64,000 nucleotides of DNA from Tubulanus polymorphus (taxonomy: Eukaryota; Animalia; Nemertea): assembly GCF_964204645.1 (NCBI RefSeq), contig NC_134035.1, positions 3,224,001 through 3,288,000 on the forward strand. Reading direction: 5' to 3'. The translations under genes and the position numbers were made by a program. Under the pieces are notes generated by a model, which was given only the letters and a program-made list of their open reading frames with translations, made no database searches and was not told where the DNA came from. Position 1 is the stretch's first letter; every line of letters starts with the position of its first letter. Of the stretch, positions 1 to 64,000 are shown one piece after another.

Positions 1-440
1 GGCGAAATGAATCGGGGAATTTGGATATGCTATCGACCACCCATTTCATTTTAAAGCGAGAAATTTCTTCATTCACCTGCGGCAGATTCATTCGTGTCAA
101 AATCGGGAAATACTCCTGGGAATTTTAAAATCAGCGTAAAGTGGCCACTCTGCTCTGTTTGTCATAGCAAAACATGCAGCCTCTGTAAATCCCTCAGTTT
201 GAATTTTGTGAAGATCTATTTGAAAAATTTACCTGGTTTTCAACTTTGAAAGCGATATATCTACACTCCTGACACTACCGGGTAAGATGTAGATTCGGTA
301 CTGTAGTAAAATCCGTACTCTCATTCAACTCGGTGGATTTTTTGGCTCAAATTTATTTTGAAAACCTACCATTTCCTCGGATCTCTACTCACAGTCCCAA
401 CGTTGAGTATAGTTCACTGTAGTCAGTTTATTGATTGTAG

Positions 441-2057
441 GTTCGTAATGGTTATTGGGGTGTTTTCGGTCTGGAGAAGTTGTTGTATTCGTACGGCGTT
501 GATCTGGCTATTTGGGCGCACGAGCACTCGTATGAAAGACTGTGGCCTATTTACGACTTCAAGGTATGAAAATATTTACATGTACACGTGTCACCATAGA
601 CTCACTGACTCCAACATGGCAAGGGTCAGATTGGTGTAAAAAATGTCAAGTCTTGTTATGTTGTAGATCCTGTTGACTTGTTATGTTGTTGATCAGGTTG
701 TGTTGATTTGTTGTAGATCCTGTTGTGTTGATATGTTGTAGATTGTGGTGTCTAATTATGCCGTCTTTATTTCAAAATGTTGTTTTATGACTAGGTTTAC
801 AATGGAACTCCTACTGCTTATACGAATCCGAAGGCTCCGGTACATATTACCACCGGATCTGCTGTGAGTATTAGAATAGAAAAGTGACCGTTATTGCGGG
901 GTGGCCTCTTTACTGGAGATGAGGGAAAAGACGGAATTTTCTTTCCTTTATAAAAGTCTGGGCATAGTCACAGTCAGGGAATTCAGTAAAGGAGCTTAGA
1001 ATCAGGGAAAACTCAGGAAATAGTCATGGAAATTGGTAGAGATAGTAAGATCACGCATTTATAATCAGACGGCGCATTCTACCATTTTCCAGTTCCGTCA
1101 TATTCCGGAAAGTACAATTCTACCGACTTCCAGTTTCCTAATAATTCTATCGTATTCTAGGTGTTTTAGATTCTCGGGCGTTTTCGACGAAATCAAATAT
1201 CTGATACATTTTCTAGGGCTGCAAAGAAAAGCTGGATCCGTTTAAGAAGACGCCGCCGGCGTGGTCCGCAGTACGTTTAGATGATTACGGATACACGCGG
1301 TTACAAATACACAACTCGACTCATATCTTCCTTCAACAAGTATCCGATGACAAGGTAAGAAATATTAGTGTATATTCCTTAATGGGCCCACTCGTAAAGT
1401 AGTGTAAGCAGAATGATGATACATGTAGTATCTTTATTTATCTCCTTTTAAACAGTTTCAAACATTTTGATAAATACATATAACGGATTATGAATATAAG
1501 GAGAAAGAACAATGAGACGAATAAAACCCACAATCGAAGTACAGTAAAAGTCTGTTGTAACGCCACTGTTGGGACCAATGATAAACATGGTGTCATAACG
1601 AATTTGGCAATGTTGTAAAGAATGGTATTTCCATCGAATTTGAGTTGGATTGGGCAAATTTCTCTGAAAATTTTTGGCATTAAGTGAGCAGTTGCATTAA
1701 AAAGGATGGCAGCGTTATGAGAGACTTTGACTGTAATTCTACAAGAGGATTTTGACGTCTCAACTCAAACGTTATGAGCCATTTTCATGAACTCTTTTCT
1801 TGTTAAATGGCTCAAAGCGTTTGAATTTAAACGTCGAAATCTTTGTAAAGTTTTTCTTTGATAGTAGGGTTTAATTCTTCAACTGAATCAGACGTTCTAA
1901 TTGTCCATGAAAATCGTTAGTGTAAGCAGATTCTTAACTGTCAAAAGATAGGTGGTTTAAATCGCTATTTTTGCGGGTTTTCTATTTTTAGGGTGGAAAA
2001 ATCGTCGACGCAATGACTCTGATCAGGGAAAAACATGGCCCGTATTCCGAATTGTAA
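441..2057 (+). CDS. ACP7: Purple acid phosphatase, acid phosphatase type 7-like; last four coding exons (5' part lies upstream of the window)
   Basis: GT-AG exons 441-563, 795-863, 1217-1354 and 1992-2057, all phase 0. They join to VRNGYWGVFGLEKLLYSYGVDLAIWAHEHSYERLWPIYDFK|VYNGTPTAYTNPKAPVHITTGSA|GCKEKLDPFKKTPPAWSAVRLDDYGYTRLQIHNSTHIFLQQVSDDK|GGKIVDAMTLIREKHGPYSEL*. The metal-binding HxH motif (AHEHSYER) and NPKAPVHITTGSAGC are typical of animal ACP7/PAPL. Not captured by the ORF track. Confidence 0.93.
1742..1846. repeat. Short imperfect palindromic MITE-like element in the last ACP7 intron
   Basis: gattttgacgtc..ctcaaacgttatgagccattt is the inverted counterpart of aaatggctcaaagcgtttgaatttaaacgtcgaaatc. 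Confidence 0.5.
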
Positions 2058-4349
2058 AATGAATGATTAATGAAATGAAGAAATTCGATAGCTGTGATGA
2101 TGAATTGTGATTTCATTAGATTCCACTTTTGCTATTTCGAAATATTTTTCAATACGATTTATGATGTTTTTAGATAATGAAATTTGAACGATAGTGAAAT
2201 AATTGATGTTGTGATGTAATGGGGCAGTGTATGTACGGGGACTAATGTAGGTATCAATGCACAGCCTGGACCCTTCGGATATTCGATGCATTATCATAGT
2301 TCTTCTGATAGTTCCATCCTCCAGACTCCTGCTTTTTGTACTGAAGACATTTTGAATTTGAATTCAAAATAGTCAGATATTGCTCCTATCGGCATCAGTT
2401 CCAATAATTTCACCAGACATCGATGAATTTCTGAAGGGCTGCGTATTGATACCTGCGTAAAGATTATCGAGGACCAATTTATGAGATTGATCCAGGAGCC
2501 AGAGTTCGGGAAATAGATTTGACTCCACGAGTGAACTCGTTGAAAATCAGGGCTCCTATGGTCCTTAAATTCCTTAGATACCCTAAAATTCCGGAAATCT
2601 AAATTTAAGGGGTTATAGTAGACTAACCTTAATTTCGGAGTTAACTCTTATTCACAACTGTGAAACTGGGTCCAGTTCCATTGAACGGTTTTGACTTTGA
2701 GTCTCTGAGTTGGAATTAGTTTATTTCCAATTGAATGATTGTTTTTGTTAATGTTTTATAAATTACAAGTAGACAAACTGAAAGAACGACAGTTTTGTAA
2801 GATTACGATGAATTACCATTACGTGTATTGTATATTTCGGTAGACTCCTCATTACTCGGTACCGGTCTCAAATCTGTAAACCGCTTGTTAAAGTACTATT
2901 ACCGAAATCTATTTGGAAAAAATCTTCTATTTCTGTGATTCTCATGGCACAGAGATGTTTACACTGCTGAGTAATGCGGAGTCTACTGAATGAGAAAATC
3001 TCAATTCAACAATTCAGTGGATTTGATTTTTGAAGTACATTGTGTATTCCATACGTGTCTGAATGATTATGACTTGTATCGCCTTCGCTGTTAAAAGTAT
3101 TGTAAAAGTTATGTATTAAAAGTGAATGAATGAATTCATTTTCACTATAACTTACAATATATGATCTACATATAATATAGATTAGTTTAGAGCGGTATTA
3201 AGCGCAGTAGACTCTGCTGAAGTCAGACCTTTTGGTACAATGAAAAGACTTCCAATTTCGGTCCTATCCGTCGTTAGATATGGCGACGCAAAGATATCTC
3301 AACACACATTCGAGCGGAGTCTCTGAGTTTATTCTATATATATATATATATATATTATGTTATAATGAAGGACTCGAAATCCCAACGAGCCAAAGGCTCC
3401 TCCCCAAACCCACGCCGATTAATATGACTAATGACAAATGAGATGAATATCAAAAATGAAAGTAATGATGATAATAGGTTACAAATAGGTACAACATACC
3501 TCAAGCAATCTAGATTTTAAGCAGTTTGACTGTATGAAATGTTATGTTGTTTTATGAAACAGATAAGATACTGACTGTTTTTAGTTTATTTCTCATTGTC
3601 TATGTATGAAAATAATGTAAAATCCACGCGGTTTGTCACATTTGATAGCGTATAGATAGACCAACCCCGGTATCAGTGACCAACCCCAGTATCGTAAAGT
3701 CGTGTTGGAACCGTAGCGACTGCTGAATTTACTGAATGACGTTTTTTTTCCTTTCTATAATATGTTTTTGACGAAATTGAATTAAATTCACCGCAGCAAT
3801 ATTAATTAGAACCTATCAAAAATTGATAATAGGCTGTGGCAATCTAAAATTGCTTCCAATGTCATGATCAACCCCAGTATCCCTATAGCAATGATTGCAG
3901 TGCTATGACTGGTGGTGTTAGTCTCCATTCGCTATAGAATGTGACTATTGTTTATTGATTAGTGCCATAATTTGTTCGTCATTTTAAATAGTGGTTAGTT
4001 TTTCTAATTAATGATTGAAAATCGTACGGGGAAATAAATATTTTGAAAAGCTTCTTAAATTTGATAGTTATTATCTGTCTGAGTGCGAGGAATGAAGCAA
4101 TCGGGTAAATCGCAGATTCCAGAACTTCAGGATCCGGTTCCACAGTTGTGAGTTTAAATCAACTAACCGCAGTCTGTCGGATGTTACAGTCACGTAAATG
4201 CACTAGAACTCCGCGAGCGCTAGCAGTCGATTTTGATACCAAGTGAACAAATGCCGAAAAAATCCGCAGATAGAATTCGTTTTGTCAAAGAAAAAAGAAA
4301 AACAGTAATTGAGTTAAGGTTTTTGAGTTGATGGTTTCCATCAACTGCA

Positions 4350-7270
4350 TCTAATAAGCCAGTGTATTGTATTGGAAGTGCGCAGTATTATTTGATTTCA
4401 ACAAATTATATGATATTTTTCAGTTCAGAAGTATGCAAGTCGCAAGTTGATCAAGTGAACAGTAATATCCCAGCGTCACGCACGATTAGCTTAACCATGA
4501 CCGTGACCGGGACGTGATCAGATATACATTGTGTACATGAATCAGTTGGAAATATATGCTGTCGCACGACACACGTATAGGCTTACTGTTTAGCGGTAGA
4601 GATTCAGGAATATTCGCTGAAAGGATCTGCAACTAAAAAAATTTGGAATTCTTATTTGGAATACGCGTTCATCTGAACCATCAACTTATCGTTCACATCT
4701 GTATTTACAAAACTGAAACGACCAGTCCAAACTGTTATCGCCGAATAAATGCTCGATTTCGTTGTGACGCTAAGAAATCCGTTAGGAATAAACATAAACG
4801 GGATATAATAACCTGATGGTGTATCGGACAATGCGTGTGTTAATCGGAATAATAATCAAACGCGATCGCTTTGAAGTGAAACAATGACTTTATGTTAAAT
4901 TACGCTCGCGATTGAAAAGATATCATTTATGTTAAACCGCGGTTGTAAAGTTGGATTCCTGTTTGTTGTTTGTAAACTGATTCCTGTAATTAACTCGTAC
5001 ATTCAAACTCAGCGTTCACGTCTGGATGAAAAACTGCAGCGATCAATGCAAGAATTGATGATGTGATGTAAACCTGTGTGATATCGGGATATAATAAGCT
5101 GATACTCAGTGATTGAAATAATTATCAAGTGTAATCGCTAATCATTAAAATCGATAATGAGATATTGTGTATTCTCATTAGTTGTTCATTTGTTTAGCGT
5201 TGATAAAGATCGATTTATTTTATGACATTGAAACTGAGAAATTCCTGTTTATTCTTCTTTAATTCATTCATTTCTGACCATTTTGAAAATAAACAATCGT
5301 AATTAATATTTTGTATTAGTATTTCGTTGTCTTTATTGTTTTATTCATTTCTTATTGTGAGAATTGATCGAAACATCGGCCCATTCCCCTTATCGCAGGA
5401 GCCGGCCACCCCTTCTCCAGGGCGGGCACGGACAACAGCCTAGACGCGAGAACGGACCGATACTCGCTTGCCAGGGCATAAAGGAGCAATTTTACGGAAG
5501 CGGACCTATAATATGCGGGACCGGACCGATACTCGCTTGCCAGGGCATAAAGGAGTCATTTTACGGAAGCGGACCTATTTTTTGTGGGACCGGACCGATA
5601 CTCGCTTGCCAGGGCAAAAAGGAGCCAAAGAGGCCACTTCCCCCAGGAGTGGCAGGTATTTTACGGAAGCGGACCTATTTTTTGCGTGACCGGACCGATA
5701 CTCACTTGCCAGGGCATAAAGGAGTCTTTTTTACGGAAGCGGACCTATTTTTTGCGTGACCGGACCGATACTCACTTGCCAGGGCATAAAGGAGTCTTTT
5801 TTACGGAAGCGGACCTATTTTTTGCGTGACCGGACCGATACTCGCTTGCCAGGGCAAAAAGGAGCCAAAGAGGCCACTTCCCCCAGGAGAGGCAGGCATT
5901 TTACGGATGCGGACCTATTTTTTGCGGGATCGGACCGATACTCACTTGCCAGGGCATAAAGGAGTCATTTTACGGAAGCGGACCTATTTTTTGCGGGACC
6001 GGACCGATACTCGCTTGCCAGGGCATAAAGGAGCCATTTTACGGAACCGGACCTATAAATGCGGGGTCGGACCGATACTCGCTTGCCAGGGCAAAAAGGA
6101 GCCTTTTTCCTAAGCTGCCAGGGCAATGTGTAGCCTTTTCTTCATCGCCTGCCAGGGCCTCTCTCCTCGAACCTACGATTGAATCCTCCTGGTCACCCAG
6201 TACCATAGACCATTAATTCTCACAATGAGAGTTGAATGAATAAACAATGACACCCAATATAAAATACTAATCATTATTCATTTGTTTATTTTTGCATCAT
6301 ACAGGAATGAATTAAAAAAGAAGAAACAGGAATCTGACATAACTTCAAGTTTGAAAGAATTCATTAAATAAACCTCACGAAAAATGTCTTTTAGGTTTTA
6401 TCAATTAGCGATCACGTCATTGTACGATACACTGATTAACAGTTAATTGTATCCTGATATTAGAACAAGTTTATATTTCTTGCAGTTACTCCAAATCGAA
6501 CATATATTATCATCAATTTTTGAAATGCAGGTTTATCCAGATGTGAACAATAAGTTTGAATGTACGACAAACAGGAATTCAGCTTACCCCCAAGTTTGAA
6601 AATAGATTGATTCTAATTAACCTGGAATCATAACCCTCGCTTATCATAGTTGAAATGTCTCGCGAACAGTTTTATCAATTAGCGATCACATTTGATTGTC
6701 GATCCGATGATCATTGTCCAATGCACTGATTATCAGCTTATTATATCCAGATTTTAGAACATGTTTATTCTTTACGCACTTCTTTGCGTCACCGAAATCG
6801 AAAATCCATTCTACGATATCATCACCTCTATCTAACACTGATCGCTGCAGTTTATCCAGATATGAACGACCTACGAACGCATTTTCATGAAGCTCCGGAG
6901 TCAATGTCTTTAATATCCGCACACATACACTGATCGTGCAGCATACAGATACGAACGACGGTTTTTCAAAGTCTGAATTTGTGAGTTCCAAAAAATGTGT
7001 TTCCGTTTCGAAAATCCCATGTATTTTCTCGCAGAGTCGATATCCTAAATCCCTACAAAACTTTACGCGTGTCTCGCATGACAGCCGACTGACTCATGTA
7101 CAGAATGTATATAGACTAATCATGTCCCGGTCACGGTCATGGTTCCAGTTAGTCGTGCGCGACATGACATTGTTCAAATATGCAACTTGCGCCTCCAACC
7201 TGAAAAATATGATATAATTTGTCGTCAAAACAAATGAACAAATTCTGCGCATGACCGACTGTATTTAGAT
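4350..7270. mobile_element. Foldback-type element: ~1-kb diverged inverted arms (about 4350-5368 and 6208-7270) around a GC-rich minisatellite core
   Basis: aaccatgaccgtgaccgggac (~4495) is the reverse complement of gtcccggtcacggtcatggtt (~7124). aattatatgatattttt (~4404) matches aaaaatatgatataatt (~7203), and cttattgtgagaatt (~5351) matches aattctcacaatgag (~6215). Fragments of the right arm recur at ~23555-23850 (inverted) and ~34158-34242. Confidence 0.75.
5453..6110 (+). repeat. Minisatellite, ~69-70-bp unit with a 100-bp variant every third copy
   Basis: cggaccgatactcgcttgccagggc starts at 5453, 5522, 5591, 5691, 5761, 5831, 5931, 6000 and 6068. Confidence 0.95.
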
Positions 7271-9140
7271 TAAAAAAACGGAAACTTTGTTTCTCATAAT
7301 CGGCGTTTGTAGTAATTTTAAGTATCTTTTTCGGTTAACTTGATCATGTTTAAACATGAAGTATGTACAGGGTTGAGACCACCGGCCCGGGAGAGAAATG
7401 AGTTAAACGATGAATCAATTTTTTTGTAAAATAGAATACCTCTATTAAAGCCGTTACAACCAATAATGAGAATCAATACGACCATTCAACGAATTTGATG
7501 ATCATAAGTGAGATTGGTATTACCAGTAAATGTGAGTTTGATTTGGGGAGAATGAATTGGTCTCAGAAAATGCTGGCATATTAACAATATATGGATGGCG
7601 TTATAACGGACTTTGTCGACCATATATGGTCATATATGCCTAGTTTACAAAAAAAATGGCCACCGGGCTGAAGAGGTAGGATAGGAGGGAGAGGGATCGC
7701 CGCCGACGGGGCTTTGTTTCTTCAGTTTTCTTCTGCCGTTCGTTCGACCATCTCATTTTTTCAACCAGTCGCTGCTGTGATGATATTCTCCTGCATAAAT
7801 TTGAGATCTCAAAAAGATCGGCCTCAAGAATATCGGCGGCGATCAGGATTGAGGAGCGGGATGGGTGCGGAAAGTGGCGCCATTTCAGACGACGGAATAT
7901 CGAGTTAAAACATCGTCTGAAATATCAGTTTACATCAATAGATGATCGTCAAAAATTATTTCTGCGCCGTCCAAACGTCTCGCACCTGCGGCTCGTGCGA
8001 CCCCTTGAATTTGTGAAGTGCCCTTTTCAAAAAGATTCTCATGAAAATACAGCACCCTGCAAAATCCGACGTCCGGACCTATGAAATTAATTAGAATTTG
8101 AATTATTGCGGAAAAGGGCACTTTATATTGCAAAAAATGGCACGTTTCATTGAATCAATTGCCAAAAGGCACGTTATATTGTCAAGAAGGGCACATATAT
8201 TGCGAAAAAGGGCACGTTCATTTGCAAAAAATTAAGAAAAGGGCTCCAAAAATAGTTTGAAAAATCCTGTTATGGGTACGATTCATCTCCAATGAGGGCG
8301 CATGTGTTCAATCATATTACCGTACTGATGTGCTCTGACAGGGCACAACTCTGTGACTATCGGCACGTTCAAATTGCCAAAAAAATCCTAAAGGCACATT
8401 GTATTGCCAAAAGGGCACGTTCATAAAAATTCAGAACAGGGCTCAAAAATAGTTGGCTCAAAAAAATGACTTATAACTATCACATTCTAAAAGGGGCACA
8501 TTCAAATTGCAATAAATACTAAGAGTGGTTTGTTATTGCCTAAAATTCAGACAAGGGTATTTTTGCTATTTTGATGCCTCAGATGCTCTGATAGCTGGGC
8601 TTCAAATTTTTAACTGATTCTAAACCCCTTGGTGGCTTCGTACCTTCGGTGCTCGCCTCGTCGTGGTAATACAAATCCGGACAGGTGCCCTCTTGAATGA
8701 GTGCTACCCCTTGAATTTGGGCCTAGATCCGCCCCTGGAACCGATACCAACCAAACACTTTCAAAAATAACTTGAACCCTTATTTAGAAATAATTGTGAT
8801 TAAGATTTCATCCCCGGCTTTAATTACTCTTGTTAGCTCATGTTTTATTAGTAAAAATGTTCATGTAAGTCCTAGACGAAGTCTCGTTATATTTCGGCTA
8901 AAACATTTACATGGTGTATTGTTTTTATATACTTGTAATCGATTTTGATAAATTAATCGATTTTCAATCGTCATTGTAATAATTTTGTTCTTTTTGAATA
9001 AATTTCTTTTTAATGTTTCGGATAATTCTATTGATTTTCCTTGTGTAACAATGAGTGAATTGCTAGCTACCTCCTGAGGGTGAGACTCTCTTTAGTGCCT
9101 GCGGACCATGGGGGAGACCATGGGGGAGAACATGGAAGAG

Positions 9141-12100
9141 GCGTATCTCTTTAACACCCGTATTGCTCGGGTTAGTTTTACTACCAACGGGTGGCGCTGT
9201 ATGTAAATTTCACATAAATCAACGACTTTCGGCTATTAGCGGTACTTAAGTTAAGACCACTTGAAAACATCATAGTCAATTACGGTAGTAGTGAAAATAA
9301 AAAGATACAGTACAAAGATACAGTACGGTGTACAGTTAAGGACATGATTTCATAGCACCCATACTAGAGACATTTTATTCAGACAAGGACTATTAGTTAA
9401 ACATAATCTTCATGATATTTTCAGCAATTAATGATCTGTTATATTAATTAGTAATTCAGTCTTTCGGTGGTTCGAGATAAAATGCCCGCAAAATAAGAAC
9501 CTAACGAACCAGGGCTGACCACAAATTGACCACCAGATAAATTTTCGAAACGACACAATCCAATCATGTTTGGTATCAAATAACTCGTGGCTCGGACCAT
9601 TGTCTATTAACTGACCACTGCATGACCAGTACCATATATAGTAAATTATTTGTTTTGCAAACAATTAAGTTGTTTGGTGTCAAACAACTAGAAATGATGA
9701 GGGCATTAATCTAAAAATTGTTTAACTGACCAATACTTGACCAGTACTGACCAGTTATCAGTGCTAACCATAAGCCCGCATAAGTAATTTATATGTTTAG
9801 TAAAGCCATAAAATCGTGTTTGGGCGTCGAGCGACTAAATATGGCGCGGGCTATGATCTAACAACTATTTAACTGACCAATTTTTTTACCAATACTGACC
9901 TTTAAGTAATTTGTCTATTTTAGAAGCAACACAGTCGTGTTTGGTGTCTAATAATTAGATATTGTGTGGGCTTTCATCTAACAACACTATTCCAACTGAC
10001 CAAATCTTGACCAATACTGACCACATAGCTATATTTATCTGTTTCAGAAACAACTTAGTCGTGTCTGGTATCAAATGATTTCATTTGGCCTGAACGTAAA
10101 TATAACATCTCTTTTACATGTATAAGCTACACAAGTACTCTCTAATTACCGGTTAAATGTTTTTAGAAATGACACGGGGTTTTGCCTGAACCCTTCGTTA
10201 GTACTACTAGCTCTTATATTTAAATTTGTCGCTTGAAAAGTCTTGTCAGATTTTTATAGTAGGTAGCGAGCTAACTTTGGAATTTCGTACTAAAGTCTAT
10301 CCCAGTGGTTATGATCGCGGTGCATAGAACAGTTCATATCATCGCAGATCTGGAACCCTGTGGTTTCTATGTGCTCAACCCTGCAAGTAACTGAGGTCAG
10401 GCAACTACTACATTCAAGAGTGAATGATACTAAAGTTTTCCCATCCTGGTCATTCACTTCTCTTTATTCCTCTAGATTTGGTTTTTTCTTGTATATTCTC
10501 AAAAGTGCTGCCAAATAGCAGTGAAAACGTGTGGACTCCAGTCAGGTCCAGGCTTCTACTTATCAGAAATTATTGAAACATGAAACATGAAGCTAGGTCA
10601 ATAAGCAATTTCTTTTTATGAATGACTTTAAGAAAACTGGAAAAAGAGAAACATCTGTACCGGTATCGTACCGGTACATTTTTTTGCCATTATGAGAATG
10701 CCGGTTTGCTAGCGTATCTCTTTAACACCCGTATTGCTCGGGTTAGTTTTACTACCAACGGGTGGCGCTGTATGTAAATTTCACATAAATCAACGACTTT
10801 CGGCTATTAGCGGTACTTAAGACCACTTGAAAACATCATAGTCAATTACGGTAGTAGTGAAAATAAAAAGATACAGTACAAAGATACAGTACGGTGTACA
10901 GTTAAGGACATGATTCCATAGCACCCATACTAGAGACATTTGATTCAGACAAGGACTATTAGTTAAACATAATCTTCATGACATTTTCAGCAATTAATGA
11001 TCTGTTGAATTAATTAGTAATTCAGTCTTTCGGTGGTTCGAGATAAAATGCCCGCAAAATAAGAACCTAACGAACCAGGGCTGACCACAAATTGCCCAAC
11101 AGATAAATTTTCGAAACGACACAATCCAATCATGTTTGGTATCAAATAACTCGTGGCTCGGACCATGGTCTATTAACTGACCACTGCATGACCAGTACCA
11201 TATATAGTAAATTATTTGTTTTGCAAACAATTAAGTTGATTGGTGTCAAATAACTAGAAATGATGTGGGCATTAATCTAAAAATTGTTTAACTGACCAAT
11301 ACTTGACCAGTACTGACCAGTTATCAGTGCAAACCATAACCCCCCATAAGTAATTTATATGTTTAGTAAAGCCATAAAATCGTGTTTGGGCGTCGAGCGA
11401 CTAAATATGGCGCGGGCTATGATCTAACAACTATTTAACTGACCAATTTTTTTACCAATACTGACTAATACTTTAAGTAATTTGTCTATTTTAGAAGCAA
11501 CACAGTCGTGTTTGGTGTCTAATAATTAGATATTGTGTGGGCTTTCATCTAACAACACTATTCCAACTGACCAAATGTTGACCAATACTGACCACATAGC
11601 TATATTTATCTGTTTCAGAAACAACTTAGTCGTGTCTGGTATCAAATGATTTCATTTGGCCTGAACGTAAATATAACATCTCTTTTACATGTATAAGCTA
11701 CACAAGTACTCTCTAATTACCGGTTAAATGTTTTTAGAAATGACACGGGGTTTTGCCTGAACCCTTCATTAGTACTACTAGCTCTTATATTTAAATTTGT
11801 CGCTTGAAAAGTCTTGTCAGATTTTTATAGTAGGTAGCGAGCTAACTTTGGAATTTCCTACTAAAGTCTATCCCAGTGGTTATGATCGCGGTGCATCAAA
11901 CAGTTCATATCATCGCAGATCTGGAACCCTGTGGTTTCTATGTGCTCAACCCTGCAAGTAACTGAGGTCAGGCAACTACTACATTCAAGAGTGAATAATA
12001 CTAAAGTTTTCCCATCCTGGTCATTCACTTCTCTTTATTCCTCTAGATTTGGTTTTTTCTTGTATATTCTCAAAAGTGCTGCCAAATAGCAGTGAAAACG

Positions 12101-13614
12101 TGTGGACTCCGGTCAGGTCCAGGCTTCTACTTATCAGAAATTATTGAAACATGAAACATGAAGCTAGATCAATAAGCAATTTCTTTTTATGAATGACTTT
12201 AAGAAAACTGGAAAAAGAGAAACATCTGTACCGGTACTGTACCGGTACATTTTTTTGCCATTATGAGAATGCCGGCTTGCTAGCGTATCTCTTTAACACC
12301 CGTATTGCTCGGGTTAGTTTTACTACCAACGGGTGGCGCTGTATGTAAATTTCACATAAGACCGGCTTAGATGTATATAGATCCCTCCAATATTGTTACG
12401 TTTTCATTCTCTAAATTTTAATCACTTTAGTGTTGTTTTGTAAATATTTGTATATACATGTGAAATAGTTTTCCTCCATATACCATGGAAATGGTTGGAA
12501 TGTAAATAAATCGTAATCGTAATCGTAAACATAAATCAACGACTTTCGGCTATTAGCGGTACTTAAGACCACTTGAAAACATCATAGTCAATTACGGTAG
12601 TAGTGAAAATAAAAAGATACAGTACAAAGATACAGTACGGTGTACAGTTAAGGACATGATTCCATAGCACCCATACTAGAGACATTTTATTCAGACAATG
12701 ACTATTAGTTAAACATAATCTTCATGACATTTTCAGCAATTAATGATCTGTTGAATTAATTAGTGATTCGGTCTTTCGGTGGTTCGAGATAAAATTCCCG
12801 CAAAATAAGAACCTAACGAACCAGGGCTGACCACAAATTGCCCAACAGATAAATTTTCGAAACGACACAATCCAATCATGTTTGGTATCAAATAACTCGT
12901 GGCTCGGACCATGGTCTATTAACTGACCACTGCATGACCAGTACCATATATAGTAAATTATTTGTTTTGCAAACAATTAAGTTGTTTGGTGTCAAATAAC
13001 TAGAAATGATGTGGGCATTAATCTAAAAATTGTTTAACTGACCAATACTTGACCAGTACTGACCAGTTATCAGTGCTAACCATAACCCCCCCCCATAAGT
13101 AATTTATATGTTTAGTAAAGCCATAAAATCGTGTTTGGGCGTCGAGCGACTAAATATGGCGCGGGCTATGATCTAACAACTATTTAACTGACCAATTTTT
13201 TTTACCAATACTGACTAATACTTTAAGTAATTTGTCTATTTTAGAAGCAACACAGTCGTGTTTGGTGTCTAATAATTAGATATTGTGTGGGCTTTCATCT
13301 AACAACACTATTCCAACTGACCAAATCTTGACCAATACTGACCACATAGCTATATTTATCTGTTTCAGAAACAACTTAGTCGTGTCTGGTATCAAATGAT
13401 TTCATTTGGCCTGAACGTAAATATAACTAACATCTCTTTTACATGTATAAGCTACACAAGTTCTCTCTAATTACCGGTTAAATGTTTTTAGAAATGACAC
13501 GGGGTTTTGCCTGAACCCTTCGTTAGAACTACTAGCTCTTATATTTAAATTTGTCGCTTGAAAAGTCTTGTCAGATTTATAGGTAGCGAGCTAACTTTGG
13601 AATTTCCTACTAAA
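9141..13614 (+). repeat. Head-to-tail tandem array of a 1571-bp unit (two full copies, third truncated); possible non-autonomous Helitron
   Basis: gcgtatctctttaacacccg starts at 9141, 10712 and 12283, and the copies are nearly identical. The junction reads ...gccggtttgCTAG and has hairpins (tgtaccggta-tcg-taccggtaca; acccg-tattgct-cgggt). Internal degenerate actgaccaat subrepeats are present. The array is certain; the Helitron label is inference. Confidence 0.85.
12360..12528 (+). mobile_element. 169-bp 5'-truncated non-LTR retroelement 3' end inserted in array copy 3
   Basis: Absent from copies 1 and 2. Flanked by the duplication ACATAA (12354-12359 and 12529-12534). Ends in AATAAA plus (TCGTAA)3. 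Confidence 0.85.
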
Positions 13615-13913
13615 TTCCAAAGATTTATCTCGTGGGGTTTTGAACGAACTATGTTGCGCTTTGTAACGTGTGCATTTGAGCCTGTAACGTGCACATTTCA
13701 CTCGCGTGAACGTGCGTATCGGTATCAATATGCGAGACTTGTTCAAACTGAACATTAAAGAAGATATTATATCATATCATATATATGAATATAGAAGGAA
13801 TGATAATGTAGTAGTTTCGTAGCTGCTGTCCACTGACCACAGATCAAAGTTAATCGCCTGATATGAAGTATATATTAATGTGTTATAGGGATGTAGTAGT
13901 TCAGCGAGAATTC

Positions 13914-13961
13914 AAACTTATGGGTAATTCTGAGTGATCACTCAAAATTACCCATAAGTTT
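13914..13961. repeat. Near-perfect 48-bp palindrome
   Basis: aaacttatgggtaattctgagtga|tcactcaaaattacccataagttt, one mismatch. Confidence 0.9.
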
Positions 13962-16900
13962 ACGCTGACCAATAGAGAAAGCTGTAAGGCCTAAGAAAAG
14001 ATGCATTAAGTATAACATATCTTTCAATATAATGAAGAAGTATTCAATTGGCCATCTGATCACAACAATAGTGTGACTTGTCTTATTGAAGCAATTGTAA
14101 AATACCGGAGAGTTAATTGGAGAACCCTGAATTCAAAACAATTCCACACTCAATCGTTTACTTTGAAAACACAATTTACAATTTGTGGACATGCATTTTT
14201 TCTGCACGAAAAGCATGAAGTATATTATATTTGCTTGTAAAAATTTGAAGTTTTCGGGGAAGATTTTTGGCCTAACCTGTGACCATGTCCTTCATATATT
14301 TTACTTCATATAAGACCGACCCTTGAAATAATGCTGAGAGTTTCGAGGAAAATTATGGTAGGATGTAAACTTAGGCCGCTTCGTATCCGTGGAAGGTTGC
14401 TAATTATTGATTCTATACACAATAATCATAAGTACGTAACATGAGATTCGATAGAATATCGTTTTTCAATCATACGTACGCGAATTATCGCGATATAAAG
14501 ATAAATGGTACTTTAATATACTTGTTAAGTCTTATAATGTCTATTTCTTTAGTAGTACAAATCAAGAGTGGATCTGCAGGCCACCTGAGACTATTCCACG
14601 ATCTAAGGTCAGTTGCCAAAAGTTAGTAAGTTTTCCAGTGGATAGTTAACATTAACAATGACAATTAAAACTTCATTGCTAAAATAACTTTGTACTTGTA
14701 GAATAGTCACACTCAAATGCGGAGAATCGATAATACGATAATACGATACGAAAACTCACTGAGTACAAACAAATTCAAAAGGATGATCTCTAGTGAGAAA
14801 TTGAACGTTGTGTCGTAATGTTCTAGTGATAAAACTTGGTTTGAAATTTGAAATGTGTACATAGTGGATCTTTTACATATTAACAGTGTATTTGGCCATG
14901 TATCATATTGTATAATGGTTAATCTAAACTAACTGGTCCCAGAGTTGTATCCTTAATTCCTGTAATAGAGGATGCAATCTTTTTGTGGCAAACAGTACAA
15001 ATAGCTAGAAAAAGCAACGATAGTGCATTGGCAAACTTAAAGCAAGCGTACATTGGTTTGTTTAGGTTTTTCGTTGGGAAAATTAATGTTTAATCATTAT
15101 TGAAATATCCGAGGCGAGCTTTTCCAGGAATTTACAAAGTTGAGCTTTACACAAGGAATGCTTTTGTAGTCCGATATCCGTGATTAACTCTGGCGTGGAG
15201 AGATACAATCTAAAACGTAGAGTCAAATATTTTACCACAATTTTCTATGATTAGTAAAAAGATTGAGTACCGGTAATAGACATAAACATGCAAACAGTAA
15301 TATCTGAATTCCACTCCATTTCAAACTCATCTTTACACAAACTCCAACTTGTTGAACAGTTCAAAATCGCGTGGTTTGAATTATTGCGATAGCTAAAATT
15401 AGGGACCACGATACTTGCTCATCTACACTGGCTACAAATTTAACAAAGGATTGAATTTGAGTGTTTGATGTTGTAACAATACCATACTGAATTATGGTTT
15501 CAGTTTCTACTTTTTGATTGAACATTTATATCACATATTGGGCATCATTTTTACCAGTATATATGGAATAACTTATCCATATATCATTTTTGATTTTATA
15601 TAATCTGACTTTTGAGATGTCATTCAATCAATGCATTCATATGCGGTCGTCGCTTTCAATAGCCACCACGGACTGGCTCCTTATTATCTCCTTAGCGATA
15701 CCTTGGCGGACGATCTCACACGTTTCTTGCTCCAGCCCTAGAATGCTCAATTATAGTCGATATGAAAACCCGATTTGAATTAAAATTCTTAAAGACTCCT
15801 AAAAACACACCTGTTAATTCGATTACTCTAAAGCGCCTTTGAACATGCAAGAACCAGTGAAATAAAGAAGTTTCCAGTTTCTAGGCGCCATTTTGTGGCG
15901 GTCCCTCGAGGTCCCCATTGTTGCGATGATTTGCGCTCATTTTTAAAACATAAGTTTAGATTGAATATCATATAGTTCTGCAGCCCCTTGCTCGACGAAA
16001 TCAATTTATACACCATTTTAAAGGAAATTAAATGCAGATATTTGCTGGCGATTCTTGGAATTTTTGAACTCAACAATTGAGAACAGTGACGATGTGAAAC
16101 CAAGGACAGCATATCTTAACCGTGCGTAAAAGAAACCGCAATATCTATTAATTTTGAAATATCTAAGTATCTCTTGAAGCTTTATTTCCAATTTTAAGCC
16201 TGCGTTAAAATCTTTTGAATATCTTTTCTGACGACTGATCTGTACCCGCTTGAATTTGAGATTACGCGCAAAAGGGGTCTCCCACTGCGCATTGCAATTT
16301 CACTGAACATTGGGATTTGCGACAAGAAATCTTTAAATGCAATTTGATTTCTTCACATTTTCCATGGGGATATTTTGAGATGATAATCCATATCTTGTTT
16401 GTACCGTATTTTGGCGGGGGCAATTCGTTTAGCTGGTTTCGGGGTCCGGTTTGTCCCGCTATTGAAGTTTGAACGGCCCAGTTGAGGAATTGTCGTATAC
16501 AGCCCATCCAGCCTAGCGCCGATTTTGTGTTCGGTGAAATCAAACGTTTTAGAGTCGATGGTGAAATGTGCCAGTCAATTTAAACGCTTAGGACATATTT
16601 AACACATATCCCTCTCTGGTAATCCCTCATTCTGGGGTCATACGATGAATTTACTGAATCTCAACCTTCTTGCTGGAAAACATCGACCAGAAAACCTTAC
16701 TGATAATTCCAATATACTATTTAAAGGGGTTCAGATCTGTCCCCCATTTGATATTCTGTTTTAGGGGGTCAACGTCCAGTTTGGCAACTTTCAGCTGCGC
16801 CACATATTCAAAAATATATAAAAACTTAGAATTTTTTTCTAGTGTCCAACCATGAGTGGTACATTCGGTTAAAACGCAAATTAGGTTCTCAACTAGGCCA

Positions 16901-17340
16901 CATTTGCAACCAACACGGAAAGTCCCCACTCTTACAAGAAATCCTTTAATTTCCCAACGCTACAAAACTCGAATTCATCAAAAAACGCAAAGTCCATTTT
17001 CAACCATACGAAAATAAAGGTAATATATAACCATCAGAAGCAATATTAGTAATTACAAACCAGTATAAAATCTTATTTCTGCGATTTCTTTTCACAAATC
17101 TCAATGTTCAGTGAAATGGCGGCGCGCAGTGGGAGACCCCTTTTGCGCGTAATCTCAAACTCAAGCGGGTACAGATCAGTCGTAAGTAAAGATATTCAAA
17201 AAATTTAACGCAGGCCTAAACTACAAATAACCCTCTTTAACCTCTGTGAAAATTGGAAATACAGCTTTAAGAGATACTTAGATATTTTAAAATTAATAAA
17301 TATTGCGATTTCTTTTACGCGCGGTTAAGATATGCGGTCC

Positions 17341-18322
17341 GGTTCAAGTCCAGTATAGCGTGGAATAGTTCCCGCTCAAGGATACATTTTTAGAAAAGGA
17401 GTAATTCGGCTGCGTATTTTTCAAGACAAACCGACATACCGACAAACCGACATACCGACAAACCGACATACCGACAAACCGACGAACCGACAAACCGACA
17501 TACCGTTAAACCGACAAACTCGTATGCCCTCGATCCAGCCACGGGTAATCCACGGAAAAACCCTGTCCGTCGATCCTAGCCACATTATATAAGGGTAATC
17601 CACTCAACCACACAGCCCCTCGATCCCAACAACTTTATAAAAGGGTAATCCACGCACCACACAGTCCCTCGATCCCAGCCACTTTATATTAGGGTAATCC
17701 ACGCACCACCCAGCCCCTCGATCCCAGCGACATTATATAAGGGTAATCCACGCACCACCCAGCCCCTCGATCCCAGCCACATTATATAAGGGTAATCCAC
17801 GCAACCACGCAGCCCCTTGATCCCAGCCACTTTATATAAGGGTAATCCACGCAACCACGCAGCCCCTCGATCCTAGCCACTTTATATGAGGGAAATCGGC
17901 GGGTAATCCACGCATATACCCAGCCCCTCGATCCCAGCCACATTATATAAGGGTAATCCACGCAACCACGCAGCCCCTCGATCCCAGCCACATTATATAA
18001 CCAGGGTAATCCACGCAACCACGCAGCCCCTCGATCCCAGCCACTTTATATAAGGGTAATCCACGCACGGATTTGTCTTTTTGTCGGTTCGTCGGTGTGT
18101 CGGTATGTCGGTTCGTCGGTATGTCGGTTTGTCGGTTCGTCGGTTCGTCGGTTTGTCGGTTTGTCGGTTCGTCGGTTTGTCGGTATGTCGGTATGTTCGC
18201 ACGTCCCTATGGCGTAATGTCGTAAGATTCAATCAGTCCAATATTGGCGGATTAATTCCAAATACCAGTCCAATGTGATAAGTCTCTGCTGGAACTATTT
18301 AATGCTATAATGGACTTGAGCC
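17341..18322. mobile_element. Nested 982-bp non-autonomous TIR element with 8-bp TSD (Merlin- or hAT-like)
   Basis: TSD TGCGGTCC at 17333-17340 and 18323-18330. Imperfect ~33-bp TIR: ggttcaagtccagtatagc / gctataatggacttgagcc. Inverted subterminal ACCGACA(A/T) arrays at ~17430-17520 and ~18081-18195, with a central 50-bp tandem repeat. Confidence 0.88.
17527..18067 (+). repeat. 50-bp minisatellite, about 10 copies
   Basis: Unit agcccctcgatcccagccacattatataagggtaatccacgcaaccacgc. Confidence 0.95.
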
Positions 18323-18679
18323 TGCGGTCCTTGGTTTCACATCGTCACTGTTCATCATTGTTGCGTTCAAAAATTCCAAGAATCGCCAGCAAATATCTGC
18401 ATTTCATTTCCTTTAAAATGGTGTATAAATTGATTTCGTCGAGCAAGGGGCTGCAGAACTATATGATATTCAATCTAAACTTATGTTTTAAAAATGAGCG
18501 CAAATTATCGCAACAATGGGGACCTCGAGGGACCGCCACAAAATGGCACCTATAAAACTGGAAACTTCTTTATTGGGGCTTTATAAGTTGTATTCATCAT
18601 TCGAACCCACAAATTCTCCTTATCCTATGAATGTGAAAACCTATCCTCGTAAGAGAATGAATATATAGGCTCTGTCATT

Positions 18680-18753
18680 TGATATGAGGCTACGTGTCAT
18701 CTTTAATTGAAATCATGTGATTTCAATTAAAGATGACCCGTGGCCTCATATCA
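18680..18753. repeat. Near-perfect 74-bp palindrome
   Basis: tgatatgaggctacgtgtcatctttaattgaaatca-tg-tgatttcaattaaagatgacccgtggcctcatatca. Confidence 0.9.
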
Positions 18754-19499
18754 TTACGTTATGTTTTTTTAAAGGCTGGGCGAGAATATGTTCTTATGTT
18801 TTTGTTTCTGTGAATGTTGCTATTTAAGAGTTCAATAATTTCAGTCTTCCAAACAAAGGGTTTTTCTTTATGTTTCGTGTCCTGTTTTTCCATAACCCTA
18901 TCGCATTTTAGGTATCTTTTCGCGGATGACCAAAAGTTGCTGTCCCTTTCTAGTAATTTGATGATATATGTCGAATTTAAATTTTAAAAAGGAATCAGGC
19001 ATATCTCCTTGTTTGACTAAGTATGAACTCAACTTTAAGGGGCACTCCCTTAAAAGGCACCGAAGTGAAATCATGTGTCGAGTGGAGATGACAGAATTTC
19101 TTCAAAATCGGCGGAGAAAATTGAGTATTTTGAAAATAATAATCTTACATGTATGCAAATCCGTTATATCTCTCTAGAAATAACAATACGACGACAAGCA
19201 CTTTCGAATCCGACCACGATATTCGAGAAGTTTCACTAGGGCAGTGGTGGTCAGTGATGGTCATTTATGAATTTTCAATGGCGAATCCTTTCTAGTTTGA
19301 CACCGTAACACGCGGTGAGCGTATTATTATGAAATCTTTTTTTTTAAACCACGGTACCACGAAGTAATAAGCATCGTTTAAGCACTTGAAACACCCATTA
19401 ACCACTTGAAACTGTCAGATCAAACATCATACCGCATCCCCGCAAAGAGGGGTAGTTCAGCAAACATTGTTCAGTTTTCATTGGCCTCTCTAGACTACC

Positions 19500-20490
19500 C
19501 CGGAAAACTCATAATGGCCGGGAATCGGGGCGGGGTTAGGTTTAGAGATAGAGGTTAGGGGACCAAACCGAAGGTTTGGAGACCCCACTAGTGCACGGGC
19601 AGCGGGTTATCCCTGTAAAAAAGTAGTAAGAGTTAATTGTTGTAGTGAGGCGGTCTACGGGACGTTCATGCCTCGGGGCGTGTTCGTGTCGAGTCGTCGT
19701 ATCCAGTCTTGTTCGGCTGCTTCGCGGATCGGTCTCGTGGAGCCTGGTAGGTGTTGGGGACCGTACACCCGAAAGTGTTCGCGGGTGTGGTCGACTTGGT
19801 TGAAGTGGTCCGAGACTGGAGTCGAATTCTTCGTTCTGATGCGTGAGACGTGATGCGTGACGCGTTCTCGTAGAGACATTCCGGTTTGGCCGACGTACAG
19901 CATGTTGCACTAGGTGCATTCGATGCAGTATACAATTTCACGGGTCGCGCAATTAATTGTGCTCATGCGGATCGCGTGCATTTTGTTGTGGCTGCGGCAA
20001 ACGGTTGATTCTCGGACGAGTGGACACGTACGACATCTCGGTGTTCTGCATTTCTTGGTGCCTCGACGTCGGGTTGACGGAGTTCTTTGAGTAGACCTGG
20101 AAATAGAAGAATTGGAAACAACGGAAGTATTTCTGTTACGATGCGGTGAAGAGGGGACTCGGGGAGGGGGTGGCTCCGTGGGTTTGAGCTGCGACGAAGT
20201 TAGGAGATCTTTGAGACTCTTGTGCTTGGTGTAGGCGGTGACCGTGGTTACCTCGTCCGACCGGCCGGTGGCCGTAGCCAGTTCCGTAAATCTGGTTCGG
20301 ATGTTACGGGCTAGTAGGGTTCGGTTGGCTTCGGAGTGAGGTAAGATAAGTGGTAAACGCTTTTTCGGCGGTTCGTTGGCCCGTTGTTGTTCTCGTAGAT
20401 CTCGTTCGGCGTGGTGCCGTAGAGCTTGGCTTTTGATGTGTCGCAGTTCGCGGTCTTTGTAGCCACGACCTCTGAGTACTTTAAGTTTTA
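19500..20490 (-). mobile_element. 5'-truncated Penelope-like retroelement (Neptune-type): end of RT thumb, Cys linker and GIY-YIG endonuclease; pseudogenised
   Basis: One minus-strand frame ~20490-19655: LRGRGY..RLPLILPH..AYTKHKSLKDLL..KKCRTPRCRTCP..INCATREIVYCIECT*CNMLYVGQTGMSLRERVTHH..VSDHFN..REAAEQDWIRRLDTNTPRGMN. It has one in-frame TAG (~19910). The 3' UTR carries CCTAA-like repeats. The lower boundary is approximate. Confidence 0.92.
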
Positions 20491-20504
20491 GTTAGGGGTC
20501 ATAG

Positions 20505-20608
20505 TAGTTAGTTATCTAGTAGTAGTTAGTTGCTCTTCGCAAATTTGTGAACAATAAATCTATCTATCTATCTATCTATCTGTCTGTCTATCTATCTGTC
20601 TATCTATC
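20505..20608 (+). repeat. Probable LINE/SINE 3' tail ending in AATAAA-(ATCT)n
   Basis: aataaatctatctatctatctatc.. at ~20553-20608, adjacent to the PLE truncation point. Confidence 0.5.
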
Positions 20609-21341
20609 CTAATCGTTGGTGGTAAGCTTTTACAATCGGATGGGCTTATACTTATGGTTACGTTAGGGGTTATAGATGTTATAAGTGGTGTCGGGTCAAC
20701 ACGCCCTCATGTCAAAACGTCCTCGCTTTCGTCGGTCAAAACGTCCTCACTCACGCCAGAATAATTACAAATAATTACAACTCACAAAAACATCATGATA
20801 TCAAACACTAAGATAGGCCTTCCCCGATGACACTTTGGCAGAATACGTTCTTCAGCGATAGATGTCCTTTACAATATGAATTGATGGCGTAGGTTTCGAT
20901 ATGCGATTGTTGTTTAGAAGAAGCACCTGAATTTCATTTTTCTTTTGTTTGCTGTCTCATAGCTTTACATTGATTTTAAATTCCTGTAGCGTACAAAAAT
21001 AGAAACACACATTAACTTTACGTTTATTATATTATTTATTCCGTCAATACTCAAAATTTTAGATACATACTCTAAAAATGGAAATGGTACTTGTTCATTG
21101 GTCGTCATGATTTAGTATAATATTCATCTTATCGTAGTTTAATTTAGAACTTATTCAGGACGATTGATTTCGCGTGTTGTCGTCAAACCATAGGAACGAC
21201 TAATTCAATCAGTCAGCACCTGTGTCAGTTTAAACGTTATGGTCGTAATTGTATTTGTAAAACTGAATACAAGAAACTGCTGCATTTATCTATTGATGAA
21301 ATGTTTAGTTTAATTCATCAGTTCTATCATATAGAACGAGG

Positions 21342-22277
21342 ATGAACGCAACGATTTTCAAGAGGTCGTACGTCGACAAATGGATTTTGGCCGCATATGT
21401 ATTGCCGCCTCTAATCCCGGTCGGTGTTGGTTTAAACGCGATGATCATCGTCGTATTTGTCAAACTGAAAACTAAAAATCGCTGCATCTATTTACTGAAG
21501 TGTCTCGCTGTTGTCGATATCATATTTCTGGTGACGAAACTCATTCAGGACCCGGTGCGGTTTTATATTCACTATGCTACGTACGGTGATATGATCATTT
21601 ATTTCGTAGCGCCGCGAATTTCCCCGTACATTTACATATGGCTGACAATGTTGAATAACGGATTTCAAATGTTTCGTAACTATTTAACTGTAATTATTCA
21701 ATGCGAACGATTAGTGACTATCATTTTTCTACTGAAGGTACGATATAGGATAAATTTTCTTATCTTATTCGCGTGTGTCTTTTCTGTGGCTATGTGTTCG
21801 TATTACCCGATCACGATGCGTGTAATCTATCAGCCCACATCGAAGCTCGCTCCTCATTACAAAGCATCATTTGCGCGTGACAGTGTCTTTCTACTAATGA
21901 ACCGATACATCGACCCGATCTTCCGTATTTTCATACCGAATCTATTAGTTTTCGTAGCGAATATAGCTCTTCTAATTGTATTACACGTTAAAACGACGCG
22001 TAGGCAAGATCTGACCGCCACAACTAGCGATCCGAAACCGCAAAAGGGCATGGCAAAAGCCACGAAAATGGTGCTTACAATGAGTATCATTTTCACGATT
22101 TTAGAATTTCCAGGTTTGCTCGGTAAAATCGGTGGACGCTACGTCCTCGGGCGCGGTTTAAACGTATTAACATTCTATCTGGTTACATCGATCATCAATT
22201 CTTGTATAAATCTTATTCTTTATATAATTGTGAACAAGCAATTTAGAGAAAAGTTCGTTCAGTTGTTGAAATGCTGA
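21342..22277 (+). CDS. Intronless rhodopsin-class (class A) GPCR, divergent peptide-receptor/chemoreceptor-like
   Basis: 311-aa ORF with seven hydrophobic segments: TM1 GVGLNAMI, TM2 LAVVD, TM3 CERL (DRY-like), TM5 IFIP, TM6 KATKMVL..LEFP, TM7 NSCINLILY followed by helix 8 NKQFREKF. N-glycosylation sequon NAT at the N-terminus. Confidence 0.9.
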   Translation: MNATIFKRSYVDKWILAAYVLPPLIPVGVGLNAMIIVVFVKLKTKNRCIYLLKCLAVVDIIFLVTKLIQDPVRFYIHYATYGDMIIYFVAPRISPYIYIWLTMLNNGFQMFRNYLTVIIQCERLVTIIFLLKVRYRINFLILFACVFSVAMCSYYPITMRVIYQPTSKLAPHYKASFARDSVFLLMNRYIDPIFRIFIPNLLVFVANIALLIVLHVKTTRRQDLTATTSDPKPQKGMAKATKMVLTMSIIFTILEFPGLLGKIGGRYVLGRGLNVLTFYLVTSIINSCINLILYIIVNKQFREKFVQLLKC

Positions 22278-23554
22278 TTAAGATCGACATGAGGTTATCC
22301 GACGCTGCTTGCACCGAATAGTCGCTCGGATTTCTTCAGTTCGAGGAATTAAATAAATATAAAAGTTTCCCAAATTTAGAGGGTTGTTTTTTGCTCTTTT
22401 TTAAAATCTATACACTGCGGCTATATACTGACCAGTGACACTCATAGACTGGTATTAACATTTTATCTCTAGCCTATAATCTGTGTAGTGACTGGGGAGT
22501 AGTAACTTCCGAACAACCGGGCCTGCAGCGGACTGGGGGGTGGGGGGGGGGGTATAGTTCAGGTGGTTTACGACAAACCGCCGGAAATCCCAAAACGGTT
22601 CGCTCTGAAAAATGAATTTGCTGGAAATGAATAACATCCTAGGCTTGTCGTATGTCCTACCCGATCTTATAGTGCTACAGATACCTAGGACTAGCGTTGG
22701 ACTCCGTAGGGAGCCTTGCATTGCTAACACATAATGCCATTGTCACTAGGCTCCTTTTTTACCTTCGAGCGACTTTTCAAAAAGGTCCACTTAAAATTCC
22801 ACATTTTAAGGAAACTTTTATTTATAGGGAAAGCAAACTGCCTATAAAATCGGCCACATTACAGGCCTGGCTACGATATCAATCATCTATCCATTTACTC
22901 CGGAGAATGAAGCGGAGAATTTCTCCTGCCCCCATAAGAAAATACTGCTTCCCGGAATTAAAACCACCATCGATCACCATTTCTGAGGCTTAGTGCGTAT
23001 TGGATTACTGAATAAGTAATACGTATGATTCAGTCTGGTGCCACCTTTTCTCCTTCGAATACGCTTCATTCATTTTGCACAGTTATTGACGGGGTCCAGA
23101 AGTCTATGTCTCAGATCCCCGCCTTAAGGGTCCTCTGTGATTTCTGCATTTCCTAGATTGTATTGTTAAGAATATCTCATCAATCAGTCGCTCGGTCATT
23201 CGGTCACCAGTCATCCATTTATCCAGTCAGGCATCAGACCATATTTGTAATGAAGAGGGACCCCAAATCCATTGGCCCCGAGAGACAGATTGATGATAAA
23301 ACAAGGGATTTTCTGGACTTTTTCGCCTGGAGAAAGAGTACCAAACTGGTGGGGGATTTCCTTCTATATTCGGCTCGGATGTACTGGCATACCTGTACTG
23401 GGATACCCATCTTTCTAAAGGTTTGATTATTTCAAAAGTTAGTTTGGGTATGTGGGGCGAAAACCATTATCAGCCGAGCCCAACTTTCGTTCGACAATGA
23501 ATGGCCAAGGAAAATAATCATTCCTTAACTATAATCGAAGTTTTTTAAGGGTTA

Positions 23555-23850
23555 AGAGGCGCAAGTTGCATACGTATTTGAACAAAATGTGTCGCGCACG
23601 ACTTAACTGGAACCATGGCCGTGACCGGGACGTGATTAGTCTTTATATATTCTGTACATGAGTCAGATCGGCTGTCATACGAGACGCACGTAGAGTTTTG
23701 TGGGATTTAGGATATTGGATTTTTGAAACGGAAATACGCTATTTAGAACTCTCAAATTCAAAAACCACCCGTCGTATCTAGGACTAATATGCTGCAACGA
23801 TCAGTATATATTTGTAGAGATTCAAGATATAGACTCTGGAGCTGCAAGTT
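23555..23850 (-). repeat. Dispersed fragment of the foldback element right arm
   Basis: gaggcgcaagttgcata..gtcgcgcacgact..ggaaccatggccgtgaccgggac is the reverse complement of ~6890-7195. Confidence 0.8.
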
Positions 23851-23975
23851 TGGTCAGAAACGGGCGATTTCAGTCTGAGTCGACATCGTCACGGCGTTGA
23901 CAATTGTGACGTCATGGTCTTTTGTCCGAATGTGAATGGCCGTGGAATATGTTCGAATGTTTTCCTGTCACAATC

Positions 23976-24205
23976 GGGCGGACCGGATGGCTTAGTCGGT
24001 CGGCGACTAGCGTGTCACCGCTGTGGCCCAGGTTCGAGTCTCGGAGGAGGCGGGTCAGGATGTGGCAAGTGATCTCCGGTAAGCGGGCGAGTCGAGAGTA
24101 CTGTCCTCCCTGGAATGAGGTTGCTAATGCGTGAGTCCTACAAAATAACTGGTGTGGGGTAAATTATGTTTAATTCAGTCGTTTCTGGCTGAATTATTTA
24201 TTTAT
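23976..24205 (+). mobile_element. tRNA-derived SINE
   Basis: Pol III A box tggcttagtcgg (23988) and B box ggttcgagtct (24031) at tRNA spacing. No intact cloverleaf. Short (ttat)n tail near 24195-24205. Confidence 0.65.
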
Positions 24206-25637
24206 CCCACAATACCGGTCCCGGCAGCGGAGTAATTCCCCCAGGGACCTTCGACTTTTTTACAATATTAGTTTGTTATTTTAAGTTGAGTGGTGAGGGT
24301 TTGGGTCATTTTATATTTATTTAATTCCTCGAACTGAAGAAATCCAAGCGACTATTCGGTACAAGCAGCGCGCGGTGATCAATCACAGTTCTTTCTCAAC
24401 TGATGATAAAACTTCCATAATTTTTCACCAGATTTCAGTTAAAGAAGATGTGTACGCGGCGATGTCTGGTGAACTTGTGTATAAATTCGGCTTCAAAACG
24501 ACTCTATCCAATAGAGAATCACTCACTGGAGACCTGCCATACGCTCTACTACATAATAGTGCCGCGTCACTGCACAAACCCTTAAGCAAACTTCAATATC
24601 CTAAAGCAAAACTCGAAAAAAGTAAAATTGAGCCGGTATTACAGTTCAAAACCGGACTTTAATAGAAGGGAAATCTACACTAAAGTTTGTTGGAGTTTAT
24701 CTAAACCATTAGATAAAATTTCAGCATACAATTTTAGGCTAAAATCGTAGCATTCGATATTTCTATCTTTAACAATATGTGCCTCTATGAATAGTCGAAT
24801 TAAACTCGATGACCTGTAGGCCCCATTGAAAATGTTTGGCACGAATTGAATGGTTCCTGCGGATTAGCGTCACGGACTCGGGTCTGTCACAGGAATGCAC
24901 GATCGAGCTTTCTGATTGATCCAATCCGGTCGCATCGATGATGCACCGTCGCTGATTGGTTGACGTAGGTATTAGAAGCGCGGTTCGAGCCGCCCGATGC
25001 CAGTCCGAGAACTGATGTCCAGCGATGAAGGTCAACCCATAAGAGCTCTGCAACAAGGCGTGAAGAAAGTGTGGCTTCAAGCGAACAACCAACTAATAAG
25101 CGGCTGATGATGTTAGGAGAGACTGGAACGTGAAGGAATTTGTGACGCCTAGCGATTGAGAACGCAAGATGAGACTGGCGGCTGATGGTGCAGATGATCG
25201 CGGAGGAGATCCCGATACTGCTGCTGCTGTTACTGGTGTTGCTGCTGCTGTTGATGTCGGATTTCAACTACAAACAGATGACGGCTAATTTGCTGATGAA
25301 GACGAGTTGCTGTTGTCGCTGATTTCCGATGTTCTATTTCGCGCACATTCATACATTATGAATATTGTGTCTTTTTAGGGTTAAACCGAAACCAGTTCGC
25401 TACTACTGACAACTACATGTACACACAATTCGTTTGTCGCAACGTCCTGAACTAGTCTGCTGCTGCTGCTGCTGCTGCATTGGGAACCGCATCAACTCAC
25501 ATTTTGCTGTTTCGGTATCTTTACATTAAGATAAGGTAAATTATATTAAACTATACCCATCCGTACATTTTGCATCTTCATTAGCTTGACGATTATCCGA
25601 TTTGTTTTTCAGCTGGCAATATTTGAGTGACGGCAAC

Positions 25638-25887
25638 ATCTTCAAACCTCGAGACGCAGACTCTACCCCGACTACAGAACCATCTTCAAACCTCGAGAAG
25701 CAGACTCTACTCCGACTACAGTACCATCCTCAAACCTCGAGACGCACATTCTACTCCGACTACGGAACCATCTTCAAACCTCGAGACGCAGATTCTACTC
25801 CGACTACGGAACCATCTTCAAACCTCGAGACGCAGACTCTACTCCGACTTCAGAACCATCTCCAAACCTCGAGACGCAGACTCTACT
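25638..25887 (+). repeat. ~44-bp minisatellite, about 6 copies
   Basis: Unit catcttcaaacctcgagacgcagactctactccgactacggaac. Confidence 0.93.
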
Positions 25888-26231
25888 CGTCATTATTTCG
25901 TTTTGCCGCATGTTATAAAAAGTAACGTCAATAAATAAACGTCTATATATAAAATGCTCTCTTTAATAAAATCTCTCGGGCACTTTGCCCCGGAAAGGAC
26001 TCTCCCCTCTCACGACTTCCACTTGCCCCGGACTCTCTTACAACTTCTCACGTTCAAGGAGAGGACAAAGTCAAAAAGGAAAGACAAACGCAAAGGATTT
26101 ATTCCAAATTCAAAGTAGGAATTTGTTACAGCTTGTTTGCAAAAGTAAAATTCAACATTTTATTGAAACGAACAAAATCAAAATTCAACATTTTATTTAA
26201 TCAACAACCAATAAAATATTATTTAAAATAC

Positions 26232-26294
26232 GGGATTTGAACCACCAACCACTGGTCTAGCAGTCCAGCACCCTACCCACTACGCTACAGGGAC
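26232..26294 (-). pseudogene. tRNA-like sequence (SINE head or tRNA pseudogene)
   Basis: Minus strand gtccctgTAGCGTAGTGGgtagggtgctggactgctagaccagtggttggtGGTTCAAATCCc. A and B boxes and an anticodon-like stem are present, but the acceptor stem has no 3' partner. Confidence 0.55.
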
Positions 26295-26414
26295 GTACAG
26301 ACAGCCTGCAGGGGAACTCATATTTATCCATTGCTTAAGCAAATTTTATCAAAAAAATAATGCCATCTACCGGGCGAGACAGGAACTAGTTCCTATCACA
26401 ACCCGGTAGATGGT

Positions 26415-26886
26415 GAATGAGAGATGAGTATGAGAGATGAGAATGAGATGAGTATGAGAGATGAGGATGAAAGAGTGAGATGAGGATGAGTATGAGAGAT
26501 GAGTATGAGATGAGAATGAGAAAGAGTGAGATGAGGATGAGTATGAGAGATGAGTATGAGAGATGAGTATGAGAGATGAGGATGAAAGAGTGAGATGAGG
26601 ATGAGTATGAGAGATGAGTATGAGAGATGAGTATGAGATGAGAATGAGATGAGTATGAGAGATGAGTATGAGATGAGGATGAAAGAGTGAGATGAGGATG
26701 TGTATGAGAGATGAGTATGAGAGATGAGTATGAGATGAGTATGAGAGATGAGTATGAGATGAGTATGAGATGAGGATGAGAGATGAGTATGAGAGAGTGA
26801 GAGATGAGAGATGAGTATGAGAGATGAGTGTGAGAGATGAGGATGGGAGATGAGTATGAGAGATGAGGATGAGAGATGAGAGATGA
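26415..26886 (+). repeat. Purine-rich complex microsatellite (GAGAT/GAGTAT/GAGGAT)n
   Basis: Directly visible; source of the spurious 183-aa S/H/L ORF. Confidence 0.95.
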
Positions 26887-28505
26887 TAGAAAGAGACAGA
26901 GAGGGGATTGTATATCACCTGAACTTCTATGTTCCTCGTTGTTTTCTATTCGGCAGATTCTAGATGCCGTCAGTAGTTTTAGTTTTACAGTTTTTAGTTC
27001 AAACAGATATTTATCCCATCAGCAGCAAAGTCATCACATAGTTAGTCCTCGTGGACATAAAGTTCACTATAACTGAAGTCAAGTTCTCCCAATATTTGTT
27101 CGTTTGTTTGTTTATCCTCTCAGTGAGTTCTAACGCTGCCAACACATATTTTATCCAGTTCATCTGATGTAGTCCTGATCATCAAACACAAACGTCAATA
27201 ATTCCATCCTAATGATGACAAACATCCTAAAAGATATAAATGAAACTTTATAGATTTGAGGCAACCAATCAGTTATACACAGTGTAAGAGTTAAGTAAAG
27301 TTACTGGTGCATCAGAGAAATGGCAATCTAAGGTAGGCTACTCCCCAAAATGAGTGTCAGGGGTCAAATATTTTTTGTCTCCGATTTTGATGAAATTCAG
27401 TATAAACATGTATTCTTGGGTGCTGATCACAAATCTGAACGAATTTTTTGGATCTGAGGCCCAGAAAATGAGAAATTCGAATTATTGGGGGACCCCCCTA
27501 AATTTTCAAAAGGCCTTGGACCCCAGAGTTTTCGAGATATTCAAAATCTGATTGCAGATTTGGAATCAACACCCCTGAAAATATAAAGGACTAAAATTTC
27601 AAGCAAATCGAAGAGATTCGGTTTTTTGGCCAAAAATGGCAAAAATCTAAGGTGTTAGTCCAGGAGTTTTTTTTCGGCGAAAACTTTTTTTTCTCTGATT
27701 CCTTCTAAAATTGGTAGGAATATGTATTCTGAGGTGTAGATTCCGGATCCGCAAACAGATTTTGAATCGGAATTCAACTTCATGGGCAAATAAGGGTTTT
27801 AATGCCCAAAATATGCACCCCAAAAATGGGGTACAAAGTCAAAATATTTTTTTGGCCCAATTTTAATGAAACTTAGTGCAGACATGTTTTTTGGGGTGCT
27901 GATTACGAATATGGGGTTAGATTTTGGATCCGAGGCAACTAAAATGAGATATTCAGGATTTCGTGTTTTGACCCCCTTAATTTCGTCACAAATTTTGATG
28001 AAATTTGCCTGGGAAATTCGGCCCAAAATCGAATTTTATTCAATGATCAAATATTCAATCAATTTTTAAGGTAGAAATTGATGCTCTTACTAAAAACCCT
28101 GTATTATAATTCCTGCAACACAATTACAGGCTGCCTCAAATAACCACATTGACAATTCTTATGAAATGCAGAAAACAGTGTTTACAGATAAACTGCTTTC
28201 TCATAATTGTTTTGGAAACTTATAAGAAATTCTACTCACACACTCACTAGCCCTTGTCTAGCAGAAATGGTAGTCCACCGAGTTCCACAAATCCACATAC
28301 AGAGTTCCACACCTCCTGGAGTCCACCACTGACTGTTTTTTTATCCACTTATAGTCCAGTTAGTTCACTAGTAGTCCGGAAGAAGTAAAACTGTGACAAA
28401 TTTCAGTTGAAGTCCACCACGTCCAGTATTTGTGATGAAGTTTACACAACAGCCCGAAGAAAACCTGAAATATAAAATTGAAATCACATTAACAGGGAGA
28501 CTGAC

Positions 28506-28982
28506 TGAGAGGTTGAGGGAGGATGGGGTGAGAGGTTGGGGAGGATGGGGTCAGAGGTTGAGGGAGGATGGGGTGAGAGGTTGGGGAGGATGGGGTGAGA
28601 GGTTGAGGGAGTATGGGATGAGAGGTTGGGGGAGGATGGGGTGAGAGGTTGGGGGAGGATGGGATGAGAGGTTGGGGGAGGATGTGGTGAGAGGTTGAGG
28701 GACAATGGGATGAGAGGTTGGGGAGGATGGGGTGAGAGGTTGAGGGACAATGGGATGAGAGGTTGGGGAGGATGGGGTGAGAGGTTGAGGGAGGATGGGG
28801 TGAGAGGTTGGGGAGGATGGGGTGAGAGGTTTAAGGAGGATGGGGTGAGAGGTTGGGGAGGGTGGGTTGAGAGGTTGAGGGAGGGTGGGGTGAGAGGTTG
28901 AGTGAGGATGGGGTGAGAGGTTGGGGAGGGTGGGTTGAGAGGTTGAGGGAGGGTGGGGTGAGAGGTTGGGGAGGATGGGTGA
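28506..28982 (+). repeat. G-rich 23-bp minisatellite (GGGGTGAGAGGTTG(G/A)GGGAGGAT), ~20 copies
   Basis: Directly visible. The paralogous array at ~32110-32278 has only ~7 copies. Confidence 0.95.
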
Positions 28983-31900
28983 AAAGAGAAGCAAACACAA
29001 TAACTCAGGCTTAAGCAAAAGTTTTCAGCAGTTTTCAGTACGGCACTGGATTAACAGATTCTCGTTTTACACAAGAGCCCAGCCTGTGGCAGTGGGAGAA
29101 AGCTGGTGTAACTTGCTGAACAAGATGTGGTGCTGGAGGAAGTTGAAGAACAGTTCATCAAGATTTGTGAAACTATCGCCTGCACCATGTGTAATGCAAG
29201 CGGCTAGGGTAGTGCGGCCCGTATAGGCTAGAAAGTGGTTTTTGACACCGAGTGAGGTCCCTGTTAGCCTAGCACCTAGCCGTCGTTACCCAAACAACCC
29301 GGAACCCGTAGTAACAACGACTGACTGATTCAGACTAAATTTGAGTAGGTCCCGGCCTCCACTGACTGTCGTGAAGTGTCTGCGAAGTCACTGGAGTGAG
29401 GTCCCCCTAAACTGTGTGTGTGTACCTGAGGACATGAAAATGAAATATCATGTATGAATTTTTATCTTTTTTACCAATATCAAAATTCGTACATTTAGAA
29501 TCATCGCGGCTTTAAAGTCTTTATCAATTGAGGGAATAGTTCACTGTAAATAAAGAATTAGCGATTGAATTGAGCCCGCTCCACAGTAAAATTGCGCGAT
29601 TAATTCAATCTCGACCGTCTAGTGCTGCCGCTATGTATAACGATAGCGTGGAAAATGTGAACTAACATAATACTCGCTTGCCAGAGTCTTCGAACGGCAG
29701 GAGTGGACGAACTAATTACCGATTTGCGGGCCGGATTCCGAGGAAAATTCTCAAACTCTGAAAACTGCTCTCAAACGTTCGAACCAAGCAGTTTTTCTAT
29801 AAGAGAATGAGCCTTAAAAGAGTTAATTTGAATCGGGGTATTTCTAGTATGGTCTGGGAGAGAGCGACAGGTGTTTGTAAGTTCCCTGTTTATTTGCGCG
29901 CAAATAGACTATAATCGAAGAAAAAATATGAACATTTTGTCAATTCTGATGATAAATTATCATTAAAAAATGAAAATGAATAATTTATTCTGTATACAAA
30001 TACTATATCAATTGATAAGTAAGTGAATTTTAGCTAAAAAAAATTAAATATGTTACCTAAAAATAAGGAAATATCATACAAAATTCAGAACGTATTCATA
30101 GTATCATATTTAATCAGAATAAGACGACACACTGGTCGGTACTGTACGTAATAAGGACATTTAAATTCCGGCGGTAAATATGCGCTACTATTTTAGTTCA
30201 CAGAAATTCCGCTATCGTTATTCATAGGGGCAGCACTGTACGGTAAATATCTAACTCAGCCTCGCTATCTTACTGTGGCATGCGAGCAATACAGATATTT
30301 TTCTTAGCCGAATTTCGTTGATTATCTAATACGATTCCATTGTATATGAATAATTCGACTATCGTTTAAGGTTTTTAGAAGGGGATTCTCTTTCTAAAAC
30401 GAATTTCAAAACGTTTGTGATAGAACTCTTTTGTCTGCGGAATGTATTAGCATCCGGTAAAGCGGTAGGCTCACATGCCAAAGGAAGAACTTCAAGCAAA
30501 TTTAATTTTATTCTCTAAAATAGTGCATTCAACTACCACTAACACTGTAACCAGAAATAATGCTCGGAAACTAATAAAGAAGAGTAAATTTGAAGTCAAG
30601 TTCTCCCAATATTTGTTCGTTTGTTTGTTTATCCTCTCGGTGAGTTCTAACACTGCCAACACATATTTATCCAGTTCATCTGATCCTGATCATCAAACTC
30701 AAAAAGTCAATAATTCCCGGCATCCTAATGATGAGAAACATCCTAAAAGATATAAATGAAACTTAATAGATTTGAGGCCACCAAACAGTTATACACAGTG
30801 TAAGAGTTAAGTCTAGTTACCGGTATATCAGAGAAATGGCAATCTAAGGTAGGCTACTCCCCAAAATGAGTGTCAGAAGTCAAATATTTTTTGTCTCCGA
30901 TTTTGATGAAATTCCGGTTAGACATGTATTCTGGGGTGCTGATCACAATTCTGAACGAATTTTTAGGATCCGAGGCCCAGAAAATGAGAAATTCGAATTT
31001 TTGGGGGGACCCCTAAATTTTCAAAAGGCCTTGGACCCCAGAGTTTTCGAGATATTCAAAATCTGATTGCAGATTTGGAATCAACACCCCTGACAATATA
31101 AATGACTGAAATTTCAAGCAAATCGAAGAGATTCGATTTTTTGGCAAAAAATGGCAAAAATCTAAGGTGTGTTAGTCCAGGAGTTTTTTTTCGGCGAAAA
31201 CTTTTTTTTCTCTGATTCCTTCGAAATTTGGTAGGAATATGTATTCTGAGGTGTAGATTCCGGATCCGCAATCAGATTTTGAAACGGAATTCATCTTCAT
31301 GGGCAAATAAGGGTTTTAATGCCCAAAATATGCACCCCAAAAATGGGGTACAAAGTCAAAATATTTTTTTGGCCCAATTTTAATAGAATTTAGTGCAGAC
31401 ATGTTTTCTGGGGTGCTGGTTACAAATATGAGGTTAGATTTAGGATCCGAGGCTCCTAAAATGAGATATTCAGGATTTCGTGTTTTGACCCCCTTAATTT
31501 CGTCACAAATTCTGATGAAATTCGCCCTCGAAATTCGGTCCAAAAACGATTTTTATTCAATGATGTCAAATATTCAATTAATTTTTAATATTCAATTAAT
31601 TTTTAAGGTAGAAATTGATGCTCTTACTAAAAACCCTGAATTATAATTCCCGCAACACAATTACAGGCTGCTTCAAATAACCACATTGACAATTCTTATG
31701 AAATGCAGTGAACAGTGTTTACAGATAAACTGCTTTCTCATAATTGTTTGGGAAACTTTTAAGAAATTCTACTCACACTCACCAGCCCTTGTCTAGCAGT
31801 AATGGTAGTCCACCGAGTCCCACAAATCCACATACAGAGTTCAACACCTCCTGGAGTCCACCACTGACTGTTTTTTATGAGTATCAATCTAAATGGTCCT

Positions 31901-32109
31901 AAATGGACTAAATGGTCCGGTTAGTTCACATATAGTCGGGTTAGTTCACTAGTAGTCCGGAAGAAGTTGACTGAAGAAGTAAAACTGTGATAAATTTCAG
32001 TTGATGTCCACCACGTCCAGCATTCGTGATGAAGTTTACACCACAGCCCGACAGAGGAAAACCTGAAAAATAAAATTGAAATCATATTAACAGGGAGACT
32101 GACTGCGAG

Positions 32110-32278
32110 AAGTTGGGGGAGGTTGGGGTGAGAGGTTGGGGGAGGATGGGGTGAGAGGTTGAGGGAGGATGGGGTGAGAGGTTGGGGACAATGGGATGAT
32201 GAGGTTGGGTGAGGTTGAGGGAGGATGGGGTGAGAGGTTGAGGGGGGATGGGGTGAGAGGTTGAGGGAGGATGGGTGA
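32110..32278 (+). repeat. Shorter paralogous copy of the 23-bp G-rich minisatellite
   Basis: Same unit, same flanks within the segmental duplication. Confidence 0.92.
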
Positions 32279-35200
32279 AAAGGGGAGCAAAACAGTACAA
32301 TTACTCTAACATAGTAGCCTAAAGGCTTCAGCAAAGGTTTTCAGCAGTTTTCAGTCCCCTGGTCACACTGGTTTAACAGATTCTCGTTTTTCACAAGAGC
32401 CCAGCCTGTGGCCGGGAGAAAGCCATTGTAACTAACTGGTCGAGTCAGGGCCTGGCCGGCTTCACTAGTGTGTCGTGACGTGTTTGCGAAGTCAATTGGA
32501 GTGAGGTCTCCCTGTGCGTCCCGGGCCCTGAGGACATAAAATATGATGAATTCTTATCATTTTACCCAATTCAAAAGTCGTACATTTAAAATCATCGTGG
32601 CTTTAAAGTCTTTATCAATTGAGAGAATAGTTCACTGTAAATAAAGAATTAGCGATTGAATTGAGCCCGCTCCACAGTAAAAATAGAGCGATCTAATCTT
32701 GACCGTCTAGTGCTGCCCCTATGTATAACGATAGCGTGGAAAACGTGAACTAACATAATACTCGCTTGCCAGAGTCTTCGAACGGCCGTAGTGGACGAAC
32801 TAATTACCGATTTGCGGGCCGGATTCCGAGGAAATTTCTCAAACTCTGAAAACTGCTCTGAAACGTCTGGCCAAACAATTTTTCTATAAAAGAATAAGCC
32901 TTGAAAGAGTAAATTTGAATCGGGGTATTTCTAGTATGGTCTGGGAGAGAGCTACAGGTGTTTGTATGTTCCCTGATTATTTCTGCGTAATTAGAATATA
33001 TCGAAGAAAGATTATTGACATTTTGGACATATGGACATTTTGTCAATTTTATCATTCAAAAATGTAAACGAATAAGTTATTCTATATATAAATACTACAT
33101 TAATTGATAGGTAAGTGAATTTTAGCTAAAAAGAATTAAACATGTTACCTAAAAAATTAGGAAATATCATACAAAATTCAGAACGTTTTCATAGTATCAT
33201 ATTCAATCAGAATTAGGCGCCACACTGGTCCGTATTGTACGTAATAAGGAAATTTAAATTCATGCGGTAAATATGCGCTACTATTTTAGTTCACACAAAT
33301 TCCGCTAGCGTAATTCATAGGGGCAGCACTGTACGGTAGATATCTAACTCGGCCTTGCTATCTTACTGTGGAATGCGAGTAATAAAGATATTTTTCTTAG
33401 CCGAATTTCGTTCAATGTTTAATACGATTCCATTGTATATGAATAATTCTACTATCGTTTAAGGTTTTTTGAAGGGGATCATCCTTTTAAAACGAATTTC
33501 AAACCATTTTTGATAGAACTCTTTTGTCAGCGGAATGTATTAGCATCCGGTAAAGCGATAGGCTCACATGCCAAAGGAAGAATTCTGAGCAAATTAAATT
33601 TTATTCTCTAAAATAGTGCATTCAACTACCACTAACACTGTAACCAGAAAAAATGCCCTGAAACTATTAAAGGAACAACTTTCTATGAAAGAATTAGGCT
33701 TAAGAGTAAATTTGAATCGGGGATATTCCTAGTTTCGTCTGGGAGAGAACGACAGGTTCTAGAAGCCACGCAGTTTTTTTTCAGTTGCCCTGTTTTTAGT
33801 TCAAAAGCAAATCGGTAGTGTCACATATTTAGTCCTCGTAAAGTTCACTATAACTGAAGTCAAGTTCTCCCAATATGTGTTCGATTGTTTGTTTATCCTC
33901 TCGGTGAGTTCTAACGCTTGCCAACATCCAGTTCGATGTAGTCCTGATCAACAAACAAAAATGTCAATAAATACCGGTACTATAGTTCCTAATGATGACA
34001 AACATCCTAAAAACAGACATGACAGTCATTTTGGCCAAATTTTCATCTTCAGGAAATATGTGGTAATGTATTCTGATGGTGAAGAGTAAGAAGTGAATGG
34101 TGATAGCCCTCAGTCGGCTGAGAAATACTGTTACGCCAAACAGGAAAAAGGCTCGTGGCTCCAGTTAGTCGAGCGCGACGAGATATATTGTTTCAAATAT
34201 ATGCACCTCCAATGCCTTGCGCCTCCAACCTGAAAAATATGATGTAGAGGACATGGGCCGAATGGAATGTTAGCTGGACCATCATAGTATGGGCTGTAAA
34301 CAGTGATTTAAGTGGGATTCGATCCAAATGTTGAGGATAAATGAAAATCAACCAGACGCGTTTTACCCGAGCTTCACGTGACCAGAGAATGTTAGGATAA
34401 TCGCCCTTAGAACAGACATATCTAAAAAATCTAGGAACCGCTACGATATCTTTTATAACATTATTACAATAAGAAACCATTACGCGTATTTGTCAAACCC
34501 GAACTTCGTTGTAAACCGGTTAATTGTCTTGGACCTGTGAGCTATTGATCCGCAGCAAGATTCCGTAGTAACTAAAAAATGTTTGTAATGTTGGTTTTTG
34601 TTTGCGTTGGTGGTTTCTTTATGGGTATCAGACAACAAACGATGTAGTATAAAATTGTGCAAGTTGTTGTTTGATGCTTTGATCTATCAGCGCTGACAAT
34701 AAATCAGCCAGGTGCAAAAATAATTCTTTCTCGGTTCTTGTGCTGCGATATCTGGCAAACATTCAGAATCATTTTTAAACTTAAGAATAGACGGAACTGT
34801 AATTGGTTGGGTCGGAACAATGAGGTGCTTTGATAATGTGGTTTGTGCAGGGATCTCGCTGTTACTTCTTGATACTCCCGACTACTTTCTATAAAAGGAA
34901 GAACCGGAAGTATAGGAAGACATTGTTGTTTTGCTTTATCCTGTATTATAATAGAATTAGTTAAATTATAAATGAAAATTGGTATAATAAGTATAGAATG
35001 ATTTTAGATTTGATAATTAATTACATTGTATTTCTGAATCAAAAGTTTACTATTGTTAATTGGAAAAAGAAACGATGAGTTTGTTCCATAATCTAGGTGA
35101 AAACTAAGTTTTGAAAATATATCTAAATTAAGTATCCTGGATGTTAATTAAGGACAAGACCTTTATAATCGCTTAAGTTTTATGGAAGTTTAATTGTGGC

Positions 35201-36774
35201 AAATATCAATACTAGCTCTCTAAGGTTTCTGTTGGTGTACATGTCTGTTGGTAACCCGTAGAGAATAGCTGCTCTCTCAACAATGATAAGCAAGGAGTGA
35301 GTAAATCAAAGCGCGTCATGACAGGAGCGTTGAAAAGAAAAGTTACTTTGGCAAATCAGTTTCTCAAATAATTTTAGATTAGCGAATCATTAAGGCTAAT
35401 TCTACATGTCCAAAACCGTCATGACAGCTAGGTTGCTGCTCCTTGCCAAAAGTCGAACGGGAGAGTCGGCATTCTAGGAATGCCGATCTTTTCCATAAAA
35501 GAGGCCCGCAGTCTTGAGAAAGCAGACCTACTAGGGACGCTCGTTAAGATACTTGAGATCTGGGTGGAAATACCAGAATTAAGACGGGTTGCCAACAGTA
35601 GTGTACAATAGGAATTTAGAGTTAGGAATTGGACTGTGTGCTATCTGGAGATATTACTATTATCAAGGTAAATAAAATCTATTTTATCATTATTATATTC
35701 AATCAGAATTTCGGCATTTTAGTTTAATTATTTGGGTTTGTGCACGGACACGTTCTCTCGCCAGGGACCGATCTTTACGTTTTTATATTCAACGATTAAG
35801 GAGAGGATTGTGACCGGTGTATCACTATATTTTACAATGTGTTACATAATTTTACACTATGTTTAGAAACGTTTCTTCGCCATCGTTTCTTCGCGTATTG
35901 ATAACAAGTATTCTTTGTTGATTCGACGTAAGTTACTTTATTCATGTATCATGTATTTGACTGATATTTTCAAATATCTGTATCAATCGTTTTAGATTTT
36001 GTACAGTATAGTTTTCTCCTGACCAACTACTGCATTCTACATCATCTAAGATTCTTTTCCACGGTTTTAGGTAACATAAAAGCTTTTTAATTCCATATGT
36101 GTATTGTACAGAATGTTGTAATTTATTCATGAAATAAGTAATTCATACTTTCACGTTATCATTGACAATGAATTTAATACATTGTTATTTATGATAAGAG
36201 GTAGAATTCATGGCAGTCGAATAGCACCTTACACCTATAATAACAGATAAAATGATAGTTCAAAACATCAACAGCACTTCGAGTACACGTGGACGCTAAG
36301 TCAACTTCAACAATCTTATATCAATTTCCAGTTAAAGCCTGTTCAACCGATATCGATAGCAATGCGATAGCCGCCTGCTCGGTGACCCTTGGCAAATAGA
36401 GTTGATTTGTTTATAAGAAGAAGACGCTTATGTAAGTCGTATAAATCGAACGGACCACGTACACACTACAGGTAAGAACAAAAGTAGAGAGTTACGTATA
36501 TGATGTACATGTATAGCAAACGTACGTTCACTTATTTCTAAAATCAGAAAACAATGTTACATGATTAAAAAAAGATTAGAAAAAGAGACATTACGTATTC
36601 AAAGGGGTGAGACCCCGCTTGCCTCGGATCTCACGGGACCATTAATCTATCTCCGATGTAAGCGAATTCCGGAGTAACCAAGACGATATGTCGCCATCAT
36701 TGCAAAGTCGGAACATTTTAAGATGCTTTTTTTCTGGCCGGGTAACTATGATCGGAGGCAAGCGTGGTCAACAT

Positions 36775-36881
36775 GGACCCAGTTCCACAGTTGAGTTAAA
36801 ATCAGTTCATTTTCTCAGTTAACTGAGTTCTCTGAGTTAACTCAGAGTCCAATCTTAACTCACAACTGTGGAATTGGATCC
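36775..36881. mobile_element. Palindromic MITE (family with TIR ggacccagttccacagttgtgagtt)
   Basis: Inverted termini. Related copies or halves at ~2640-2672, ~4130-4155, 39361-39490, ~49450-49650 and ~52310-52420. Confidence 0.75.
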
Positions 36882-36997
36882 TGAGGTCTGATTGATAATT
36901 TTTCATTAAGTAACCATCTCCTAAATTCAGACTGTATGGCTTACGTATAACTTAGGAGTAATACAATGTATTTTGTCGTTTATGAGTTTATTATCAT

Positions 36998-39900
36998 TTA
37001 TCCTTGCTTTTTCAATATCTCGTCTTGCATTGCTGGAATGATACCCTCCCGGAAAGCAACGTCCAGCAGCTCTTCCGAGTCGGCGATCTTCGGGTATTCG
37101 TGAATAGCCCATTTGAGGTAAACCATGAATTCCTTCCAATCGATTCCGCCATCGCTGTCCATGTCGATCGCTTGCAGGGCTCTCTTCGTGTCGGAGCAGC
37201 GATAGCAGCCGAAATAGGGCGCCATGAATCCGTTATAGAACGAATCGAACTCCAGCATATCATCGCCTTAAAATGTAACAGAAAAAAATATATATAGTAT
37301 TTACACACATAGGATTCGGTTCCTGGGCTAAGTAGGTGGTTTTGGAGTTGCAAATTGTAATTAGCCAAGTTAGAACATTAGCTACGGACCAGGGACCAGT
37401 TGCGTAGTCAAGACTTAAGACCAAAGGTGGTCTTAAATCTTAAGACTGATCTTGAGTTGTTAGATTGGCTATAGAACTAAGTTTGTCTTCAAAGCCCTGT
37501 CTATGGAACCGGACCCTGACGACTAGTTAACTTTGAACTTAAGTCAGGCCCGTACAACTGGGAGCTGTTTCAGGATTAGTGCATATTTACAATAACCTGG
37601 TGTCAAATTAGAAAACGTAAGAATACAGTACATTGAGGGATAACTTGTTTTGATTGGTGTATTATATACACCATTTAGATACTATTGTTTCTACGTTGAT
37701 TCGGCTCATTTTATCTGATAAAATCTACTGCTGTAGCGAAAGAGGTTACTTTTGGAAAATAACAGTTGCAAAGATATTGATTGAAGAACTCTCGTCAGAA
37801 CTTTACCTTGAACGGTATCTTTAAGATCCCACGTATCCCATATTTCACGAATCTCGGCAATAAGTCGTTCAGCATGAAGCGAATTGGTCTCCATTTTAGA
37901 AATAGCTTCACTCATCGCTTCGGTCAAAGAACCTCCCGCTCTATCGTATAGGATAGCTAAACCGACCATGCTTTGGTATTCTTCTTTCCTGAAAACGAAT
38001 CGAAAAAGAACCGACCGATGTATTTGAGTACTGAATTACATTAACGATCACTCTATACCCCAGGCGCGGATCCAGGGTCAAAGGGGGTTCACTTAGGGAA
38101 TGTTGGGCCTATTTCTTAGCTTCACCGCTGTTATTCTAATCAAAACAAAATCGTTGTTCCACATAAAGATCTTCAAGAATGGTAAAACAGCTAATTGCCG
38201 AAACAGGATTTCGATATCTTTCAGTTTTTCAACCAAATATTTGATATTTCTTCGGAGAATGATTCAGTCTGCAATATTTGAGGATGGAAACTATAAGGGA
38301 CCTCGACATTTTTTCGTGTTCTGGACTTCTGGTTCGTGTTGTGTATATACAACGATACCTGTTGTTGCGTAAGTCCTCGAGCATCTTCTCTTTCATTTTC
38401 GTCGTCCGTTCGGTTGTGAAATCAGCGTTTTCGCCGAACAGGTGCACCAGTCGCAGTCTGATTATCTCCGGTGTGGCGACGGTCGTGATGCGCATCGTAT
38501 TCTCCTCGCCGAAAAACTTGGCCATGTCGAAGTCGCCCTTGTCGAGGCTGTACACGAATTCCAAAGCCCTCTTGCCGTAGATAATCTGTCGGCCGTGCGG
38601 TTCCTTTTCGGTGGTGATTTTTGTCACGTTTCTGGCCGCTTGTCGCAAATAGCTACAGTTGTACCTGAAAATGGCGAAGTTTTACTCACGTTTATATGAT
38701 CGAAAGATTATATCATCAAATAACGCGGTAAAATCCTAGAATTCAGAAAAGAAAAAAGGCCCGAAAAGTTTCCTTGAGCTATAGTTAATTTTCATCTTCG
38801 TCTGCGGGTTCACTGATATAAGCATATAGTCGAAACGTTGAAACAAACTACTAGCTCGATGAAACCATTCGGACCCATCTATCTTTCCGATATTGTAGGA
38901 TTTTAGCGTTTTGTCGTTTCAGCTCGGACTCTGAATGTTTCAACAAGATTATCGTATTATAAGTGTATTGGGGACGGGGCATCATTCAACTCAAAGAATC
39001 TATCGAATCTGTTATAATTCGTTCTTTGTCCCTCGACCCAGACGGAGAGGCGTAACAGTGATGTCCCGCTCTGCCGTCGCTATCGTAAACTGACAGAATG
39101 AAATTTTCCCTGGACAGAATTCTCACCTTTTCAGGACTTTCTTATTGCCGAGTCGTATCAAGTTGGTAATTGTAACACACGATGAAGCGGCTCCCATCGA
39201 AGCGCCCTCGCAGCAAACGCTTGCCCATATTCCGTTACAGCCGAAAGCTAGTGCCTATAATATGACCGCAAAAAACACTGTTGAGACCTTGGTTGATGCT
39301 GTGTTCAAAGAGTTTGTAACGGGAAACGATGTTTTATTCATCGACTTGTTTGGTTCTCCAGGACCCAGTTCTACAGTTCTGGGTCCATTTCCACACATCC
39401 GAGTTAAGATTTAACTCCGAGTTAACTCATTGAAAATGAACTGACTTTAACTCAGAGTTAACTCTAACTCACAACTGTGGAACTGGGTCCTGAGTTTTAA
39501 TTCGACCCTTTCATTGAAAATGAAACGATTTCGCTCACAACTGTCGAACTGGAGCCAGAAATCATCAAGTCATTATGCAACCAAAATAGTTTGAAATTAC
39601 GATACTGATCTATATGAGCGAAAAGTTCAAATACCATATCCATGAAATAATGACCCAAGTGTAGAATCCGATTAAGTAGTTCCGGGACAAATCAAAATGA
39701 AGAACCGAATCACTACCGAAGTATGGAATAATGTTCCTACCACCCTTGCACTATTACCCCGTTTACTACACTTGGGCCAAAAAGGATCTTAATTTTTGCC
39801 GAAGAGAAATTCACTCACTTTTAGATTAGTTGCGTCACACAATCCATACTTTTCGTGTGTATGAACTAACAAATGACCCTTCCAATCATTGTTGTCCATA

Positions 39901-42192
39901 ATCTGTCGCAGGAATCTCGACCATATTCCGCACTCTTCCGGTAAGCTCGACCCGGTCGGATCCTCGAAGATGATGCCGAACGGACGAATATCGGCCGGCA
40001 ATTTGCCCAAGAAATCGGTCATCTGGAATATACGCTCTGGCTTGTCTTTCATGCTATCCGGCAGATCGCGGTAGTTGATGAGAACCTGGATTTTAATGAA
40101 AATCATAAGGGGAATCGCATGATGAATGATGCAACATCAATTTCGTATGAAATAGACCGATATATTCTCGGCGATTTTGATAATAAAGCAGTTTAATAAC
40201 AAATAAGATCTTATGAAATGCTATCATGATTGCCACGCGTAAACACGATAAAGGTAAGCGTTTCATAGTTTGATTCGTAGTAGATGAACACATGGAAAAA
40301 ATAAAAAATAAATAAAGAGTTGAAAAGGAATAAAAAGCAAAAACAAAAGGAAGGAAAATGAATAATTAAAAAGACAGATTTATAATCTTGGTGATCCTGT
40401 AATGATCTTATTTCAAAGTTAAATGATCTGTGACAGTTTCGAGATCGCATCTTCAGATGAGCAGTAAAAAATTTTAAAAATTTATCAGTTATTGTCATTT
40501 GGTGAATCTGGTATTTATTTATGTAAATTATTCTGGAAATAAATAAATGAATAAATACACTGTTGATGCGACTTATTAACTGTCAGAAAAAAATAAACTT
40601 TGACATATCGCAATTGCGGGATCATTCGTCATAGGGATCGTAACATTCGAGATGAATTCTGCAGAAACACTAGCGCTAACCTTTGCGTCCTTATGCAAAT
40701 TTTCGTGACACCACACGATCCATTTTTTCATTAAATTTTGCATTTCGGTCATCGGGAATTTGTCGAAATCGTAAACGACGTCGCTCAAATCCACCTCGAG
40801 TATCGCGCCGTGCAAACCGAACTGTTTCATCTTCTTCAAACCGATCGGGACGTTTTCGGTGTTGGGCACCTTCTTTGCCACTTCTACAGTAAAATAAAAA
40901 CAACGAGAAGACCAACTTGAAAGTTTATTGACGATGTGAAAAATATTCTATATGTATTTTGCTTTATTCTGTCGAAAATTAATGATATGATAAAGATCGT
41001 ATAATAAGAAGGATCAATGCTGTTGATTCGAATTTGAATAAATCCACAATTGAATTGATTTGATTTGAATTGACAGGCAACCCAAATAGTGATGACGTAG
41101 TGCCACGTCCAATCACACAATATTCTAATTCATTTTCAAAAATTCATAGAAATTCATTAGATAGAAAATAAATCATGAATAATTCAATAAAAAATAAACG
41201 CCTATTTTCGCTAATGGTAATTACTGTTTTGAAACACCAATTATGATGACGTAGTGCACATCAACTCACACAGCTCCTTATTATAACGCAAAGTAGTTAT
41301 TAATTTATGAAAACATTTTTGAAAGGTTTTTACGGCGTCATAAAAACGCGTTAGGTTACGCTCAGGTTCACATGACCTTGTCACGCATTCGCGTTTCTTT
41401 TTTTAAAGATTTTATCGCCAAGAATATTTCCAACTGGTTCTAATACGAATGGCATTTCACAAACGAATGGCATTTCACAAAAGAACGCGCGCGTTTAACG
41501 CGTTCTTGAACCGACCTATTCAATCATATCATCAAATTAAGGATATCGCGATACAAAACCAGATTGAAAAGCAATAAAGTATTATTACGATATTATGCAT
41601 TATAGAGTTTAGAAGCGCCCTGGAGACATATTCATAAAAACAATTTCGAAAAAAATTGGTTGTTTATTTCCAAAAAAACTGGTTTTTATTGTTTTCATTG
41701 TTAAAAGTGATTTTTGGAGGTTATTCCGAGATTCCTGAACTGTTTCTAAGAATACGTTGATATGTCACCAGTAAATTATACGCGTACGCTTAGGTATACG
41801 TTTTTTCGCTTACTTGTGGTAATTTCTGAGAAGGCGAACATGCCATCCGTGTCTTCACCGTTATCCTTCAGCTGCTGCAGAAACAAGTCGTCGACGCGAG
41901 TCATGTGCGAAAACGAAGCGACCACTCGATGTTTGAAGCCGAGTTTCTTCACTTCGTTGTAGATTTGCCATTTGTTTTCGATCGTGTGTCCGGTCAACGA
42001 GCCGACCGTGCTTTCGCGGATCGAGTTGTCCAACACGAACAAGTCTAAATCCCTCAAAACGTCGTATTTGCGCAGCTTCGCGTCTTTGGCGGCTTCGTAT
42101 TCGCCGACCATCGCCGAGAAATCATCGTTCACCTTCACGTCAGCCATCGCCTTACTATGCTGTTCTATATTGGCCTTGTACTTGCGAAACAT
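36998..42192 (-). CDS. Uncharacterised ~577-aa protein: DRE-TIM metallolyase-like (homocitrate/isopropylmalate synthase, HMGL-like) barrel plus C-terminal EF-hand
   Basis: Seven phase-consistent GT-AG exons: 42192-41814, 40883-40681, 40085-39819, 39254-39127, 38664-38359, 37988-37807 and 37266-36998 (1734 nt). Motifs: LDNSIRES, HLLVHTHEKYG, ALAFGCNGIWASVCCEGASMG, RQIIYGKRA and the EF loop DMDSDGGIDWKE. The gene structure is high confidence; the fold call rests on motif recognition. An acceptor at 42212 means a further upstream exon is possible. Confidence 0.85.
37393..37517. mobile_element. Intronic palindromic MITE (ggaccagttg..cttaagacc family)
   Basis: Inverted termini ggaccagtt / aaccggacc. 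A related copy lies at ~53310-53420. Confidence 0.55.
39361..39490. mobile_element. Intronic palindromic MITE, Harbinger/PIF-like
   Basis: ggacccagttctacagtt ... aactgtggaactgggtcc in a CWG-type context. Confidence 0.75.
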
Positions 42193-42744
42193 GTCTGTTT
42201 GTATTAATAGCCTGTTGACACAAATAAAAAAGTATTCACGTTAAGCCAATAAACGTTCAGGACCCATTACTTGGTAAAGTTTAAATCTAGAGTTAAAAAT
42301 AGTCCATTTCTTAATGCCTTAACCCTAAACGACCAAAACAAATATAAAAATGGACAAAATGATCTTCACCCTTGTAATTAGCTATTTCCAAAATCTTGAT
42401 GTATTAAATTAGGCAGCCAGAAAAATTCACCCCAATCAGTCGCTTGGCGTTTCAGACTGCTTGGAAGATTGTTTAAATGAACCGGAACCGAATTTCCAAT
42501 TATGTACTTCGATTTAAAAAAGAAAATTCTGTAAATTAGACCGCCGAGCAAACAACTATATCTGTACTTCGATTTCCGATTTCAAAATCAAACCCCCTGT
42601 TTCGCTCCCGGCTGGTGTGGTGGGTCTGTAAGGGACACTCAATCAAAAAATCTAACGAACTTTACAAACCAAATAAACAACAGGGACAATCCCTATTTTA
42701 AGATCCAAAAAAAAAAAATCAACAGTGGAATAAGATCCTAACAA

Positions 42745-42868
42745 GTAGTTTATTCAAGATTTCGACTATAATATCCTAATAGTCATCTTCAGGATTACTA
42801 TTAGGATAGTAAAGCGAGATACTTGAGTATTCCTGAACATGACTATTGAGATATAGTCAAAATGTTGC
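42745..42868. ncRNA. Inverted pair of degenerate minimal hammerhead-ribozyme-like motifs
   Basis: Minus strand cCTGAAGAtgactattaggatattatagtcGAAAtcttgaata (42793-42751) and plus strand tattcCTGAACAtgactattgagatatagtcAAAAtgttg (42828-42867). Confidence 0.5.
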
Positions 42869-43096
42869 AGCTAATGGAAACTGTTCAGACTCGCTTATAT
42901 TAATCGTTTTTGTATCATGGGGTTTTAACGTATCGAACTATTTATGATGGTGTCTTCGTTGTCCTATAATCCTAAAATTCGAGGTCGGGGTCTGGAATGC
43001 CTGGAATTCGGCCTTGTTTCCCCCCCCCTATTTGCCGAATTCTAAATACGTTTCGTATAATACTAACACAACTTTATAATTGCTGTATCGTTTCAG

Positions 43097-44975
43097 ATGG
43101 AATCAAGGCTAACATTTTTGCTCGTGGTCGCTTCGCTGTTCGGAGCGCCCGCAGTCAGCGGCCTGCCTCTCGTCACCATCTTCAGCAAAGCGATTCGATA
43201 TTTTGCATCGGGCGACGCCGCCGCAGCTGCACCAGCCGTACACAACGGGCCACCAGCATTCTGCAACGATCTCAGCTGCCCACGATTTCAGATCATCGAC
43301 AAAACGCTAGTACGTATTAAACTACCGGCAGATCAGAATTGCGTTTTGTTGAATTAACCGGCAACCAGTCTAACCAGACTAGCTCCAATAGTGATGACGT
43401 AGTACACATCCGATCCTCAAAGTTAATGGTCAAAAAGACATGAAAATTCATTCAAATTGAAAATAAAAGTCAAGAATAAGATTTGATTACAAAATGAATG
43501 CCAATCACAATTATAATTGTTATTCTGAAACGCTAATATTGATGACGTAGTGCGCATCGACTCACACAGAACCCCTTCAATAACGGATACTCGGTATCAA
43601 TGTATCCAAACCTTATTGTAACCATTTTTACTGCGTCAAAATTTTCAAGAGAAATCTATCAGCACGAATCTGCTTAAAATGAATGAAAAATTATGTTTTC
43701 GTTTCCAAAATAGGATTACGAATTAAGACGTTACGAAGCAGTGCAATGGGTATCGACGAACACGAGCGAGGGATACTCATACACGGTATCAACGACGAGG
43801 TTGTTCCGAAAGTTGTTCAAATACATTAAAGGAGCTAACGCAGAAGGTTGGTTTTCCTAGGCAAGACTGTCTGGAGAAGAACTCCGAACGCAAAATAGCA
43901 AAGTGACGTTTTAGTTGTGAAAATGGTTCATTCAATGATAGAATTCAGTCCAATCTCTTAGTCGAAATGCCAATCACCCTTTTTGTTTCTTCATAGTTGT
44001 CGGGTTTCTTCAGTTCTCGATTTTGATAGACACATTTTTTCTCAAACAAAATTTTTGAAAATAGGGATTATAGAATTTAGTCGAAATGTCACTATTAGAT
44101 TTTCTTGTGATTTTTTCACCTACAACCGAAGAAGAAAATCGAAGATGGAGGAACTTTACCTACTTTGAGAAATTAGGATTTTTACCGAAGGTTTTTTTAC
44201 GCTGCTAACCTTTTCCTCGAATAACGATAAATTTTCTTCTATAGCGCTCCTACAAATTATAGTCAGTGCACGTTGCATAGGTATAGAACAAACAGCTGAT
44301 AAAATAGTAATTTAAAACACATGGGGAATAAATATCAGGTTAAATTTACAGGTGGCTAAATTTCGGTTTAGAAGGTGTATGTAATTACGTTAAGTCAAAG
44401 AGGAATAACACCTATGCATATTGACGTGTGTTCTGTGTCTCATTAAATGATCTGCAGAATTCGGCATTTAATTTCAGAGAAAAAGATCGCCATGACCGTA
44501 CCCGTGATTAATCTTATAAACGAAACCGCCAGCCCCAGACAACTGGAAATGTCGTTCTACCTCCCCGCGGAAAAGCCCCAGCCGTCCGATCCGCGAGTGT
44601 ATCTCACGAACACGCCGAAAATGCTCGTCTATGTTAGGTGAGATCGAAATACCTAGATTAACCTAACGATCAGTAAAAACAGATATATCTATCTGAAATA
44701 CGAACTTTCGTTACTTAACTTCTCGGGTACAACATGTTACCGAAAGGGCCCGAGTATTTTTGAAAACGCTATTATTCGAATTGATCTTACCTTTCAGAGA
44801 ATTTGGGGGATTTACGTTCGGATACCGCCGGTGGGAAATGGAGGCTAAGAAGTTGACAGCGGCTTTGGATTCAGCTGGCATAACCTATCATTCGACGTTC
44901 TTCTACACGGCCAGTTACAACAGTCCTTTCACTTTATTCGGACGCCACAACGAAATATGGGTCATAGCGAAATAG
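43097..44975 (+). CDS. Secreted SOUL-family heme-binding protein (HEBP2-like), ~227 aa
   Basis: Exons 43097-43309, 43714-43846, 44478-44637 and 44798-44975 (684 nt, phases consistent). Signal peptide MESRLTFLLVVASLFGAPAVSG. SOUL motifs PAFCNDLSCPRF, DYELRRY, FRKLFKYIKGAN, KIAMTVPV, MSFYLP, VYVREFGGF and YNSPFTLFGRHNEIW. Confidence 0.95.
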
Positions 44976-45882
44976 ATAGCAAGTTATAGCAGGAACTATT
45001 GCCACGGTTGAAAAAAAGTCTTCTCTAGCGTGAAGCAATACTCTGCACCCTATAGAAATAATCCTAACTACACATGTATTAAGATTTGAGTTGAATAAAT
45101 GATTAAGAACTGTGAAACTGAGACCAGTGTACATTTCTTTTATCCTTGTTGTCGATAGCACAAAAAGCAAATCCGCTTTTACTAAATGTGACTTATTGTT
45201 TTGTGCGAGTAATACAAATTATGTTATTGTTCTTCGCTGTCAACGCAGTTCGACTGTCTTTATGGATTGTGAATTTAGGAAAAAATTATATAAGAGCCAG
45301 TTTTATAGATTAGTATTAATTTTATATTTAGTATTAGCTCAATGGATTTTCTATTGAGTTAGCCGCCGGGTTAAAGCTAATACCAGAGTCTATAAAACCG
45401 GGCACTAGTGTTTAGATTAATTTGATAAGATTAGGTTTTAAGTTCAGTTTCAAAATTTTGCTAGTAGATTGATAGTATGGAGATATTCAGTTTGTTAAAG
45501 TTAGTTTTTCCGGGTAAGAATTGCAGAAAATCATTCAATTCATTTTAATTCATATAAGAGTAATCAAAATTGTGCGCGGAGTTACATTATTTTGGACACG
45601 AGCCTAGAATATTAGAGGAACAAATTCCAATTGATGAAAACGCAACCATATATAAACATACATAAATTTACCTAATTTATACAGTACGAATATATACTAA
45701 GTCACATCAAGACATATCAAAATTTAGTAAATTGAATTGGAAATATCATAAATTAAGAAATGGTGAAAATCTATGTAAATAAACTAATTTTTCCGTTGAC
45801 GACTTAACCGAGTTTGACAGTATCCTAACGTTCCGTATTGTTGACATTCGTTTCTTACATCGAAATCTATTGAAAAGGTGTA

Positions 45883-48800
45883 ATGGATTCTGGACGCAAG
45901 GTTTCGCCTTTCATTATGGTCGAAAAAGACGGCGGTATATACGGCGAAGACTTCGAACTGGACGACGAGGAGAATACTAGTTCATCGTCTCTTCATTCGA
46001 CCATGAAACGAACGTCATCAACTGACGTCATCGTCGAGGACGATAAAATCTACGACCTATCGGAATTAAGAAAAATCGAAACTTCGCAACAACAGCACGA
46101 CCAAAAAGGAGGGAGGGGAAATGTTGTTACCACAGATGCTAAGTCGAGAAGCGTGCCTCGACAGTCTACGTTTTTATCGAGCAGTTCCGGAAGTGAAACG
46201 GACATCCACATCGATATTCAAAAGGAAGATGGCCTCGAAGAATTAGAAGCGTTGAAGTGTCTAGAAATGGCGAGCGTTAAGTTGAGATTTCCGATGGACG
46301 TCATCAAACGGGCGTCCGACATCAAACAGATGGACGAAGCAGTCGAACGCGTGTACGCGCAGGGTTATGCGGTCGGTCGTCAAGACGGTTTATTAGACGC
46401 ATTCGCCGGTCGTTGTGGTGGACGGACGGGCGGCGTTACCCGTTCACAAGAGCGCAGAAAAAAAATTACCAACCTAGCGAATAACAAGTCTATTATGGGT
46501 AGCGACGATCGGGACTCAGATTTCGATGAAGATTGTATTATCGAGCTAAGCGGACCGTCACCAGACGAAAGTTCGACGATTAACTATTTCGACGATATAC
46601 CCGACGAGTTTCACGTCGTGGAAAATCGAAACGGAAAAGGAAGCTTCAACGATAGCTCGGAGAGCGTTCAGTGGACGACGGTAAAACCGTCGACAGTTGT
46701 TATAGAAGAACTGCCGGACGAGAAACTCGGCAAACAACGAGGGTTCGAACCCGTTTATCCGTCGGATGACCTACCCGGCGACGTGGTTAAAACGAAACCC
46801 GACATTCGGGCCGGTAGTCCACTGGCTAACCATCTCGTAGATCTGTTTACCCCGGAAGGTTATAAGGGCCCGCGCGCTAAACGCGACGACAAAAGTCCGC
46901 CGAAGAAATCGACACCGCAAGTTGTAATGCCGTCGGAAATACCACCGCAGACCAGCAGTAACCGCGACGACGGTCCATCCCGCGAGGAAGCCATCGAGCA
47001 TCAGAGTAAATGCGACGAGAATACACGCGTTAACAAAATTGAAAATAAAGAAGAGAGTTATGTTGGGTCTGTCAGGAGAACAGATGCATTGCCTTCGGGA
47101 ATGAACGCTTTAGGTGAGTTATGTGCGAACGCGTATTTAGCCTTACCGCAGATTCACCAGAACCCCGGTGGGGAAGGGGCAGTAAATCATGGCTTCTGTC
47201 TCCGACAGTGCCGAATGCAAAGAGAATTGGCGTTAGTAGCAAAGGGCTTTTGGGCAGTTTACACTTTGGGAACTTAATTTCTGTGGTAGACAGCGAAACC
47301 TGGGCTCTCCACTCACTAGTGCAAACATTGAAATCGTGACGCATTCTTTTTCTAAGGAACTGGAGATGAAGGACAATTCCTGCACCGAACAATAGAAGAT
47401 CAGGCGTGCATCATTAAAACGTTGAAGGAAGATAGGGATGAACTCGAGGTAGGATGTCTGACAGTCGTGTCTTTGTCGAAACGGGATGAATAAGACAGTT
47501 TTTTTTCAATTCACATCTTGCATGGTACACTGTACTTTATCGTAGGCCTATGTTAGCGAAGGTTTAATGGACCTGCGGCAAACATCTTTGTCTGAGGTCT
47601 TCAATCTAATGACAGGTCTAATCTCATCGAAGGTCTCATCTAATCTAGAGGTCTAATGGCAAAATTTGTCATATCATTTCATTCTAATTTATCACAATAT
47701 TATCATCGAAGTAGGTCCTCTTGATATGCGCAATATTTGTCTGGAATAGTTTTTCTTTTGAAAATCGAAATGAAGATTTTTTTGTCAATTTTGTCGATTC
47801 TAGGAATACATAGAGACGAGAGAGAGGGAATGGTCGGACACCAGTGACCGTTTGAATCGAGAGATTCTTACTCTGAGAAACCACCTTACCAAGTACACCC
47901 AGGACAGGGTCGCTTCCGGTAATTGATGATGACCGTGCGTCATTTGCAAATCTGACGACAGAAGTAAAAACCCATGATATAATGAGAAAAAAACTAAATA
48001 AGAATTCGACGATTCGGCCCAATTCTATGGGCCATTTTCAAGAAATGTTAATTGAAAAACTGGGTATTTACTTCAATATTTTGTCCATGGAAACCAACTG
48101 ACTACACTAGTTACGACTCCTTTAAGACCTCAATTTACTCTTCCTTATGATATCTATATCATAATAGTCTCTTGTTCATTTTCCAAATCAAACCACTACT
48201 TCTTAAATTAAATTACTCCCAATAGTGATGAATACTTCTCCAAAACGTGAATACCAGGTAGTCAGATCTGCACTTTATGGTGGCCACATTAAAACGAAAA
48301 AACATGGTGCTCAATCTCTCCAATTTTCATTACATTTTTCTACTTTTCCTTTCACCGCAATGTTTTGGCGAAAACCTATTTTCAACGAAAACGCCCACGT
48401 TTCAGTGAAAAGCTGGGTTTAACGATATGTTGAGTGTCATATTCTAGTTTTAATGTGGTCCGAATCAGCCACCATGGCATTTAAAAATTCTACTTCTAAA
48501 AGAAATGCGTCGTAATTTCCTACATAACGTTTTTGAATCAGGTCGACAGGTGAACTCCCGTCTGCTGGCTTCGATGGTGAAAGCGAAACAAGACAACGAT
48601 AAAGCTTACGCAATCGCGGTTGAACTACGAACCAAGGTTAAAAACAAGCGTTAACAGTTGGAAAGATTCAACAAAACAAGTGTTAACAGTTGCTAAGATT
48701 TACCAAAACAAGTGTTAACAGTTGCTAAGATTTACCAAAACAAGTGTTAACAGTTGCTAAGATTTACCAAAACAAGTGTTAACAGTTGCTAAGATTTACC

Positions 48801-50173
48801 AAAACAAGTGTTAACAGTTGCTAAGATTTACCAAAACAAGGGTTAACAGCAATCTGTATAATTGCCGCGTCTTGTTTTCAGGTTAACGAATTGAAGTTGT
48901 TGCTAGCTAGTCAGCAGATATACATATACAATCTCGAAGAAGATCGTTACTCTCTTGCGTCGCAGCTATCCGCCCGGAACGCCTCCGAAAACCAGGTAAC
49001 CTTTAAACGTAATGACCCATAGCTGTTCCACTGCCGAGAACCTCGAATTTATAAGTCATACCGTGGATAAGTCCATGAATCCGCCGCGCTGAAAGCAAGG
49101 TCAACCTGTACTAGATAATCGAGAAATGTTTCGAACGTTGTAATTTCTATGCAGGAATTCAAAAGCGCGGCCGCCGTCCCGAGCGCTAAGGTATCGGACG
49201 TTTTGTATTCGGACCGTGGGACGTACACGCCTTTAACTACTAACGACCCCGAGTCGGCCGTACTGGACACATTTAGCATCGGGGGTATGTTCTATCAAAT
49301 CGCTATTACACCTGACGAAACTTCGGCCAGTTCTATGTATATTGTTCAGAGTTGGGATTTGACTCAAGAAACAACTAACTCATTGAAAATGAACTACGTA
49401 GAATCGGAATTAACTTTTCTCGGAACCGGGTCCGGGCTCTAACACATGACCCAGGTCCACAGTCGTGAGTTTGAATTTTCTCCGAGTTAGAATCAGTTCA
49501 TTTTCAACGAGCTCTATCTCCCGATTCAAATCTTAACCCACACCGGACTGGAACTGGACCCGGTTTCACAGTGGTGGTTAAAAATTAACTCTGAGTTAGA
49601 TTTTGATCCTTAGGTTTGTCATTCAACTCACAACAACAACTGTACCGGGTCCGGGGTCATAATCGGTTTTAGAAAATCCAATCTACTCTTCAATAGTAGA
49701 ACAGCCCGAATGACACTCAAACAGGAAGAAAATAAAACATGATTAAAACCCACAATAAACCGATTTTAATGCAAAACTAATTACTCAAAATTGAATATTA
49801 AAACCTGACGATGATCTCCCCAGAGAGTTCAAAACTCCGTTTTCAATTCTCAATTTTAGAATAGTAAATTTGCTTTCAAATTTCTACGTAATGGGTTTTT
49901 ATCACGCGATTAACGATACTCAGTATTTCTTTGTATTTATACAGTCCGTATCTATACAATAGATAATTCTCTTTTTTTATTATCGCAGGTACGGCAGTTT
50001 TAGACGGAACTCAGGATGATAATGAGATGAACCCGAGCACGGCGAGGTTCACGTACGACCCGACGATGATCCCGTTCGTTAGGAGACAGCTACTAACGAC
50101 GGATATCGCAGACAACGATTCACGCGTCGTTATCCGCTGCCCGCAATCAACCCTGACAGAAAAACATATTTAA
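45883..50173 (+). CDS. Uncharacterised ~612-aa acidic, largely disordered protein with a C-terminal coiled-coil segment
   Basis: Exons 45883-47113 (donor GTGAGT), 47357-47448, 48550-48636, 48882-48995, 49155-49284 and 49989-50173 (1839 nt, phases consistent). Heptad-like IEDQACIIKTLKEDRDELEVNSRLLASMVKAKQDNDKAYAIAVELRTKVNELKLLL. The last ~53 aa of the 464-aa track ORF are probably intron read-through. Confidence 0.75.
48643..48850 (+). repeat. Intronic 32-bp minisatellite, about 6.5 copies
   Basis: Unit aacaagtgttaacagttgctaagatttaccaa. Confidence 0.95.
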
Positions 50174-51182
50174 GTCGAGCGAAACCGAACAGCGTGTGAC
50201 GTCATAGCGCATCGTATATCAGACGTCGTCAAGGAGTGCAAGCGGCTATAACCGAAGTAAAAAGCCAATGCGACGGCCGTTTTACGTCCAGTGTGACGCT
50301 TGCGAACTATATACGCATTGCCTCGTTTAGGCCTACAGAATAAGGTCTCAAAACCGAGAGCCGTGCGTACCAGCTTTTCAAATAGTTGGTCAGTTTTCAC
50401 GCAGTTTGTGAGTTTAGCGTAAACTAAGTTGGTGTGAATGAATTTGTCTCTATTCCGGTATGTCCGGTAATTTCTCGCTGTATAATTTAGCCTCGAACCA
50501 GAAAATGCAGGACTCCAATCGTATACACAATAATTCAGTCGGTGCGAAAACAAGTTCATCGCTTCACCAGACCTCTATATATCGATATAATTAGTTCAAT
50601 TTTCATCATCCAGCGTTTCGTGTAACATTGTGTGATTGACGCGGCGCGCGCGCACCAGTCCTTCAGGTGAAAACCGTATCAAACAGGCGCAGCCAACCAT
50701 CAGTTAGTTCGTTAGCTTCATAATGACGTCATAACGCCGAGAGGTGACAAAAGTCAGGCATCATAACCGCGCGCGTCGTGTCGTGTTGTGTACGGTTCTT
50801 TGAGTTACGGTTTTCGGATATTGTAGCGCGTTTTTATGCCGGCCGGAAAACATGACAAGGGCAGAAACACGGGAATAAACCGCCACCGGAGATCACCGTA
50901 CGACCGACAGATCGTATTACGGCAAATATCCGGTCATAAAACTACGCTCAGAAAATGTACGCGAGCATTTCGATATTGTCGGCAATGCGCCTATTATTTT
51001 GGCCAATTGGCCGAAATGGTGCGCGTAATTGGTTCTCGTGTATGATATACCTGTCGGAAGCTGGCGCGTAGAATTCCTTCCGCCGTCTCGTATATACACA
51101 TTTATGTATACACTAATGTCACTGATCCGCTAATAATTCTTGCGAAGGTAAAAAGAATCCACCGAGGCCGCGTAGTACTCAG

Positions 51183-51557
51183 TATGGGCGACAATTCCCA
51201 AAAGAAACCCCCGTGGCATATGGGCGGCAATTCCCTTCAAAAAGAAACCACCGAGTGACCGCAGTCTGTGTAAGAGCGCTGGAGCGGTGTCCGGTAGAAT
51301 ATGGGCGGCAATTCCCTTCAAAAAGAAACCACCGAGTGACCGCAGTCTGTGTAAGAGCGCTGGAGCGGTGTCCGGTAGCATATGGGCGGCAATTCCCTTC
51401 AAAAAGAAACCACCGAGTGACCGGAGGCTGCGTTCGAGCAATGTCCGGTAGCATGGGCGGCAATTCCCTTCAAAAAGAAACCACCGAGTGACCGGAGGCT
51501 GCGTATAGAGCGCTCCAGCGGTGTCCGGTAGCGTATGGGCGGCAATTCCCTTCAAAA
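51183..51557 (+). repeat. ~81-bp GC-rich minisatellite, 4-5 copies
   Basis: tatgggcggcaattcccttcaaaaagaaaccaccgagtgaccg.. at ~51219, 51300, 51381, ~51453 and ~51534. Confidence 0.93.
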
Positions 51558-52682
51558 GACTGTGTTTTGTGAATGCGTTGTAGCAAAGCCACCACAAATA
51601 TAATTTCGCGCCGCGAGAAACATTGGAAATTCGAGCTTTTATACGGTGTTGAATTGAGTGAAATTATTTCTGTTTTCCATTCTGACGTCATTTCAAGTGC
51701 CATCTGCTGGCATTTTGGCGCATGATTTCGCATCGTGGAGTTCGCGATGTGAAACTAAACATTATCAATGCATTATGTAAAAAATCAAATTATTTACAGA
51801 ACATTTCAGCATATAATATTCATTATTATTTTCGGGTCCTCCTATCGGATCGTGACGCCATCTAGCGGGCTAGCTGGTGACACGGGGTCCTCATCGTCGC
51901 GCATACAGCAGCTAACCATAGCTGAACTACTCGTCTAAGATTCCGATGTGACCGTCGTGCCGTCATTAGTGCGACAAGCGTTCGCGCATCATTTCTTATT
52001 CATACGCCAGCCAGAGGCTCGATTAGACCAGAGTTCGATCAATCAACGAGCAAGTGAAACGTCGCAAATAACTTACGGGTACTCGAACCGGCAACGACGA
52101 CGGCGGAGAAATCATTTTCGATATCCACTACAAACGTTTCGAAGTATTTTTTCGCCGTCCGCGCCGTTTGGGTTGTATTATAACACGTATCGGCATTCAC
52201 TGTTAGCAACTACTCATTATTCGTATCAATCGTTGTTGCAAAAGTTGCTACTAATACGCATCGCTTTTGCGCGAAAAATAATTCAGTATCAACGTGTAAA
52301 TACGGGGGGAGTTAACTCTAACTCACAACTTTACCCCGCATTTGACTGAGTTAAAATTAGTTGATTTTCAATGAGTCAACTCTGAGTCAAATCTTAATTC
52401 AAAACTTTAGAACTGGGTCCAGTATACTAGCAAAGTATCCAATATAATAGCAAAATACGAAGTCTTTTCAGTCTTCGGAAGATATCATGTTTTGGTAGAT
52501 AGATTTCACAGTGAAAATTGAAATTACAGATTGTTACCGTGGTATTTGTCCACACAGTTAACACAAATGATTACGCCAAGCTCCAACGAACCCAGTTGGG
52601 CAGTCTGGTCAATTTTACCATAAATTTGAGACGTGAATACAGGGTTCTCTATCTCAGAAACCAAGATAGATAGAATCCTGCG

Positions 52683-52790
52683 GCCAGTTGCTCAAAAGTT
52701 GGTTAGAATTAACCAGTGGATAGTTGAAATAGTGACAACTAAAAGTTCTCATCGTTACTATGCTATTGAACTTTTGAGCAACTGACCCCT
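52683..52790. mobile_element. Palindromic MITE (ggccagttgctcaaaagtt family)
   Basis: ggccagttgctcaaaagtt ... aacttttgagcaactgacc. Related copies at ~62390-62510 and ~62515-62617. Confidence 0.75.
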
Positions 52791-55700
52791 GGTATGGATA
52801 AAATATACAAGTCCCCCATCTTACTAATGGATTAAGCTCAAAAATATTTATTTCTTAGTTACGTCGGTTGGTGAAAACAGCGACACTGTGTGTAGATAAA
52901 CCAACTGACGATGATCTTGACTATACATCGAAATTGAAGGTTTCGCAAAAAGCCATTCCATAAAATCATCGCATTCTGTCGTTATTGATGCTCGAATCGT
53001 CAGGAAAAACGCGTTCGTCTTCGTTAGTTCTAAAAGCAAGTAGTTGTTCGTCGCGAATGCGTACGTTACGATACGGCAACGAACCGCTTACCGTCGAGTA
53101 TCGACCGAGTTCAACAACGGATGGAAACTTATCACGTAAACTTCCGCAGTTCATGCGTCAGATGAGGCTAACACCTATCAACGATCGGCTTTTCGTTTTT
53201 TTGTATTTGTTGAAAGAATGATTTGTTATTCGATAATCTAATAAATAATCCAATCTGAAACGAGTCAAAGGTGCAGCGATTCGTAGGAATTAGCTTGCTT
53301 TTAGAACCTACAGTTCCATGGTCCAAAAGTGATCTAAGACTGGTCTTGAGTTGTGATTGGCTTTAAAAAACTAAGATGGTCTTAGACCAAGTTAAAGCCA
53401 CGATTATGGAAATGGCCCGAGGTGGATTGTGCGGTTTGGATTTATGTCTTGACCATATAGGACCGGCGTATCTTGGCCGTTAGATCATGCCACGGTTTGG
53501 CCATCGACTCAAGAAAAACGAATCCGTTTTAAAGCTCACGATTTGGCCAAATGCTGAATCAGTTATTAGTTCGTATCACATGATAATTACTTAGGAGATA
53601 AATTGAAGATATTCTAAGGGAGGGGTCGATTGGCCACGATCTGTGCTAATTGAAAACACAACTCTTGTGGTCAGTGATTTGCATGCGAACTGATGAACAG
53701 GGCTCTGAAAGGGAAATTAAATACTAATTGTCATAAACTGTCAATGTTGCTTGTACTGTCATTAGAAGAGCTCAATATGAGCCGGTAATGCGATCCTAAT
53801 GGTGACATGAAATTAAATGGTTTCGTGCGAGATATTATCAATTTGGCTTCTGTAGTTGACATGAGTCTATTGTAAAATGTTTGTCCACTCAATATAATAT
53901 GACGCATTGTATTGCGTCTTGAGGAAACCATTCCGAATAACTAACTCAAAAATATAAGATAGAAACTTCGACAATCTTTTTCAACAATTCCCTAAGACGT
54001 TCCCGTACTTGGGTAGATGATAATCTCAACCGGAAGTATAGTTTTCTCAGAGGCGGGCCAAGGGTATTTTATCCACTGTATTCAGGATTTAGAAGGGCAC
54101 TTTTTATTCTGTATACGGGGTACCTTTTACGGCCACTCAATTAGCAGATATCCCGCAATAATTCAGCCAAGGATATAAAGTTCTCGAGTAGATTGCAGAG
54201 TTCTAGAGTTTATAGCATTCTGAATAAAGACCATTCGCCATCAGGCGTGCTGATGCTGGCTAATAGTCTTCGTAGTTCAAAATAACTCTATTACTCAAGA
54301 ACTTTTCATCTTTGAGTGAATTATTTTAGAATTTGTATCGTATATTCATCTTATACGGATATCGTGTATCTTCTCTCGACTTGAGAGGTGTTGATTGTTA
54401 TCCGAAATGTCGCCGACAGAAATCACTTTGTAGAATCACCTATTTACAGAATATGATTTTAAAAAAGAACGCTTTCGGGGAAAATGGCACTTTCTTCGAT
54501 CACTAGCGCTGTATTCCGGAATACTTGGAATCACGCTGGATCCTGTGCACGTTAAGAATTTGGTTTACGATTATATCGAATAAAGCATGGTCCCCCCGAC
54601 AAGCAGTGTACACATATCATGATATATATGATATAATTTCGTGGCCTCGATTTGTTGTATTTCGCTTAAAAAAGTCTAGACATAATATTGTTTGCTAACC
54701 GTGTTCGCCGTGCGCGCCCCGGTAACGAACACGCCTAATTCGTCCCTGGCGCCATTAGAACATTATTACAGACGTTTTTCCGTCTCTAAAGCTCCCGCGC
54801 GCTCTTTGATGCTTCAACAAAACGAGCCATCGACGCAATTCGCGAAAGTATGTTATTTCGCGTGAAAAGAATTCGACGCATTCCGATTTCAGAGGGCTTT
54901 AATCTTCGTCGGAAGGTTTTTCGCGCGTATATACACGCAACCGTCACTTAGGCGCGCGCGTTCGGCTCGGCGACGGTATCGTAAATTAGAGGTTACGGGG
55001 AATCTGATCAGGTTCTGAAATAGCTCGGGGTTTTGTCAACCGCACGGGGCTTCGTACCTACCTTACTTCGCTATAACGGCGTCGTATATCAATCGTAGAT
55101 AGTATAGGGCATTAGACTATCTCGCATTTCTATTCCATCTCTGCAAAAGTAAATACATTGTGTAGATTTATATTGTGGGTTTATCACTCATAGACTTAGC
55201 TATCGGATGGTCGACATTGAATTAGTCAATTGCGACCACGGTATTTATCCGACAATTATCTTTAACCAACCTTTGAGGAACCTGGTACCTGGATCTAAGT
55301 TTGGAATATAAAAAAATGAACTTGTTCAACTTTGGAGACTTAAAATTCTTGCTGTTTTCACCACGCGACGAATCAGGAAATTCGAACGCATTCGATCTTT
55401 AAAAAGATCGATAAATTGCGGCAAGATCTTGGCTTTTAAAAACCACCCGAGCCACGAGCGATATGGAAGGAGTTAAATAAGCCGGTTTTGTTTTCGAATT
55501 TATAATATAATACGATCTGTTTTCGAAATCCCTCATGTGGCACTCGATTCCGGCGCGCGAGAATCTGCGTATATTTTGAAAAGCGTCGATAACGCCTCTG
55601 AAAGCCGCGGCTCGACGATGCGTTCACGATAGCTGCGCGCGAAACAGCGATTACAACCTATGACGCGTTGTTCTCCATCGTCCCGCGGGGTTTACGAACG

Positions 55701-58700
55701 TTCCGTTCCCTCGAGCGACAGACGAAAACGCTGACCGCAAAGGTCAGAACGACGCTTTTATCTCGGTTTGCAGAATTTTGACGAGCGGATGGAAGCGTTT
55801 GGTTTTGATAATGGATGACAGATTGTTAATCACGGCGTATCTGGTGATTGACTTTAATTACGGCGGTGAATTAGCCGCACATCCGCTATCGAGAGAGAGG
55901 TAGTTCGCTGTCACAGTTTATGCACTCATTCAACACGGATACAACACGAGGAAAAAACCAGTCATTCTCTCTTTAGTCGTGAAGGCAATAATCCTTTATT
56001 TCCCGTTAAAGAGAAGTTAACAGTCTTGTATTATATCAAAATACCTAATTATGGTTGTAAGGTGATTAATACTAATGACAGAAAACCTTTCTACAACAAC
56101 AAAACATGAAACATGAAGTACCATCTTCATTTTTGAGACCCTTCCTACTTAGAAATTCATGTTACCGTATAACATATGTATTTCCATTATACCTGATTTA
56201 TAGTCAAATTCAGACGAACGACTGGTCCCAGTTGTGGTGGAACTTATAGTAAACTGTGCTCTATAGATTATTTGGAATTATTCATTTTTGTCGGTTTTGA
56301 CGAAAATATCTTTACATCTAATATGATAATAGTAATAATAATATTTTTATTGTAAGAGAATATTCTCTTATGACACATACAGATACAAGGCGTAGATAGC
56401 ATTTGAATGTGAGGGCGGGGGAGGGGCAGAGAAACTACAGAGAAAGAACAGTTATTACCTGTGTTAGACCTATAACAAAATGCTTGTTAGTCACAATAAT
56501 ATATTTGCAAAATGGTACTTTCCCCAAAATCTTGGACGGGGGGGGGCAACTGGCTCCCTACTCCCGCTATGTACGGCCCTGAGATAAGTAGTTAACATAG
56601 ACAGTTACACATGAACACATATCTTTATAAGGAGAGTTGAGGAGGAACCGCGTTAACGTGGTGTCAAATCAGTGAATGTGCACCAGCACAAGCCCCCACT
56701 ACCATAGTTCTAACACCCCACCCCGTCTCGCGCACGCCTGGAAATTGGAATTATTTCGCTTTCTTTGAATCGGGAGAGAGAATACGCATTCTACAAAAGC
56801 GCATTTCATAGTAATGGATTTGCCGCGAAAGAAAAAACACCCGTTGAGAATTGCACGAGTCTCTGCTAATGACAGAATACGTGGGAACAAATATAAAGTT
56901 TCATCATCGAATACAAGTTCGATTGAACTTCATTGATGAAAAGCGAATCATTAGATGATTGCTTTGAAGTATCATATCGTATTACAACAGCAGGATACCA
57001 CTTCTATTTCCTATACGGATAATCTGTCGTTTTACGGCGAGATCGGTGCATTTTTTTGTCAAGTATCGTCTAGAGTATAACAGTGTGTTATACGGTGCGT
57101 TGATTCAACCCATAACGTATAATTCGTAACACGCGAAAAGAGGGCGGAAAAACACCGAAATACCAGTCTATAAAACCGGGCCCAGAAAGGTACGATGGAA
57201 TTCTCTTCCGTCCGCGATATAGAATCTCTCGTAGTATTCAAAGGACAGCTGAAGACATTTCTGCTGAAATCATCACTTTTTTATGGAGAGCACTTTTGGG
57301 GATCATTCATTTATCACGCACGTATAAAATTTGGATTCAACCCCCTCGCCCTTGTTCGCAAAATCGGCCATTTTTCGGATAAACTAGGCATTACAGAACG
57401 TAATTGCACTGACCCTGCACCCTCCATTTCAATTTGGTTGAATCCAAATTTTTATAAGTGAATGACCCCTTGGTAATAGTTCGTAGATTTACAAGGCGCT
57501 ATACTATAATCTCTAATCCCATCCCATCCAATCCTATCCTATATGAGAAAAACTTAATGCTTTATAACAAATTTAGCTTCACGAAGGACGATTTCATTGA
57601 ATTTGAGTTAAAGATGTTTTGTTCTCAGGGAAATGTTCGCGTTTAGTGAAGTGAACACCGCTATTGAAAACGATGGCGTATACTATACTATGATCAGGCC
57701 GTAAAAGATTTAATGAAGTCAAATCACCTTTCTGTTGCGAATGCGAAATTGATAGTTTGAACTGAATTAGATTCTGTTAGATGTTGTATTGTATTGCATT
57801 GGAAACGACATTTTGATGCGCGCTCTCTGTCTCTCGTTCCCTATCGTTCGTTGCCTTTCGGCAGAAAAATCGGTGACATTCATCTTTCGGCTTATCAGTT
57901 TACCGGCAGTTGCTCTGCGTGACACAGCGGCAGTACCAGGAGAACAGAAGATGAACGCAGGTCATGTTTCAAGGGTCTTTAATTAAATAAACTACAGATC
58001 CTATCGGGTTGACTAACGCTCCATTCCGACCGGGCTATACGACATACAGATTCTGTATACGCATACCAAACACGTTCTTATGCGGATAATCGATGCCATC
58101 GGAAAAAAGGAATCGGTTCTCTCGTCATCAAAATCAACAACTCTCGCCTCTGAAGCTTTGTCGCTGAATGCTTTTTATGAAAACAGTATTCAGCGAATAC
58201 GTTACACATGTAGTCGTATCCGCGATTATGTGTAGATCTGTCAAAGATCAACCGCGTCAATGTGTACTTAAGATAAGGTTTTGATTGACACTACCAGGCC
58301 CACCAAAATAGGAAAACCATGAGCTAGAGATTTTTTTCACGAAATTCAAAATGTCAGAATCCACAATCAGATTCTCCTTATTGTGGTACCATCGTAACCG
58401 GAAAGCAGGGAAATTCCAACAGGGAATTTTCTTTTCTTAAACAAGTCAGGAAATAACTGCGCAGAATTTTGTAAAGAGCTGAAATTTCAGGGAAAAGTCA
58501 AGGAAACGGTGCGTTTGGAAATGTGTCGAGATTGCTAGATCACGCGTAAAATCAAACAGTTTCCGTCTGTTTCCTACATATTTGACTGTGTTAATTGATT
58601 GGATTCTTAGCAGATCAAGTCAGGCAAAACAACGCGCATGTCAGGGAATAGTCAAGGGAAAGGCGAATCAAATAAAAGTGACCACCGTGTTTAGTTCAGC

Positions 58701-60247
58701 GATGGCTTCACTGAAATATTGCGACGCGTGAAGGCCAGGAAACTTTCCAATCCTGCATCTTCAACCGGGTACTTTCGTCTCTACAGCCACGGCAATTCAG
58801 TTTCTTTCGCCCCATTTTCTTTTTAAATGTTTTTTTAGCAGACGACAGATAGATAGAGAGGGGATTGCCGGCAGTTTGGCGTATTTACGGCAAAACAGCG
58901 CTCTACGACTTGCAGCAATTACGACCGTTGTAATGTGTGCTGCGAAGCGCGCGGCGAAAACCACTGGTCACGGCACTATTTACGAAACACCGCGGTCGTT
59001 ACCATCTCGGCAGGGGAAAATTGCCCCGGCAGCTCGCACACAATTTTCTCTAAATTATTGCGCAAGCCGATTTTCTTATTCGCCGCGCCGTCGACGGTAA
59101 TTTTCTTCTCGCATAGGCGAAAAATGTTGCGTTTTTTTCGCAGGCTCGGCACCTCGCGCACGCGCGCGGGTCGATGTCGCTGTAAGTTTAGACACACGCG
59201 TGCGCTGGACAGGTCATTAGTCCACGTTTCAGTTTGTATTCGTGGACGCATTTGTCTTTCGACTTCTTCCTCCGACACGGCACCGGCAAAAAAGCCGAGT
59301 CGACGACGTCGAACACGCGAAAGCGTATAAACTCTCCGTGCTAAACATCGTGCCGGTATCGTTTATCGGACGTCGATTAATCTCAATCGCGCGCGGTCAA
59401 CATTTTTTGCGATATAAAAACAAACACGCAAATATACTGACACACGCTCGGCGTACATGGCTCGCAGGTGTCGAATGTCGAATGTCGACTGAGTTACGCC
59501 GACTTGCGACGTGCGCGACACGGAACTAACGTCGCCGGCGGTCATGCGCGGTAATTAGTCAGGTTTTGTTTACGACCTTTCGCGTCATCTCGCCACGCGT
59601 TTCGCACGGAGCGACGGAGAAAATGAAATTCAAGAGATTTCAAAAAGCGTTTCTTATTCACCGATTTCATGCATATTCAAATCGACGACGGCTTCTGTCG
59701 TCTGTAACTGGAGATCGGGTTCTCTACCGCGGGCTCTGTTTCGACGTTCTACGGTTACACATTCATAGACAGATAGAAAAAACTATGATCACCATTAAGA
59801 TTGTTTGTGTGCGCCGCAGGCGATTCGAATGAAATGTTTAACTTGGATCATGAATTTGAAAGTCACCGGTCTAAAAACGCACCTGTATCACTCCCCAGCA
59901 GCCGACTAGTCGAATGTACGTTACTGTCTTCGTAAAAAACGAAATGCTCTCAAGGGGACACCCGCGGGGATTTTGTTCCTACACGAAATTCCACGCAGAA
60001 AGCGCGAATAAATATCGTAATCTTTCGATGGCCGAAACGGAAAGTTTTGCAGTTTTTTTTTTAAGAATAGTACATTTTAGCAATACTTTGTCGCAATCTA
60101 AAGCCAGGGGATCTAGGATTAAGATGTAGAATTTCTTCAAAGTGAGGGGATGCAGAAAAGGGCAACTATTCTTTATAGCTGTGCGTGAGGGGGTCTAGAA
60201 AATTTCGGTAATATACTCTTAGACATCCGATCTCATTACCTCATAAA

Positions 60248-60447
60248 GCCCAACGCACACGGCACCGGAAAAACGTTTTTTCCTCGTGAAAAAAAAAAAC
60301 GTTTTCGATGTTTTTGGTCATACCATGTACGGGGGAGGCAAAACAAAAAACGCCGAACTGAAAAACGTTTTTCACGAACAAAAAACGTTTTCTGAAAAAC
60401 GTGTTTCTGTTTCGGCGAAACAAATGTTTTGCCGTGTGCGTTTAGGC
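60248..60447. mobile_element. Palindromic MITE with aacgcacacggca TIR and internal aaaaacgttttt motifs
   Basis: cccaacgcacacggca ... tgccgtgtgcgtttagg. Confidence 0.7.
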
Positions 60448-61180
60448 AACTTAGATTTTATGTATTCATAGAAACTTATAATAAAAATATTGGGGCGTGA
60501 AAAAAGGGAAATCGGAAACTTTTAGGTGTGATGGTGGATCCCCTGCACATCTGTGTTACGAGGCTACACGGGGCTTCTATCGTGGATATACCAGCTAAGA
60601 GAAAGCTCGAATATCTATACACCTTGGTACAGTGGGGGAGCGCGACTGGCCTGTGACGCCTCGGTGCAAAATCAACTTAATAAGGCTGGACATATTTCTA
60701 AATACACGTAATGTATATACTTATTGCTGGTCAAATAGATTTTTTTTTTCAAATTTGAATTTCTATTCAATATAGTCACACTCCCGAATTACTGATAGCA
60801 ACGGTACATACCTCGTTGGTTCCTAGTGTTGGTATCTACTATACGAATCAGCCTCTAGTCCCTCCCCTTTTGAAGACATCCGCGAAATGCGAGCTCGGAA
60901 TAACAGCACCTGTTCCTAGCGAGATGCGATTACTGAAACCAATATTATTCTTAAACCATTTTCTCGCTGACTTTGATGACGACCGCCTATTATCCAATAT
61001 CAAAAACTGATTTATGAATTAAACTCGCGGATGGCGTTAAGGTTAATGGTAAACAGACGTAAAATTAATAAGGGTTTGGTAACAGACGTTTTCATTGATC
61101 TTAAAATGCCAAGGCCGGCGAAGGCAGGTTGACGAAATTTAATTTACGTGAAAAATTCTGTAAATTCGACCGCGCCGCTG

Positions 61181-61286
61181 GGGCCAGTTTTGTAGACTGT
61201 GGTATCAACTTTAACCCGGGGGCTTACACAATTGAAAATTGATTGAGTAAACCCCCGGGTTAAAGTTCATTCTATAAAACAGGGCC
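61181..61286. mobile_element. Palindromic MITE (gggccagttttgtaga family), CWG-flanked
   Basis: ctg|gggccagttttgtaga..ctttaacccggggg..cccccgggttaaag..tctataaaacagggcc|cag. A related copy lies at ~45296-45404. Confidence 0.75.
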
Positions 61287-62084
61287 CAGTGTTTCAATTT
61301 CCGATTTCAAAATCAAACCCACTGTTTCGTTGCTGCAAGTGTGTTTGGCGGGTTTATAAGTACCGCTCCTCAATTAACAGTCGGGAAAGTTGCCTTCGAG
61401 AAATATCGCCCTTGATTCTGTCATCTGCTTTGCACCAGTTATAGTACCCGTGACTGTTTTCTGATTCGAACTGGGTTCGAATCCCATCCCCGATTTAACA
61501 ACGAAAGCGTCCGGCAGCAATTGCCCATGTTCAGGACAAAAAGCAGCTGCGTGCTACACACAGAAACAGAAGTCAATCTAACAACGAAATTAACTACAGA
61601 GAATTAAAATATAAGTTTAAGACAGTCATGGCCGATGAATCGTCCGTTTTACAGGACTGTATTACGGATACTCAAATATTTGCCTATCGTATGGCGGCGA
61701 GTGTTCTATCGGTTAACTGACCGCTACACGGCACCTTATCTCGACGTCTCTATTTACCGGTACAGTCGATAACGCCGTGGAAATGCAATTAAGAACCCGA
61801 TAAACAGCTCATTGGAGGCGGCAGTACTCGAGAGAATGAATACCGAAGATGCGGTGATGGTGGTGGTGGTGGTGGTGGTACTGTGTCGCGCTAACTAACC
61901 ACTCCACGCTCGTCTCGAAAAAAAAAAACAACGGATCGATGCACACACGCATGCGGGAAGGACATACCTGAGCACCGATGTAACAATTAGGCTCTCCGCA
62001 AACAACGCCAGAATTAACAGTATAACGGCGAATAATTCTTTCCATTCTCTCCATCGCAAGGGATTTGTATGATCCTGTCCCTGT

Positions 62085-62232
62085 AGAGAGAATTCCACAA
62101 TAATAACGAAAAACAGTCCGAAAATGTAACTTTGAGCTACTAGTTTATTCAACGTTTCGACTATATTCTAATAGTCATCTTCAGGAAGAGTGAATACATC
62201 GCTTCAACACGGATAATAGTGTTTTATCAATC
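62085..62232 (-). mobile_element. 148-bp insertion with 16-bp TSD carrying a minimal type I hammerhead-like motif (PLE pLTR/retrozyme-like)
   Basis: Direct repeat ATGATCCTGTCCCTGT at 62069-62084 and 62233-62248. Minus strand 62187-62146 reads ttcCTGAAGAtgactattagaatatagtcGAAACGTTgaata. Confidence 0.75.
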
Positions 62233-63028
62233 ATGATCCTGTCCCTGTTTGTCGGTTATCGGGAAGAAAAGTTTTCGTCGAAATATTGACCACACGATCT
62301 CCGTCGTGAGCGAACGGATAGGCCTATATACTGAACATTCACCAAAAACCTGGAACACTCAAGGGATTAGGATAATGCTTTTGACCACGGGCCAGGGGCT
62401 GTTGGTTAAAGATAACCGGTGGATACTTACCATAGTTTACATGAAGTTTTTTTAATTGTCACTATGTCAACTATCCACTAATCTAACCAACTTTGGAGCA
62501 ACTGGCCCCCTGATCAAAGGTTGGTATGAGTTAAAACCAGTGGAAACATACCATTGACAATTGAATTTGTATTGTTACCATGTCCAACTCCGACCAAGTT
62601 TTGAGCAACCGACCCCTGAGTGTCATTGTAACGCAGACACCTAGGCAGGAAGGCTATTGTCTCGATACTTCTTCTTGAAATCGCCATAACTTTAGACCAC
62701 AGAAATCCAGTTTAATCAAACGGATTTTGCGGAATACCGTCGATACAGCCACTACCAGGACTGGGTGAAACTAAAACTGATTATTGGGCCGTACGTACTT
62801 ATCCCGGCCTTCCCTGTTATTTGAATTATGAGTTCGCACTCTGCGCCCCTCTCCCTCTGAGATGATGATCATCGATATAAACGAATATAGAAAAAACTGA
62901 TCATTTCTAATACGATTCGTATATATAGCGTTTATTAGTTTTTATCATTGCCTCCGTGCTACTGTCGTATCTCGAAAAAACCACTTAAATCTTTGAGTCG
63001 AGAAGATACACACTATGCGTGTAAGATG

Positions 63029-63280
63029 GATGACGAGAAAAATCCCTGACAATGATTCAGTCCGAGATGAAAAATTCTTGAATAGAAGAGACTTTATTTT
63101 GAGTACCGTTACGGCAAAACACTATCAGCCATCATCAGGCGTACTGATGATGGCTAAAATAGTGTACGCCTGATGATGGCTAATAGTGTTTAGCCGAAAC
63201 GTTGCTCAAAATAAAGTCTCTTCTATTAAAGAATTTTTTTATCTCGGACTGAATCATTGTGGCATTTTTTCCTCGTCACC
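63029..63280. ncRNA. 250-bp palindrome built from inverted hammerhead-like units
   Basis: Arms 63029-63144 and 63164-63280 are reverse complements. Plus-strand core CTGATGA-tggctaatagtgtttagcc-GAAACGTT at 63170-63203. A decayed relative lies at ~54200-54325. Confidence 0.6.
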
Positions 63281-64000
63281 TAAATTCTAATGCGCTTTCC
63301 TGTATGCCGTATAACGTCATTTATATCTACACACGTATATTCGTCGGGATTTGTTTTCTTGACGCAGTTTCGTTGATAAGATGATCTTATATAATGCCGT
63401 CTGCTTCGACGACGGAAACAACACTCGGCGCGTACGTATATTTCAAGGCGGCGAGAAATAACCCGACAGACGACGACAGAGATGCCGATCTAAAATAATC
63501 CAATTCGTATGTCGTCGATTATTTTCGTAAGATAAACTGTGTAGCCTTTTTACTCGACGTCGCGGGTTCTGTTTTGATTCTATTTAGCAGTCGTATCGCG
63601 ATGTCTCTCCGTCGAGGAGGAACTCTTTGAAATCCGAACGATTTGTTCGACGCTGTTGTGTGATAGCGGCGCTAACCGTCTTCAGCTCGGTGATATAGAG
63701 ACATAAAGAATTATTTAGAATTGTATACTTTTTTACGAACGTTATTATATGGGAACCTTCATCATCGCTAGTCGAGGATTCCGGTTTAAGCGAGCTATGA
63801 TTCATCCGCTAGGGGCTCGAAGATTTTAATAGTAACCATCTTGATGGATAGAGCGAAAATCAAGCGTGCTAAGCATCTTTTGAGTAAATGTTCCCTATGG
63901 CCCCTGTTTGCAGTACTAGTACGTCAGTATTTCATTATATCATTATAACTATGCAAAATTTGTACAGCACCTTATTCCGAAAGAGCGCTTTACACAACAT

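Follow-up and report, generated by a model that had tools for sequence, protein, structure and literature searches.

To our knowledge, animals carry only two members of the DRE-TIM superfamily, HMG-CoA lyase and the pyruvate carboxylase domain, and we know of no animal that has the leucine or lysine pathway synthases. HMG-CoA lyase has neither accessory subdomains nor an EF-hand, and it keeps Gln, the strand-2 Glu and Thr. The Claisen synthases, represented here by citramalate synthase (L. interrogans, 3BLE), homocitrate synthase (T. thermophilus, 2ZTJ; S. acidocaldarius, 6KTQ), 2-isopropylmalate synthase (IPMS) and methylthioalkylmalate (MAM) synthase, combine a TIM barrel, accessory subdomains, a D-x-x-x-R-(D/E) helix and an HxH pair with a leucine-binding or RAM domain in a C-terminal regulatory position. 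In the 4-hydroxy-2-oxovalerate aldolases (DmpG/MhpE; 1NVM, 8IH7), CoA is not a substrate, a His four residues past the Arg (Arg+4) acts as the base, and another C-terminal domain pairs with a dehydrogenase. A further group comprises oxaloacetate decarboxylase alpha and the carboxyltransferase of pyruvate carboxylase (2NX9, 2QF7).

We analyzed a 64-kb stretch of Tubulanus polymorphus DNA (the window; 64,000 nucleotides) and found a gene on its minus strand (42192-36998) in which seven exons with 1734 coding nucleotides specify 577 amino acids and a stop. This agrees with the first-pass annotation, made from the sequence alone, that had claimed an intact protein of about 577 residues from phase-consistent exons; all six introns are GT..AG with consistent phases, and every motif quoted at that stage is present in the protein. 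Exon 1 (41814..42192; residues 1-126) includes the N-terminal helix, barrel strands 1-3 and the active-site helix, exon 2 (40681..40883) includes strand 4 with the near-invariant E156, exon 3 (39819..40085) includes strands 5-7, and exon 4 (39127..39254) includes strand 8 and a loop with W293 and E299 and without GER. Exon 5 (38359..38664) encodes the final barrel helix followed by subdomains I/II of the synthase type, from which the catalytic His/Tyr are missing; exon 6 (37807..37988) the end of subdomain II, a linker, the entering helix and the start of EF-hand 1; and exon 7 (36998..37266) the remainder of the degenerate EF-hand 1, a CxxC motif, EF-hand 2, the closing helices and the stop. 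These assignments draw on the gene model (exons 1, 2, 3, 6 and 7), homologue matches (exon 1), ordered homology (exon 2), contigs of X4, a single public run with no library type on record (exons 3-7), family alignment (exons 3 and 4), structure and profile alignment (exon 5) and the EF-domain fold (exons 6 and 7).

The X4 contigs join exons 3-4-5 and exons 6-7 with zero mismatch, so that introns 3, 4 and 6 are removed, at borders 1-3 nt or less from the model; for introns 1, 2 and 5 this run yielded no spliced contig. One contig piece terminates exactly at 40883, the edge of exon 2. Introns 1, 3 and 5 are matched in codon and phase by introns of other loci, and the exon 1 donor has the same position and phase in L078, L089, L091, L092 and L098. 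The GC content is 49% in coding sequence (GC3 63%) versus 30-40% in introns. In other individuals, none of 11 indels and, among the substitutions listed, 4 of 40 fall in coding sequence (about p=0.01 each). Full-length homologues match all seven exons, in order, at ~56% identity; exon 1 as the sole query matches 403 clusters. The locus is a genuine spliced gene, and no further copy was found within the window. A pseudogene or chance reading frames are ruled out by splicing, the indel pattern and ordered homology, as are bacterial contamination or recent transfer into Tubulanus polymorphus by shared introns and a clade of intron-bearing relatives; the sponge and coral relatives also count against recent horizontal transfer.

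The fold assigned by the first-pass annotation, a DRE-TIM barrel, was recovered from the structure model of the homologue P0236 (pLDDT 93), on which the Z scores of the barrel comparisons rest. This model consists of a DRE-TIM barrel, synthase-type accessory subdomains and an EF-hand pair. In a wide structure search, the top 16 matches were all DRE-TIM proteins (Z 20-33) and the next fold scored 15: citramalate, homocitrate, isopropylmalate and MAM synthases, subdomains included, reached 30-33, HMG-CoA lyase 26, aldolases 24, carboxylases 20 and other barrels at most 15. Accessory subdomains I/II are present, as the alignment with 4OV4, 6KTQ and 6E1J extends to model residue 430-442. Profile alignment with seven Claisen synthases gave a probability of 96-98% (E 5e-9), and residues were mapped through this alignment at 11-15% identity; structure and profile alignment also support the synthase-type post-barrel segment that had been read from RQIIYGKRA. 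The family scored 18-27 bits against the Pfam HMGL-like cut-off of 29 and, for P0043, 13-18 bits against NCBIfam synthase cut-offs of 229-950, and comparing profiles built from single sequences with LeuA and MhpE gave weak matches. Single-exon searches of Pfam and PDB sequences detected the EF-hand alone; zinc-finger matches of exon 3 were due to chance, from H-T-H-E-K. HMG-CoA lyase (2CW6) has the animal DRE-TIM barrel, the Arg, the acidic ligand and HxH in common with the window protein, and was rejected as its orthologue because the subdomains, the EF-hand and the residue set differ.

The metal site is retained. The segment D55-N-S-I-R59-E60 (42013..42030, minus strand), which aligns without gaps to DTTLRDGEQ, holds the conserved Arg and a predicted acidic metal ligand, with V63 at the Claisen Gln position; R59-E60, the same pair as in homocitrate synthase, is kept in 109/110 family members. 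The predicted metal-binding pair H269-x-H271 of strand 7 (39855..39863, minus strand) is found in 110/110. The Arg-Glu helix and HxH site proposed from the sequence therefore hold across the family, with R, E, H and H retained in 109-110/110.

Conversely, the remainder of the synthase active site is replaced. In MAM synthase, activity is lost when Ala replaces any one of the Gln, Glu, Thr and His (PMC11532901). In the window family, the Gln at Arg+4 (MAM Gln93) is Val in 108/110, the strand-5 Glu (Glu227) is Arg in 109/110, and the strand-6 Thr that binds the 2-oxo acid (Thr257) is Pro in 101/110; in exon 3 the latter two appear as N198-x-R200-D201 and E235-D-P237-x-G. The subdomain-I His and Tyr (MAM His388, Tyr399) are aligned with Gly and Phe, and no such residue is conserved in columns 337-369, a stretch in which the window protein lacks any His. 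KHSGR/RSGR is replaced by TLAS. E123 at the end of strand 3 (41824..41826, minus strand), where profile and family alignment place Arg in LeuA/NifV/CimA, is a charge reversal; family-wide, three basic sites are replaced, with two charge reversals among the replacements. The strand-2 Glu is Val/Ile, so the conserved barrel Glu (E of D-R-E) is absent on strands 2 and 5, and invariant Glu residues occur elsewhere, on strands 3, 4 and 6. Two places past the Arg+4 site, a subset of members has Ala for Gln, and the window protein has Ser. The alignment also reveals a family-specific invariant His, H69 (41986..41988, minus strand; 110/110), a candidate acid/base. Two claims of the first-pass annotation did not survive: the supposed GER match, since GERxGN has become EGAAxGH in the family and EGASMGA in the window protein, and acetyl-CoA chemistry like that of IPMS or homocitrate synthase, since all five residues that it requires (Gln, Glu, Thr, His and Tyr) are gone. 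From sponges to diatoms the replacements hardly vary, an argument for a functioning site; a working site that is rebuilt and joined to a calcium-sensing tail probably carries out a different reaction from that of the synthases.

These replacements, which affect three basic sites and five residues for catalysis or substrate binding, weigh against an acyl-CoA-dependent synthase or lyase with another base and CoA grip that would make or cleave an alkylmalate-type product on the way to a specialised metabolite, as do the low NCBIfam scores and the absence of dehydratase or dehydrogenase genes beside every bacterial copy examined. Such an enzyme is nevertheless suggested by the nearest folds, which are all Claisen synthases, by the retained subdomains with their conserved Arg/Lys (R358, R384 and an R-K pair) and by the automatic database names (isopropylmalate, homocitrate or citramalate synthase); we consider it doubtful. 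Less likely still, the protein could have little or no catalytic activity and bind metabolites as a sensor or scaffold, combining inputs from Ca2+, redox state and a 2-oxo acid. This would explain the loss of the known catalytic set, the fusions of family members to DM9, thioredoxin-like, hydrolase and SnoaL-like domains (found by domain scan), and the departure of the window copy at 8/109 near-invariant columns (Q->S and H->A included). By alignment, this copy falls into a subfamily with Ala/Asn in place of a His found in most of the family (A305, exon 4), which under the sensor reading may be the most degenerate. However, the new invariant polar residues lie at strand ends, the H->A/N change is common to a whole clade and active synthases have Asn at that site, and stand-alone bacterial copies without an EF-hand are found amid transport and catabolic genes.

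The strand 6-8 segment aligned best, albeit weakly (E 0.07-0.09), with oxaloacetate decarboxylase and hydroxy-oxovalerate aldolase, CoA-free members with loops likewise devoid of GER. The aldolase resembles the family in its barrel, its strand-8 loop and its independence of CoA as a substrate, the last being a likeness to the reaction proposed below; it differs by His versus Val at Arg+4, by its C-terminal domain and by the lack of an EF-hand. The decarboxylase/carboxylase group shares the barrel and, on this weak alignment, a non-Thr strand-6 motif (KDMAG versus EE/DPTG) and a G-H past strand 8; its strand-6 Lys is, however, Glu in 110/110 family members, the post-barrel domain differs, and the family has no biotin-carboxylase part or biotin carrier, no biotin domain being found in any member scanned.

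The C-terminal module consists of a canonical EF-hand loop, D523...E534 (37130..37165, minus strand; Pfam, profile search and alignment), and an irregular partner, as previously described from the sequence. The Pfam match (E=1e-4) is below the curated cut-off; the loop of EF-hand 2 is canonical in 94/101 homologues, and EF-hand 1 has no position-12 Glu, with Ser there in 86/101 (S497 in the window protein). Folded alone, the domain (pLDDT 93) matched nearly exclusively EF-hand proteins at the top, at Z 5-7 only, and its profile matched calmodulin-type proteins (E about 1e-6). Structure comparison supports the suggestion that it takes the place of the IPMS regulatory domain. Between the EF-hands lies C509-x-x-C512 (37196..37207, minus strand; 95/101 homologues). 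It should be noted that this motif, the charge reversals and the Ala/Asn subfamily were absent from the first-pass annotation.

Our leading, still tentative, explanation is a new DRE-TIM subgroup that acts on carbon-carbon bonds of a 2-oxo acid through a metal enolate, independently of CoA and under Ca2+ control. Ca2+ regulation was likewise envisaged in the first-pass annotation, with a specialised metabolite or a chelator as a possible product. The enzyme would be a C-C lyase or ligase (retro-aldol, aldol or beta-decarboxylation) derived from the scaffold of 2-oxo-acid Claisen synthases. E60, H269 and H271, possibly with E235, would bind a divalent metal, and R59 would stabilize the 2-oxo-acid enolate, as in all DRE-TIM enzymes. 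The acetyl-CoA enolate would not form, since binding and deprotonation of acetyl-CoA depend on residues that are gone; R200 would replace the lost Thr in carboxylate binding, H69 may serve as acid/base, and an acidic/aromatic rim (E123, E156, D201, E235, E299, W293) would suit a substrate whose tail carries a positive charge, as an amine or sulfonium does. IPMS regulation works via accessory-domain mobility (PMC9860122); Ca2+ at EF-hand 2 may shift the accessory subdomains over the barrel, much as leucine binding does in IPMS, such that flux would track the Ca2+ signal, and the CxxC may confer redox or Zn2+ sensitivity. Counting against this explanation, subdomains that serve to bind acetyl-CoA in synthases are retained and have conserved basic residues, bacterial neighbourhoods disagree, and the bacterial copy L001 has neither the strand-5 Arg nor several of the new acidic residues.

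The family includes over 700 clusters from sponges, corals, diatoms, a labyrinthulid and some bacteria; animal members occur in sponges, stony and soft corals and Tubulanus polymorphus, frequently in tandem copies. None was found in viral contigs or plasmids, and an Acetobacteraceae query returned only two, near-identical relatives. ESM Atlas clusters (TM 0.70-0.87) probably represent the same family; under automatic names only, two are 'EF-hand domain-containing protein' (111 and 96 members, mostly Cnidaria) and one is 'putative Homocitrate synthase' (65 members, 95% bacteria, 435 aa). Pfam has no family dedicated to these proteins, and literature searches by family and locus tags found no characterised member; the earlier impression of a separate clade without a characterised orthologue is consistent with this and with the structure, profile and residue comparisons. 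Metagenome loci are almost all eukaryote-like, and thus provide no operon consensus. Bacterial neighbourhoods range from ABC transporters (L001) and a TRAP protein (L015) to a SCO1-SBP56-MauG cluster (L011), 312 bp ahead of the family gene. Such clusters are of the methanethiol oxidase type (PMC5739008), and together with the mostly marine range and the degree of rewiring this context would fit a metalloenzyme outside the DRE-TIM repertoire, with a cationic 2-hydroxy or 2-oxo acid as its substrate; it could be, e.g., a hydrolase, or an oxygenase/oxidative decarboxylase with Fe(II) in a two-His-one-carboxylate site. We regard this as improbable: the context is limited to one lineage, non-marine-looking and Acetobacteraceae copies exist, and the invariant enolate Arg fits ordinary DRE-TIM chemistry. 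Its candidate substrates include a sulfonium acid from DMSP metabolism, the link being a single gene neighbourhood and a minor rival only.

The tree suggests animal-to-bacterium transfer; bacterial monophyly was, however, not rejected (AU p=0.39). More speculatively, the family could be a fifth DRE-TIM subgroup, an ancient animal/protist enzyme whose reaction would be novel relative to the known substrates of the superfamily and which Ca2+ and thiol redox state would switch directly. It would have expanded in sponges and corals as a signal-activated step in defence or in osmolyte/organosulfur metabolism, and some bacteria would have acquired it together with its EF-hand; this is possible rather than probable. 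The family represents a third animal DRE-TIM lineage, without a described function. A metabolic enzyme with a built-in Ca2+ switch would point to a new signal-coupled pathway in marine invertebrates and algae. The active site violates the rules for annotating DRE-TIM enzymes, hence the label 'isopropylmalate/homocitrate synthase' that some members carry from automatic annotation is probably wrong, and claims of leucine or lysine synthesis by corals or sponges could be led astray by it. Bacterial copies P0061 and L001 have no EF-hand, indicating that the barrel and subdomains can stand alone; intronless members, such as P0245 from a sponge, and EF-less bacterial members allow direct testing of the family.

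By its fold, active-site helix and metal site, the window protein is a DRE-TIM homologue, as the first-pass annotation had proposed, although the conserved barrel Glu is lost. Database searches used single exons or retrieved homologues as queries, and the joined 577-aa model was built only for reading-frame and variant-effect checks; the structural statements therefore rest on a proxy, the homologous protein P0236 (563 aa, about 56% identity across all seven exons), mapped back exon by exon. The predicted model of P0236 (pLDDT 93) matched citramalate, homocitrate, isopropylmalate and methylthioalkylmalate synthases with Z of 30-33, the alignment extending through the accessory subdomains, compared to Z of 26 for HMG-CoA lyase, 24 for aldolases, 20 for carboxylases and at most 15 for unrelated barrels. 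Compared with known DRE-TIM subgroups, it fell outside each of those tested, and in effect it represents a new one. A literature search, with most subscription papers outside its reach, found no paper on the family, in agreement with the earlier statement that no characterised orthologue was recognised. The family is surprising from the viewpoint of enzymology, its reaction being as yet putative.

Residues were mapped by profile alignment to seven LeuA/NifV/CimA-type proteins, which covered the barrel and the subdomains with a probability of 96-98% and was consistent with the alignments to solved structures. In methylthioalkylmalate (MAM) synthase, the metal ligands are Asp90, His288 and His290, the 2-oxo acid is held by Arg89 and Thr257, acetyl-CoA is enolised by Gln93, Glu227, His388 and Tyr399, and CoA is contacted by four Arg and one Lys (PMC11532901). 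Of this set, the family retains Arg, the acidic metal ligand and the two metal-binding His (109-110 of 110 members). We consider non-enolate chemistry the least probable reading. Compared to the MAM catalytic set, Gln is replaced by Val, Glu by Arg, Thr by Pro and His by Gly, with Phe at about the position of Tyr. Compared to Claisen synthases, the strand-3 Arg is replaced by Glu, GER by GAA, so that the previously proposed match to the GER.GN segment fails, and KHSGR/RSGR by TLAS. We take these three elements of the Claisen synthases to be CoA contacts. An acyl-CoA reaction through another mechanism is the second most probable reading, after the mechanism preferred below. For the strand 6-8 segment, the first alignments, which are weak (E 0.07-0.09), are to two enzymes that work without CoA, oxaloacetate decarboxylase and an aldolase. 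The replacement residues are near-invariant, and H69, E156, N198, D201, E235, W293 and E299 (window numbering) are invariant in addition.

The last 126 residues, folded alone, are predicted to form an EF-hand pair with flanking helices; a search with this model gave Z of only 5-7, yet the list consisted almost purely of EF-hand proteins, and sequence profiles agree. Of the two loops described in the first-pass annotation, the canonical one (EF2) keeps that form in 94 of 101 homologues, and the partner (EF1) is indeed irregular, ending with Ser in place of Glu; the two loops are separated by a segment with a CxxC in 95 of the 101. The module occupies the place of the leucine-binding domain in 2-isopropylmalate synthase, which works by restricting the accessory domains (PMC9860122). 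A non-catalytic sensor seems unlikely. The family has kept the DRE-TIM metal site, has exchanged the Claisen residues for a new conserved set, and carries one good Ca2+ loop. Our preferred mechanism is tentative: the metal and Arg would stabilise the enolate of a 2-oxo acid, a CoA thioester would take no part in the reaction, a cationic substituent of the substrate would be bound by the acidic/aromatic rim, and Ca2+ would shift the accessory subdomains, thereby gating turnover.

The gene (36998-42192, minus strand) is real, transcribed and old. Its seven exons give 577 stop-free codons, separated by GT-AG introns of 370-930 nt, and introns 3, 4 and 6 are absent from contigs of X4, a public sequencing run, in which the exons match without differences; the intact, phase-consistent model of ~577 aa is upheld. 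The three remaining runs are unspliced across the introns, and in these 0 of the 11 indels inside the gene and 4 of the 40 listed substitutions are coding, 2 of the 4 being silent. Codon and phase of introns 1, 3 and 5 are identical, wherever covered, in the homologous loci L078, L080, L089, L091, L092 and L098. At 101 of the 109 near-invariant columns the window copy agrees with the family, and the most notable departure is Ala for His after strand 8. This change does not indicate decay, because Ala or Asn at this position is also found in L029, L032, L042, L078, L092 and one L098 copy and thus marks a subfamily. Short, high-copy, MITE-like repeats with inverted arms occupy part of intron 3 (39359-39502), part of intron 6 (about 37390-37530) and a site immediately downstream of the gene (36760-36893); their summed contig depth is 10^4-10^5.

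Window exon 1 alone matched 403 clusters at the 50% identity level, and one full-length family member matched 724 clusters at the 90% level. The named members are called "uncharacterized" or "EF-hand domain-containing" protein and occur in sponges (Halichondria, Dysidea, Geodia), corals (Montipora, Oculina, Desmophyllum, Stylophora, Dendronephthya), a diatom (Skeletonema) and a labyrinthulid (Hondaea); names from vertebrates, insects or nematodes were absent from the top matches listed. Bacteria carry genuine copies too, though rarely: a 442-aa protein without the EF region is flanked by bacterial genes in marine metagenomes, a divergent EF-less member is in an Acetobacteraceae genome bin, and two members with the EF region are in a Verrucomicrobiales bin and, at full length, in another bin. 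In the Verrucomicrobiales copy, TGA replaces the conserved Trp of EF-hand 2 (L015:11558-11560), with the remainder of the C-terminus in frame beyond; the identical truncated protein is recorded in JGI/NCBI and Logan contigs. No pathway emerges from the bacterial neighbourhoods, which contain ABC transporters, an amidohydrolase and an M20 peptidase-family gene (L001), a methanethiol-oxidase-type cluster (L011-L014, one lineage) and a TRAP protein (L015). At L011:3303-9792, an EF-less copy lies 312 bp behind a SCO1 / SBP56 / SCO1-MauG / AhpC cluster and has 52% GC, compared to 59% in the flanks. In a quick tree, four window exons, each placed separately, joined one clade (SH-aLRT 98), which also holds three transcripts and the loci with shared introns but excludes the named sequences from sponges and corals. 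Both EF-bearing bacterial proteins nest among sponge/coral sequences; a forced grouping of the four bacterial proteins was not rejected (p=0.39), and therefore we claim no direction of transfer.

Three further genes or reading frames lie on the plus strand of the window. A 311-aa single-exon ORF (21342-22277) resembles a seven-helix peptide receptor on reading of the sequence, with no Pfam match at E 0.05, and an acidic, low-complexity 464-aa ORF (45883-47277) likewise had no Pfam match. A SOUL heme-binding family gene (43097-44972; Pfam E 3e-10 and 6e-12), with a signal-peptide-like start, is head to head with the DRE-TIM/EF-hand gene, 905 bp from the start codon of the latter.

Tandem copies are frequent among the family loci. 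Of the paired copies, L003:10001-16947 holds two inverted intronless ones that are 92% alike, and L098:3041-13538 two tandem copies with introns, the strand-8 loop position being His in one and Asn in the other. The Halichondria gene, on a chromosome-scale record, has no introns, and the animal-like loci (L002-L005, L056-L058) have no intron, one near residue 228, or a 103/261/414 set; candidate causes of this variation are retroposition, loss or independent gains. Some members are fused to DM9 repeats (P0054, P0272), a thioredoxin-like domain that contains a CxxC itself (P0084), an alpha/beta-hydrolase (P0068) or a SnoaL-like domain (P0077); in P0084 and P0068 the linker has no CxxC.
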